Assembly: GCF_018350175.1 (NCBI RefSeq)
Contig: NC_058371.1
Location: 195,362,001-195,426,000, forward strand
DNA from: Felis catus
Lineage: Eukaryota
Reading direction: 5' to 3'
DNA: 64,000 nucleotides
Position 1 is the first letter of the stretch. The number at the start of each line of letters is the position of its first letter. This document shows, piece after piece, positions 1 through 64,000 of this stretch. The notes under the pieces are model-generated. The model made no database searches, had not been told where the DNA came from, and worked only from the letters and a program-made list of their open reading frames with translations. Both the position numbers and the translations under genes were made by a program.

Positions 1-39
1 AAAAAAGGTTAAAAAACATCATGTGCATTGTTTTTATTT

Positions 40-281
40 TATTATTTTTTTTAATTTTTTTTTCAACGTTTATTAATTTTTGGGACAGAGAGAGACAGAG
101 CATGAACGGGCGAGGGGCAGAGAGACAGGGAGACACAGAAACGGAAACAGGCTCCAGGCTCTGAGCCATCAGCCCAGAGCCCGACGCGGGGCTCGATCTC
201 GCGGTCCGTGAGATCTCACAGACCGCGAGATCGTGACCTGGCTGAAGTCGGCGCTTAACTGACTGCGCCACCCAGGCACCC
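40..281 (-). mobile_element. Young feline CAN-SINE (SINEC_Fc type) with an internal palindromic rearrangement
   Basis: tRNA-derived head, (CT)n tract, A/T tail; TGTTTTTATTT flanks. Confidence 0.9.
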
Positions 282-1979
282 TGTTTTTATTTTTTAAACT
301 GTTAAATGTTTGAGTTGCTTCCATGTTTGGGATACTAAGCCCTTGTCAGATACATGGCTTGCTGTTTTTGCCTTCTTCCCCCATCAATCAAACTCCAGTG
401 TCTTTCAAACCTTGGCTAAAATTCTGCCTCCTTGATAAAACTTCCAGTGACAATCATCGGTCCTTTCTCTGCCACATCCCACAGGCCGGGAAACAGTCTG
501 GATCCCCCTCAGCTTGGCTTCTCTGAGTTGCTGAGAGCAAGGCCCCACTGATAAATTCTGTTTGAACTGAAGGAAAGTAAACATGAATCTGCAGCCTGGA
601 GTAGAGATGAGGTGTGCCAGGACATTGTCTACTTAGGAAACAGCTTTACGTTGGAAATGTGGGCAAAATTCAAAACAGAAAACCCTTACAACTGGAATTC
701 CACATCCAGTTGCATTCGTGGGGAAGGAATTCTACCAACCCCTCTAAGAAACATGAATCCCCGAGGGCACAGTGAGGGAAAAGCCTTCTTGTCCGGTCCC
801 CAGACCCTCAGCCTCTCCTGAGTGAAGACATGAGTGGCCTTTCTGGGGAACCACAGAGAAAGCTACAGTCCCAATTGTCCCCGTGGGGCTGAAGACCCAA
901 GGCTTACATGACTCTGAAGGGTAATTCAAGTGAAATTGAAGAAAGTCTAAGTGTTTCAAGAGACAAGTCCCACAAGGCGAAACTTCAGCGTGCACTGCCC
1001 ACAACACACACGGAGGTACTGGGGACCCAACTCTGAGGCAGAGCAGCCAGCGATGGGCATCGTGGACAAGAACTGGACCTCATAACCACGTGGCCCCACT
1101 GTTTACCGACAGTGCAACTTTGGACAAGTTACTCAAGCTTTCTGGGCTTCACTTTCCACTTATCCAAAAATAGAGCCACGTAAGTTAACGTTGAATTCTT
1201 AACCACACCTGGATAGACACTGTGCGAATTGCTTTCCGTGCCGTATGTAACCGGATTGAATGAGTTAACGTGTTTAAAGGTCCTGGTTCAGAACGTGACA
1301 CCAGGTAAGCACTTATAACAGTGGATGGTGGTCATTGTTGCCGTGAAGACAGATATTATCCCTATAGTCTATGATCAGATGGATTGGTAGATTTTCCTTT
1401 TCTCAGAAAGTTCAAGCTCTGGCTTTGTCCCCTGCCAGCTGTATGGCCTTGGCTAAACTTCTGAAGCTTTTCAACCTCCCTGTCTCTGATCTTCCAAATG
1501 TGCCTAACAGTCTCTGCTTCCCAAGGTCTTCGGGATTCCCAGGTGGGATCTGGATGTGAAGGGTCTTGAAACAATGCATTGTGTGCATGGATGAAATTAT
1601 TGTGATTACCACCCCCCACCAATCTGCCCAACCTCACAGAAAGTGGCTGTGACTTAATGCTTAAGGGAAGAGAATATGTAGACCAGACCTCTCCATGGGT
1701 AAGTGCATAGTGGCAAGCTGTGACTCCATGCTGTATCATCCTAGAGCTCTCAGCCCTCTAAATTTAAGGCCATCGATAGGCCACACCCTAGCACGGTCAA
1801 CAGAGCAACAAGCGGGCCAATGCATTTGGCCAATCTCTCTGTCCTCCCCATACTTGTCACACCACTCTGGCTGGAAGGACGGCCAGTCTACTTAAAGGTA
1901 ATTATGATGATGATGAATGGCAGGATAGCCTCACCAAACGATGGTAGGGTGAAAGTGGAGCAATTAGAAAAGGAATTAT

Positions 1980-2194
1980 GGGACACCTGGGGGGCTCAGT
2001 CGGTTGAGCGTCCGACTTCAGCTCAGGTCATGATCTCGCGGTCCATGAGTTCAAGCCCGGGATCGGGCTCTGTGCTGACAGCTCTGAGCCTGGAGCCTGT
2101 TTCAGATTCTGTGTCTCCCTCTCTCTCTACCTCTCCCCCACTCATGCTCTGTCTCTCTCTCTCTGTCAAAAATAAATAAACATTGAAAGAAAGA
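1980..2194 (+). mobile_element. CAN-SINE
   Basis: TSD AAAGGAATTATGG at 1969-1981 and 2195-2207. Confidence 0.92.
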
Positions 2195-2981
2195 AAAGGA
2201 ATTATGGATTTTAGGGACACACAAGAAATGTGCACTTCCAGCCCCTGCTTAAGTCGTTCCCCTGTAGTCTTTCCTGAGCATGCTGTCTAAAATATCCCAC
2301 CTCTCCCCACGACTTTCTCGCTCTGTGCCTCAGTCTCCCTTTATTAAATGAAGGTAATAATTATACCTCTTTTAGGATGACAGTAAGGGTTAAATGCATC
2401 ATGCAGGTAAATGTTCACAACAGGTATGCTACATGGTGTTTCATAAATGTTAGCTTTCATCAATAGTATTAGTATTTTCATCTAATTGCTATTTTATTCT
2501 AGCCGGTATATTCTGAAAGCATTATCTTGGCTTTCCACCTCTTCTATGTGGTTGTTACCTGACTTCCCCACTAGGTCTTAACCTTTACAAGAAGGGGCCG
2601 AGGCCATCTGTGCACTAGGTGCCTAATAAATATCAGTTGGTTGGATGAATAAATGATTTAATGAGTGAATGAATAGACAGGCAACCCCCACACTCACCAG
2701 ACTCATCTCTCATATCCCAACAACATATTTGTAGAATGCAGTTTCTTATGTAAAGTTTAGGCATGAAGAACCAGTGACTCCGAAAAATCGATTTGTCCAC
2801 ATAGGAAGGTGGGTGAGCAGTTGGCTGCAAGACCCACTGATTGATCACTGATTGATTTATCCAGACTTGTGGTCATTTGTTCCACAAATATATCTTAAGT
2901 CCCTGCCCCGCACCATGCAATGGGCTCCCCAGCCCCATCCACAAGGGAAGCTGTCTTTAAATCAGGGCTGCACCCCAGTTT

Positions 2982-3200
2982 TATTTTTTTTTAATCTTTT
3001 TTTATTTATTTTTGAAGGACAGAGAGAGACAGAGCATGAGCAGGGGAGGAACAGAGAAAAAGGGAGACACAGAATCCGAAGCAGGCTCCAGGCTCTGAGC
3101 TGTCAGCACAGAGCCCGATGCGGGGCTCGAACCCACGAACTGTGAGATCATGACCTGAGACGAAGTCGGACGCTTAACCGAGTAAGCCACCCAGGCGCCC
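2982..3200 (-). mobile_element. CAN-SINE
   Basis: TSD CTGCACCCCAGTTT at 2968-2981 and 3201-3214. Confidence 0.92.
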
Positions 3201-4072
3201 CTGCACCCCAGTTTGATAATCTCAGTATACACATAGGAAAGCAAGACTCAGAACAGATCTCACAGTGAAGAGGAAACAAGGGGCCACAGTCCCCCAAGGC
3301 ACCCCCCCCCCCCGCAGCATCTGAAGCACAGCTGAGTCTTTTCTCCCTGTGACACCTGATTTCCTCATCGATGACTGTCCTAGCCAGAGCTACATCGTCC
3401 CAAGGACAAGGCCATCAGGGTTCAGCTCCATGAGCCTGCAAGTGTAGCTTTGTTTGTTCCGGTGGGGGCGGGGGAGGATGTTGATAAGCATCACCACCAT
3501 CCATGGCTTACCGTTCATTTCCTAATCAGTCATCACATTTTGTTCAAGCTCGGTGCCGACCTATCGTATTTAATGCCGTGTTCCGCAGCAAAAAGCTACT
3601 GCTGGGATTACTTAGCAAAACCCGCCAGCTTCTGTCCTTGGCTGCTGCAGCAAGCAAAAGAAACTTAGGTTTTCAGGATATTTTCCCCCTTGCGGTCTAG
3701 GGGTTTTCATTTTGTTCAGACACTGTGTCCCCCTCCTATTCCTTCTTTCCCTCCATGGTGTGAAGACAACTCAAATTATTTAAAGCAGAGCTACCTTTGG
3801 CTACTGTCTGGACCTGCTCTCCCCCCGCTAAAGCCACCCCTCATGGCACGCACACACGCACCCACATTATTAGTCAACAGAACCGTGGGACCTTGGGCCT
3901 ACATTTCATTTCTCAGCCTACATTTCATCAACTATAACATGGGGAGATCGGACTAGGTCATCCCTTCCTGTTCTGAAATTACACAATTCCAATTTTTCCA
4001 TGATTCTCAAATGATGACGATAGAGTCCCAAATTGTCTGAGATGGAAGATATGTTTAGAACTAATCCAATAT

Positions 4073-4550
4073 GGGAGCACCTGGGTGGCTTAGTCAGTTA
4101 AGAATTAAACTTCAGTGCAGGTCTTGATCTCGAAGCTTGTGAGTTCCAGCCCCCATCAGGCTCTGTGCTGACAATGGGGAGCCTGCTTGGGATTCTCTCT
4201 CTCTGTGTCTCTCTCTGTCTCTCTCTCTCCCTCTCAAAATAAACAAATAAACATAAAAAAAGAAAGAAAGAAAAGAAAGAAAGAAGGAAAGAAAGAGAGG
4301 AAGGAAGAAAGAGAGAAAGAAAGACTCCATGGGGCACCTGGGTGGCTCAGTTGGTTGAGTATCCGACTTCGGCTCAGGTCATGATCTGGCAGTTTGTGAG
4401 TTCGAGCCTTGCACCGGGCTTTGTGCTGACAGCTCAGAGCCTGGAACCTGTTTCCGATTCTGTGTCTCCCTCTGTCTCTGCCCCTTCCCCACTCGTGCTC
4501 TCTGTCTCTCAAAAATAAACATTAAAAACAAGAAAAAGAAAAAAAGAAAG
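4073..4550 (+). mobile_element. Two tandem CAN-SINEs (4073-4323 with expanded GAAA tail; 4331-4550)
   Basis: Outer TSD AATCCAATATGG at 4063-4074 and 4551-4562. Confidence 0.9.
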
Positions 4551-4559
4551 AATCCAATA

Positions 4560-5015
4560 TGGCATCCTTGTACTTCAATCATTTTAGTGCCGTTTCATTA
4601 TTTGCCACATCTGCATACCACCTATCCTATGATTTACCCAACTATTTTTCTTCAAGTTGACTTTATTTCTTAAAGGCACGTATTTTAAAGGGACGACTTA
4701 CCACTACCATAGACCGAAAACCGTAATCACTTGCCGTAAATAGAATCATAACTAAAGGAAAGTAAAACAAGCAAAGAAAATTCTAGCTGGGTAGATTGCC
4801 CGCCCAAGGACACCAGCCAGTCGCGTGCACCTCTCTGTTGAAATGGCAGCATGGCTAGTGTCGAAAGGTTACTGATGTCATGCTTGCACAAAAGGCGATT
4901 TCTCCTGGCCCTGCTCCACCTTGAAAAGGGCCACAGCTCTCTCCCAAGCTGTGCTGGTGTACTATTCATCACAGAGCCTGGACGCGGCACCACCCAAGAT
5001 CAATCTCACGTACTT
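4560..5015 (-). mobile_element. Probable hAT-Charlie-type non-autonomous DNA transposon remnant
   Basis: Minus strand CCCAAAGTGAAGTACGTG...AAGTCAACTTGAAGAAAAATA...GGTGGTATGCAGATGTGGCAAA resembles recalled Charlie/MER consensus; subfamily uncertain. Confidence 0.4.
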
Positions 5016-6182
5016 CACTTTGGGTGAAATGTCTTCACTGTTGGTCTTTGCCCACCATTACACTTAGTTCGTGCAACGTTCCAAGGCGTCTGTGTCTGCG
5101 ACTCGCCCACCTCCTTCACCTGCGGGCACTGCCAGGGAGCAGGGATGAGGAAGCAGAAGCAGTTCAAAACACGCACTCCCTCACGAGCACGAAACGCTCC
5201 ACAACAGATTGCAAATGGTGCACCGCCTTCTCTGGCGCTTCCCCAAGTCCGAGGCTCCGGGGGTCTCTGACCTTGGGCCGTTCAACGTTGCTGCCCTTTT
5301 GAAAGGAATCGCCGCCAGTGCACCACCAAGAACAGCTTCCACTATCTGGGGAGCCCCTGGGGTGGCTTCCCTTTCCCCCTTTCCTCTTTCTAGAGACACC
5401 AAGAGGAGGAGGGAGAACAGGATAGAGACTGGGGGGCAGAGGCAGGAAGGAGAACACAGGGGAGGCACTGCCTTCATTTATTTAGATGGCGCGGGGAAAA
5501 GACACTCCGGTGTTTCCTCCTTGGACGCAGTCTGGCATCCGCTTCCGGTTCTGTCCTTTCTCGGCAGCATAGACTTGGGTAAGTTTCTCCCTCCTGAGCT
5601 TCGATCTCCTTTTTTGCAAAATGGCTCTGAACGCACATACTTCTGTGGTGAAGACGTCAGGAGTTCTGGCGCGTACGGGGCCAGGCAGGCACAGATAAAC
5701 ACTCGTTCTGTTCCTCTTTCCGTTATTCTTAACTTTGGCACCATTTCTGGAGATCCAAAATACGCCCTCTCTATATCGGTTTGTTTGTTGTGCCTTCCAA
5801 ATCCTGGGTCTCGTCTACAAAGTAAAACAAAGTGAGAGAGAGAGAGCACGTGCTGTGCATTCTCATAATTTAAGGGTTTTCTCCTACGGCCTGATGATGG
5901 AAAGGGATGGGTGGGGGCCAAGTGGCTCGACAAGGGAGCAGAGAAGAGGGAAGAAAGACTTTACACCAGCAAGCCCAATAATCAGTCAGCCCCATTTGAA
6001 TAATCAGCAGCAGCCTGCTGGAAGCTCCAAGTCCCCAAAAGGTTTTCGGGATGAGAGAGTAACACCATGAATCTAGAAAATGTGGTGCGTTTTGTGCATA
6101 GATTTGAATTAGAGGATTCGCGGTTGGTTTTGCATCTCAAGTCGGGGAGGTAGACGGAGGCATAAAGAAAAACAGAGAAACA

Positions 6183-6197
6183 CTGCCCCCTGCTGTC
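6183..6197 (-). promoter_or_regulatory. Candidate CTCF site
   Basis: Minus strand GACAGCAGGGGGCAG, close to the CCASYAGRKGGCRS core; motif match only. Confidence 0.5.
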
Positions 6198-7844
6198 GAT
6201 ACGGTAAATAGCAGCATCGATGTAAAAAATTTCCACTCACGCCCTAAATATTTGCAAAGGATTCTCTATGTGCGGATATTTGAATTTTGCGGAATGCCTT
6301 CTTCCATCTGAAGCTATCCCTCAAAGGTTGCGAAAGTGATCATAGGACAGAGGCCTGCTTTCCAATGATTATATTTTCACCGGACATTTTGCTGTTTCTT
6401 GATCTGAACAGGAAATGCATTGACATGATTTTTAAATCAGAGCACTATAAAGAAAAGTTATAAATTGAAAAAGGCCCCATCTTGTGGATGCCCTCCTTAC
6501 CCATGCCCAGATGCTTTTATTCGATCTTTTATGTAAATATAAGCAAGTGTGGCTGTATAATCTTTTCTTCCTTCTTTCTCATAAAATAGGTACCTACTCA
6601 CCACTGTTCCACATACTGCTTTTGTCACTGAACACCATATCTCAGAGATGTAAGCTTCCTTGTTCTTTTTCTCACTGAGCATTTCAAATATGGGGGCAAA
6701 AACATACACTGCCAGTTGGCAAACCATACACGTTGGTAGAATTACCACAAAATGTGAGTGATTTAAAATGGTTGGTATAGACATAACCTTCGGCCCACAT
6801 CACCCACAGGCGAACACGGTCCATATTGTCCTTGGTAATAAACTTGTCGCCTGCTTAGATTTGCATCCTGGTGCTCCTGCCAATGAGCGTCTCTCACCTT
6901 GGTGCCCACTGTGTTCCACGCCAGAAGAGAGCTTTGTCGCTACTGAACTTTACAAGCTGGCGCTCAGAACTGAAACGGCTTTATGCACCAAGATTTCTAT
7001 TAAAAACCCAGGGTGAAGAAGAAAGCCTTTCGCTTCAGCTGAAAGGCTCTCGTAAAGGGCAAAATGGGAAATACAAACACCACTGCCTTTTTGCTGGTTG
7101 GATACCACGGCCATCAGCACCTCCTGAACGTAGCAGTGGCAGCCGGCTTTGGCTTGTCGTGTTCGAAACAGAAAACGGTGCCTCCAGTGCAGACAGCAAG
7201 GCAGTGAGACTGTCAAGGTCAAAGAAAAACCCAGTTATCTATAACAAACACTGACCGTACAATTAAATTATACCGGTCGGAAAAACGTTTGATCCCCTAC
7301 AACTGGCCTTTCCAGAAAATGCACCCGCAGATCAGTCTGTGCAACTGATCAGCATCCAGCAGACCAATTTCCTTTTGTCATCCTGCATCCTGCGACATGT
7401 CACTAGTAAATTCGTTGGTGCCCACCCACATTTCCTTGGTCCCACCCCGGAGGCCACCGGCAGCTTCAGTGGGAGTTCCCACGAGCACACGGATATCTTA
7501 TCATCAAGGAATTGCTTCTCTCCACCCAAGGGCTTTTTCTGTCTACAGAAGTGTGCCCTGGACAGTCCAGGCACGCAAGGCAGGACAGAAGTGCCAGGAC
7601 ATTAGGGTCCCCATACAGCAACGCTCAACCAATGACAGATGGAAATTGGTAGATACATACCATAAATATCCAGGCCCCTTGCCTCTTGCTCGAGCAACGT
7701 TCAAGTGTGTGGTACCCAGACTCTCAGAGGGACACCAGTACAGTTGAGCGCCAAGAGCCCACAGTAGTGAGCCACTCGTTAACACATCCTTTATTGGCTT
7801 TCTTCCTTCTCCATTCTCTTGCTTTCTTCCTAGGATCACCTCCT

Positions 7845-8540
7845 ATGACAATCTGGATCCAAACAGGAGACAGAGACCACAAACTAACTCAAACAGAGCA
7901 CGCTTAGTACAAAGAACCATTAACTGTGATAGAGTAACTGTCAGATACAAGAAAACTCTAGAAAGGCGCCCTGTGGCTTAGGACGGGTACCCATGGAAGA
8001 ACCAAACTTGTGAGGGGTCCAGACATCTTTGGAGGTGTAACTCTGCCCACTGGATAGCAGAGAGGTCTGCTGCTTTGGCCAGGCTGGGGCTGGTCCAGAG
8101 GCGCTGTAAGTACAAGAGACCACACTCCAGAGAGCGTGTGAGAAAGCGGACAACCAGCGACCAACCTTAGGGTGTGGAGTCGGGAAGCCAACAGGGCCAG
8201 GAGTCCTTCAGAGAATACGTCTATGTCCCAGGCTCTGGCTTCTGCGTTGAGGGGCCTGCACAAATGTCATCACCACCTTTGCCACGTTGCCAAAGGACCA
8301 CATTGTGGCCCGTGGCTGAGGGGGGACCCACTGAATGTCCTCACACCCGTACAGTTGAGCCCCCTCTGGTACAAAAATGGCAGGAGACCTTCCTCTTCTG
8401 CAACAGCCCTCCAGCGCCCTCTACTGAGAAGCTTGACTCCGTGCTCACATAAAATGGAAATACTTAAGCGAATTCCGTTATCACAGAGCATAGATTGAAG
8501 GGCTGCCTCAGAGCTGAGAGCAATAAGTTAATCACACAGA
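7845..8540 (-). mobile_element. LTR41-like LTR nested in the ERVL LTR
   Basis: Flanked by CTCCT direct repeats (7840-7844, 8541-8545); minus strand begins TGTGTGATTAACTTATTGCTCTCAGCTC and contains TCAGTAGAGGGCGCTGG as in the recalled LTR41 consensus. Confidence 0.55.
8411..8427 (-). promoter_or_regulatory. Candidate CTCF site inside the LTR41-like element
   Basis: Minus strand TCAGTAGAGGGCGCTGG; motif match only. Confidence 0.5.
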
Positions 8541-8949
8541 CTCCTCCCAAATAAACTACTTGCATCCATATCCTTGTCTCAGGGTCTGCTCTTAAAAGAG
8601 CCCAAATCAGACTTGATTTCAATCTTGGCGCTGTGACCTCGAGGAAGGAACTTAGCGGCTTACAGTCCTCACTTTCCCAATTGGTAAACGGAGGTAATAA
8701 TAAACAATATCCACCTCACGAGGTGTCGAGAGAATGAAAAAATAAACCACATGCAACTCATCCGAAACAAAACAAGGGCTTAAAGATGTCATTATCTGTC
8801 TTCCTCCTTTTCAATCCAAATTGCAGCCCTAAGGTTTCTTCTTAGTTGTCAGGATGCTCAGAGATGCCCAGCCCAAGACGTTTTTGTTCATGAACGTGCC
8901 TCAAGACAGCTTTCGTGGGGAAGGGTTTAGAAGGACTGGAAAAGGAATC

Positions 8950-9283
8950 TTTTTTTAATGTTTATTCATTTTTGAGAGACAGAGCGGGGGGGTTGGGCAG
9001 AGAGAAGGAGACACAGAATCCGAAGCAGGCTCCAGGCTCCGAGCTGTCAGCCCAGAACCCGATGCGGGGCTCGAACTCACAAACTTCGAGATCATGACCT
9101 GAGCCAAAATCAGACGCTTAACCAACTGAGCCACCCAGCTGCCACCCAGAATTCTCTTGAGAGAATCCTAAGCAGGGCTTAGCGTTTGAATCCAATGCCA
9201 ATTCTCCAGTTCCAACCCTGAGATCATGACCTGAGCTGAAATCAAGAGACAGATGCTTAACCCACTGGGCCACCCAGGCACCC
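8950..9283 (-). mobile_element. Two adjacent/nested CAN-SINEs
   Basis: Two head segments (GAGATCATGACCTGAGC...GCCACCCAG) at ~9087-9147 and ~9219-9283. Confidence 0.8.
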
Positions 9284-9552
9284 CAAGGTAAATGTTATTT
9301 TTAATCTCAACTTCCCAAATGATGAAACAGAAACTCAGAAAGATGAAGCAATTTGCCTAGGATCAGAACTAGGATTTGAACCCAAGTCGACTTGACTCAA
9401 AGACCCAGCTCTAGCCGCAACTGTGGACAGAAGACCAAGGACATTTAGACCAAGGAGTCACAAGACTGTGGTCCACGCCTAGCTTCCAAGTCCCTGTATG
9501 GTCGGGGAAATCCCAAGATTTCCCCATCTGTCAAATGAGGGTGTTGAATGAG

Positions 9553-10495
9553 AACCGTGGTTCACATGGGGGTAGTCCCAAAGATATTTTGGAAATTTGG
9601 GGGGGATGGTTGGTATTGTGATAAGAGGGCCCCGACTGGCATTTCATGGTTGAGGACCACAAAGAGTAGACACTCTATGTGATGCTTGGGACAGTGCTGT
9701 TCAATTCAGAATATGTGTCATGCCACAGAATGTTCCAGTAGTTGATGAAGTTACCTGAACCTAGACCCCAGCTCCATTTTACATAGAGCAAGCATTCTCG
9801 CACAGTTTTAATAGACAGTGACTTTTCCAGAACCGATCAAAGGAAGATTGCACTTTCCTTTATTAGAAATATTACCAAGAGCGGGTCACCATTTGGAAAA
9901 TCACATCACCAACAACAGTGCGATTCAAGGCAGGAGTTAAAAGGCCATCAGATGTCTCTCACTTCATTCTGCATTTGTACTGATCACATGTGTAGTTGTG
10001 TCTGTGTGTCTCATTGTGTCCTTCTGAGGCAGTCATCCTCAGGCATTTGTATACTGAAATTCTCATTACCTTACTATGAATTATTTTCTTTTATTTTTTT
10101 CCTTTGAAGAATAGTTAGAACATCATATTGATTAAAAAGAACATACATGTGTAGACAAGCTGTAATATCTATGAACTTCATTTCCAGATAAATAAAAAGG
10201 CATTATAGAATATTTGTTTTAGAGGCTCCTGGATGGCTCAATTGGTTAAGCAATCTGACTTCAGCTCAGGTCATGATCTCGTGGTTCGTGGGTTCAAGCC
10301 CTGCATCGGGCTCTGTGCTGAGAGCCTGGAACCTGCTTCGGATTCTGCGTCTCCCTTTCTCTCTGCCCTCCCCTGCTTGCACTTTTTCCGTCTCAAAAAT
10401 AAATAAACATTTAATGAATTAATTACTAATTAAATATTTGGTTTAAAAGGGGGGCTCTGGGCACAGGGAGAGAGGTTCTGACCTCTCTGTTCACT
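9553..10495 (+). mobile_element. MER20B-like DNA transposon fossil interrupted by a SINE
   Basis: MER20-like 5' part (...GACTGGCATTTCATGGTTGAGGACC...GGGACAGTG...) and AAAAGGGGGGCTCTGGG...GAGGTTCTGACC 3' part. Confidence 0.45.
10222..10430 (+). mobile_element. CAN-SINE
   Basis: Head-to-tail structure; TSD-like AATATTTGTTTTA / AATATTTGGTTTA. Confidence 0.88.
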
Positions 10496-10699
10496 GAAAC
10501 AGGACAGCCCCAATACAAAGGCAAAAAGCAAAATGCACAATATGTAAATATTTTCATGTACTCAAAGACAACCCATTAGCACCAACTCAAAGCCAGAAAC
10601 TGCTCTGGGTTCCAGGGATGCAGCATAGACGGAAAAGACCTAAGTCCGTGACTTTATGGAGCTTCCACTGGAAAAAGCAAAGGCTCATATCGACTGAAG

Positions 10700-11190
10700 T
10701 TAAATAGTCACCCAACCCGTGGTCCAGTAATTCCATTAGTAGTCACACACTCAAGGGAATTAGGGTATATGTTCACCCAAAGACGTTATGAGAAAGCTGA
10801 CGGCAGCTTTATTCATAATAAGCAAAAACTGAAAACAACCCAAACGTCCCTCAAGAGAAGAACAGATAAATTATGGTGTTTTTGTACAACGGATAAAAAA
10901 AAAAAAGATAAAGTACTAATACGACATGATAAATCTCAGAGACATTATGTTAAAGAAGCAAGACACAAAAGCAAAATTATGAAATGCCATTTTTATGAAA
11001 ATAAAGAACAGTCAAAATTAATCACTGATGGTAAGTATCAGAATAGTGGTTATCTCTAAGTGAAAAGGTTTTCACTGGGCAAGCACACAAGGGAACCTTC
11101 CAGAAAGGTGAGAAAGTTCTGTGTCTTAATCCAAGTGATGGTTCTACAAGCTGAACACCTAAGATTAGTGCACTTTGGCAAACCTTGAAG
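10700..11190 (+). mobile_element. Ancient L1ME-like 3' fragment
   Basis: Degenerate L1 3' motifs (...GCAGCTTTATTCATAATAAGCAAAAACTGAAAACAACCCAAACGTCC...). Confidence 0.6.
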
Positions 11191-11209
11191 TACTTAATTT
11201 TACCTCAGG

Positions 11210-11427
11210 TTTTTTTTTTTTTTTCAGTTTATTTATTTATTTTGAGAGAAACAGAGATGAGGCAAGTGGGGGAGGGGCAGAGAGAGAGGAAGAGAGAGAA
11301 TCCCAGGCGGGTTCTGCACTGGCAGTGCAGAGCCCAACGTGGGGCTTGAACCCGCGAAACCGTGAGATCAGACCTGAGCTGAAACAAAGACTCAGATGCT
11401 TAACCAACCGAGCCACCCAGACACCCC
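11210..11427 (-). mobile_element. CAN-SINE
   Basis: Poly-T tail, (GA)n tract and head on the minus strand. Confidence 0.88.
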
Positions 11428-11499
11428 ATTATCTCAGGTCTTTTAAAGGACTCTATTTGAACACCCCAATTTACCAAGTTAGTAACTGCAAATAAAAGG

Positions 11500-11950
11500 C
11501 CTCTGGAATCAGAGAGATCTAGGATCAAATCTCATTTCCACCACTCCCTACATTGTGAGACCTGGAGGCTCGTACTCGGCTTGGCTGAGCCTTCATTTCC
11601 TCACTTATAGAATGAGGACGGGGCGCCTGGGTGGCTCGGTCGGTTAAGCGTCCGACTTCGGCTCAGGTCATGATCTCACGGTCCATGAGTTCGAGCCCCG
11701 CGTCGGACTCTGTGCTGACGGCTCAGAGTCTGGAGCCTGCTTCAGATTCTGTGTCTCCCTCTCTCTCTGCCTCTCTCCTGTTCATGCTCTGTCTCTCTCT
11801 GTCTCAAAAATAAATAAACATTAAAAAAAATTATTAAAAAAATAGAATGAGGACAATAACTCAATCCTCTCCAGTTTGCTGAGAGGGTTCGAGACATGAC
11901 ACCTGTAAAAGCACCTACCTACCACTGTCCTTGTGCTCAATAGCTATTCA
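11500..11950 (+). mobile_element. MIR split by a CAN-SINE; other MIR-like remnants near 1090-1320, 2280-2460, 8610-8790, 12280-12510, 17500-17660, 29930-30030, 52260-52420
   Basis: MIR core motifs such as GAGCCTTCATTTCCTCACTTATAGAATGAGGAC...AATAAC. Confidence 0.55.
11620..11841 (+). mobile_element. CAN-SINE inserted in a MIR
   Basis: TSD ATAGAATGAGGAC at 11607-11619 and 11842-11854. Confidence 0.93.
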
Positions 11951-13349
11951 TTTCTTCTCCAGGAATGTTACGCTCCATTAGCTTTGACTTCCCCAAAGCA
12001 GAGCTGTGTCAGTGGTGGCACATGTGGGATGGGCACGCCCCCCACTGTCCCCTCCTGAGCCTGAGGACATGACTAACCAATGACACCCCTGTTCCCTGCT
12101 GGGCCCTAAAATCCATCTCCAAGGTTGTCCCTGAAGCTGCAGGTTCCACGAGGGCTGGCACATGAAATAAAACCTATGTGCCGTCCTGACCTAGGTCAAG
12201 TTCATCTCTGCTTTGTCTGTAGCATCTAGTACAAAGACTTGTCGAGCTTGCGGAAAATTATAAAAGAACTTGATATCTATTTAACATCTAAAACTCAACA
12301 GACTCGGACCAGGGTTATATACACACACGTGGGACCTCTTAAATCCTCACAAAGATTTTGTGACAGAAGCATGATTCTTGCCGAGTAGTCAAAGAAAATG
12401 ATACCCAGGCTTATTGAAGTAAGGAACACCTGTCTCCAGGTCATAGGTGGCTAAGCCAGGTTCAAATCCAGGTCTGCCTGGCCCAACGCCCAAGGTGTGT
12501 CCACCACGACGTGCCACACTTCGTCAACAGCAGAAAACCAATGCGCGTCTAACATTAGACAACAGACAATCATGGACGAATCATTCAGAATCCAGAATGA
12601 GGAAAATACACACACTATGTCATTAGGAGGGAGTTAAAAAGAGAATATAGGAAATGATTTCGTGACAAGAAGCAGGTAAAAAATAAGTGAGCTCTGGTGG
12701 TATAAAGGGGCAGCACAGAATCAATGGTCTGCAACACTAACAATTCATTGGCTGCTGTTTCTGCAGACTTGCTTTTGGAAACAGGAGGGCCTGAGGTATT
12801 CTGCTAATGGAGCAGAGAGCCCCTTGGCTAATCTCAGGTGAAGCACAGCCACACAACTCTCCACAACACCGCGCCTCTTTTTCTTGCTTTCAGTTGGGTC
12901 TGCTTTCCTGCCAGTTTCATGTGCCTCATCAGAGACGGAGGTGGGACAACAGAGCTGACTCTTGACGAAACAGAGCTCTTGGCTGGGGAAGATGGAGAAG
13001 AGCCACCCAGCACAGTTTTGAATCTGGAAATGCATAAGGTAATGCCCTCTCTCCTGGAGAGGCAGAGGAGACAGGAGAAAAGACGGGGAGGGGTAAGAAC
13101 GTCAGAACGTCAGAGCCAGGAAGACCTGCAGAGGCCATTTTGCCCATTCCAAATATCAGTCATGACCGCCATATTCCTATGGCATCGGTACTATCTTTGG
13201 CTTATTCTCTTCCTTTAAATAAGTCCGCTTACTTGACTACATTTACCTTCATCTGGGCAATAAACAGTGAAATTAGACACTTCATGTGCTCGTTATATTT
13301 TTCCTTACAGATATTAAAATAAACATGGTAACCAGGAAGGCTAAAAATG

Positions 13350-14520
13350 TTCATCCAAAAACATGATGAGATACCACCTCACACCTGTTAGAATGGCTAT
13401 TACCAGAAAGACNNNNNNNNNNNNNNNNNNNNNNNNNNNNNNNNNNNNNNNNNNNNNNNNNNNNNNNNNNNNNNNNNNNNNNNNNNNNNNNNNNNNNNNN
13501 NNNNNNNNNNNNNNNNNNNNNNNNNNNNNNNNNNNNNNNNNNNGCGTGGTTCAGTCGGTTAAGTGTCTGACTTCTGCTCAGGTCGTGATCTCAGGTTCGT
13601 GAGTTCAAGCCTCCTCTGTCAGCACAGAGCCCTCTTTGGAACCTCTCCCTCCTCTCTTTCTCTGCCCCTCCCCCACGTGTGCTCTCTCTCAAACATAAAC
13701 ATTAAAAAAATAGTAAGACACACTTATCATGATAAGCATTGAGTAATGTATTGAAGTGTTGAATCACTATATTATACATCTGAAACTAACATAACACTAT
13801 ATGTTAATTATACTTCAACTGAAAAAAAGAAATAAAACATCAAATATAGAACTACAATACTATCCAGCAACTCCATTTCTGGATACTTATCTGAAGGAAT
13901 CAAAACCACCATCTCACCAAGATATTTTTACCTTCGTGTTCATTGCAGCATTATTTACAAGAGCTAAGATGTGGAAATAACCCTACTGTCCACTGATGGC
14001 CAAACCAGAAAATGTGGTAGGTATATACAATAGAATATTATTCAGTCATAAAAAAAAGAACAAAATCCTGCCAATTGTGACAACATGGATGAATCCTGAA
14101 GGCAGTATGCTACGTGAAATAAGTCAGAGAATGACAAGTACCAAACGATCTCATTCATAGGTGGTATCTAAAAAACACGGAACTCATAGATAGATTATAT
14201 TGGTGGTTGCTAGAGGCAGTGTATGCGGGATGGGAGAAATAAGTAAAGGTGGTTCAAAGGTCCAAACTATCAGATATGAAATAGATAAGCCCTGGGGATG
14301 TAATGTACAGCATGGTGACTGTGGTTGATATGAAAGGTGCTAATAAGAAAATACATCTTACAGGTGCTCATCACAAGAAAAAAAATTATAATCATTGGGA
14401 TAACGGATGGTAACGAGACTTATGTGTGGCTCATTCTGCAATCATTCTGATATCCACAATATCAGATCATAATGCTGTGGACCTGAAACTAATAGAAGAT
14501 TATGTGCCAAGTGGATCTCC
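13350..14520 (+). mobile_element. Older L1 (L1MA/L1_Carn-like) fragments, interrupted by a gap and a SINE
   Basis: MMRYHLTPVRMAI motif; ...CAGCAACTCCATTTCTGG...TTCATTGCAGCATTATTTACAA... ORF2/3'UTR-like sequence; A-rich end. Confidence 0.75.
13544..13712 (+). mobile_element. CAN-SINE (5' end in gap)
   Basis: Head remnant, (CT)n tract and A tail. Confidence 0.8.
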
Positions 14521-14676
14521 AAAAAAAAAAAAAAAAAATGGTCAGCCATCTAACACATGAAGTCAACATGTATCCCTCTAGTGGGGCATGCACCACACAC
14601 ATATGGACAAAATATTGATAAAGTTTGTTGGATTCTAGCCTTTTTTTTCTCTAGTAGCAGAAATTTAGTGGTACTA

Positions 14677-14812
14677 GGGGCCCCTGGCTGGTTCAGTTAG
14701 TAGAGCATTTGATTCTTTATCTCGGGGTCGTGAGTTCAAGCACTTTGGGCATAGAGCTCACTAAAAATAAACACATAAATAAATAGATAAATAGATAAAT
14801 AAATAAATAAAT
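14677..14812 (+). mobile_element. Short older CAN-SINE with (ATAA/ATAG)n tail
   Basis: GGGGCCCCTGGCTGGTTCAGTTAGTAGAGCAT head and AT-rich tail. Confidence 0.7.
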
Positions 14813-16526
14813 ATTCCAAGTTAGAGAAGCAAAGAAATTTCGTGGTAAGAGGGGGGTTTAAGGGACCCCAGCCTGTCCTGTACATAGCACAGAGCCACTC
14901 TGAGGACAGTGGCCAGGAAGCCAGCCCTTTAAGTATCCACATTGCTGCCACCCTGTCCCAAGCCCCTGGCCGCCCCTTGTAGATCATGCAGTGTGCGACA
15001 AGCAGCACTTGAAACATTGCTCTAGCCCTGGCCTCTTGTCGGACAGAGGTGGAAACTGAGGCACAGGGAAGAGAGCGGATGACAAAAGGTTGCATGTGAA
15101 GTTACTGCAGAAAAGAGTCTGAGCCCAAGGCCTCTGACATACATCTGACAAAGATCTGGAGATCTTTGTGCTACCCCGTGCCCTGGAAAAACTTCCACCC
15201 TGGGTCAGAGATGACACCTGGCCTGCCTCCTCCTCCTCTCTCTCCACAACTTCTGGTCTGGAACAACCTTTGAAGCGAGAGAAGAGGCAATCTGGGCCGG
15301 GAAGAAAGGCAGCAAGGTGGCGTTCTGACAACCACGGCCAGGGTGATAGTCCTCCGAAAGCTCTTTGCACTGAGAATGTAACGCTGATTCAGGGCACTCG
15401 AGGGGAGCAGACACAACTCAAATGCACCTGCACAACTTGGGCCCCCTGTTCTCCCTTCACAGACATTTCAGTTGATTGAAGCATCTACAAACACACCCAT
15501 AAGCAAACCCCAATCCTACTCCAGAATCACTGAAGAATAATTTGGACAGCTTCCACGCCTCTGCCTCTTTCCTCCGTCCCCTCCCTGTTTCTTCTCACCC
15601 CATTCCTATCGGGCCATGCCCCTCCAGCATCCTTTCTCAGGATCTTTCTTTCTCAGGGGATCCCCAATCTTTTGCCTGGAGAGCACGCCAGCCCCTGAAG
15701 ATCTCCCCACTCGTCAGGCTGCTCCACAGAAAACAGGCAGCACAACCCACACCTGCTGGCGACAGGGTCATCCTTCCCCTGAAGGCTGGAGGTGGGATCA
15801 TAAATGAGGAAATTTTGAACAATCTTGTTCTGTCCACCAGATTTTAGCTCAATGTAAGGACTCATTTTCCAGAACCAGAGATGGAGACAGCAAATAACAC
15901 AGCACCCATAGCCTGCATTTCAGTGAAGAGCCCCATCACTCTTCATGTGGCTTCCCTCACTGGTGATACTGTGAGAACCTAGGGTCATGGAGTCATACTG
16001 GTCAGGGGCTGGGACCACTACACTGACCACTGCATCGGGTTGTAAGAGGAGGGGAGATGAGTCCGTCACCGGGTGCTCACTGTCCAAAGGGGCAACTCTG
16101 ATTAGATGCCGATTAGCATAACTAACTAGTAACAGAGATAACAATAAGACATTACAAGTTGCTTTTTCCACATCCTTTTCTCAACCACCCTGCGAGGTTG
16201 CCATTCACATCAATCCCATTTACATGAAAGGGGGTTGCCCGGAAGAGACTGAATCCTAAAATTGGTTGAAACTAACAAAACTACCATCTGGGCTGTGTTC
16301 TGTGGTTTCTCATGGTAAAAAATTGAACTTTCGTTTGGGGCAAGTAGTCCTTTGTCTTGGAAATGACCATTTCAATAATTCCTCTGAGTTATACATATGC
16401 AAAGTAAGTGCAGTTCTGCCCACCAATATTGGGAAAGGGGCTGCTTTAGTGGAGAGGAGGCTTGGAAGGAGCTTATGCTTAGAAGAGAGAGGCTGATAAG
16501 TGATCATGGATCCTCTCTCCTACATT

Positions 16527-16536
16527 TATATATATA

Positions 16537-16580
<44 letters not shown>
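16527..16580. repeat. Compound microsatellite (TA)6(GT)21
   Basis: Read directly from the sequence. Confidence 0.97.
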
Positions 16581-16583
<3 letters not shown>

Positions 16584-17780
16584 CTCGGTGGGCCAAGAAT
16601 CTTTCTGGGAGCAGAAGGTGGCCATTTAGCCACTAATTACATTTATTAGAACGCATGTGATGGACAAGGGTGGACCCATCTGAGGCCAGAGAGCGAGATG
16701 AAAAAGAAAGATCTCCAAGAGGAAATTCATCAAGAGGGAGGAGCATGGACTGAGCAACCACCGCATAGGTTGTTGGAACAGATTGTCCCGCTCTGAGCAG
16801 TGAGTGAACGATGTTGTCACTCATGACACCACTCTCTGGTTACGGGGCTGTGCCCGAAAGCATGGTTGCTCCTGTGTGACCTGGAAGACCTGACATCTGA
16901 TGGGCGTGGTCCTGGCGACCCAGGGCAAATATAGGGGAGTATCCGTAACCAAAGGTAAACCAAGAGAAGGACCATGGTCCATTGTTCTGAGCAACCACTG
17001 CAGCATTTCTGCCGGCCACAGGGTCTGCCCAGCTTCAGCGTGGGGATAAGGACGCCAATTATTGTTCTTCTCCCCTGCAGAGCACCAATGGGGAGTCTTG
17101 GGTGCCTCGTGAAAGGCCCCTGAAGACAAGGGGTGGGGCAGGGGAACAGACTGCACTGCCTGAACAGGTGGAGGACTGCAGTCACAAAGCGACCATTCCC
17201 GAAGGGAGCTCATTTTGTACTTCTATGAGCTGCTGAGGTCCAGGGACTTCCAGGTTATGAGGACATGGGCCAACTGAGGCTTAGAGAGGCTTACTAAGAG
17301 GATCTCAGCAATTCTCCACCTTCACTGCTCACAGAATTGTCCGGGAGCTTCTAAGACGGACTGACGCTGGGGCTGAAACCCAGTCCAATTGAATGAGTCT
17401 TTTGGAGTGGAGCCAAGGAAGCAGTGATTTCCGAAAAGCTCCCTAAGTAGGTCAATCTAATGCGTGGCCGGGTTGTGAAGTACAGGACTAATCCAAGATC
17501 GAGGAATACAGGATAGAAAGGGGGAGAGAGACCCCCATTCTATGGATTAGGAAGCTGAGGGCCAGAAATTCAGATGAGTAGCCCAAGGTCATTCAGCCAG
17601 TCAGGAGCAGAATCATGTATCAAATTTGGGTCTGTCCGATTGCTGATCCCACATTGATTTTACTCTATCATGTCGCCTTCAGACTCTGGAGAATGAGGAA
17701 AAAAAGGAACCAAGACAGACAAAATAGAACAGAAACACCCTCCAAAACTTCAGCTTCCTGCCTGTTAAAAATATCTTTGC

Positions 17781-18332
17781 GGCACTGCTAGGAATTTACC
17801 CAAGGGATACAGGAGTGCTGATGCACAGGGGCACTTGTACCCCAATGTTTATAGCAGCACTTTCAACGATAGCCAAATTATGGAAAGAGCCTAAATGTCC
17901 ATCAGCTGGTGAATGGATAAAGAAATTGTGGTTTATATATACAATGGAATACTACTTGGCAATGAGAAAGAATGAAATCTGGCCCTTTGTAGCAACGTGG
18001 ATGGAACTGGAGAGTGTTATGCTAAGTGAAATAAGCCATACAGAGAAAGACAGATACCATATGTTTTCACTCTTATGTGGATCCTGAGAAACTTAACAGA
18101 AACCCATGGGGGAGGGGGAAGGAAAAAAAAAAAGAGGTTAGAGTGGGAGAGAGCCAAAGCATAAGAGGCTCTTAAAAACTGAGAATAAACTGAGGGTTGA
18201 TGGGGGGTGGGATGGAGGGGAGGGTGGGTGATGGGCATTGAGGAGGGCACCTGTTGGGATGAGCACTGGGTGTTGTATGGAAACCAATTTGACAATAAAT
18301 TATATTTAATATAAAAAAGAAAGAAAGAAAAT
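17781..18332 (+). mobile_element. 5'-truncated feline L1 (ORF2 C-terminus + 3'UTR + A-rich tail)
   Basis: ORF 17815-18087 (MHRGTCTPMFIAALSTIAKLWKEPKCPS...) is typical L1 ORF2 C-terminus; G-rich 3'UTR tract; TSD AAAAATATCTTTGC (17767-17780) / AAAAACATCCTTGC (18333-18346). Confidence 0.92.
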
Positions 18333-18616
18333 AAAAACATCCTTGCATTGAGTAAAAGGCGGATTTTTGCACTGTGACACAAAATACTCCTGTATATCAA
18401 TGAAAAGCCATCCGGGCCAAAGCATCAACATATTTCAAGAAAGGTTTCTTTCTCCCCATTTCTCTGTAGCTGAACATGTTGTCAAGCCAGGAGCACTAGA
18501 GGTATCCCTGGGGGTGGGTACTGAATGAAAGGGTATGTGGCTGGGGCGGCTTGAAGTACCCCAGAGTCACGCCCGTGCCTGGGCTCCCAGCCACACGGTG
18601 CACAGGCAGGCAGAGA

Positions 18617-18631
18617 CTGCCACCTGGTGGA
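18617..18631 (-). promoter_or_regulatory. Candidate CTCF site
   Basis: Minus strand TCCACCAGGTGGCAG, a perfect core match; motif match only. Confidence 0.55.
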
Positions 18632-19277
18632 AGAGATGTCACAAGCCAGGCTGGTTCCAGGGTTGCACACATCGCCAGAGATGGCGGGGAGGGGTGGCCT
18701 CTGGGAACTAGCACTTTACAAGCGTTTCCAGGGCAGGGGGTCCCTGAGTGTCTGTGAATACCTGGCGAATTTCAATTAGAGCTTCATTTAGAATTACAAT
18801 TAGAGCTATCATATACTGAAAGCTTACAATGCACTAAGTTCTAAGCAAAGCCTTCCATGGACACCCTTTATTACCCACCCACCCCCAACCCCAAATGTCA
18901 CACACAAACCTTGGGGTTGGCAGTATTCTCTTCATTATAGTGACGAGGAGACAGGCCTAGAGATGTGGATAGTTGACTAGCTCAAGCCACAGGGCAAGTG
19001 GCAATCAGCTGGGTTCCACCCTGGGGCTAGGGAGTGGGGGTGGGGGCTGATATTGACGCTCATTTGCTCTTAGGAATGTGGGGTCTGTTTGACTAAGGAA
19101 CTCCTAGCAGAGTATGTGATGGGGGAAAATGCAGAAAGGAAAATGAATGCCAGCCAAAAACCTGTCCTGGCAACTGTCCCACTGTCTTTCCATGTCCTCT
19201 CCTTGGTCTGTAACCAGTCGGAAAACAAGGGTGAACCAAAAGGCATACTGGTAAATATTTAAACACTGGTTCCGGCC

Positions 19278-19294
19278 GGGGGGGGGGGGGGGGG
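19278..19294. repeat. G17 homopolymer
   Basis: Read directly from the sequence. Confidence 0.9.
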
Positions 19295-21715
19295 AGAAAT
19301 ACCCTCATTTGTGGCATTTTCCAACTTCTGGTATAAATACTTCACTGTGACCAATTTCAATCTACCAACTTGGCATCAACTACTTCGCAAAATTACCTGA
19401 AAATTTAACATGAGCTTGTTGTTTGAACTGGCTCCAGGACACCTATGGAAGCAATTCCATTCTAAGAAGATATTTGTTAGTTAGAAGTAGGGACTCTCCC
19501 ATCCTCCAGTCCAAAATAATCCAGAGTGTCTTAGCATCCCTCAATGATCTCATCCAGGTTTCTTCTCACGAGGGCTAATGCGTAATTTACTTCAGTCTCG
19601 CAGACCCACACAGTCTGGTTGTGTGACTGGCATTGCACACAGAACACTAATGACTTCAAGCTCTGGGTTCCATGGACTGAAAATTCAAGCAAGGGACGTT
19701 CTAGACCAGAAGAATAGGTTTCATGAGTCAAACTGGAGAAAAAATCCATCCAAGACAAAATTGGGTTCAGTTAGTGAAGGAACAAATTTCTTACAAATGA
19801 AAAGCAGAGTGGGAATAGAGGTGAACTACATACACCCTATGTCTAGGAAATGTACATATATAGTATATNNNNNNNNNNNNNNNNNNNNNNNNNNNNNNNN
19901 NNNNNNNNNNNNNNNNNNNNNNNNNNNNNNNNNNNNNNNNNNNNNNNNNNNNNNNNNNNNNNNNNNNNNNNNNNNNNNNNNNNNNNNNNNNNNNNNNNNN
20001 NNNNNNNNNNNNNNNNNNNNNNNNNNNNNNNNNNNNNNNNNNNNNNNNNNNGGGAGAGGAGGTCACAATGAATCAGTCTTTGAAAATCAATATAAACTTA
20101 AATAATATTGGGATTTCAATAAAAGAAAAAGGAGTGTGGAAACCAGGGATCATCCTTTCCCTTGGGCTCAGATGTGCTTTGCTGCTTCTTAGAACTCTGG
20201 GTTAAGTTTGGTGTTTCTGGGAAGAAGTACGTGGAGTGCCTACCTGTGCAGGCTTTGGGCAGCAATCTGTGGCATTGACCAAGTCACTTAACATTTGTAA
20301 GCCTCAGTTTCCTCGACTGTAGAATGGGGATATTCGTGATAGCTTCAAAACAGCTTCTCAGATGAATTGTGTGAACATTTATCCACGTTTTATTTCATTG
20401 TTAGGGGCGAGAGAAAAGACGTCAGAAAAACCAGTTCCAAGGTTTTATTTGGAGAGGAAACAAGTGTGATTTAAAGAACACTATCCGACTAGAGGTTTAA
20501 AAGATGAATGTGTGGCTTACAGATTACTAGGATAGCATCTGGCTTAAAAGAGCATTCTACCTTTGAATATCTGGTTAAAAAATATTGGGTGCCTCGAAAG
20601 AATGAGAGTTAGCGGAATGGAATCAAACTAAGTCCCCAGAAGGACTCTAAATCGTATTGAAGTCCATCAGAAAAAAACAAACAAACAAACAACAACAACA
20701 AAAAAAAAACCACCAGTGCTTTATCAGGAATGCTAGATCCTTCCCAAAGGGGCTGAAAATCACATCAACCCACCAAGTTCTGCCCCGGATGAGATTTGGA
20801 ATGATTTCCTTTCATGGTAACCATCACATTGGGCTGGCATGAGGATTAAATGAAATCGTAATAGCAGTTAACAAATACTGAATGTTTAGCCTGTGCCAGG
20901 ACCGGTGGTGAACCCTGTACATCCATTAGGAAATTATGTCATTTACTGGTTTAAAATTCTCCAGGGGCTTTTCCATGAACTTAAGACAGAACACATTTCC
21001 TATCCTTGATGTCAAAGCCCTACATGATCTGATTCGATCTGCTACCCCTCTACCCCTTGCCTAATATCCTCCAGCCCCAATGACACGATTTCTTCTCCTC
21101 AAACACATTAAAGCTGATTCCTGCCCCAGGACCTTTACACGAACTGTTCTCCCTGTCAGGACTGCTCCTCTTCATGTTCTTATTGTTGACTTCACTAGGA
21201 CATTCAGGTCTGAGAAAGACTGGACCTAAGCTGCTCTCCCCTCAACCTCTAGCCTATGGCTCTACTTAATCTTCTGCAGGGCACATATCTCTGCCTGATA
21301 TTTTATTCATGTATTTGTTTGTTTGTTGACCAGACCAAGGGTTTGTCTGTCTTGCTTATCTGCTTTCTCTTGCACATCAAGAACATTTCCTGGCATGTAG
21401 CAGGAGCCCAAAACATACTTGTGGAATGAATGAATGACCTCACTCAATCTTCTCCCAAGCCCTACGGTAGCTCTCTTATTCTCTGTATTTAACAAATAAG
21501 AAAACAAGGCACAGAAAGGTGGAACAATTTGCCCACAGTCATGAAGCTTGAAAACAGCGAAGCTGAAATGCACACCCAGATGTGGCTCCAAAGCCCCCAG
21601 GCTCTACCCCTTCATCATCATGCCTGTAAAAATAAGCTTCTTCACTTGTGTATTGTGATAGATATTACAGTTAGTCTAGAACTCTGCCCTTGCTTTAAAT
21701 TGGTTCCCCTGATTT

Positions 21716-21920
21716 CTTTTTAGATGTTTATTCCTTTTTTGAGAGAAACACAGAGCATAGGCAGGGGAGAGGCAGAGAGAGAGGGAGACACAGAATCCGA
21801 AGCAGGCTCCAGGCCCTGAGCTGTCAGCACAGAACCCAAAGCGGGGCTTGAAACCACAAACCGTGAGATCACGACCTGAGCCAAAATTGGACATTTAACC
21901 AACTGAGCCACCCAGGTGCC
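21716..21920 (-). mobile_element. CAN-SINE
   Basis: Standard minus-strand structure. Confidence 0.88.
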
Positions 21921-24092
21921 TGTGGCTCCCTGCTTTCATTAGCAAAAGGGCTAATGTACTATTTTATGTAAATCAAAATTAAGGAAAATGCCCACTTCGG
22001 GAGTGAATATGCCTATAATTGTATGACTACACTGTTTCTGTGCCTGACCTTGAAAATTAGGCTTCTTAACAACTTGCTCAGGCCTTCCAGCCCCTCCCCC
22101 TGCCCATCCAGTGTCTGTTGTCTCTTTTAAAACCAGGTTCAAGGCTGCCTTCCCACAGTGTGTTTCATGGATTAACTGAGCCCAGCCCAGCACTGTTCCA
22201 TATATGTACACATCCATTTCTTCCATTTTGCCCTCATTTGTACATGACCCAACTGCACTGATTTTATTTCAAATATGTATTATAATTTGAATCAAGGCTT
22301 TAAAAATATGCACTGTATGTGCATGACAAGCACGTTTTGTCTTTACAATGAGCACTCTGGCTCCCTGAGAATGGAACCCATGCCCACTGGGCTTCCTATC
22401 TTAGGCGAATCCACGTGGGGCCAACAACCCAGTAGAGAACAGGTGTTCAGGTGCCAATTAGCAGAAAATGTGAATATATAAATAAAAATGCACTTTCTTC
22501 TCCATTCCTTGTTGACATGTCCAGATTTGGGGAACACCACAAACGCTTTATTACAAAATTCACTGTTTAACCAGCATTGTAACTTGTTCAACATGTTTAC
22601 CACATCAAAGCGTTTATTTCCAATAACCTAAAATAGTAGAAATTCAAGTTTATGTTCAGGCAAAAAGAATCTTGACAGCTACTCAGGCTTTTATTATTAT
22701 TTTTTTTAAATGGTTACCAGAGTCTCACCTGTTAATCACGATCTCATCCTTGTCACAGAAAGAGCGTGTAAAACACCCGGACGATCGCCAGACTTACATC
22801 CAGAGAAGCCTAACTGTTGGTTTGGTATTGTCGAAATAATTGCTGATGAATATTTTTATGCCCTTTTCTTTTAAGAAGTGCGCATTTGTCTTCTCTTGTC
22901 CCAACTAACTTTGATTATCTCTTGAGGCATATAGTTCAACCCCACGGAAATCAGTCTTGAGTCAGATCTTTGTAGCAAAAGACTTCCTGCCTTTAAAGAG
23001 ATGCCCCCACCCAATCCACGGGCCCCCTGAGTAACTGCGGCCCTGAAGCGAAAAGAACAATTTGTCTGGCTGGCAGATCACATTTGTATGGACGCCTCGA
23101 TGCTTGCCAGCAGCGAGGAGCAGGAAGTGCCGGGCTCAGGTTGTTTACAAAGGGGTAAACACTGACCGATGCTGGTGTTCATGGGTTCCCACTCACATGC
23201 TACCATTTTGCACCAGCCCTTCCCATTCTCGGTCTCTCCCGTGACCACAGAAAGGCATGCTCCATATTAAACAACAGGACTTTTCTTAGGATGTATTTTA
23301 GAGTTTGTTTTACATCATCAAATGATGAATAGGGACAAGTATAATTGGGCTGCAGGAACATGGTGGATGCAGGCTGGGCCTTTGTGTTCTCTGTGCTTTC
23401 CTCTGTAGGTTAGCAAGATTTTCTTTTTCCCCCCAGAGACCGGTTCTGACCATGTGGGAGATGATCCGGTGGTTGACTACTCCAGACATGTGTTTACCGT
23501 GTGGCCACCAGGAAGGGATACCAAAAGGGACTTCAAAAGTCCCAAAGATGGTTCTAATTAGTACAGCTCGGATCAGGGGCTTATCTCTAGATTGTTAGCT
23601 GTTGTCAATAAACTTGTAGATTTTCCTCCTTGTCTACAAAGAACACGAGTCACCACTGTAATCAGTGCCACTTGAATTTAAAACCAATAAAATTGGCCAA
23701 GAAAATTGGAGGTGACCTGAGATAGGCCAGTGGCCACCCATACTGCCCAAGGCAATGACTCAGTTCCTTCACCACAGTGTGGGCCCTGCCTTCAGGCTTG
23801 CAAGGTCAGAAGGTGAATATCAGTACTTAAATAATGTATCTGAACCCCAGATAGTTTCACAAGTAAACCAAGCTCTTAGAGCTTTATGCATAAAAATCAT
23901 TCAGAGGACTGGAATTAAAATAAAAACTTGGAAAAAAAAAAAAAAACCACCTTGAAATCATTCATGGGGAGAGACATAACCAAGTCAAGAGCTTCCCATA
24001 TTTGCTGAACAAATAGGAAGCTAAATATGTCCCCCAAAGTTTGCCTAAGGATCAGAGTCATAAGAGGAACAACTAAGATCATTTAATTGATC

Positions 24093-24280
24093 TTTTTTTT
24101 AATGTTTTATGTATTTTTTCAGTTTTTATTTATTTTGAGATAGAGAGAGAGCATAAGCAGTGGAGGGGCAGGGAGAAAGGGAGAGAGACTCCAGGGCTCG
24201 AACCCACAAACGACGAGATCATGACCTGAGCAGAAACCAAGAGTTGGAAGCTTGAACCGACTGAGCCACCCAGGCGCCCC
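24093..24280 (-). mobile_element. CAN-SINE
   Basis: Standard minus-strand structure; degenerate TSD AAGATCATTTAATTGATC / AAGATTCTCTAACTGATC. Confidence 0.85.
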
Positions 24281-24378
24281 AAGATTCTCTAACTGATCCT
24301 AATGGCTGATACCTAATAGCTGAGGGGGTTCAGAAGAAGCGTCTCCAAAATATGCCCCTTTGGCATGAGGATTATCTT

Positions 24379-24523
24379 TGATTTACTTATTATTTTTTTT
24401 AAGTTTATTGTCAAGTTAGCTAACATACAGTGTATAGAGTGTGCTCTTGGTTTCTGGGGTAGAGTCCCCGTGATTCATCGCTTACATACATACCCAGTGC
24501 TCACCCCAACAAGTGCCCTCCGA
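24379..24523 (-). mobile_element. 5'-truncated carnivore L1 3'-end fragment
   Basis: Flanked by the 15-nt direct repeat CATGAGGATTATCTT (24364-24378 and 24524-24538); T-rich tail on the left; L1 3'UTR-like body. Confidence 0.75.
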
Positions 24524-24660
24524 CATGAGGATTATCTTGAACTAAATTCAGGTAGCCAAAACCCAGCAGATTTAGGAAAATCTCTTTATCTCCACCTCAG
24601 CTGCCTAAATTTACACTGGAAAGGGAGCCTATACCAGGAAGAGAACAATTACCAGAAGAC

Positions 24661-24874
24661 ATTTATTTTTTGATGTTTATTTATTTTTGAGAGAGAGAGA
24701 AACGGAGCACAAGCAGGGAAGGGACAGAGAGAGAGGGAAGCACAGAATCCGAAGCAGGCTCCAGGCTCTGAGCCGTGAGCACAGAGCCCGACATGAGGCT
24801 CGAACTCACGAACTGCGAGACCATGACCTGAGCTGAAATCGGACGCTCAACCGACCGAGCCACCCAGGCGCCCC
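24661..24874 (-). mobile_element. CAN-SINE inserted at the RPLP1 retrocopy poly-A/target junction
   Basis: CAGAAGACA flanks on both sides. Confidence 0.9.
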
Positions 24875-24883
24875 AGAAGACAC

Positions 24884-25307
24884 TTTTTTGAATTCAGCTT
24901 TTTATTGAACACGTTACAAAACAGGTTTGGTCAAAAAGAGCAAAGCCCATCTCGCCATCAGACTCCTCAGATTCTTCTTTCTTTGCTTCTGCTTTCTTCT
25001 CTTCCGCTGGGGTAGCAGTGGTAGAGGGGGCGGGGGCTCCTGCTGGTGCAGCACCAGCTGCTGGGGCAGGTCCCCCGGCCCCGACACTGCAGCTGAGGCT
25101 CCCGATGTTGACATCGGCCAGGGCCACTGCAAATAAGCCTAGCCAGAAAGGTTCAACGTCTATACCGGCTGCTCTACTGAGGGCATTGGTCTTCTCTGTG
25201 GGGGTCATCTCCCCACCTTGCAGATTAAGGACAGAGTGCAGCCAGGTAAGCATGGCCTCAGCTTCCTCGGAAGGACCGATCACTTTAGTGCCAGCTGAGG
25301 AAAGGGG
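24884..25307 (-). pseudogene. RPLP1: Processed (retrotransposed) copy of RPLP1, 60S acidic ribosomal protein P1
   Basis: Intronless; encodes ...AAGIDVEPFWLGLFAVALADVNIGSLSCSVGAGGPAPAAGAAPAG...EEKKAEAKKEESEESDGEMGFALFD. Starts with a 5'TOP-like CCCCTTTCCTCAGCTG, carries the 3'UTR AATAAA, and ends in an A6 remnant at 24884-24889. Confidence 0.93.
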
Positions 25308-26789
25308 CTAGAAGATCCCTTCTTACCTAAGAAACTTCCCTGGATAACAGGGCAAGCTTTGTTCTCCAAACGTCTCTCCCCTTCCCGTGAATAGCCTTCC
25401 TTCCCTTTGTATCCCCAGACCCCTACCAGCCTCTTTAGCTAGGATGTTACAGAAGCCTGTCACCTGGCTGTCCTTCAGGTGTCACAGGTTTGCGGCTCCT
25501 GGATGTGCAGAATTACACTAGTTTTTCTCCTGTTAATCCTGTGCAATCTCCATTTGGTTGTTTGACCAGCCAAATAACCTAGTGGGGAGGAAGGGAAAAT
25601 TCTTCTGTCCCGACACAGCAAATGTATACTCTCCACGGAGACAATGCCGATTCCAGACACTGTAAATCCCTCCTTTTCAGAAACTTTGTCTGTCATCTCC
25701 CCTCTGAAAATATTCCTTTTCCAGAGGTAGAATATTCTCATTACTTAAGTATACAATTTCTTGCTTATGATTACTATTTTCTCCTCCTCCTCAGAATTTC
25801 TAACTAGAATTTCTCCCTAGATTCCACTTAGACCTGGATTCGATTTAGGGTATTCAGATAATATCACATAGTTTCTACAGATCTTCCTTTTATTTCTGCA
25901 TTTCCTCGTTTCATTCCTGGAGGTGTGACTTTTCATGTTCAGGGCACCATGTACCTTCTAGACTATTCAAGGAACATACACACAAACTGAAGCTATTTTA
26001 AAAATAAAAAGAGTCTTCGTGACGACTAACTCACAAATGCAAAGTTCCTTTCCATCTTTATAAGCACATAAAGGAATATTTTTTTATTTCAAGCCATCTG
26101 CTATGTTACCCCAATTGTCAAAACAGCCAGCAACTCAGTAACATTAACAGATACTGGCTTCTTAACTTCATAATAAATCTTACTTTTGTTAATCTGATTA
26201 CTGTCATTACCAGAAGTTTAAATCTTAAAAGCAAAGGAATAGGAAAAAAGGGACGTTACATGCATTAAAGGAGTATTTTCTTATAAAAAAAAAAAGTGTT
26301 CAAACTAGAAAGGAATAAAAATATGACAAAAAGGCTATCGCTTAAGGGAAAGATAAATGGCCATCAGAGTCCCCAAATGTAGATGAGAAAATTCCTGTTT
26401 TAGAGTTCTAGGTTGGTATACCCAGCCCCTCCCTCCTTCAAGACCAACAGCAATTTCCTCACAAAGTAGCAAATCTCCATGTGTGTTAATGGACAGTTTA
26501 ATGTTACCTGATGGGCTACATCACAGAATATTTCTAACAGAAATGAAATAAATATCCCATAATAAATGAACACCTGTTACATCCATAGTGTGTGCCCAGC
26601 ACCATACTAGAGACCTGGTTTTCTACCTTGATTATATTCTCAGTTATGGAGTGACTGGAGACTGAAACAAAGGCACACTCTGACTCTTTCCCTTTAGAGC
26701 GTGTTCTTTCCTCAACAAGGCATAGCTTCCCCTTTCTCTCTCTATCCAAACTTCTTCCGTTTTGTTTTGTTTTCTTTTCTTTTGTGTTT

Positions 26790-26965
26790 TTACAGAGAAA
26801 GCACACCCACTGGGGCACGAGCAGGGGAGAGGAGCAGAGGGAAAGAGAGAAGCTTAGGCAGGCTCCATTGGCGGAGCCCTGGGTAGGGCTCAATCCCATG
26901 ACCCTGGGATCCTGACCTGGGCAGAAATCAAGAGTCGGACACTCAGTCGACTGAGCCACCTGGAC
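26790..26965 (-). mobile_element. Older CAN-SINE
   Basis: Diverged head and T-rich tail. Confidence 0.75.
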
Positions 26966-27179
26966 TCTCCAAAACTCCACCCATTCTTAATAATTCACTT
27001 CATCTGGGCTGCACAGTACAAACCACGGTCATTTATAAGACTTGGCTTCCCTGCTAAGTAGGCATTATCTCCTCTGTTGGGAGGAGTACCTTGTTATCTA
27101 GTGAATGGCAGAAGTTCTGGAATACAGGCTTCCCAAATGGAAAGCCTCACCACCGCACCTTTGCGGCCTCCTTCCAGCC

Positions 27180-27555
27180 CAGGGGTTTGGCAGACGTTTT
27201 CTGTGAAGGGCCACACGGTAACTAGTCTCAGCTTTCCCAACCACACAGTCTCCATCTCAACTCCAACCTTGCAGTGAAAGCAGCCAGACATTGGAAACCA
27301 AGCAAACCCAGTGGGCGTGGCTAGGTTCCAGAGAATACTTAATAAGGACAGGTAAACGGGACTAGGCCTGTGGGGTGTGGTTTGTCTATCCAGAGTTTCT
27401 CAGACGGTGATCCATCAGCATTTGTTGCAAACACGAGTCTCAGGCCCTGTCCCAGACCTACCAGATTAGACTCTGGGCCTGGATGGGGCCAGCACTGTGC
27501 GCTCACCAGGCCTCCAGGAGATTCTGGTGCATGCTAAAGTTTGAGCACCACTGCT
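27180..27555. mobile_element. Adjacent MER58A-like (27180-27390) and MER5A-like (27391-27555) hAT MITE fossils
   Basis: CAGGGGTTTGGCAGACGTTTTCTGTGAAGGGCCA... start typical of MER58; ...GGAGATTCTGGTGCATGCTAAAGTTTGAGCACCACTG end typical of MER5A. Confidence 0.6.
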
Positions 27556-28242
27556 AATCTTCCTGACTACCCACACAGGACTCTCCTATCACGTCAAGTA
27601 TGAGTAACTAAGGTGATGGGTACGTCCTACTTCACCAGAAAGTGTCCCTTCCCAGCTCCCCCCACCACACCCCACATCATGATTTCTCTCCTCTGGACTT
27701 CCTGCCCCAGTATCCCAGGGCCCAGCCCTGGTTCTCAGTTGCCATCACTGCTATCTTGCTGTGCTAGTCCCACCCTCCACTGTCCTACCAGCTAGGACTC
27801 AGCGACCTTCTCGAACTCTGCAGCTCTAGCATATGCTCACACAGCCACCGTTGCCAAAACACCTCTACTCTTGAGCACTCCCAGACCGGCAAGGAACAAG
27901 GAAGTTTCCAGTGCCTGCCAGCCAAATGCTGCCCTGGACAACCAGCCCTCTACCTGACCGTCTCCCCTCTGACACCCCATCTCCAGGTCCTGACCCTGGA
28001 GCAAGGGGCAATTCTTTGAAGTTCCTTCCAGAGAAGAAAGCACCCCCCCCCCCGCTCCCCACTTCTCACATTCACGTTTTATAACGCTCTGTGCAACGGC
28101 CACTTCCGTCTTTACTGGGTATTTTATACTACAGCCGAAACGGAGGGCTGGCTGTGACTGCGGAGCTTGCTGCGGGGAGGCAAGCCACACATCGTTTCCT
28201 CTCCCCACAACCTGACAAAAACTGTTACAAAAACTTCGTGGG

Positions 28243-28465
28243 CGGGGCCCCTGGGGGGCTCCCATCATGAGCTCATGATCTCACAGTTCGTGAGAGTTCA
28301 AGCCCCAGTCGGGCTCTGTGCTGACAGCTCAGAGCCTGGAGCCTGCTTTGGATTCTGTGTCTCCCTCTCTCTGCCCCTCCCCTGCTTGCACTCTATCTTT
28401 CTCTGTCTCTGTCTCAAAAACAAATAAACTAAAAAAAATAATAATAATACAATTAAAAAAAAAGA
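28243..28465 (+). mobile_element. CAN-SINE with an internal deletion and a 16-bp palindrome
   Basis: Head GGGGCCCCTGGGGGGCTC followed directly by ATCATGAGCTCATGAT. Confidence 0.85.
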
Positions 28466-28949
28466 ACAACTTAATGGGCTTTTGAACCCCACCTAAAAAC
28501 GTGTTCTGGTGTCATTGAAAAAGTGAACTTTCAGGGTTTTAACTGGGCTTTGGGTGGGTGGAGGGTCATTTAAGAAATGATACTGGTCTTTTTGGATCAT
28601 CTGTTTAAATTATAATCAGTTCTTACATAGAAAATATTTAGGATTTTCTAAATGTTCACAAAACAAAAAATTTACTAGCCAATGAACCAATTTATTTTTA
28701 GTAGCAAAAATGCCTTATTATTATTTTTTTTTTAGGTTTGATCACTATGACTGACTATATTCATGGAGTTTTGCTGAATTTTTATGGATGATTCATACTT
28801 AGTTATTCCCCTAAAGCTGAATAAGTTTGGTGATACAAGCACCCATACATACCAAATGCCATGCCTTTTATCATACTAGACACACTTAATAAATAATATA
28901 AATATATTTAGCAAATTATATTGCACTGTTGATAACTAAGGGAAACATC

Positions 28950-29820
28950 ATATTTGCATCTCATTTTCACTGATTTTGAAAATGGATAAAACAATTGTGT
29001 CTTACACTATTTTAATCTTTATTGCTTTTAGTAAATCTTTTACAATTCATTCAACGACTTTTTCTCTCCGCAGTCTTCATTACAATCCTCAAAATGCAAG
29101 ACACTTTATTTAAACTGAAACAAGGAAGTCAAAGTGTTTCTCACGGAAACTAAATCCAATTTGGCTGGTTCGATGGTGAAAACGGGCGCTATTAATTAGG
29201 GTATATGACAAACATTTTCCATGCTTGACAAAGTTTCAACTGGAATGAGCTATATAATTAGCTGCAAAGTCTTGACAAAACAAAACCGAGCTATCCGATA
29301 ACAAAACAAAATTAAAAAAAAAATTTATCTGCAGCCACTTACAAAAATGAACAATGTCTAGATTTTCCCCAAATTTTGAGCGTGTCAGGTTACACAAGAT
29401 ACATCTCACTGAAAAAAAAAAAAAGTCTAATTCATAGTCATTTGATATGTTGTTAAGCCTATTTGTTATATTTCCCAGAAACTGAAAAAGTGGAACAATA
29501 AGGACTAGATACACAAATCCTTTGACAAGTCGGGTGGTTTTCAATTCTTTGCTTTCAACAAAATTGAAGGAGGCTGAATTGAGTAAGTGAACTCATAAGT
29601 CATCAACTCTAATTTTTTGAGATCAAGAATTGAGTGACATTGCTATAGTAAGACTCCATTCACAGGTATGTACTTGTTTATATGAACACGGTTTTTCAGG
29701 ACGTAGAGCTATAAAAACTAGAAATAACAACAGAAGTCATGCTCAGCCTTTCTCCTTCCAACAATGAAGCGTATTCATCCACAGACAAATGAATTTGTAA
29801 AAGCAACAGTATCCGCTTAA
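28950..29820 (+). mobile_element. hAT-Charlie transposase fossil (C-terminal part, frameshifted, with stops)
   Basis: Recognisable peptides in shifting frames: EVKVFLTETKSNLA (29125-29166), LGYMTNIF, NSLLSTKLKE (29543-29572), QELSDIA...YEHGFS (29624-29698), the last resembling the hAT dimerisation-region motif. Confidence 0.7.
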
Positions 29821-30886
29821 CCAAGATGTATTTTCCAATAAATTTTGCATTCTACTAAATAATTACGAAAATTTGTTAATACTTATTTCACTTTGTGTAC
29901 TAATAATTTTAAAAAATAGATTAGTCTAGAAACGGGCGATTTGCTTGCTGTGTAACCTTAGGCAATTTACTTAACGTCTCAAGGGCCTCCGTTTCCTGAT
30001 TTGCAAACCGATGATAGTACTAAGACCTAGTAGCTTAGTGTCGTTCCAAAGACTGAACTAATTAATGCATATAAGAAGCTTTCAGGGCCATGCGGGGCAC
30101 ACAGTGCTGCATGAGAGCTACAGGAGCGTTACCTGTTCCTATCAAAGTAATCCATAACAAACCGTTAAAACTAAAAGCCTGGGGGCTTGTCTTCACGGGC
30201 AGGAAGGTGCTGTTGGGATGGAGCGAGTTCCAGACCACGGGCACATTCGGAGTAAGAGGGGGACGCCCACGGAAAAACCGGAGGGAGAGGGGGGAAGAAA
30301 GACAGGAGGCGGCTGGAGCTACCTGCTTGGAAGAAAACTGGGCCGGATCGTAGGCTGAGCGAAGACGGTTGGGAGAGTTTAGAGAAGCACTTCCACCTAC
30401 GGTTCGCATTACAAACGACTATGGATCTCGACTGCTCCGTGTAAGAGAAGCAAGGGCGTCAGGCCTAAATGCCACCGCGCAGGGAACCCGGCCGGCGCCG
30501 CGCGGGCGCCCAGTCGGCCCCCTGGCCCGGAGAGTCGCGTGGCTCGCACGCCCGACCACCCCGGATTCCTGACCTTGGTCTTTGGCCCCGACGCCGCGGC
30601 TCGCAGCGCCTGGTCGCCGCCGCTTCCGCCGCAAGCGCGCCTCGCGAGGGCGCCCGCGGGCGGCCGGAACTGGCCCCTCGCGGCTCCCGTCGCCAAGCCT
30701 CCGTTGCTATTGTCACCTCCTTTTCCTCTCTTCCCCTGGTTCCCTTTCACTTCCGGGGTTGCTCTGGATCCGCTGGTTCCGTAACAACATCCCGTTGGCT
30801 TCCCTCAGGCGGCGGGACCGGTGCAGCCGCCGCCTCCCAGGAGCGCCCGCCCGCCCGGGCCTGCGCCTTCCGCGGCCCAGGCCTCC

Positions 30887-30998
30887 ATGGCCACCAACCC
30901 GCAGCCGCAGCCGCCTCCTCCGGCGCCGCCGCCTCCCCCGCCGCAGCCGCAGCCGCCGCCGCCGCCGCCGGGCCCCGGCGCTGGCCCGGGTGCGGCGG
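30887..30998 (+). CDS. BOD1L1: BOD1L1 coding exon 1 (visible part; 3' end lies in the N-gap 30999-31130)
   Basis: Translates to MATNPQPQPPPPAPPPPPPQPQPPPPPPGPGAGPGAA, matching the recalled BOD1L1 N-terminus. The gap size is compatible with the rest of a ~240-nt coding exon. Confidence 0.93.
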
Positions 30999-31130
30999 NN
31001 NNNNNNNNNNNNNNNNNNNNNNNNNNNNNNNNNNNNNNNNNNNNNNNNNNNNNNNNNNNNNNNNNNNNNNNNNNNNNNNNNNNNNNNNNNNNNNNNNNNN
31101 NNNNNNNNNNNNNNNNNNNNNNNNNNNNNN
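30999..31130. other. Assembly gap hiding the 3' half and donor site of BOD1L1 exon 1 (other gaps: 13413-13543, 19869-20051)
   Basis: Runs of N in GC-rich or repeat context. Confidence 0.99.
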
Positions 31131-34100
31131 GGGGGCTGCGGGGGCAGGGCGAAGGGGAGGACCCCGAGGGCGGCCCTCTCGGGCAGTGCCCCGCACTCGT
31201 CCGTCGGCCGGCTGCGCCTCGACTTCCCCAGCTGGGGCCCCTGCTGAGAGCGCCTCTCCCTCCCCAGGTTCCCTGGGCAGCCGCTTCCTCTTTGAGCGGC
31301 TGCTAGGGGCCGGGCACTGTGCGAGGCTCGGTGCGTTCATTCATTCGCCGATCCTGTCGTTCGTTTAACGGGCTCGTGTTAATCACCTGCCCTGCTTGGA
31401 CGCGGGGAGTATGGTGGTGAGCAAGACTAAGTCATGGTTCTTCGGGAGACTCGTCTGGAAACACTAATGCTAACAGGGCTTTCGTCTTTGGTCTTTTTCT
31501 TTTTTTTGTTTTTTCGTGGTTTACTTTGTATCCAAGTTATTTTTGCGTGCTCTCTTGAAGATTTTTGGGCGGGAAGGGTCATGTCTGTGTCCTTTGGAGG
31601 AATCCAGTGGTAATGAATCAAATTATTAGCATTGTGCATTGCTGGTCACTGTGTGCGTGGGTGCAGAGGTAAGGAGACAGAGCCGGTCGGTGGAAAGGTG
31701 GGCTAGAGAGACTGAGACTCTTGTTTCCACCGCTGACTGCCTGATTAAGGTGGCTCAGGCCAAGTCACTTCTCTGAAGTGACAAGGGGCAGGGGGATAGG
31801 GAGAACCAAGCCATTCAGTGAGGAAAGGTTGGAGGAGAGGTGACAGCAGGTATTGAAGTGGAAGAAGGACAGGAAAGAAGAGAGTTCTGGAGAGTAATGG
31901 GAAGAGGGGAAAGGTCAGCAAGGTGCTTCCTTGCATGGAAAGAGTTAGGGGCTGGGAAGGGGAAGGATTTTGTACCAAATGTCGGAGTGAAAGGGGGTGG
32001 TAGCTGGAATGAGTGCACTTTGCTGATTCTGCAAAGAATGAGCAGTAGACAACCAGGATAGAGCGATCAGTGAGGAGGATGGAACACAGAGTCTGGAATT
32101 CTGGAAATGATTGAAGCAGGAAGCTTCAGTTGGAAACAATTAGGAAATTGGGGTATTTGGCTTATATCTGGTTGGGTCCCTCAGATTGGGGTTTGCACGG
32201 GGTGAGGGTTTTCTCAACACATTCCTCACATTTTCTGAGGAACCTCATGTCTTTGAGACAAGGAGTGTTTGCATCCTTACACGGATTTTTCCTTGTGACT
32301 CTTGTCCACCAGGATTTGATGGAAACTGCACACGATTCTGCTGTCTTCCCTGGGGAAACCCTCTGGAGAATCTGGGGGTCTCTGATCCACCATGTGGACC
32401 AGAAGTAGAATGTGCTTTTTCGGGGTGTTGGGGTTTTTACACCACAGAGAATTCAAGATACTTGGAGATATTCATCTGTGTAGGAAGTATATAGTTTTCT
32501 CACTTTGTTTTAGGGAATATGCACAGCCATCTTTTTGAAAATGTCTGTTGCCCTTTTTAAAAAAAAAAAAAAAATGGGAGATGAGACAGATCCAGGTACG
32601 TGTTATGTAGATGACGCTGGTTATTTGTATCGGGCAAATAGAGATTTCACTCTGCTGTTCTGAGAAACCACATCTCTATGTTACCCTTGGGCAGGCACAT
32701 TGGAAACTTGAATATGCTAAAGGGGGCGCTGCAACACCTAAGGCTCAAATTTATCTTCATCCCCCATCCCCACTAAATGTTACTGTTACGTGTTTGTAAT
32801 GCCCCTGCCAGATCCTCTCAAAGTGGAGCCTGAAAACCTTTCTTGGTGGGAAGGAAGGGAGGACGGTTGCTTGGACAATCTAATGAAGCCAGGACCTTCT
32901 CCCACGAAAAAATGTACCTGTGCATATTAAAGTGCAACTTTCGTCGTTCAGAAAAGGTCGACTGTCGGCAGTTACATGTGGCTCAACCTAATACCCAGTT
33001 GCAAGGACTTCAGGGGCCGCAGAACAAGGTCCCTTGTTTTAATGTTGGAAACTAGAGAACTGAAATAACACCCCTTCCCTGACGGAAAAGGATGCCTGTG
33101 TGCAGCGGAAATTCTTTCCTCACCCCTCCTGTGCTTGCTTTCTCCCTCTGTCTTCACTCCTGATGCCTCCCCTCCTCTCTTCTTCCTCCTTGTCGTCTAC
33201 CTCTGTGCCTCCTGGTTCTGGTTCTCTTTCCTCTTTCCCCCATGAGTGTCTCCCTCTTCCTGTTCCTTGGCTTTACTAACGATTATGCAGATTTTAATCT
33301 GATTTAAAGTGTTTCTTCTTGTTTTGTAGCATTTTATATCCTTTTTCACATATACGTATATACGTATACATACATATGACTTAAATTTGACAGTCTCAAA
33401 AATCCTACAGAAGCCAAGGTTTTCTTTTGAGCCTGACATTCCTCTCCATGTGATGAGTGGGTCAGAGTAGACGTAAGATCCCCTGTTCATGCAAAGGAGC
33501 ATCACTTTTAGGGAACCGTCGAATCTGCTCTGTAAGAACAACTTGTAATTGAGACCATTTGTGGTATGGTGCTTTTGATAATTGAACCCTGAAGACTGAC
33601 CTGCTTTATGTCAAATTCTGACCTGCAGTATAGAATCTATAGGGTTATAGCAGTAACTGGCTTGTCAGTCACATGCATATTTAAGAATCAAGACATTTGA
33701 CACCTATCAGGAGCTCTCCAAGAGCAAAGCCACCATCCAGCCCAGTGTGGTTAAAGCAAGATGAGAAGTACGAAAGTCCGCTGGCATTCCTGCGGGCCAG
33801 AAAACCCTCCAGACTGCCCTGGGGTTATTGATGGCCTCTAACCAACCAAGAGAGGGATCTGACCTTAGCAAACCAATCAGCCCTCCTACCCAAAGAATGA
33901 GAACCTTAGTCATCCCAAGATCTAACTAAGGCTGAGGCTCCTCTGCTGTAGATTACTAGTTCTCAGATCCCTGCCGTTTCTGACCCGTTGGCTCTGAGGT
34001 CACCCTGGAGAGTGTGAAGAGGGAAGATCAAGAGAGGCCTGTCCTTCTGTCCCAGGCAGAGAACTCACCAACCAAATAAATATGGCACCTTTCTCCCCAG

Positions 34101-34219
34101 GTAATAAAGGCCAAGTTTTGTATACTTTCTCAGTTACAAGTGGCTCCTGGTCACTGTGACTATTGCCTCTTTTTTTTTTTTTTCTTTTTAGATTTGAAAG
34201 GAATATTGAAGACAGAGTA

Positions 34220-36250
34220 TATAAACTTACTCACCCAACACATATTCATTATGTACAAAGCACTGTTCAGATGCCAGGATACAGCAGTGAACAAAACCTC
34301 CTTGCTTTTATGGAGCTTGCATCCCAGCAGCGAAAAGCAGACAGGGGATAACGTGTAATAGGTTCTGTGGAAGAAATAAAGCAGGGTGAGGTTGGGAAGG
34401 GTTGCTGATTCGTTTTCAGTAAGTTGTCCGGGGAAGATTTCGAGAAGGTGTTACTTGAGCCGTCACTGAAGGAACCGAAGAGACCATCCAGCCAGCTGTG
34501 TGGGGCTCAGTGCTCTGAGTAGAGACCACAGCCAGTGGGAAGGCCTGAGGCCGGACCTGGTGAGGGAGAAAGTGACAGAAGGTGAGATAGGAGTGGCCCT
34601 CCGTCCCCCCTCCCTTCATGGATCTGGCAGGCCTTGGACGCCATGGTAAGAAATTGGCTTTTACTGGAGCTGAGAAGCCATTGGCACCTTCTGAGCCTAA
34701 GGACGTGGTCTGACTCCCCTTTTAGATGGGTTGGGTTTAGGTGTGTAATTATTAAGGGTGTCCCCCTCACGCTCAGTCATGATGTGGTTTGGACAATAAA
34801 TATATGATTACCCTAATTTTGGAAGATTAACCCGAGCCACTGTGTGAAAAATAGACTTCAGGTGGGCAAGTGGTCAGAAGTAAGGAGACAGGTTGGGAGG
34901 GGCGCCTGGGTGGCGCAGTCGGTTAAGCGTCCGACTTCAGCCAGGTCACGATCTCGCGGTCCGCGAGTTCGAGCCCCGCGTCGGGCTCTGGGCTGATGGC
35001 TCAGAGCCTGGAGCCTGTTTCCGATTCTGTGTCTCCCTCTCTCTCTGCCCCTCCCCCGTTCATGCTCTGTCTCTCTCTGTCCCAAAAATAAATAAATGTT
35101 GAAAAAAAAAAAAAAGGAGATAGGTTGGGAATCGAGAGAGGAGATGAGAGCACCTTGGACCAGAGGGGTGGCGGTAAAGGGGGTGGAACGTGGTCAGATT
35201 CTGAGTGTATTTTGATGCTACTGCGGACAGAATTTGCCAAAGGTTTGGAGGTGGGGTGGAAGAGAAAGGGAGGGGTCAAGGATGACTCCAAGGCTTTTGA
35301 GCAGAGCACTGGAAAAGGAAGAAAAGAGGAAAAGGAAAGCTTCTCAGAGGAGTAATGGGATCCAAAATATTGCTGAAGTCACTAGGCTTTTTACTGAAAG
35401 GAGAATGTGGCAACAAGGAGACTTAACCTGTTGTAGTTCAGATTGGAGCTTGTTTGGGGCAGCAAGAGTGCTGAATGCTTTGTGATGATGTTTGAGTCCA
35501 GTGGTTCTGGGATTGGGGGATACTGGAGACAAGAATTATGTTTTAGAGTCAGTGGGGAGAAAGAATTCGTTTTAGTTCACGTTGATTTTGGATAAATGGA
35601 GAGGGATGTGAGACGGGATCCTGAGTGTTTCTTGTAGGACAGGAAATAGGAATCAGGAAAAGTCTGGAAATTGGGAGGGATGAGGGGGCATCACAAAGGG
35701 ACGAAGTCTTATCATCTGTGCCTGAGATAGGTATCTGGCCATCTCCGCGGACAGCTACTTTTTTAATTGCTTATCTGCCAAGCAGTGTGAGAAACTATGT
35801 GGAAACAAAGATGAAGGGAATGTGAGGACCCGGCTTCCTCTTCAGTGGAGAGATAAATAACCCCTTCCCCAAAATACAGTACAGGGCAAGCATTGTTGGA
35901 AAGGGGGGATGTACACAGGATGGGAGGAACATGGGGGAAAGCCAGGGGTGACATCACAGATGAGGGTGAGCTCTGAAGGCGAGAAGTTTGCCAAATAGAG
36001 AGTAGAGGGAATGGTAGGTACAGAAGATTGAAGGCGTGAGAATGTTTCACTGGACTACGGGCTTTGAAGGGTAAGGTTAGGAGCCACAAACAGCAGATGA
36101 AGCCGTATGGCCATTCAGGGACTCTCACTCCACTACATGAAAAGCCACGTGACAGACCGCGAGTGGTGGGGGTTGGGGGGGCAGGCTCTAGGAAGGAGGG
36201 GTGCAGTCCTGATAGGGTGGTCAAGCACTCCTAGGCATGTCCTTTTAAGA
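34220..36250 (-). mobile_element. L2 fragments in BOD1L1 intron 1 (interrupted by a SINE)
   Basis: L2 3'-end motif (...GCACTGTTCAGATGCCAGGATACAGCAGTGAACAAAAC...TTTATGGAGCTT) and purine-rich L2 body. Confidence 0.55.
34899..35115 (+). mobile_element. Young feline CAN-SINE, intron 1
   Basis: TSD GGAGACAGGTTGGGA (34884-34898) / GGAGATAGGTTGGGA (35116-35130); CpGs intact. Confidence 0.93.
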
Positions 36251-36260
36251 AGTGACATAC

Positions 36261-36503
36261 GGGGATGTCACAGTCACTTAAGTCCGTGCCTGGATGGCAC
36301 AGTCACTTAAGCGTCCGACTCTTGATGTTGGCTCAGGTCACGATCTCACGGTTCTCTCGCGGGTTGCGAGTTGGAGCCCAGCATCGGGCTCTGCGCTGAC
36401 AGTGGAGCCTGCTTGGGATTCTCTGTCTTCCTCTCTCTGCCCCTCCCCTGTTCTCTCTCTCTCTCTCTCTTTCTCTCTTTCTCAAAAATAAACTTAAAAA
36501 AAA
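36261..36503 (+). mobile_element. CAN-SINE, intron 1, with an internal 14-nt duplication
   Basis: TSD AAGTGACATAC on both sides. Confidence 0.85.
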
Positions 36504-36544
36504 AGTGACATACCATGTGTTCTCTCTCCTGCTTCCCTTAACTT

Positions 36545-36770
36545 AGGGGTTCTCAGCCTCAGCACCGTTGACATTCTGGGCTGGAACGTTCTTTGTTGTT
36601 CGGGTTCCCTCTGCACTCTAGGGCACTCAGCGGCATCCTTGCCCTCAACGCACAAGATGCCAGTGGCAGCTCCCTGAGTTGTGGCCACCAAAACTGTCTC
36701 CAGACATTGTCTAAAGTGCCCTGGGGTGGGGGTGGTGGAGGCAGAATCGCTTCTGGTTGAGGACCACCGC
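36545..36770 (-). mobile_element. MER20 hAT MITE in BOD1L1 intron 1
   Basis: GGGGTTCTCAGCCTCAGCACCGTTGACATTCTGGGCTGG...CCAGACATTGTCTAAAGTGCCCTGG...GGTTGAGGACCAC, ~220 nt, matching recalled MER20. Confidence 0.75.
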
Positions 36771-37588
36771 TTACGTTAGATCGAATGCCTGCTTGCAGTG
36801 TTGGTTCAGCCCGTTTCCACTCCCCCGGTACGCATCTTCGTCGCTGTAGTTACTGCCTCCTTTCCAAAGTATATCGTGTGTCTCTTTACTCTCTCCCTGT
36901 CGGAAGATTACTGGGCAGAAAGCTCAGCCATAGCGTATCCCTCTGCTCACGTGCAGTGAGTTCCTGTCCTCAACCCCATAATCCCAGACGTCTACACGTC
37001 TGGGATGCCCTTCAGCCTGTGGCCGCGGGCTGTCTGCAACCTCGTATCTCTGCTTTTTTATATTCTCTTCCCCCACCAACTTGGAGGCTCCCAGATGCTC
37101 CTGACCCCACATTTTCTCATCCACTTGCACTGCTTCTATTGTTGGCTGTATGTGCAAGGCCTGCGTCTCCGATGACCAGCTGCTTTGTGAAACTCGGAGG
37201 GTCCAACTCAAATGCCACATCCTCAGCAAAGACTTATTCCTCTGCTCCCCTCCCTTTCTTGGCTCCAGATCATCTGAAGCTAACCTAACCCAGATAGTTA
37301 CTTGTATCTGATTTTCGAGTCCTTTGTCTACAGATGAGAGGTATGTCTTTCTTCTTTGTGTCCTCCTATCTCCAAGCGTCTTGGCTTCGACAAAATAAGC
37401 AGTATTTGCATGTCTCAGTTATCCTGAAGCAGGAAGGTCCTAAGCTGAGAAACCTTGTGGCCACATTGATGCTGTAATGTAAAAAACGTTAACACTGTTA
37501 AGCATCCTCAAATTCCTGAGACTTAGAAATATTGATGTTATGTAACACTTGTGATTTTTAACATTTGTCTTTCCCCCCCACTTCCCAG

Positions 37589-37713
37589 CCTGCCTATCAG
37601 AACCTGAGACAACGGGTTGACAGCTTTGTTGCGAACCACTTGGCAACTCATACATGGAGTCCTCACCTCAATAAGAACCAGCTGAGAAACAACATTAGAC
37701 AGCAGGTGCTCAA
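37589..37713 (+). CDS. BOD1L1: BOD1L1 exon 2 (125 nt; BOD1/Shg1-like domain)
   Basis: cccag|CCT...CTC AA|gtaagt; encodes PAYQNLRQRVDSFVANHLATHTWSPHLNKNQLRNNIRQQVL(K). Confidence 0.96.
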
Positions 37714-39355
37714 GTAAGTCTTCCAGACCCAGAGTCCCTAGGCAGGCTTGAAGGCATCAGTCTGCTCTGTGGAAGGCAGAGACCATTTTGTGGAAGCTAG
37801 ATGTTGTTTTATCACGTCTGGTTGGCTGTTTCGAGGATGACGCAGTGCAGTTTTAGAGGGGGCTCAAATCGCTTCACGTTTCCCCATGAATTTTAGCAGT
37901 CTGACTTCTGCAGACCTTTGGAAATACCTGAAGGACCAGGATGCCAATGTGACTCCAGAAACAAAATACTAGGGTATAATGTTAATTGCTGGTAAGTGCC
38001 AGAATATCCCATAAAGATCAGGCTTTATTATTCTGCTTTGATAAGTAAAAAAGGCATTCTAGATCACGGCAGTTAAAATAATTTCCCCTAATTTGAGGCC
38101 ATGTCTCCTATCTTCTAATACGACTCCCCTCTTTTTTTTTTCTTTTGCACTTTACTGTGACTTTTAAGTCTGCTTCTTAGTGATGATATAGCCAAAAAAA
38201 AAAAAAAAAAAAAGCAGGAAAGTGTGTTTGGACCTGTCAGAGCCATTTTGGGTAAGATAAAGAGAATGAGAAGAGCTGGAGTGTTTAGAGGGACCTATAA
38301 AAAAAATCATATTTGTTCCCAGAAAAGCAGATTTACAATACCATCTTGTTCTTGGATATAAATATTTGCCAAGACAGGAAGACCCGGACCTCGTATCCCT
38401 GCGTCACCCTCCCCGCGGAAGGGGTGACTGAGTTATTTAAAGAGTGCCCAGTCTTCCTTTCTTGACAAATATTTACGTTCAAGCTCATCTTTTAGAATGA
38501 AATGTGACTTTTAAACAGTTAAACAAATTCATCTTCTACCTCCCACCTCTTCAAACCCTCTAACTGGGTAGGAACCCTGCAAGCCTACCTGGTGTGCAGG
38601 CCCCGGGGAAGCCCCACAAACAAAGCTTCACACTCTGTCTCAAAGACCCATTTAGCCACACGTAATACTAGACACCTGGAACCTGGGGCCCCTGACTGTC
38701 TCCTACTGAATAAGAGACGAGGGAAATTTAACAAAAGCTTTGTTGTCTGCATTTTAAAGGATGTTTGCGAAACCTATAAAACAGTCCCCGAGAGGTCAAA
38801 AGACGCCAGGGAAGGCTGCAGGGTTAATACCTGATGGGAAAAGCCAAAGACTTTCCTGAAAACCCGAGGGTCTGTGGCTGCCAACGTTTCCAGGCTTTTC
38901 CGACCAGTAGCCGGCATAGCAGGGGGTGGGGGTGGGGCAAACCTCGGGGCAAGGTCGGGGCCTGCCCTCCTTCTACAGAACACTCCAGATTACAGAGGGT
39001 GGAGCTGCCCCCCTTTTCAAACCAGCCATTACATCCCTTTGGAAGCATAGAGTTTTTACTGGGGCGGTGTGGGGGAGGTGCATTCTTTTTTTTCAAAAGT
39101 TGAGCGACCGAAGTCATAGGCAGATTTCCTAGCATTGTATTTATCCCTCAGCAGGCAAAACCTATCAAGGAGGGAAGCAGTCCTTCATTCTTTTCTCACC
39201 CCTGTAAAATCGAAAGCACTTAACAATTCTTAATAGCCCCCTTCTAAGACATTTTCACAGAATCATGCTTAGTGAGGGGTTGCTGTACATTACGGTAAAG
39301 GGTTCTTGTGACCACCAGCCTGGGTCTTGGGAACTATCTTCTAGAGACACTTCAA

Positions 39356-40365
39356 TTTCTTTTTTTAATGTTTATTCAGTTTTTGGGAGAGAGAGAGAGA
39401 CAGAGACAGAGCGCACGCAAGCAGGGGAGGAGCAGAGAGAGAGGGAGACACAGACTCTGAAGCAGGCTCCGGGCTCTGAGCCGTCAGCACAGATCCGGAC
39501 GAGGGGCTCGAACTCACAAGCCCTGAATTGTGACCTGAGCCGAAGTCTGGCATTTAACCGACTGAGCCACCCACGTGCCTGTCTTCTAGAGACATTTCAT
39601 AACAGGACAAACAGCTTCCCTTGGATAATTGAGGAATTGCTCTTCTTAGACTAACATCTGTAAATTCTCTGCTAGCTATGTTATTTATTATTTTTTTTTA
39701 AATCTTTATTTGAGAGAGAAAGAGAGCATGAGCTGAGGAAGGGCAGAGAGAGAGGGAGAGAGGGAATCCCAAGCAGGCTCCACGCTGTCAGCACAGAGCC
39801 CGACGTGGGGCTCGAACTCACAAACTATGAGATCATGACCTGAGCCGAAATCAAGAGTCAGATGCTCAACCAACGGAACCAGCCAGATGCCCCATTAATT
39901 AAAATATTCTCTTACTGAGTAAAGTTACATATCACTTGAGTATATCATTTTCAAGCTTCCTTAAGGAAAGATACCACAGTATTTAGTTGTCCAGCTATTG
40001 TTGTAGAGAGGGACCAGCCCCTATACATACAATTTCAAACAGTTTTTCCTACAAAGACTTTGAGAAATATTCAATTGACCATTAGCCTGAACCGTCTACA
40101 ATTCCCATTTTTGTAGGACAAAAATACGGCAATTTCAAATGGTTCAACTTAATAATTGATCTTCGGACTCAGTGGTATTTTTTTTAATGTTTATTTATTT
40201 TGAGAGATTGCGAGTGGGAGAGGGGCAGAGAGAGCGAGAATCCCAGGCAGGCTTCATGCTCAGCGAAGAGCCCGACGTGGGGCTCGATCTCACGACCGTG
40301 ACATCATGACCTGAGCCCAAATCAAGAGTCAGAAGCTTAACCCACTGTGCCACCCAGGCACCTCT
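39356..40365 (-). mobile_element. Three antisense CAN-SINEs in intron 2 (39356-39580, 39688-39893, 40180-40365)
   Basis: The first has TSD TCTTCTAGAGACA (39337-39349, 39582-39594). Confidence 0.88.
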
Positions 40366-41914
40366 CAGTAGTGTTCTTTTTATGCATTCATTTGAACAAC
40401 AGAATCTAAAATGCCAGATAGCTCTAAGTAATGATCTTAACAGAATTTGAAAGGAAAAGGAAGTAGCTTTAATCAGGAAAATACTACCTACTGGCATTTC
40501 GGCTTTGCCCTTGAGTCCAAGGCTGTAGCATCTCCCTCTGGTGAGGCTGCTGTGACCACACCATACTAGAGTGGGCCCACTAAGAGCAGTGTGTTCATTA
40601 GGATGGCCCCCACTTTGATTTAAGATCAGAGCTGACCTCGCGGGAGACTAGACTGAAATAGACGAGGGCCTGGAATAGAGGCAGAGAAACATCGGCTGCA
40701 GCAGTGATGTTAGGGTGAGTGGGTTTTATTTTTTATGCTGTGCCTTTGTAGTGTGCCTGAAAACATTTTTAAGATTGCTTGTCCTTATTTCTTTTACACC
40801 TGCTACATGTTAAAGGCACCTCTAAGATGTAACGATGTGTGCAGGATTTGCATTTTTTTTTTTATCTTAGAACTTTAAAAAGCAGGTTACCTACTTTGTC
40901 CGGTGTTGACTCATTTTTCTCTATGGCCCACATAAGTAGAATTATAGTATCACAAGGCTGCAAGGTACCTCAGGAAATGGAAATCAAATCCATCCTCCAC
41001 TCAGAAAGAGCTGCACTCAAAAATAGCATTGTCAAGTGTAAGGAGAGATGGCTCCCCCGTTCCGCGGAGAGAGCCGAGGCCTAGAAGCTGGAAGAGACAG
41101 CCCCCGGCTCATCCAATACTGTCCAGAAACGTTGGCTCCTCAGGTGGTTGGTTTTGTTTTGTTTTGTTTTAGCAAGAAACGAGGTGTAAGTGCGTTTCTT
41201 AAAACAAATCCACATCCTTTTATTTTACTCACGCTTTTGTGATTTTCTGCACATTTCAGCCTATGTCGCCCGCTTTGCTCCTCCCGTCTCTTGCGTGTAT
41301 TTCTCTCAGCTCTTTCCTCCTCTTTGCCTCTATGGAAATCAAGGCTCAGTGGAAGTGTCTTCTCTTTGTGAAGCATTCCCAGATCACCCTAAACATATTT
41401 AATACTTCCCTATTCCCCTCTTTCCTAGAGTAGACGGTGTCTTATGGTGCCTGCCCTCTGGTATTTTAATCGTGTCTGTCTCTCCCGCCAGACCAGAAAC
41501 CAGGTCTGATTTGTAACAGACCGATCCCCAGCACGGTGCCTGTTATGGAGAAGACACTCGTAACCTGATTGTTGAATGAATAAATCATCAGTTTTTACAG
41601 CAGGAAGATAATGTAATAAAAAGAAAATGAGAAGTCTTAAGTTTTTCTTTATTTTTCTGAAGTTTGCTTTCTTTTCTTTGTTTTATAAGCTTGTTGAAAT
41701 TACACTCTGTGTATGTTCTTCAGTTTTCCTGGAGATTCTCATATTTCTAAAAGGCTTACATTTTTCTGCTAAAAAAAAATTTGTGGAGTCCATAGATTTA
41801 TACCCAGAACTCAGCTTTAGTGATCATTTATTCCCATATGCCCTGGCCAGGGTTGGGGTAAGGTAAGCATCACCTGGAAGTGTGGGCTGTAGATAATGTA
41901 TTGTGTCTAGTTCT

Positions 41915-42136
41915 TTTTTTTTTTTTTTTAACGTTTATTTTTTTATTATTGAGAGACAGAGACAGAGCATGAGCATGGGAGGGGCAGAGAGAGGAGGAGA
42001 CACAGAATCTGAAGGAGGCTCCCGGCTCTGAGCTGTCAGCACAAAGCCCGACGTGGGGCTGGAACTCACAAACCCAGTGAGATCATGACCTGCGCTGAAG
42101 TCAGATGTTTAACCGACTGAGCCACCCAGGCGCCCC
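41915..42136 (-). mobile_element. Antisense CAN-SINE, intron 2
   Basis: TSD GTATTGTGTCTAGTTCT at 41898-41914 and 42137-42153. Confidence 0.93.
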
Positions 42137-42430
42137 GTATTGTGTCTAGTTCTAAAGGTGTTTTGTTTCTTGTTTTGCCTGCTTTAGCGTTTCCACTAGT
42201 GACACCGCTGGTAGAAAGTATACAGACTTTCTTGCAGTGTGATCGACCTAAATGCTGCCTGGTGTGAAACTGACTCCCCATTGCCTATTCTTTCCATATA
42301 TTGAGATGAGTGGATTGGGTAATTTCAGGTTGAACATATATGTGACAGGTACAATTTTATTTAAAAGCAGTTAATGTAAATCATATGAAATTGTGTTTTA
42401 CCTTTCTGTAAAACTTATTTTGTGTTTCAG

Positions 42431-42621
42431 ATCAGGAATGTTGGAGTCTGGTATTGACCGAATTATTTCTCAGGTTGTGGATCCAAAGATCAACCACACG
42501 TTCAGACCTCAGGTGGAGAAAGCTGTGCATGAGTTTTTGGCCACCCTAAACCACAAAGAGGAAGCAAGTGGCAGCACAGCCCCCGATGATGAGAAACCAG
42601 ACTCTTCCGTCATTACACAAG
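42431..42621 (+). CDS. BOD1L1: BOD1L1 exon 3 (191 nt)
   Basis: ttcag|A TCA GGA...CAA G|gtgctt; SGMLESGIDRIISQVVDPKINHTFRPQVEKAVHEFLATLNHKEEASGSTAPDDEKPDSSVITQ. Confidence 0.96.
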
Positions 42622-42839
42622 GTGCTTTGTTTTTACTCTTGGTCAGTTCCTTTGCTTTGCTTCTTGAACTGGGTATCAAGCTAGGGATATAATTATCAAT
42701 TTTGTTCCTTGGCTACTCTAGTGAAATTGTATTTATTTCAAATATCACATTCCTCAACTGATAGAACATTTCTTTTTGAGATTAATGCAGAATGGTAGAC
42801 ATTTTCCTGACGTGTTGGCTGTCTGTACGTGTGTGTTTC

Positions 42840-43056
42840 TTTTTTTTTTTTTTTTAACGTTTATTAATTTTTGAGACAGGGAGAGACAGAGCATGAACGG
42901 GGGAGGGTCAGAGAGAGGGAGACACAGAATCTGAAACAGGCTCCAGGCTCCGAGCTGTCAGCACAGAGCCCGACGCGGGGCTCGAACTCACGGACCGCGA
43001 GATCATGACCTGAGCCGAAGTCGGCCGCCTAACCGACTGAGCCACCCAGGCGCCCC
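42840..43056 (-). mobile_element. Antisense CAN-SINE, intron 3
   Basis: GTGTGTGTTTC flanks; CpG-rich, young. Confidence 0.92.
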
Positions 43057-43330
43057 CGTGTGTGTGTTTCAACTGAGGGAATAATTAATATAACCGAAGA
43101 GAATTAGACTATTCTCAGGTTTGCATGGTGCCTTTCCTATGACACAGTGTTAGAACAGTAGAGGATTTAGAATGTGCTCGGTGTTAGAATTGGTATCCGA
43201 AAGTCTAAAAGAATATGAATGGTCTGGACAGCATACGTGTCTTATAAAGATGAGAGCGTCTTGTAGCATCGATTCATCAGAGGGGCTTACTTCTGCATAG
43301 TTTTTTCTAACGCTCATCTTTCCCTCAAAG

Positions 43331-43945
43331 GTGTCCCAGTGCCTGGACCCAGCGCTAATGTAGCCAATGACGCCATGTCAATCTTGGAAACCATAACTTC
43401 TCTTAACCAAGAAGCTAGTGCAGCCAGAGCTTCAACAGAAACATCAAACACCAAGACCAGTGAGAGAGTGTCCAAAAAACTCCCATCTCAGCCCAGCACT
43501 GACACTAGTACTGAGAAAGAGAGAACTTCAGAGGACATGGCTGACAAAGAAAAGTCTACACCCGACTCTGCAGGGGAAGGACAGGAAACAGCCCCCAAGT
43601 CTGAAGAATTAAATGATCTCCCTTGTCCAGTTGAGGAAATTAAAAATCACACGAAAGAGAGTAATAGTTCAATTCTGCTAAATAAGGATGTTCAACAGGA
43701 AAGCATTGACCAAAAAAATAAATCAACGGACAAAGGTGAAAAGAAACCAGAGAGCAATGACAAAGGAGAAAGAAAGAAAGAAAAGAAGGAAAAGACCGAA
43801 AAGAAGTTTGACCATCCAAAAAGGAGTGAGGACCTACAAAAAGCGAAAGAAGAAAAGCAAGCAAAGGAAAAAGAAGTAGAATGTTCAAAACTCCCGTCAG
43901 AAAAGAATAGTAATAAAGCTAAAACCATTGAAGGGACAAAAGAAG
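43331..43945 (+). CDS. BOD1L1: BOD1L1 exon 4 (615 nt)
   Basis: tcaaag|GT GTC...GAA G|gtatat; VPVPGPSANVANDAMSILETITSLNQEASAARAS...KAKTIEGTKE. Confidence 0.96.
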
Positions 43946-44125
43946 GTATATAAAAACTTGCAAAAATCTGCAACAGTTTACAGATCAAAGAGTGTCAGTT
44001 GGGGGGGGGGGGCAATTTTTTTGACCTGTATTTAATGCAGAGTATTTTAAACGTAATTTAGGAATTGGGTACTGAGTTTGTTCTTATAACATGACTTATC
44101 TTTGTGTTTTATTTCCTCCTCGAAG

Positions 44126-44275
44126 ATTGCTCTTTGATAGATTCTGATGTGGATGGACTTACAGACATCACAGTTAGCTCTGTCCATACCAGTGACCTTT
44201 CATCTTTTGAAGAAGACACCGAGGAGGAAGTTGTAATGTCTGATAGCATGGAAGAAGGAGAGATTACGTCAGACG
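44126..44275 (+). CDS. BOD1L1: BOD1L1 exon 5 (150 nt)
   Basis: cgaag|AT TGC...GAC G|gtaaag; DCSLIDSDVDGLTDITVSSVHTSDLSSFEEDTEEEVVMSDSMEEGEITSD. Confidence 0.95.
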
Positions 44276-44599
44276 GTAAAGCATTTTACTTAATAACGCC
44301 TCTGGGAAGCTTCCTGTCGAGCATTGTTTGTATATTCACATGGCTATATCGTGAAAGACAGTGTGGTATACTGGCAAGGGCATGGGACTTTGTAGTTGGA
44401 AGATGTGTTTCTGAGTCCCAGCTCCGAGGTTGTCTGTCTGAGCAAGCTTGGTAAGTTACTCCACAAGCCTTGGTTCTCCATCCTTGAACTCCATCCCGCA
44501 GGTTTATTAGAAGATGTAGAGGAGGCAGTGTATATGACGGTGCTGTGGGTGTGGGTGTCTGTGGGTTTGTATGGGCGTTGTTGGGGGAGCACAGTCCCC

Positions 44600-45150
44600 A
44601 AGGCTGCTCTCACTTCTGAAACCATTTGCAAAGTTGAGGTCTCCAAGCCTACCCTTAGGTTTGACGATTCTCTAGGAGGACTCCTAGAACTCACTGAAAG
44701 CTTTACAGTTCATGGTTGTGGTTTATTACAGTGAAGGGACACACATTCAGATCAGCCAAGGGAAGAGGCACAGAGGCCAGAGTCCACGGAGCTTCCGGAA
44801 GCCCTTTCCCTGTGGGGTCACAGAGAGCATTACCTTCCTGGCATTGATGTCAGAAATATGTATATGGCTAATCGCCAACCAGGGAAGCTCACAGAAACCT
44901 TGATGTCCAAAATTCCTACTGGGGCTCCATCATGGAGACATAGCGTCAGATCTTAATCTCCAGCCCCTCCACAGGTCAAGCTGATATGCCATGGCCCAAA
45001 GCTACTGACCCAGATCATACCATGAGTTGATTTAGCTTGACCCAAGACCCCCAGGCAGACAAACACTCGTGTCAGACATGACATTCCACAGACTTAGAGA
45101 TTACCTCCCAGAAGCTACGGGCAAGACCATACTTCTCTGTAGAGTTTGTT
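44600..45150. mobile_element. MER21-like LTR in BOD1L1 intron 5
   Basis: GGACTCCTAGAACTCACTGAAAGC...GGTTTATTACAGTGAAGGGACAC...ATCAGCCAAGGGAAGAGGCACA resembles recalled MER21. Confidence 0.6.
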
Positions 45151-46385
45151 TTTCACCCAGCCCTTACTAAGCACTTACTGTGTTCCAGGCACTGTGTACT
45201 ATTCTGTGTCCTAGCTCCTGTAATCCTCAACAATCCTGAGAAGTAGGTCCAGGTGAGGAAAGAGAGTCACCAAGAGAAGGTGTCCTGTCTAGGGTCACGC
45301 AGCTGTTGAGCTCCGGTGTCAGTTTCAACCGTGGTCTGGGCTTCTGACCAACACTTTGTGCTCTGTATCACGTGATTAAGTTCTGCTTACAACCTTTGTT
45401 AAAAATCAAATATTATTTGCAACTACTTGTAAGCAGCATTTTGTAAATTTGCCGTGGGCTTTTGGATAGGACACCTAGAGAGAAAATCCTAGAGGGGAAA
45501 AAGTAGAAGCTTTTAATTCCACCTTTTAATTTCAGTCCATCCCAGTTTGCATCCTTAGTATCCCCCTAAAACCGAAATGACCAGACCAGAAAACAACATC
45601 AGGTATGCTTTTCATACCTCGTTGTGAGGTCAGTTCCGTAGGCCCTGTGTATGATGGATATCACTCATCCTGTGTGCACCCCACTTTCTGAAGCCTGACT
45701 AAAATTCTCATTCTAGGTGCTTTTGTGGGGCTTTCCACTTTTTTTCCTGGACAGGACTAGGTTTTGTATGTCTGAGATCCAAGAAGTAAGAAGGTGACTG
45801 GTAGGAGAGTACTAAGTGGTAGAAATGAAGACCTTGTTTACAGGTTTTCTACTTCACTTGCTGTGTTGTGGGAAACATACCCACCTTCCTAGGGTAGAGG
45901 GCTTTTAGTACATACTTGGTGTGGGCCAATTATTGACTCTTGCCTCTTGCGTAGTGAGAGACTCTCAGGTGGTCATTAAAATCTCAAAATTAAAAAAAAA
46001 ATCTCAAGCCTACTTTAAAGTGTGGGTTCAAGTGAACTTGTTCAGTTTTACAGTGGCAAAGCCACGTCCGTACCAAGTCTACTGACGTACTAACGAGAAT
46101 TAAGTATTTGTCAGGGAACCCTGAATGGTGACAGGGTCTAATTTTTTTTGGCCTTCTTTATGTGTGAGAAGCTCATTGGAAGAAGTAAATTTCGATATGG
46201 ATGGGATGATAGCCTTTAAAAATGTTTATTTCTGATTTTTTTGCATCCTGATATTTTCCATTGGGCTGACAAATGCACTTGAACTATATCAATAACTGCT
46301 TTTGTTGCTTGATGTTGATCAAGCATGGTGTCGACTTTATTGGTAATTCACAGAAGCACTCCTCTTTCTGTTGGCTTTCTTCCAG

Positions 46386-46552
46386 ATGAGGAGAAGAACA
46401 AGCAGAACAAAACAAAAACTCAAAACAGCGACCCCAGTGAAGGAAAAGCAAAAAGCGTGCGGCATGCTTATGTTCACAAACCATATCTTTACTCAAAGTA
46501 TTATAGCGACTCTGATGATGAACTTACCGTAGAACAACGACGCCAGTCTATT
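46386..46552 (+). CDS. BOD1L1: BOD1L1 exon 6 (167 nt)
   Basis: tccag|AT GAG...TCT ATT|gtaagt; EEKNKQNKTKTQNSDPSEGKAKSVRHAYVHKPYLYSKYYSDSDDELTVEQRRQSI. Confidence 0.96.
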
Positions 46553-46855
46553 GTAAGTCAGATTCGATCTGTCGCTATTTTAACCTGTCACATCAGGTTG
46601 ACAAACCTGGCTAGTCTGTGTGCAAGGTACTGGGCAGCAGACAGAACCATGACACGGAGGTTCTGCCTTCAGCAGCCTGTCACTTAGGCAGAACAGACAT
46701 AAACGTGTGACGCAGGTGTTTGTGTCATTATGCTTAATAGTGAAAACCGGGCAACAAGTGTTTCACAGTATGGAAATGTTTGAATCAAGTGTGGATCCAG
46801 CCCATACAAAGATAGGATGTGCAGCCATTAACATAAGATTAAGAGAGAAGTGCAG

Positions 46856-47062
46856 GTGGGTGGTTGAGTTGGTTAAGTGTCAGACTTCAGCTCGGGTCAC
46901 GATCTCGCTGCTTGTGGGTTCGAGCCCTATGTCAGGCTTTGTGCTTGGAGTCTGGAGCTTGCTTCACGTTCTGTCTCTGTCTCTCTCTGCCCCTCCCTCG
47001 CTCATGCGCTCGCTCGCTCTCTCTTTTAGACGTAAATAAACGTTAAAAAATTTTATTTCAAA
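46856..47062 (+). mobile_element. Sense CAN-SINE, intron 6
   Basis: TSD AAGAGAGAAGTGCAG at 46841-46855 and 47063-47077. Confidence 0.92.
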
Positions 47063-47410
47063 AAGAGAGAAGTGCAGTCTACAAATGTCCTAGGTACAAG
47101 ATGTGTCATTGGATTAACAGCTTCTTAGAGAAAAAAATTTGCTACCTTATCATAGGTGTACATCAGTTTTAAGATGACTTATGGTTTTAGAAACATTAAA
47201 ATATGGAGCTGCACATCTTAGAGCGAGGAAATGCTGTTACCTACGATGGTCATTTGAAGGAGGTGGAAATGCTGATAGTTGCTTGTCTCTGAGAAGTTTG
47301 CTTCATCAGAGGTTATACCAATGCTTAGGGTTTGGCCCTCTAAGACTTGGAGTTCTGGCTGGAAAAGGGTGGGGGGTGTAACCCACGATGACCAGATTCT
47401 TGTTTTTTTA

Positions 47411-47651
47411 TTTTATTTTATTTTATTTTATTTCTTTTCTTTTTTTTTTTTTTTTTTTATACTTGACAGAGAGAAAGACACATCATGAGCGAGGGAGGGG
47501 CAGAGTGAGAGAGAGAGACACAGAATCTGAAGCAGGCTCCAGGCTCTGAGCTGTCCACACAGAGCCCGATGTGGGGCTCAAACCCAAAAGCCATGAGATC
47601 ATGACCTGAGCCAAAGTCGGATGCTCAGCCGACTGAGCCACCCAGGCGCCC
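47411..47651 (-). mobile_element. Antisense CAN-SINE, intron 6
   Basis: TSD CTTGTTTTTTTA on both sides. Confidence 0.9.
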
Positions 47652-47798
47652 CTTGTTTTTTTAACATAGGATAGCAGAAAGTCCCATGTCCAAAACCTGG
47701 GTCCCAAGAGCATAACCCACAAGTCATATTTGTTGTAGAACTAGCCTGTCTCTTGAATCTGCACTTCAGTTTCTCCTTTAAGAATAATTTAAAAATTT

Positions 47799-48248
47799 GA
47801 GGTGCCCGGGTGGCTCAGTCAGTTAAGCGTCTGACTTCGGCTCAGGTCGTGATCTTGCAGTTTTTGAGTTAAAGCCCCGCGTCGGACTCTATGCTGACAG
47901 CTCAGAGCCTGGAGCCTGCTTTGGAATCTGTGACTCCCTCTCCCTCTGCCTCTTCCCCGCTCACTGTCTCTCAAAAAGTAAATGAATGTTTAAAAAAAAT
48001 TTTTTTTAAGAATAATTTAAAAATGGGGCGCCTGGGTGGCTCAGTCGGTTAAGCGGCCAACTTCGGCTCAGGTCATGATCTCGCGGTCCGTGTGTTCGAG
48101 CCCCGCGTCGGGCTCTGTGCTGACAGCTCAGAGCCTGGAGCCTGTTTCGGATTCTGTGTCTCACTCTCTCTGACCCTCCCCTGTTCATGCTCTGTCTCTC
48201 CCTGTCTCAAAAATAAATAAAAATGCTAAAAAAATTAAAAAAAAAAAA
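47799..48248 (+). mobile_element. Two tandem sense CAN-SINEs, intron 6 (47799-48007, 48025-48248)
   Basis: Three copies of the 17-nt target AAGAATAATTTAAAAAT. Confidence 0.92.
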
Positions 48249-48338
48249 AAGAAGAATTTAAAAATTATTGTACACAGGAGATTTGCCTGTGTACATATGT
48301 ACATTGATGTTCATATATATTTTCACAGCCAGCCTTTT

Positions 48339-48563
48339 TTTTTTTTTAATTTTTTTTTTTTCAACGTTTATTTATTTTTGGGACAGAGAGAGACAGAGCA
48401 TGAACAGGGGAGGGGCAGAGAGAGAGGGAGACACAGAATCAGAAACAGGCTCCAGGCTCTGAGCCATCAGCCCAGAGCCCGACGCGGGGCTCGAACTCCC
48501 GGACCGCGAGATCGTGACCTGGCTGAAGTCGGACGCTTAACCGACTGCGCCACCCAGGCGCCC
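48339..48563 (-). mobile_element. Young antisense CAN-SINE, intron 6
   Basis: TSD CAGCCAGCCTTTT at 48326-48338 and 48564-48576. Confidence 0.93.
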
Positions 48564-48837
48564 CAGCCAGCCTTTTAATTGAAGTAACTGGTTTGTTAAA
48601 CCAGCATTTCCCAAAATGATACCTTTCCTATTCCTTAAACTAATGGCAATCTGAAAGAGTAATGGAAAATTTTCTGATCTGTCTCTTCTGGTAGCTTCCA
48701 AATTATATAATGTGTATGCACCTTTGCAAAGCCCATTATTTTGTAAGAATATTTGAAGGGTAAACATACTTGTTTTCATTGTTTTTGCTTTTGCCTAATA
48801 GTTGGTCAGGATAATTGTGAATATTTTGTGGTTTTAG

Positions 48838-48949
48838 GCTAAAGAAAAAGAAGAGAGGCTTTTAAGAAGGCAAATTAATAGAGAGAAACTTGAAGAAAAA
48901 CGAAAGCAGAAGGCAGAAAAGACAAAGTCTTCAAAAGCTAAGAGTCAAG
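48838..48949 (+). CDS. BOD1L1: BOD1L1 exon 7 (112 nt)
   Basis: tttag|GCT AAA...CAA G|gtatag; AKEKEERLLRRQINREKLEEKRKQKAEKTKSSKAKSQ. Confidence 0.95.
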
Positions 48950-49604
48950 GTATAGGAGGTGTTAACTTTAATATTTTAAATTATCTTGTATACTCCATTA
49001 TTTTCTAGATATTCATATTACTTATGAGATGATATAAAATGATCTAAATTGCATCTCAATAAAGCTGTTGTATTAAAAAAATTATTCTTAAATATGGAAG
49101 GTTTTTTTTTTTATTCTGATGTATCACTTTTTAAATTCTATTGCTGTATCTAAGTTATACATTCTGTCAGGTACCAGCTTATACAGCTCTCATTAGCAAT
49201 TTATTTTCCAGCCATTGTGGAATGAATTATCACTGGAAAATGGATTGTTTGCATGTGAGTAATCAAGCCTTGCTGGTGATATTAGTGGAATTAATCTGTG
49301 CTTTTTTGTTTACTAAAGTGTCAAACATTTATCTGGAATATTTCATTGAATAAAATTGCACTTTCTCTGGGCACTGATCCTATGTAGCATACAAAAAAAA
49401 AAAAAATACACACACATAAGCATTTGAAATAAAAAAGCTAAGACTTGTCCATCTAAAATATTACTTTTCTTCTAGTACAACTTAAGGATATTAAAGCCAT
49501 TCAGCACTTTTACATTGATCAGAAATTCTCAATGAAAAATAAATATTACACTGTTTATAAATTCCATTCTAAAGTACAGCTTATTGATATTGCTTCTTTC
49601 CTAG

Positions 49605-49743
49605 GCAAAAATAGTGTGGACTTAGAAGAATCATCAACAAAGACTTTGGAACTGAAAACCCCCAGAATTAAAGAAGTCCTTAAAGAGCGGAAAGTATTAG
49701 AGAAAAAGGTAGCCTTAAGCAAAAGAAGAAAGAAAGATTCAAG
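49605..49743 (+). CDS. BOD1L1: BOD1L1 exon 8 (139 nt)
   Basis: cctag|GC AAA...TCA AG|gtacat; KNSVDLEESSTKTLELKTPRIKEVLKERKVLEKKVALSKRRKKDS. Confidence 0.95.
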
Positions 49744-50430
49744 GTACATGTTGTATCTGGCAGTGCTCCCATTATAACTTTCCCCTGGCATACTTTCAGA
49801 AGGGAGGCATTGGCAGTGACAGTAAAGAACCTTACCTTGAAAGTGTGTGTTATTGTTGCACATTTATGAGAACCATGGGGGTTCAGAACTCTTTATATCC
49901 TCATTCCTTGTGTTAGTATCTCTACTGTAAAGTAGTGTGTTTTAATGTTTTTGGGAGAGGGGGGGCCCGGAACTTTTTCATAATCTGATGGCAGTTTCGG
50001 ATCTCCCCAGAAAAATGCATGTGTATAAACATACAGTTGTTTTGAGAATTTCAGAGTTTATGGACCCTCTAGAATACGCAGGAAGTATCCCTACAGTAGC
50101 CACTTAACCACTTATTTATAGTGACTGCATCCATTTTCTAGTCTTGCTAGGCATTCCCTTCAACAGGGTCTCATGCTTCTCCCTGTAAACCAGAGGGCTG
50201 AACCAAATGCTTATCTGTCATTGCATTGTCATAGTGAATTCTATAAGAATTAGAAAGCCAAAGAGACTCTGAAAGTGGCCTGAAGGCCCATGAGCCATAG
50301 GCTACAGTCAAGTTGCATTATGTACATTTGTCACAGACTTGGATTTAGCTGAACCAGTAACTAATCTTACTGAGAAATTCTTATATTTTATTCAAATTAA
50401 GCTCATATATGACTTTTTCTTCCCACTTAG

Positions 50431-50503
50431 GAATGTTGAAGAGAGTTCTAAAAAGAAACAGCAATCTGAAGAAGATTCCAAAGAAACTCTCAAGACAAGT
50501 GAG
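50431..50503 (+). CDS. BOD1L1: BOD1L1 exon 9 (73 nt)
   Basis: cttag|G AAT...AGT GAG|gtgtgt; NVEESSKKKQQSEEDSKETLKTSE. Confidence 0.94.
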
Positions 50504-51205
50504 GTGTGTCTGAATTAATAAAACCCATTTTAAATGTTCTTTTGTTAGATAAAGGCCATTCAGTCCTTCGGAGTAAAACTTGGAATGCAGTTTGATCTTT
50601 TCCAAGTTAGATAAAAAATGTATCACCTTCAGCATTCTTGAACCCCCATCTTATTATGACCTGAATTCCTCATTTTGACCAAGTTGATTCATGTGATCTT
50701 TTATCCAAGTAATAGCTACTTTTCTACTTTCCTTTCCCTCATTCCCCAGCCCCCCACCCTCATTTGTTATATTAGCAATAGCAAAATTGCCAGTAATGAT
50801 AATGGAAAAGAAAGAGGGTAGCTAAAATCCCTTCTCCAGGGCAGATTATTCACTTCATTCTCCTACACTCCTCCACAAATGTACATAATTTTGTAGAGTG
50901 GGTGAAATCTTGCAAAATGATTTTAACATTCCCTCTTGCTCATTTCATGTTACCTTGTAAGTTTCTAGTTATTGTATTTAATGACTGCATAGGGTTGTAT
51001 TGAATAGATAGACTGTAACTTAAGTATTCCCTTATAGTTGAGCACTTAGATTACTTCCAAGATCTGCCAATGTAAGTACTGAAAGTATGTTTAATGAATA
51101 CATTTTTTCCCCATTTGGATTATTTTCTTGGGATAAACTTTTGCTTTCACTGGATTCAGATCCTTATTTACCCTGCCATGTTTATAATTCTATAGCCAAA
51201 CTATC

Positions 51206-51325
51206 TTTTTTTTTCTTTTTTTTTTTTTTTTTTTTGAGCAGACTCCACGCCCAACCTAGGGGTCACTCTCACGACCCTGAGATCAGGAGTTTCACGCTCT
51301 ACTGTCTGAGCCAGCCAAGCACCCC
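51206..51325 (-). mobile_element. Short antisense CAN-SINE in an L1-like remnant, intron 9
   Basis: Poly-T tail and short head; AAACTATCTT flanks. Confidence 0.7.
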
Positions 51326-52503
51326 TATACTGAAACTATCTTCACATTTCCAAGGGAAAACTAATAATTTAGTGATTATTTATTCATAGCCAATAAATAA
51401 TCTTGATTTCTTTATTCAGAAATTAGAGGCATATTAATAAGAATATCCTGATGTTTTAATGGCATACTTTAAAATATTTAACTTCATTTTGTGATAAATT
51501 TCTTTTAAAAATGGCTTCATAAAATTTTGTTCATATAAACTGGTTGAAGCTTACTGTAAAATTAGGCGATAAAATCCTTGTTAGTTCTTTCTTTGAGGAA
51601 TTTCACTTTAAAGTGTTTTTTTTAAGATCTTTCTGTGTCCTACTCCTGAATCTGTAGAAGTGCATTAATCTTTGTGTTAAATTGTAAGAAGTTGCAGTGA
51701 TAAACTAACCCAGAGACACAGATCCTTCTGAGAACTTCAGCTCATTATTTGAATGAGAAATTATAGGTAGTAGTCAATGAGACTGTAGTATGTGTGGTCT
51801 GCGTTCACTGACTAACATTAATAATGTACTCGGTGCCATACTGTGGGACAGGGAGGAAGGGTCGGATGCTCTGGTCCATCATTGTCTTCCTTCAGATACA
51901 TAAACATACATGTGCTTGATATGTGATAAGGTTACTGTTACAGTGAGGTTTTGCGTACATTTGAACTTCCTAACTAGAATGTCCTTTAAGGAGCCTGAAT
52001 TCATGAGGTTTCCACAAATCATTCAGGCTCCTAAATTAAAATGTAAGAAACCTTCATTTCAGTATAGAATTTGTAAATTGTCTTCATCATGTTTTGGAAC
52101 TGAAAAGAACATTGAGCTCTCATTCATGCAGCTTATATTTATTAGTGGCTGCTGGGTGTTAGTGAGCTTTAACGGTTTGGAGTTCAAGGAGGCCTCCCAA
52201 ATGCAGGGACAGGTCTCAGGAGAGATAGCTGGTCTCTGCACAGATCTCTGCGGTGCAGTGGGAAGAGCCCTAGACTGCGAATGAATTCATCTGAAGTCGT
52301 TGGCCTGGGGACAAGGTCATCAAGTCCCACTGAGCTTCGGTTTCCCGATGCACCAAGTGGGGTCACCAGTACCTACCACAGGCTGCTGGCGAGCTTAAGT
52401 GACATGTAACACGTGATGGCACTCAGCATATCAGGGGTACCCAAATGCTAAGTTTGATTTTAGTATTGCTCATATTTACCTTTTTTTTTTTTTTTTTTTA
52501 CAG

Positions 52504-55500
52504 CATGGCGAAAAGGAAAAAGTGTCCTCTTCAAAGGACCTGAAGCATGTTCACACAAAAAGCGAACCAAGTAAACCTGCCCGGAGACTTTCCGAGTCGT
52601 TGCATTCGGCTGATGAAAACAAAAATGAGTCCAAGATAGAGAGAGAACACAGAAGACGCACATCCACCCCCGTCGTGGAGGAAGGGGCACAGGAAGAGGC
52701 TGATGCAAGAGATGGGAAGAGGCAGGCAGAACGGTCAGAGGTTGGCACCGAAGAGCCCCAGAAACAGAAGAGCACACTTAAAAATGAAAAGCACCTAAAG
52801 AAAGATGATTCTGAAACACCACATGTGAAAAGCCTACCTAAGAAAGAGGCAAAGTCCTCAAAGGACAAGCCTGAAAAAGAGAAGACTCTGTCAGAAGACA
52901 AAGTGTCTATGAAACATAAATATAAAGGTGACGGTCTGCATAAAACGAGTGAGGAGACGGAGCTTCACTCTTCTGAGAAAAGCTTAAAAGTGGATGAAAA
53001 TACTCAAAAGCAAAGTCAACAACCAAAACTGTCTTCGGATGATAAAACTGAACGAAAAAGTAAACATAAGAATGAGAGGAAATTATCAATTTTAGGCAAA
53101 GATGGGAAGCCAGTTTCTGAATATATTATAAAAACAGATGAGAATGTTCGTAAAGAAAACAACAAAAAAGAGAGACATGTTTCAGCCGAGAAAACTAAGG
53201 CAGAACACAAATCAAGAAGATCAAGTGATTCTAAAGTTCAGAAAGATTCTCTGAGTTCAAAGCAACACGGAATCCCATTGCAGAGAAGAAGTGACAGTTA
53301 TTCAGAGGACAAGTGTGATATGGACCCAACTAATGTAGATAGTAATTCGAAACCAGAAGAGATGGTTCACAAGGAGAAGCGAAGAACAAAGAGCCTACTG
53401 GAAGAGAAGCTTTTGTTAAAGTCGAAACCAAAAAGTCAGGGCAAGCAGTTAAAAGTAGTTGAACCGGAATTACAAGAAAGTGTCGCGAAACAGGTGACCA
53501 CTCCAAAACCAGATAAGGAGAAGAACGCAGAAGAGATCAACCCAGATAGACAGCGAAAGTCTAAAGTTGAAGACAAACCTTCTGAGGAAACTGGTGTAGA
53601 AGCTGTATCGGACAGTGCCGCTTCTTCACACGGGGTACAGAAGGACTCTTCGAGTCACAGAGCCAAGTTACCATTAGCAAAGGAGAAATATAAGGCTGAA
53701 AAAGATTCAGGCCCCTCCAGACCTGAGAGGAAGTTATCAGATGGGCACAAAAGCAGAAGCTTAAAGCATAGCAGTAAGGAAGTGAGAAAAAGGGAAGAAA
53801 ATAAATCGGATGACAAAGATGGTAAAGAAGTTGACAGTAATCACGACAAGGCCAGAGGGAATAGTTCGGTTATAGAAAAGAAATTGAGTAGGAAGTTGTG
53901 TGAAAACCGAAGAGGAAGCTTATCCCAAGAAATGACCAAAGGAGAAGAAAGATCAGCAAACACCTTGGGCACCACCAGTAGTTCCTCCATTCAGAGACCA
54001 AAAAGGAGTGGTGATACCACATCGATGCCTGAACAAGAGCCAATGGAAATTGATTCCGAGCCAGCTGTTGAAAATGTGTCTGAAGCATCTAAAAGCCAAG
54101 ACAACAGCAATACTATCTCTCAACAAGACGTTGACTCTGAAAATGTTACGAAACAAAAAACCGCAGTCCCGGTTCTAAAGGATGAATTAAGAACTTCCAC
54201 AGTAGACTCAAAAACAGCAGCTCCAGCCTGTAAATCAGGACGTGGGACAGGAGTTGTTAGTAATTCTGAAAGGCACGCTGACCATAAAAGCACCCTGACC
54301 AAGAAAGTGCATATCCAAAGTGCTGTGTCCAAACTGAACCCTGGGGAGAAAGAACCCATTCACCAGGGAACTCATGAAACAAATACAGACTCCGAAACTA
54401 GTCCTACACCGTTTCCTCGAGCCCCGTCCGACAATGACAGGGCACAAAAGAATTTGAAAAATACAACCAGGCCCCCCGAAGAACATGCTGCCCAAGGAGA
54501 TGCTGATCGTGTACATTCCCCAAATTTAGATCCTTCACCATCCTTAAGTTCAGTAACTGTCGTGCCTCCAAAACAGTCTCCTGATTCGGACGTAATTCCT
54601 TTGGTTGACGGGAGGACTGTTTTAGAAGGCGACCCAGCCAGCCCCTCACTTGTGGAGCGCTCTGGTATTCCTAACACAAGTTTGACTGCTAGGGAATCAC
54701 AAGTCCTTATGACAGGTGACAGCAAAGAAAGTGGGGCAGTTTCCACAGTAGATACACCGGCAAAAGCAAGCGTGGATAGCAAAAGACACATTCCAGAAGG
54801 TTACCAGCCCACTATGTTGCACAGTAAGCAGGGACAAGTAAACATGCCTGTTGGTAGCAAGTTAACTGACGCGAGGATGGAAAATGAGAGTGTTAACACA
54901 GAAGATGGCTTGATGGACGTGGCCAGGAAAGAAAGTGACTTAAGCACGGAGCCCAGTTCAAAGCCGACAGTGAGAGCTGTGCAAGAAAATGGCAAAAAGC
55001 ATGGCGTCACTGTTGACCCAGTGCTCGGCACGCGGACAGACAAAGCTGCCGAGACAGTTGTGCTCAAGTGTAGTAGTGGCCCAGGTGAAGTAGAAAACAC
55101 ATCAGTTGATGTTGAAAGAAGGACTGAAAACAGCGAGGTGGACACCAGTGTTGGATGTAATGCCACTTCCCCAGTTTTGCAGCAAAGGAGTGGAAATGCT
55201 GAGGGTGTGACTGCCGGGCCTGGCAGAGCAGAAAAGTCTTCTTTTGCCACTAGTTCCGAAGGGAAAGGCGAAGGTGTTCCCTTCAATACCGTGAAGGCGG
55301 GGGATGCTACAACCACGTCCTCAGAAACAGGACAGGGTGAGGTGGCTGTGCCCTGCATGAGCATTGAGGCAGACGAAGGCTTCGTAGCAGGTGTCTGCTC
55401 TGGAAACAGTCCCCTTCACGTCGGGGCAGAAGCCAGCGAATGCACTGTCTTCGCGGCGGCCGAAGAAGGCGGAGGCGTTGTCACAGAAGGGTTTGCCGAA

Positions 55501-58489
55501 AGTGAAACCTTCCTCACAAGCACCAAGGAGGGAGAGAGTGCAGAGTGTGCTATGGCCGAATCCGAAGAAAGGGCAGCAGACCCCGTGACTGCTCACGCAG
55601 TAACAATTGAAGACAATGTCAATAGTGGGGTGACAGAAGAGAAAGATGATGCTGTCACCAGCGCCGGCTCTGAAGAGAAGTGTGACGGCTCTTCACGTAG
55701 TGCGTTGGAAATGGCAGAAAGAACTGTCACCTTTATCAGTGAGGTTGAAAGCGATGGCGCGGTGACAAGTGCTGGGACAGAAGTAAGGGAGGGCTCCTTA
55801 AGCAGTGAGGAGGTGGATGGGTTCCAGAGAAATGTGACGAGAACGGGCCCCAAAAAAGAAACCGAGGGGACTGTGACATGCACCGGAGCGGAAAGGAGAA
55901 GCGCTGCTTTTGTCATGTGCTCCGTCACAGGCGCAGAGCGACAGGAGGAGCGTGTGGTTACAGGCGCAGCTGTGGCCCTGGCGGGTAATGACGCGCCACC
56001 AGGAACCAGCGCCCCCCAGGACGGAGACGCTTCTGTGAATGACGGCGCAGAAGGTGAGAGTGCCGTCACCAGCACTGGGATAACAGAAGAAGATGGAGAG
56101 GGGCCAGCCAGCTGCACAGGCTCGGAAGAGGGCAGCGAGGGCTTTGCTCTGAGCTCTGAATCAGAAGAAAATGGAGAGAGCGCAATGGACAGCACGGTAG
56201 CCAAAGAAGCCACTAACGTGCCTTTGGTCGCCGCTGGCCCATGTGACGACGAAGGCATTGTAACGAGCACCGGCGCAAAAGAGGAGGACGAGGAAGGTGA
56301 AGGTGTGGTGACCAGCACCGGAAGGGGAAATGAAATCGGGCATGCATCCACCTGCACCGGGGCAGAGGAGGAAAGCGAGGGGGTATCGATTTGCGGAAGT
56401 GCCGAAGAAGGGGACAGTCAGATTGGTACTGCGGCAGGGTGCGTGGGAGCTGAGGCCGGAGCCACCGTCACCAACGCCAACGAGAGCAGTGTTGACAGCT
56501 TGAGCGGTGCGGAGAAGGGCATGAAAGATCCGGAGATCTGCTCCAGCGCCAAAGGCGTCGTGGAAAGCAGCGTGACCAGTGCGGCTTCAGGGAAGGGTGA
56601 CGTGGCCCCAGTTCCCGGAGGTTGCGAGGCTCCCATGACCAGTGCAGCTTCAGATCACAGTGACAGTCTGCTCACCGGGAAGGAAAAAGTGGACGACACC
56701 ACTACTTCCACTGGCTTGGTGGGGGGCAGTTACGAGGCGCTCGGGTCAGGTGCGGGCCCACAATGTGAAGCTGGGCACATGTCGCCTGGTGGGAAGGAAG
56801 ACGAAGGAATCATCACCTCTGGGGAAAATGAAGAGTGTGATGGCCTTCTGGCCACTACAGCCAGTGACACCATTACCAACCCAGCTGGCGTAGCTGGGGG
56901 CAAAAGTCCAGGCAAAGGCTTGCTGATTTCCACCAGCACGACAAATGATTGCACCCCTCAGCTAAGCACAGTTGCTGATGTACGGGAGGGTCATTCAAGC
57001 GCACTGAGAGGTGGGGCAGATCGGGAAGGTGCCGGCATAAATGGGGAAGAATTCGAGGCCCCCATGCCCAGTGCGGTGTCAGGCGAGAGCCAGCTGGCTG
57101 CCGTGAGAAATGAGGACAAAGACGAGTGTGCCATGATTTCCACGAGCATCGGCGAAGAGTTCGAGGTGCCGATTTCTAGCGCGACGACCCTCGCGTGTGC
57201 CGAAAGTCAGCCGCCGGCGGCCGCGGCGGAGGAGAGTGCCAAAGGCGCCGGCTCGGCGAGCGCCGACGACTTCGAGGTGCCCATGCCCAGCGCGCCCACG
57301 CAAGCTGAAAGCCCCCTTGCCTCGACCAGCAAGGAGGAGAAGGACGAGTGCGCGCTCATCTCCACCAGCATAGCGGAGGAGCGCGAGGCCTCCGTGGCAG
57401 GCGCGCGGCCCGCCACCACCCTGGAAGAGAAGGACGGCAGTGCCATCATCTCCACCAGCTCGGGGGAGGACTGCGAGGGCCCCGTGTCCAGTGCCGCCCC
57501 GCGGGAGGAAGGCCACCCCTCGGCTGTGCGGGCGGAGGAGGTCGGCGACACCGCCATGATTTCCACGAGCACCTCCGAAGGCCGCGAGGCGGTCATGTGG
57601 GGCGCTGTCCCACGGGACGATGAGCGGCCCGCCGCTGCAAGGACGGAGGACTCCAGCGATACGGCCATCATCTCCACCAGCACGGCCGAGTGCGTGCTGC
57701 TGCCTGCCAGCCTCGACAGGCACGAGGAGAGCCCGCTGACCGCCAGCGTCGCCGACAGAAAAGACCCCTCGGCCGCCAGGAGGAGCCGGGGTGAGGCCCC
57801 GACGCCCAGCCCGATGGCCGCGAACAGCCCTCCACACCCAGCGCCGCCGCCAGGGGCCAGAGCCATGGGCCCCGAGGACCGTCCCTGCGAGGTGCCACCG
57901 GCAGTGACAGAACGGAGCGAGAGCCCTTCGCCCCTCGTCGGTGTGGCAGAGAGGAGCACGTGGCCGAGCTCCGTTCAGAGAGGGCGGGGGGGCCAGGGGG
58001 CCGCCGCCGCAGGGCATGACACCTGTTGGGCAGGGAGGGGCGAGCAGAGGGGAGCGGGCGCACCCGAGGATGGACAGGGGCGGACGGCCGGGGACGCCTC
58101 CCTCGGGAGCTGCTGTTTGCCGGCAGTGAGTCCCGGTGCCGGGAGGGCCGACAACGTGCCTCCTGTCCCAGACGCTGCAGCGCGGCCGCCCTCTCCTGGG
58201 CACCGTGGGCCGGCCGACCCCGGGAAAACCACCACCAGTGAATGTGTTAATGGCCGAGAGTCAGAAACTGGTCCTTCCCACGGGGCGCCCCTTCCAGCTG
58301 CCTGTGCTGTAGCTCCGTCGGCTCCAAGACATGAGCAGGACTTGACCGTGACAAGTGACCACAACGGCGGACGGACAATCCAAGGGTCCAGTGAGAAAGC
58401 AGGAGACGGTAGTGGCATGAGGAAATCATTCCAGGAGGAAAGAGACCTCAAGGTCATTGTTCCTCCTGAGGAGAATTTGCACGATATAG
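52504..58489 (+). CDS. BOD1L1: BOD1L1 giant exon 10 (5986 nt)
   Basis: Long poly-T tract + acag|CAT GGC GAA...GAT ATA G|gtgaga. Accounts for the 1998-aa ORF 52522-58518. Lys/Glu/Ser-rich and then Gly/Ala/Glu/Thr-rich low-complexity protein matching recalled BOD1L1; phase consistent with exons 9 and 11. Confidence 0.96.
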
Positions 58490-59615
58490 GTGAGACTCTC
58501 CCTAATTGCACATACTAGCGTTTTACAAAGGTGATTGCACGTAGGGTATGTTTAAAACCATCTTTCAAAAGGTGGTTTTGCCTCCAGGATGTCACAAAAT
58601 AACTTCTCAAGTAGGAAGACTGAGCTCAGAACCATGGGTTTAAAAACTTAAAACCTTAGACCCGTTTCTCATGTGCCAGGAGAGCAGAGGCAGGAAGCTG
58701 GGGGAGGGGAGGTCAGCCACCGTGTGTGATTTGCATGGCTGCTGCAAGCTACTAAGCCTTGAAGCCTCGGGTTTTTGTCAAAATGAACACTACCTTACAA
58801 CAGCCCTGTGAAGTGAGCATTTTCTTATCACTCCATTTACACATGAGAAAAGAGGTTCAGAGAGTTTAAATAACTTGCATGGTACTTAGGGCCCTTTAGA
58901 AAAAAATTACTTCCGAGCCTTAGTTTTCCATCCTATAAAAGGCGGATAATAGTGCAAAAACAAACACGATTCAGCCCTCATCTAACGTCCTATAGATTTG
59001 CGACGAATGTCAGTTCAGTCCGGCTGGCTACTTGTCATCAGGGGAGCACAGTATTTTTTAATGGAGTTTTTCATTCAGGTAAAGTGAGCTTCTGGTTTGG
59101 AATTTGAAAGACAAAAAGAAACGTGTTCCCTCCTGACAGATCTCAGAGAGTAGATGTTGGTAGAAACAGTTGGTAACTTTCAAAGGGGTAACCTTTAGGC
59201 TCAGTCATTCACTGTGCCATCCAACTTGGGACATCCTGTGCCAGCCATGACTGTGCTGGGCTTTGGGGAAGGGGAACAGCTGTGAATCCGGCTTTGCATT
59301 TTAAGTAGGCAGGGACGCTCTGATGGCAGGCACTTAGATGCTGTGGGAACTCAAAGGGACGTCGTGGGCTGGACCTGAGGGAGTCAGGGACGTCGACTTC
59401 TTTTCTGTGGGTGTGTGAATTAGAGTGTTCTGGACTTTTAAACTGCAGCAGCCCTTAGATGTCATCAAATACAGCCTCAGGAAGCTGAGGCCAATAGATT
59501 GAGTCCTGTTCATGATAGGGACTTAAGGGGCATTAAGAAGTGTTCCAAGGGTTGAAATAAGGGACTTGAAATTTTTCCATTGCTTTTTGCCTGGGAAAAT
59601 TGAGTGTTCTGCCAA

Positions 59616-59809
59616 TTTTGTTTATTTTTGACAGAGAGACAGAGAATGAGTGGGGGAGGGGCAGAGAGAGGGAGACACAGAATCCGAAGCAGGCTCCAGG
59701 CTCCAAGCTGTCAGCACAGAGCTCGACAAGGGGCTTGAACCCACAGGCCACAAGATCATGACCTGAGCCTAAGTCAGACACTCAACTGACTGAGCCACCC
59801 AGGCGCCCC
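59616..59809 (-). mobile_element. Antisense CAN-SINE, intron 10
   Basis: AGTGTTCTGC at 59603-59612 and 59811-59820. Confidence 0.9.
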
Positions 59810-59907
59810 AAGTGTTCTGCAACTTTTTATGCATTAACCATTGCTACAGTCTGCTACTCCTTTCTCCCCTGCTTTGTTTCCCTGAAGGAACAAGATAGAA
59901 GAGGTTT

Positions 59908-60119
59908 GGGGCGCCTGGGTGGCTCAGTCAGTTGAGCGGCGGACTTCAGCTCAGGCCATGATCTCACGGTTCATGGGTTCGAGTCCCGCGTCGGACTCTG
60001 TGCTGACAGCTCGGAGCCTGGAGCCCGCTTCAGATTCTGTGTCTCCCTGTCTTTCTGCCCCTTCCCGCTTGTGCTCTGTCTCTGTGAAAAGTGAATAAAC
60101 GTTAAAAAGAAAAAAAAAA
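59908..60119 (+). mobile_element. Sense CAN-SINE, intron 10
   Basis: ATAGAAGAG at 59895-59903 and 60120-60128. Confidence 0.9.
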
Positions 60120-60770
60120 ATAGAAGAGATTTTAGCAAGGAAAAGCCCGCATCCTCTTAGAGAAAGGAAGGATTTTCTTTGGAGGCTTCTGTGCGGGTGG
60201 ATGAAAGAACTGGAGGCCACAGTCACAGAGGGACGAGGGCGAGAGAGAAAGGGTCACAACAGGGATAGGACTGAGTCTTACCAGAGAAAATGCCATTTTC
60301 TTTCTGTCGCTCCCGGTTTCCTAACTTTATTTTCAACTCTGCTGTGTCAGGGTGAAGCAAGCAAAGTGAATCTGTTCATAAACATGTTCTTTGTTGAGAA
60401 TATAGCTCAGCGGCCCAGAGTTTTTTCTTTTAGGGCCAAACTTGATGCAGAACACTGTAGAAAAATATTTGGAAATATCACGTCTCCAGAAATAATCTTC
60501 TGTTATTCTTTCTGGGCAGCCATCTTAACAGCGAGAAACAGTTTCACCCCCAAACTTAGCAAACGACTCCTGCCTTTCAGCCACGATTTTTCACACGGCC
60601 TCCTTTTGTTGTTTTCTACTGACAGCAAAATAAAACAGCGGTGGAAGGGGTCACGGCAGGCTAGGGAACAACATTGTTACCTTTTGATTCAGCATGTTTT
60701 TTTTTGTTTTTTTTTTTTTTTTTTTTTGCAAGCAAATTCTTAAATTGGTTAACGGTTTGGCTTTCTTTAG

Positions 60771-60835
60771 GCACTGAAGAATCTCCGTCGAGTGTTTTGG
60801 GAGGATGGGCACTGAAAGGCAGCTTGAAAACTGAG
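60771..60835 (+). CDS. BOD1L1: BOD1L1 exon 11 (65 nt)
   Basis: tttag|GC ACT...ACT GAG|gtatgg; (G)TEESPSSVLGGWALKGSLKTE, similar to recalled human GNEESPLNVLGGLKLKANLKME. Confidence 0.88.
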
Positions 60836-61703
60836 GTATGGCTGACAATTCAGTTCCACTGGGCTGCACGTGGTGTAAGTACTATCTCACCACGTGTAGA
60901 CGTGTGCATCCTTCAGCATCACACGGCTCCTGTTCCCACTGTACTTTGGACGTTTACACGTTGTCATGGTCGTGTCCTGTGCAAGGAAAGCTAATAATCT
61001 CAACAAGTAGTGCCATCATCAGTTCCATGTACTCAAACCAGGAGTCACCCGCAATCTCTCGGTGTCACCCTGCATTTAAGCCATTGCCAGTTCCTACGCG
61101 TTCCATGTCCAAAATGTGACTTGAATCTCTGCAGCCGGATCTCACGGCCCCCTCTGAGTGTGTGAGACAAGGTAGCAGTAAGCACGGGAACGATGCACAG
61201 TGCAGAGGACGGTCAACTTACCAGCAGGAGCAATGGTGCGCAGACAGGAGGGCTTGCAAAGAAGACATTTGAGTGGTGGTTCACAAGCAGAGTAGGGGGT
61301 TACCAGAGGGGAACGAAACGGAAAAGAGCCTTGCAGGCAAAGAAGTATGTTCTGGACGTGGAGCAGGAGGGCAGTTGTGAGCCCCAGACCCCGCAGCGGG
61401 GCGGGAATGGAGGCCTGACGAGGGAGGGGACGTGATGGGGGCGGGGGGTCGTCTTGTGTGTCATATTACGGTGGCGTTTCACTTTTAAGGGGACAGGGCA
61501 ACCACTGATGGATGAAATATGAGGTTAGATTGACTTTCGTTTTCAAAGTTTGGCATGTGTTCGCTTTCAATTCTGCACAGACTTGAACGTGGTCTTTTAT
61601 ATTGTTACAAGATGCAAGATGCCTTCATTATCTTGAGGTTAGTCTTGCCTTGTCGTCAGAACCTCAGTTAACTTAGTGTTTTATGGTGCTTTGGACTTTT
61701 TAG

Positions 61704-61788
61704 ACATTTGTACCATCAGAGGAAGAGAAAACCCAGGAAGTTCTAGCAGCACCAGAAAGTCTGTATGGGAGACAGCCAAGTGGAGCAG
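61704..61788 (+). CDS. BOD1L1: BOD1L1 exon 12 (85 nt); gene continues beyond the window
   Basis: tttag|ACA TTT...GCA G|gtaagc; TFVPSEEEKTQEVLAAPESLYGRQPSGA, similar to recalled human AYVPSEEEKNGEILAPPESLCGGKPSGI. Confidence 0.88.
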
Positions 61789-62329
61789 GTAAGCCCTTTT
61801 AAGTGGTTGTCCATGTTACTGTTTTCCTGGTCTACAGTTTTTACTTTCTGTTGCAGCTTAAAATCAATAGCTGATTCATAATTATAAAACACAGGCTATA
61901 TGAGTTTTCCTCTCACTTTTTAAAATAGGTTGGAGAGAGTTCTTTCCTATTTCATTTTTAGCATATGCTCTTTCTTAGCATATACAGTTTCTCATCAAAC
62001 TGACTCTTTGTCAGTTTCATGTAAGGTACTTGTTTAAATCTCTTCTTACCAAGTAAGTGTGCAAGGAGGCAAACTGCTCTGGAGCAAACTCTTGCTCTTT
62101 CCCCAGCACGTGGCTCTCTGCACCTTCCTGCCACGGAAGATGCTGTCACAGGTCCTTTCCAAAAGCTAGAAAGCCCGTGCATCCCTTCAAAGCTCTGCTT
62201 GTTGTCCCTTGGACTCTGGCTGGGCCCCAGCGAGCACAGAGCTGCTCCCGGCACGCACAGGCTCCTCCCGGTCTCTGTGCGCTGTCTCCAGGGTCCACTG
62301 CAGGCTTCGTAGGAAAGAGCCCCAGGATT

Positions 62330-63135
62330 TACAGCAGCTCCCAAACTCTAGTCTCGGGACCCCTTTCCATTCTTAAAAATTATTGAGGATCCCAGACAGC
62401 TTTTGTTACGTGGATGATACCCATTGGCATTTATCAAATAAGAAACTAAAACTGAGTTAATATCACCAGCTCACTATAGGTTAAGCACAAGTAACATTTT
62501 TTTCATGAAAAATAGCACATTTTCCAAAACGGCAAAATGTGCCAAGAAAAGTGACCTTGTTTGGCATTTTTGCAAATCTCTGTAAGTCTGGCTTTAATAG
62601 AAAGCAGTTGGTTACTCGGGGCTGTTTCTTTATTCAGTGTATTGCTGATGCTGTCTTGATTGAAGTATATGAAGAAAACCCAGCATCACACTTAAATGGT
62701 TGGCTTTTAATAGTTGCACTTTATTTTTTTTTTTTTCAACGTTTATTTATTTTTGGGACAGAGAGAGAGCATGAACGGGGGAGGGGCAGAGAGAGAGGGA
62801 GACACAGAATCGGAAACAGGCTCCAGGCTCTGAGCCATCAGCCCAGAGCCCGACGCGGGGCTCGAACTCACGGACTGCGATATCGTGACCTGGCTGAAGT
62901 CGGACGCTTAACCGACTGCACCACCCAGGCGCCCCTAAATGGTTGGCTTTTAATAGCATTTTCAGATAATTCTGGGAACATTACATGGCCTCTAGAAAAC
63001 TCCATTGTGGACTCATGAATTTAAAAAGTTAATAACATCTTAGTGTGTTGACAATAGTTTGGACTTTGTGGACCCCTTGATGGAAGATCTCAGGAGTCCT
63101 AGGAGTCCTGGGACCACACTTCGAGAATCACTGGG
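62330..63135 (-). mobile_element. Charlie1a-like DNA transposon fossil interrupted by a young SINE
   Basis: CCCAAACTCTAGTCTCGGGACCCCTTTCCATTCTTAAAAATTATTGAGGATCCC at one end and GGACCACACTTCGAGAATCACTG at the other. Confidence 0.6.
62724..62935 (-). mobile_element. Young antisense CAN-SINE, intron 12
   Basis: 21-nt repeat TAAATGGTTGGCTTTTAATAG at 62693-62713 and 62936-62956. Confidence 0.92.
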
Positions 63136-63404
63136 TTAGGGAAATAGATATGAGAATGGTGACAATGGACAATTATTTCTGGTTTGTTTCTAATCAGTAC
63201 TGTAACATCTCTTCTGGTTTGCACATCAACCAGGGAAAAAGATACTAGGAACTTGAGAGTATGTGACCAAATTTAAGTCTGTTCTTTTTTGTTTGTTTTT
63301 AAATGTTGGAATGTCCATATAAGCCACGTAGAACGAACGGTCAAGGCGATTTTGGTTGCAAGTAACAGAAACCCTGCCAATGTTTATGGGGAATGTGTGC
63401 GCTC

Positions 63405-63750
63405 AGCATCTTAGGCAGTTCAGCTGCTAGACCAGAATTCCATAGACTGAGTGTTGAAGCGACATATTTATTTTTCATGGTTCTGGAGGCTGGAGGTCCA
63501 AGTTCAGGGTGCCAGTGTGGTCAGGTTCTTGGTAAGGGCTCTCTTTCTGGTTATGTTCTCACATGTATGCATGCAGAGAAGGAGATTTCCTACCTCCTCT
63601 GCTCTCCACAAGGACCCCACTCCCATCACAGTGTTCCACCTTCATGATATTGAAACCTCCCAAAAGCCTCACCTCCAAATACTATCATATTGGGGACTAG
63701 GGTTTCAATATATGAATTTGGGGGGGACTCAAACATCCAGTCCATAGTAT
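63405..63750. mobile_element. MLT1A/B-like MaLR LTR
   Basis: ...CATGGTTCTGGAGGCTGGAGGTCCAAG...TATGAATTTGGGGGGGACTCAAACATCCAGTCCATAG, characteristic MaLR LTR motifs. Confidence 0.7.
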
Positions 63751-64000
63751 TCACACAACTGCAAAGTTCAGGCAGAGCAAGATCTCGGAGCATGATGAGG
63801 TCCCCAAAGACCCAATTTCTTCCCTTTCCCTCAGCCCCCAACAGAGATAATTGCTTTCTCATTTGTGAGCCTTTAGAGAAATATCGTTGTCCTGTCATTC
63901 CTGGCCAAAATCCTGAGACTTACTCTGATTTCAGCTTACATACCTTTGTCCACTCTAAACTAACTGCTATGACCAGATGAATATGATTTGCTGGTTGACT

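What the first reader, a model, noticed from the sequence alone, without database searches (positions are those of the whole stretch)
56623..57720. Cryptic ~36-aa tandem repeat (about 11 units) inside the BOD1L1 giant exon
Seen: an anchor residue (C/F/Y/R, mostly followed by E/D) recurs in frame at 56623, 56731, 56836, 56950, 57052, 57160, 57271, 57382, 57472, 57583 and 57691. The spacings are 108, 105, 114, 102, 108, 111, 111, 90, 111 and 108 nt. The consensus is roughly acidic-[AC][ALM]IST[ST]-x3/4-[FCY]E-x-P[MIV]xSA, e.g. DECAMISTSIGEEFEVPISSA, DECALISTSIAEEREAS, GSAIISTSSGEDCEGPVSSA, DTAMISTSTSEGREAV, DTAIISTSTAEC. Established: BOD1L1 is a replication-fork protection factor and SETD1A partner, usually treated as disordered outside its N-terminal Shg1/BOD1 domain. 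I do not recall this repeat being annotated. Inference: ancient intra-exonic tandem duplication produced an array of short hydrophobic beta-prone motifs with acidic linkers. Such arrays can serve as multivalent docking sites for a small hub partner or as phospho-clusters.
Basis: partly seen in the sequence, partly recalled or inferred. Interest (0 to 1): 0.7.

Follow-up and report, generated by a model that had tools for sequence, protein, structure and literature searches.

The report
Hidden docking-motif ladder in BOD1L1
The giant exon of this cat-family BOD1L1 gene (a DNA-repair and chromatin scaffold) hides an ancient 37-residue repeat that is part of a ladder of about 20 conserved short motifs in a predicted floppy tail, which likely works as a many-site docking strip for a peptide-reading partner, possibly the ubiquitin-ligase adaptor SPOP.

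Summary
The repeat is real: anchors and spacings are exact, and lags 37 and 74 beat 300 of 300 shuffles. It is stronger in human, opossum, gharial and tuatara orthologues. The conserved element is a 7-residue core, [DE]-small-[APIV]-[VMI]-[TISP]-S-[TA], found about 20 times over nt ~55,500-57,700 (human ~1600-2340). Block A (VTS[TA]G cores, upstream) is kept as far as caecilians. Block B (the finding: 37-aa doublets) was found in amniotes only. Profiles of each block detect the other (0 of 1000 shuffles), and cores are more conserved than linkers. AlphaFold gives no fold. Pfam, PDB and five literature searches show no annotation of the repeat. The best-fitting known ligand class is the SPOP-binding motif, but no core meets its strict consensus. 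Published proteomics are mixed: weak enrichment by proximity labelling, absent from IPs. The partner is therefore inferred, at about 30%. The scan's earlier notes hold nothing on this locus.

The parts
52504..58489 (+). Giant coding exon of BOD1L1 (1995 codons, about residues 602-2597)
   Evidence: Splice sites; tblastn of P0003; homologues named BOD1L1
55243..55323 (+). Two degenerate upstream cores (FATSSE, DATTTSS; human ~1517, ~1537)
   Evidence: Conservation 0.82 and 0.89; assigned by eye
55504..56586 (+). Block A: VTS[TA]G-type cores starting at 55645, 55753, 55864, 56056, 56098, 56176, 56251, 56299 and 56563 (human 1651-1955); lag-13 periodicity, with several spacings of 36-40 aa
   Evidence: seven matching cores in each of two caecilians
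56587..57030 (+). Block B, eroded units 1-4: surviving cores EAPMTSAA (56626), DTTTSTGL (56695), EGIITSGE (56803), KGLLISTS (56914)
   Evidence: no periodic signal alone in cat
57031..57720 (+). Block B, units 5-11: 37-aa doublets of an A[MLI]ISTS core (57124, 57346, 57436, 57547, 57658) and, 13 aa later, a P[MIV]xSA core (57055, 57163, 57274, 57475); human 2116-2337
57790..57810 (+). Relic of a further unit (GEAPTPS; human ~2371); crocodilians, birds and tuatara keep more downstream units

Best explanation
The exon encodes a lysine-poor, acidic, predicted-disordered segment built by ancient tandem duplication, in which about 20 copies of one short core are conserved while the linkers drift; the cores likely act together as weak docking sites for an oligomeric MATH-domain reader, most likely SPOP. 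Shown: the repeat, the shared core, its age and the selective conservation. Inferred: each core would bind as an extended strand, with the hydrophobic residue (+1) in the MATH pocket and the Ser (+3) hydrogen-bonded. At least one core per ~37 residues would let a SPOP oligomer bind by avidity. Lysine is only 2.7-2.8% in the array against 15.8% at the start of the exon, so BOD1L1 would serve as a scaffold or buffer for CUL3-SPOP at SETD1A chromatin, or be ubiquitylated on lysines outside the array. Phosphorylation of the core Ser would likely switch binding off.
For: Cross-validated core: a block-B profile finds block A and the reverse, 0 of 1000 shuffles each. Cores against linkers: block A 0.97 vs 0.83 (37 placentals), 0.89 vs 0.63 (18 other amniotes), 0.53 vs 0.26 (2 caecilians); block B 0.96 vs 0.73 and 0.65 vs 0.41; this holds in residue-matched comparisons. 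The most conserved column is Ser +3 (1.00 and 0.87), and +1 is V/M/I/L in all 17 in-register cores. PMC7618200 names +1 and +3 as the SBC positions whose mutation hurts most. It accepts relaxed +4/+5 (Pdx1 VTSGE with Asp at -3; MyD88 VDSSV with Ala at -1) and describes substrates with several low-affinity degrons in disordered regions. All 7 four-of-five SBC matches in the array are conserved. Caecilians carry a separate ~30-aa array with an acidic -3 residue and 4 and 3 strict SBC matches. SPOP is enriched in BOD1L-SETD1A split-TurboID, log2 2.78, p 0.020. No fold is predicted.
Against: Strict SBC matches: 0 in the cat array, 0 in full-length human and leopard-cat BOD1L1; Q-motif matches: 0. 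Four-of-five matches are not enriched (7 vs 4.2; 111 of 1000 shuffles). ISTS cores put non-polar Ile at +2. The caecilian strict count is not significant (17 and 29 of 200 shuffles). SPOP is absent from the BOD1L1 IP-MS table, where CUL3 is at control level. BOD1L is absent from two SPOP MS supplements and from the main text of a SPOP substrate review. The TurboID signal misses the authors' P<0.01 cut, rests on missing values, and I could not see whether the construct held the array. Deleting the 'conserved IDR' (coordinates not seen), or all but residues 1-200, still rescues leukaemia cell growth. The [VIM]-polar-S and phi-x-S-[ST]-[ST] enrichments (0 of 1000) were defined after I had seen the motif and are not independent.
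Confidence: 0.3

Rival explanations
1. The cores are a multivalent docking array for another reader not yet matched to this motif (another MATH/TRAF domain such as TRIM37, a WD40 or Kelch propeller, or a reported partner such as BPTF or PP2A).
For: The same conservation evidence. The invariant acidic -3 residue and the retained G/A at +5 are not required by the SBC. TRIM37's TRAF domain reads several low-affinity motifs by avidity. PP2A binds fragments spanning 500-2001. BPTF binds BOD1L apart from SETD1A.
Against: No consensus for these readers was available to test. TRIM37 is not enriched by TurboID (log2 -0.21). RIF1 maps to fragments F1-F2 and F6, outside the array.
Confidence: 0.27
2. The cores dock the USP7 MATH domain ([PA]xxS, pattern recalled), recruiting a deubiquitylase.
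For: 14 conserved [PA]xxS matches in the same register. USP7 has 4 unique peptides in one of two BOD1L1 IPs and 0 in control.
Against: The total count is not enriched (24 vs 17.9; 63 of 1000). Position -1 varies (I, V, F, C, T, S) while +1 is fixed. TurboID log2 0.20.
Confidence: 0.12
3. The array is a modification platform (O-GlcNAc by OGT, or CK2-type phosphorylation) that tunes charge, solubility or phospho-readers.
For: The cores are S/T-rich. OGT has 4 and 2 unique peptides in two IPs and 0 in control. ISTS cores are followed by a conserved Glu at +3 from their last Ser. BOD1L runs as high, multiple bands.
Against: CK2 sites are not enriched (388 of 1000 shuffles) and no [ST]Q site is conserved. 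OGT also comes with the SETD1A complex. A fixed hydrophobic +1 and acidic -3 suit a binding pocket better than a kinase consensus (inference).
Confidence: 0.15
4. The F-E-x-P words dock PP4 (PPP4R3 EVH1, FxxP).
For: 3 FxxP matches against 0.5 expected (8 of 1000 shuffles), 1 fully conserved.
Against: It explains 3 of about 20 cores. The validated FxxP examples I read are FKKP, FRTP and FRVP, basic at +1. PPP4R3A was not found in the IP table (the SMEK1 alias was not searched).
Confidence: 0.05
5. The repeat is a neutral relic or an acidic spacer, or it folds as a solenoid.
For: The region is dispensable in leukaemia rescue and CRISPR tiling. The basic start of the exon is also well conserved (0.88).
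Against: The motif-specific, residue-matched conservation reaches caecilians. AlphaFold mean pLDDT 47.8, pTM 0.12, no residue at 70 or above (alignment of only 37 sequences).
Confidence: 0.08

Closest known systems
Multi-degron SPOP substrates (Puc VTSTT, Pdx1 VTSGE, MyD88 VDSSV; Nup153 with 15 consensus sites) - PMC7618200, PMC10245568
   Same: Hydrophobic-polar-Ser core in a disordered region, many copies, relaxed +4/+5; Pdx1 also has an acidic residue at -3.
   Different: No strict consensus and no Q-motif in the amniote array; regular 13/37-aa tandem architecture; lysine-poor; BOD1L1 not found in the SPOP lists I searched.
BOD1L1 'conserved IDR' of Hoshii et al. 2024 (PMC11381347)
   Same: Probably the same conserved central region (coordinates not seen); its deletion keeps SETD1A binding and leukaemia rescue.
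   Different: No repeat, motif or partner is described in the passages I read.
USP7 and TRIM37 MATH/TRAF ligands (centrobin multi-motif binding, 10.1101/2024.10.09.617493; USP7 pattern recalled)
   Same: Short Ser-anchored motifs (USP7) and avidity from several weak sites (TRIM37).
   Different: Position -1 is variable here; the TRIM37 motif sequences were not visible to me.
LC8/DYNLL multivalent arrays (TQT anchor, recalled)
   Same: Repeated beta-prone motifs in a disordered scaffold.
   Different: No x-Q-T/V anchor in the array (0 matches); DYNLL1 is not enriched.

Membership tests
SPOP substrate with SBC degrons | Strict consensus nonpolar-polar-S-S/T-S/T | tested here: not met
   0 matches in the cat array, 0 in whole human and leopard-cat proteins; 4 and 3 in the separate caecilian array
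SPOP substrate with SBC degrons | Hydrophobic +1 and Ser +3 (the most critical positions) | tested here: met
   +1 is V/M/I/L in 17 of 17 in-register cores and +3 is Ser in 16 of 17 (one Cys); conservation 0.97 and 1.00
SPOP substrate with SBC degrons | Polar residue at +2 | tested here: inconclusive
   T/D/S in 11 of 17 cores, Ile in 4, Pro in 2
SPOP substrate with SBC degrons | Q-motif long degron (lambda-Q-x-x-x-phi-pi-S) | tested here: not met
   0 matches to the paper's relaxed search pattern; optional in the family
SPOP substrate with SBC degrons | Sites in a disordered region, in multiple copies | tested here: met
   pLDDT 47.8 for block B; 21-25 profile hits in 10 of 12 amniote species shown, 16 and 12 in a lizard and a snake (Tupaia entries left out)
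SPOP substrate with SBC degrons | Groove-dependent physical binding | not testable with these tools
   Published data are mixed: TurboID log2 2.78, p 0.020; absent from IP and AP-MS tables
SPOP substrate with SBC degrons | CUL3-SPOP-dependent ubiquitylation | not testable with these tools
   'ubiquitin' occurs 0 times in the 2025 BOD1 family review
USP7 MATH ligand | [PA]xxS (recalled) | tested here: inconclusive
   14 conserved matches; total not enriched, 63 of 1000 shuffles
PP4 EVH1 ligand | FxxP | tested here: inconclusive
   3 matches, 1 conserved; acidic at +1
LC8 array | TQT-type anchor (recalled) | tested here: not met
   0 matches
Folded solenoid repeat or known domain | Confident fold or family match | tested here: not met
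   pTM 0.12; Pfam 0 families for 3 of 3 queries; PDB profile 0 hits

The most novel reading that the evidence does not exclude
BOD1L1's tail is a regularly spaced ladder of 20-25 sub-optimal SPOP sites without nearby lysines. It was built twice by exon-internal duplication (amniote block B and a separate caecilian array). It tethers or buffers CUL3-SPOP oligomers at SETD1A chromatin and stalled forks instead of marking BOD1L1 for destruction.
Probability: 0.2. Interest if true: 0.8.

Novelty: new variant of a known kind. Interest (0 to 1): 0.55.

Why it matters
The 2025 review calls the BOD1L1 tail largely disordered, with functions assigned mainly at the two ends. This analysis gives a residue-level map of about 20 selected sites, so the function of the middle quarter of the protein can be tested with point mutants in place of 500-residue fragments. 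If it is not, the motif defines a ligand class whose reader is unknown.

Tried and rejected
TRF: no DNA-level repeat. Pfam: none. PDB sequence profile of 12 units: none. Own-genome search with block B: only the locus itself, next best E 3.05, so no paralogous array was seen. AlphaFold: no fold, so no fold search was run. A complex prediction of one block-B unit with a SPOP-family MATH domain gave no model and no verdict; binding is untested here. The ESM Atlas gave no answer. No frog or fish protein was among the 22 hits (10 identified) or the 58 hits; sensitivity is limited, so this does not date the origin. B56 LxxIxE and LC8 patterns: 0 matches; [ST]Q: 4 matches, none conserved. The shuffle test used a pattern fitted to the hits and is not counted as evidence. 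The supplement of PMC6182143 (a SPOP interactome) could not be read and bears on the SPOP claim. The supplements of PMC12802387 and PMC9616806 gave no hits for the relevant names and may not hold protein tables.

Full report
Identity. The finding lies in a 5,986-nt coding exon, 52504-58489 on the + strand. The region 1030-1750 of its product is 99% identical to BOD1L1 of Prionailurus and 75% identical to human, so the window is a felid BOD1L1 locus. The exon matches residues 601-2597 of the leopard-cat protein. Pfam finds nothing in it.

Observation. All 11 anchors and 10 spacings are as written. Lags 37 and 74 have z 5.6 and 5.9, reached by 0 of 300 shuffles. The signal comes from 57040-57720; 56575-57040 shows none (252 of 300). 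In orthologues the matching region gives lag-37 z of 7.3 (human), 11.3 (opossum), 9.8 (gharial) and 7.4 (tuatara), 0 of 200 shuffles each. TRF sees no DNA repeat. The five best units are 49-64% identical in DNA, and 25 of 52 four-fold sites agree, so the duplication is old. A doublet profile trained on five cat units does not pass the other six, but each of the 11 units keeps at least one half at 0.89 or more in 37 placentals. These 37 were picked one per species from the 120 listed of 506 hits.

What the element is. A unit is a doublet: an acidic-x-A-[MLI]-I-S-T-S core and, 13 residues later, an E-x-P-[MIV]-x-S-A core. The same 7-residue pattern, [DE]-small-[APIV]-[VMI]-[TISP]-S-[TA], also occurs upstream of the finding as VTS[TA]G cores (block A, lag 13, z 3.8, 3 of 300 shuffles). 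A profile from block B alone finds block A and the reverse, 0 of 1000 shuffles each. The first 982 residues of the exon score 24.0 and 36.3 against 52.4 and 50.6. A profile of 19 cat cores finds 25 sites in human, 22 in vole, 25 in elephant, opossum and platypus, 22 in gharial, 21 in pigeon, 23 in emu, 24 in tuatara, 16 in a lizard, 12 in a snake and 7 in each of two caecilians. Shuffles of the cat region give a mean of 0.6 and a maximum of 4 in 500. Block A is kept in caecilians (identity 0.53 in cores, 0.26 in linkers); block B is not alignable there (0.14 vs 0.13). Caecilians have their own ~30-aa array upstream, acidic-x-x-A-[TS]-S-S-x, with a lag signal reached by 0 of 200 shuffles (best lag 85 in one species; lag 1, a composition effect, in the other).

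Selection. Cores exceed linkers in both blocks, in placentals and in 18 other amniotes, also when only S/T, only V/I/M/L or only D/E residues are compared; none of 400 and 291 shifted masks reaches the observed value. Ser +3 is the most conserved column. AlphaFold2 on block B with 37 sequences gives pLDDT 47.8 and pTM 0.12. Lysine is 2.7-2.8% in the array and 15.8% at the start of the exon.

Mechanism. Conserved short cores in a disordered chain point to repeated docking sites (inference). Among the classes tested, the SPOP-binding consensus fits best. Positions +1 and +3 are the critical ones, +4 and +5 may be relaxed, Pdx1 (VTSGE, Asp at -3) and MyD88 (VDSSV, Ala at -1) resemble the VTSAG, VTSTG and MDSTV cores, and multi-degron avidity is the family's known mode (PMC7618200). 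Against this, the strict consensus and the Q-motif have 0 matches, four-of-five matches are not enriched (111 of 1000), and four of 17 cores have Ile at the polar position. SPOP is enriched in the BOD1L-SETD1A split-TurboID table (log2 2.78, p 0.020; below the authors' cut). It is absent from the BOD1L1 IP-MS table, which holds OGT in both IPs and USP7 in one. BOD1L is absent from two SPOP MS supplements. The region is dispensable for leukaemia growth. I put SPOP at 0.30, an unknown reader at 0.27, a modification platform at 0.15, USP7 at 0.12, relic or fold at 0.08 and PP4 at 0.05. It works like a multi-degron array; I do not file it as a SPOP substrate.

What is in print. Searches: BOD1L with repeat (243 papers, 30 listed), with SPOP (12), with USP7 (15), with short linear motif (2) and with O-GlcNAc (4). 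No listed title or abstract start describes this repeat or a SPOP link. What I saw: PMC12794331, part 1 of 7 and passages; PMC11381347, passages, section 33 and rows of Table S1; PMC9616806, passages and a supplement search; 10.1101/2023.08.06.552174, passages; PMC11962599, passages and supplement rows; 10.1101/2023.04.06.535882, passages, 'repeat' 0 times; PMC7618200, parts 1-3 of 8; PMC10245568, passages and supplement searches; PMC8486843 and PMC12802387, supplement searches only; PMC7776573, 10.1101/2024.10.09.617493 and PMC12159753, passages; PMC6182143, listing only. Figures, UniProt feature tables and subscription papers were not available, so an annotation there cannot be excluded. Hoshii et al. 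noticed a 'conserved IDR' but describe no motif in the text I read. The USP7, LC8, CK2 and TOPBP1 patterns are recalled.

Verdict. The partner is a testable inference. Interest 0.55; new variant of a known kind.

Noticed in passing
P0159 residues ~1547-1725 and P0163 ~1578-1760 (caecilian BOD1L1): A separate ~30-aa array of acidic-x-x-A-[TS]-S-S-x words upstream of block A, with 4 and 3 strict SBC matches; the whole-protein count is not significant.
   Followed up: partly
window 55645-57681, core codons: The core Ser uses AGY codons in VTS and PMxS cores but TCC in ISTS cores, whose last Ser is AGC. The core types are either offset by a one-codon insertion or converged on the same pattern.
   Followed up: partly
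P0002 (Tupaia, 3472 aa) residues 1869-2308 and 2319-2758: A 450-residue duplication of the array, 437 of 440 identical, absent from the other Tupaia entry P0118; likely an assembly artefact.
   Followed up: partly
window 57304-57903: GC3 rises to 0.85 with 64 CpG in 600 nt, against 0.37-0.41 at the start of the exon; after 57740 conservation across placentals drops to 0.65.
   Followed up: no
window 52504-54300: The basic, lysine-rich start of the exon is as conserved as the array (0.88) but shows no periodicity.
   Followed up: no
P0111 (Camelus ferus entry): A BOD1L1-like entry listed with Pfam PF00046 (homeodomain, recalled) in place of PF05205; probably a fused gene model.
   Followed up: no
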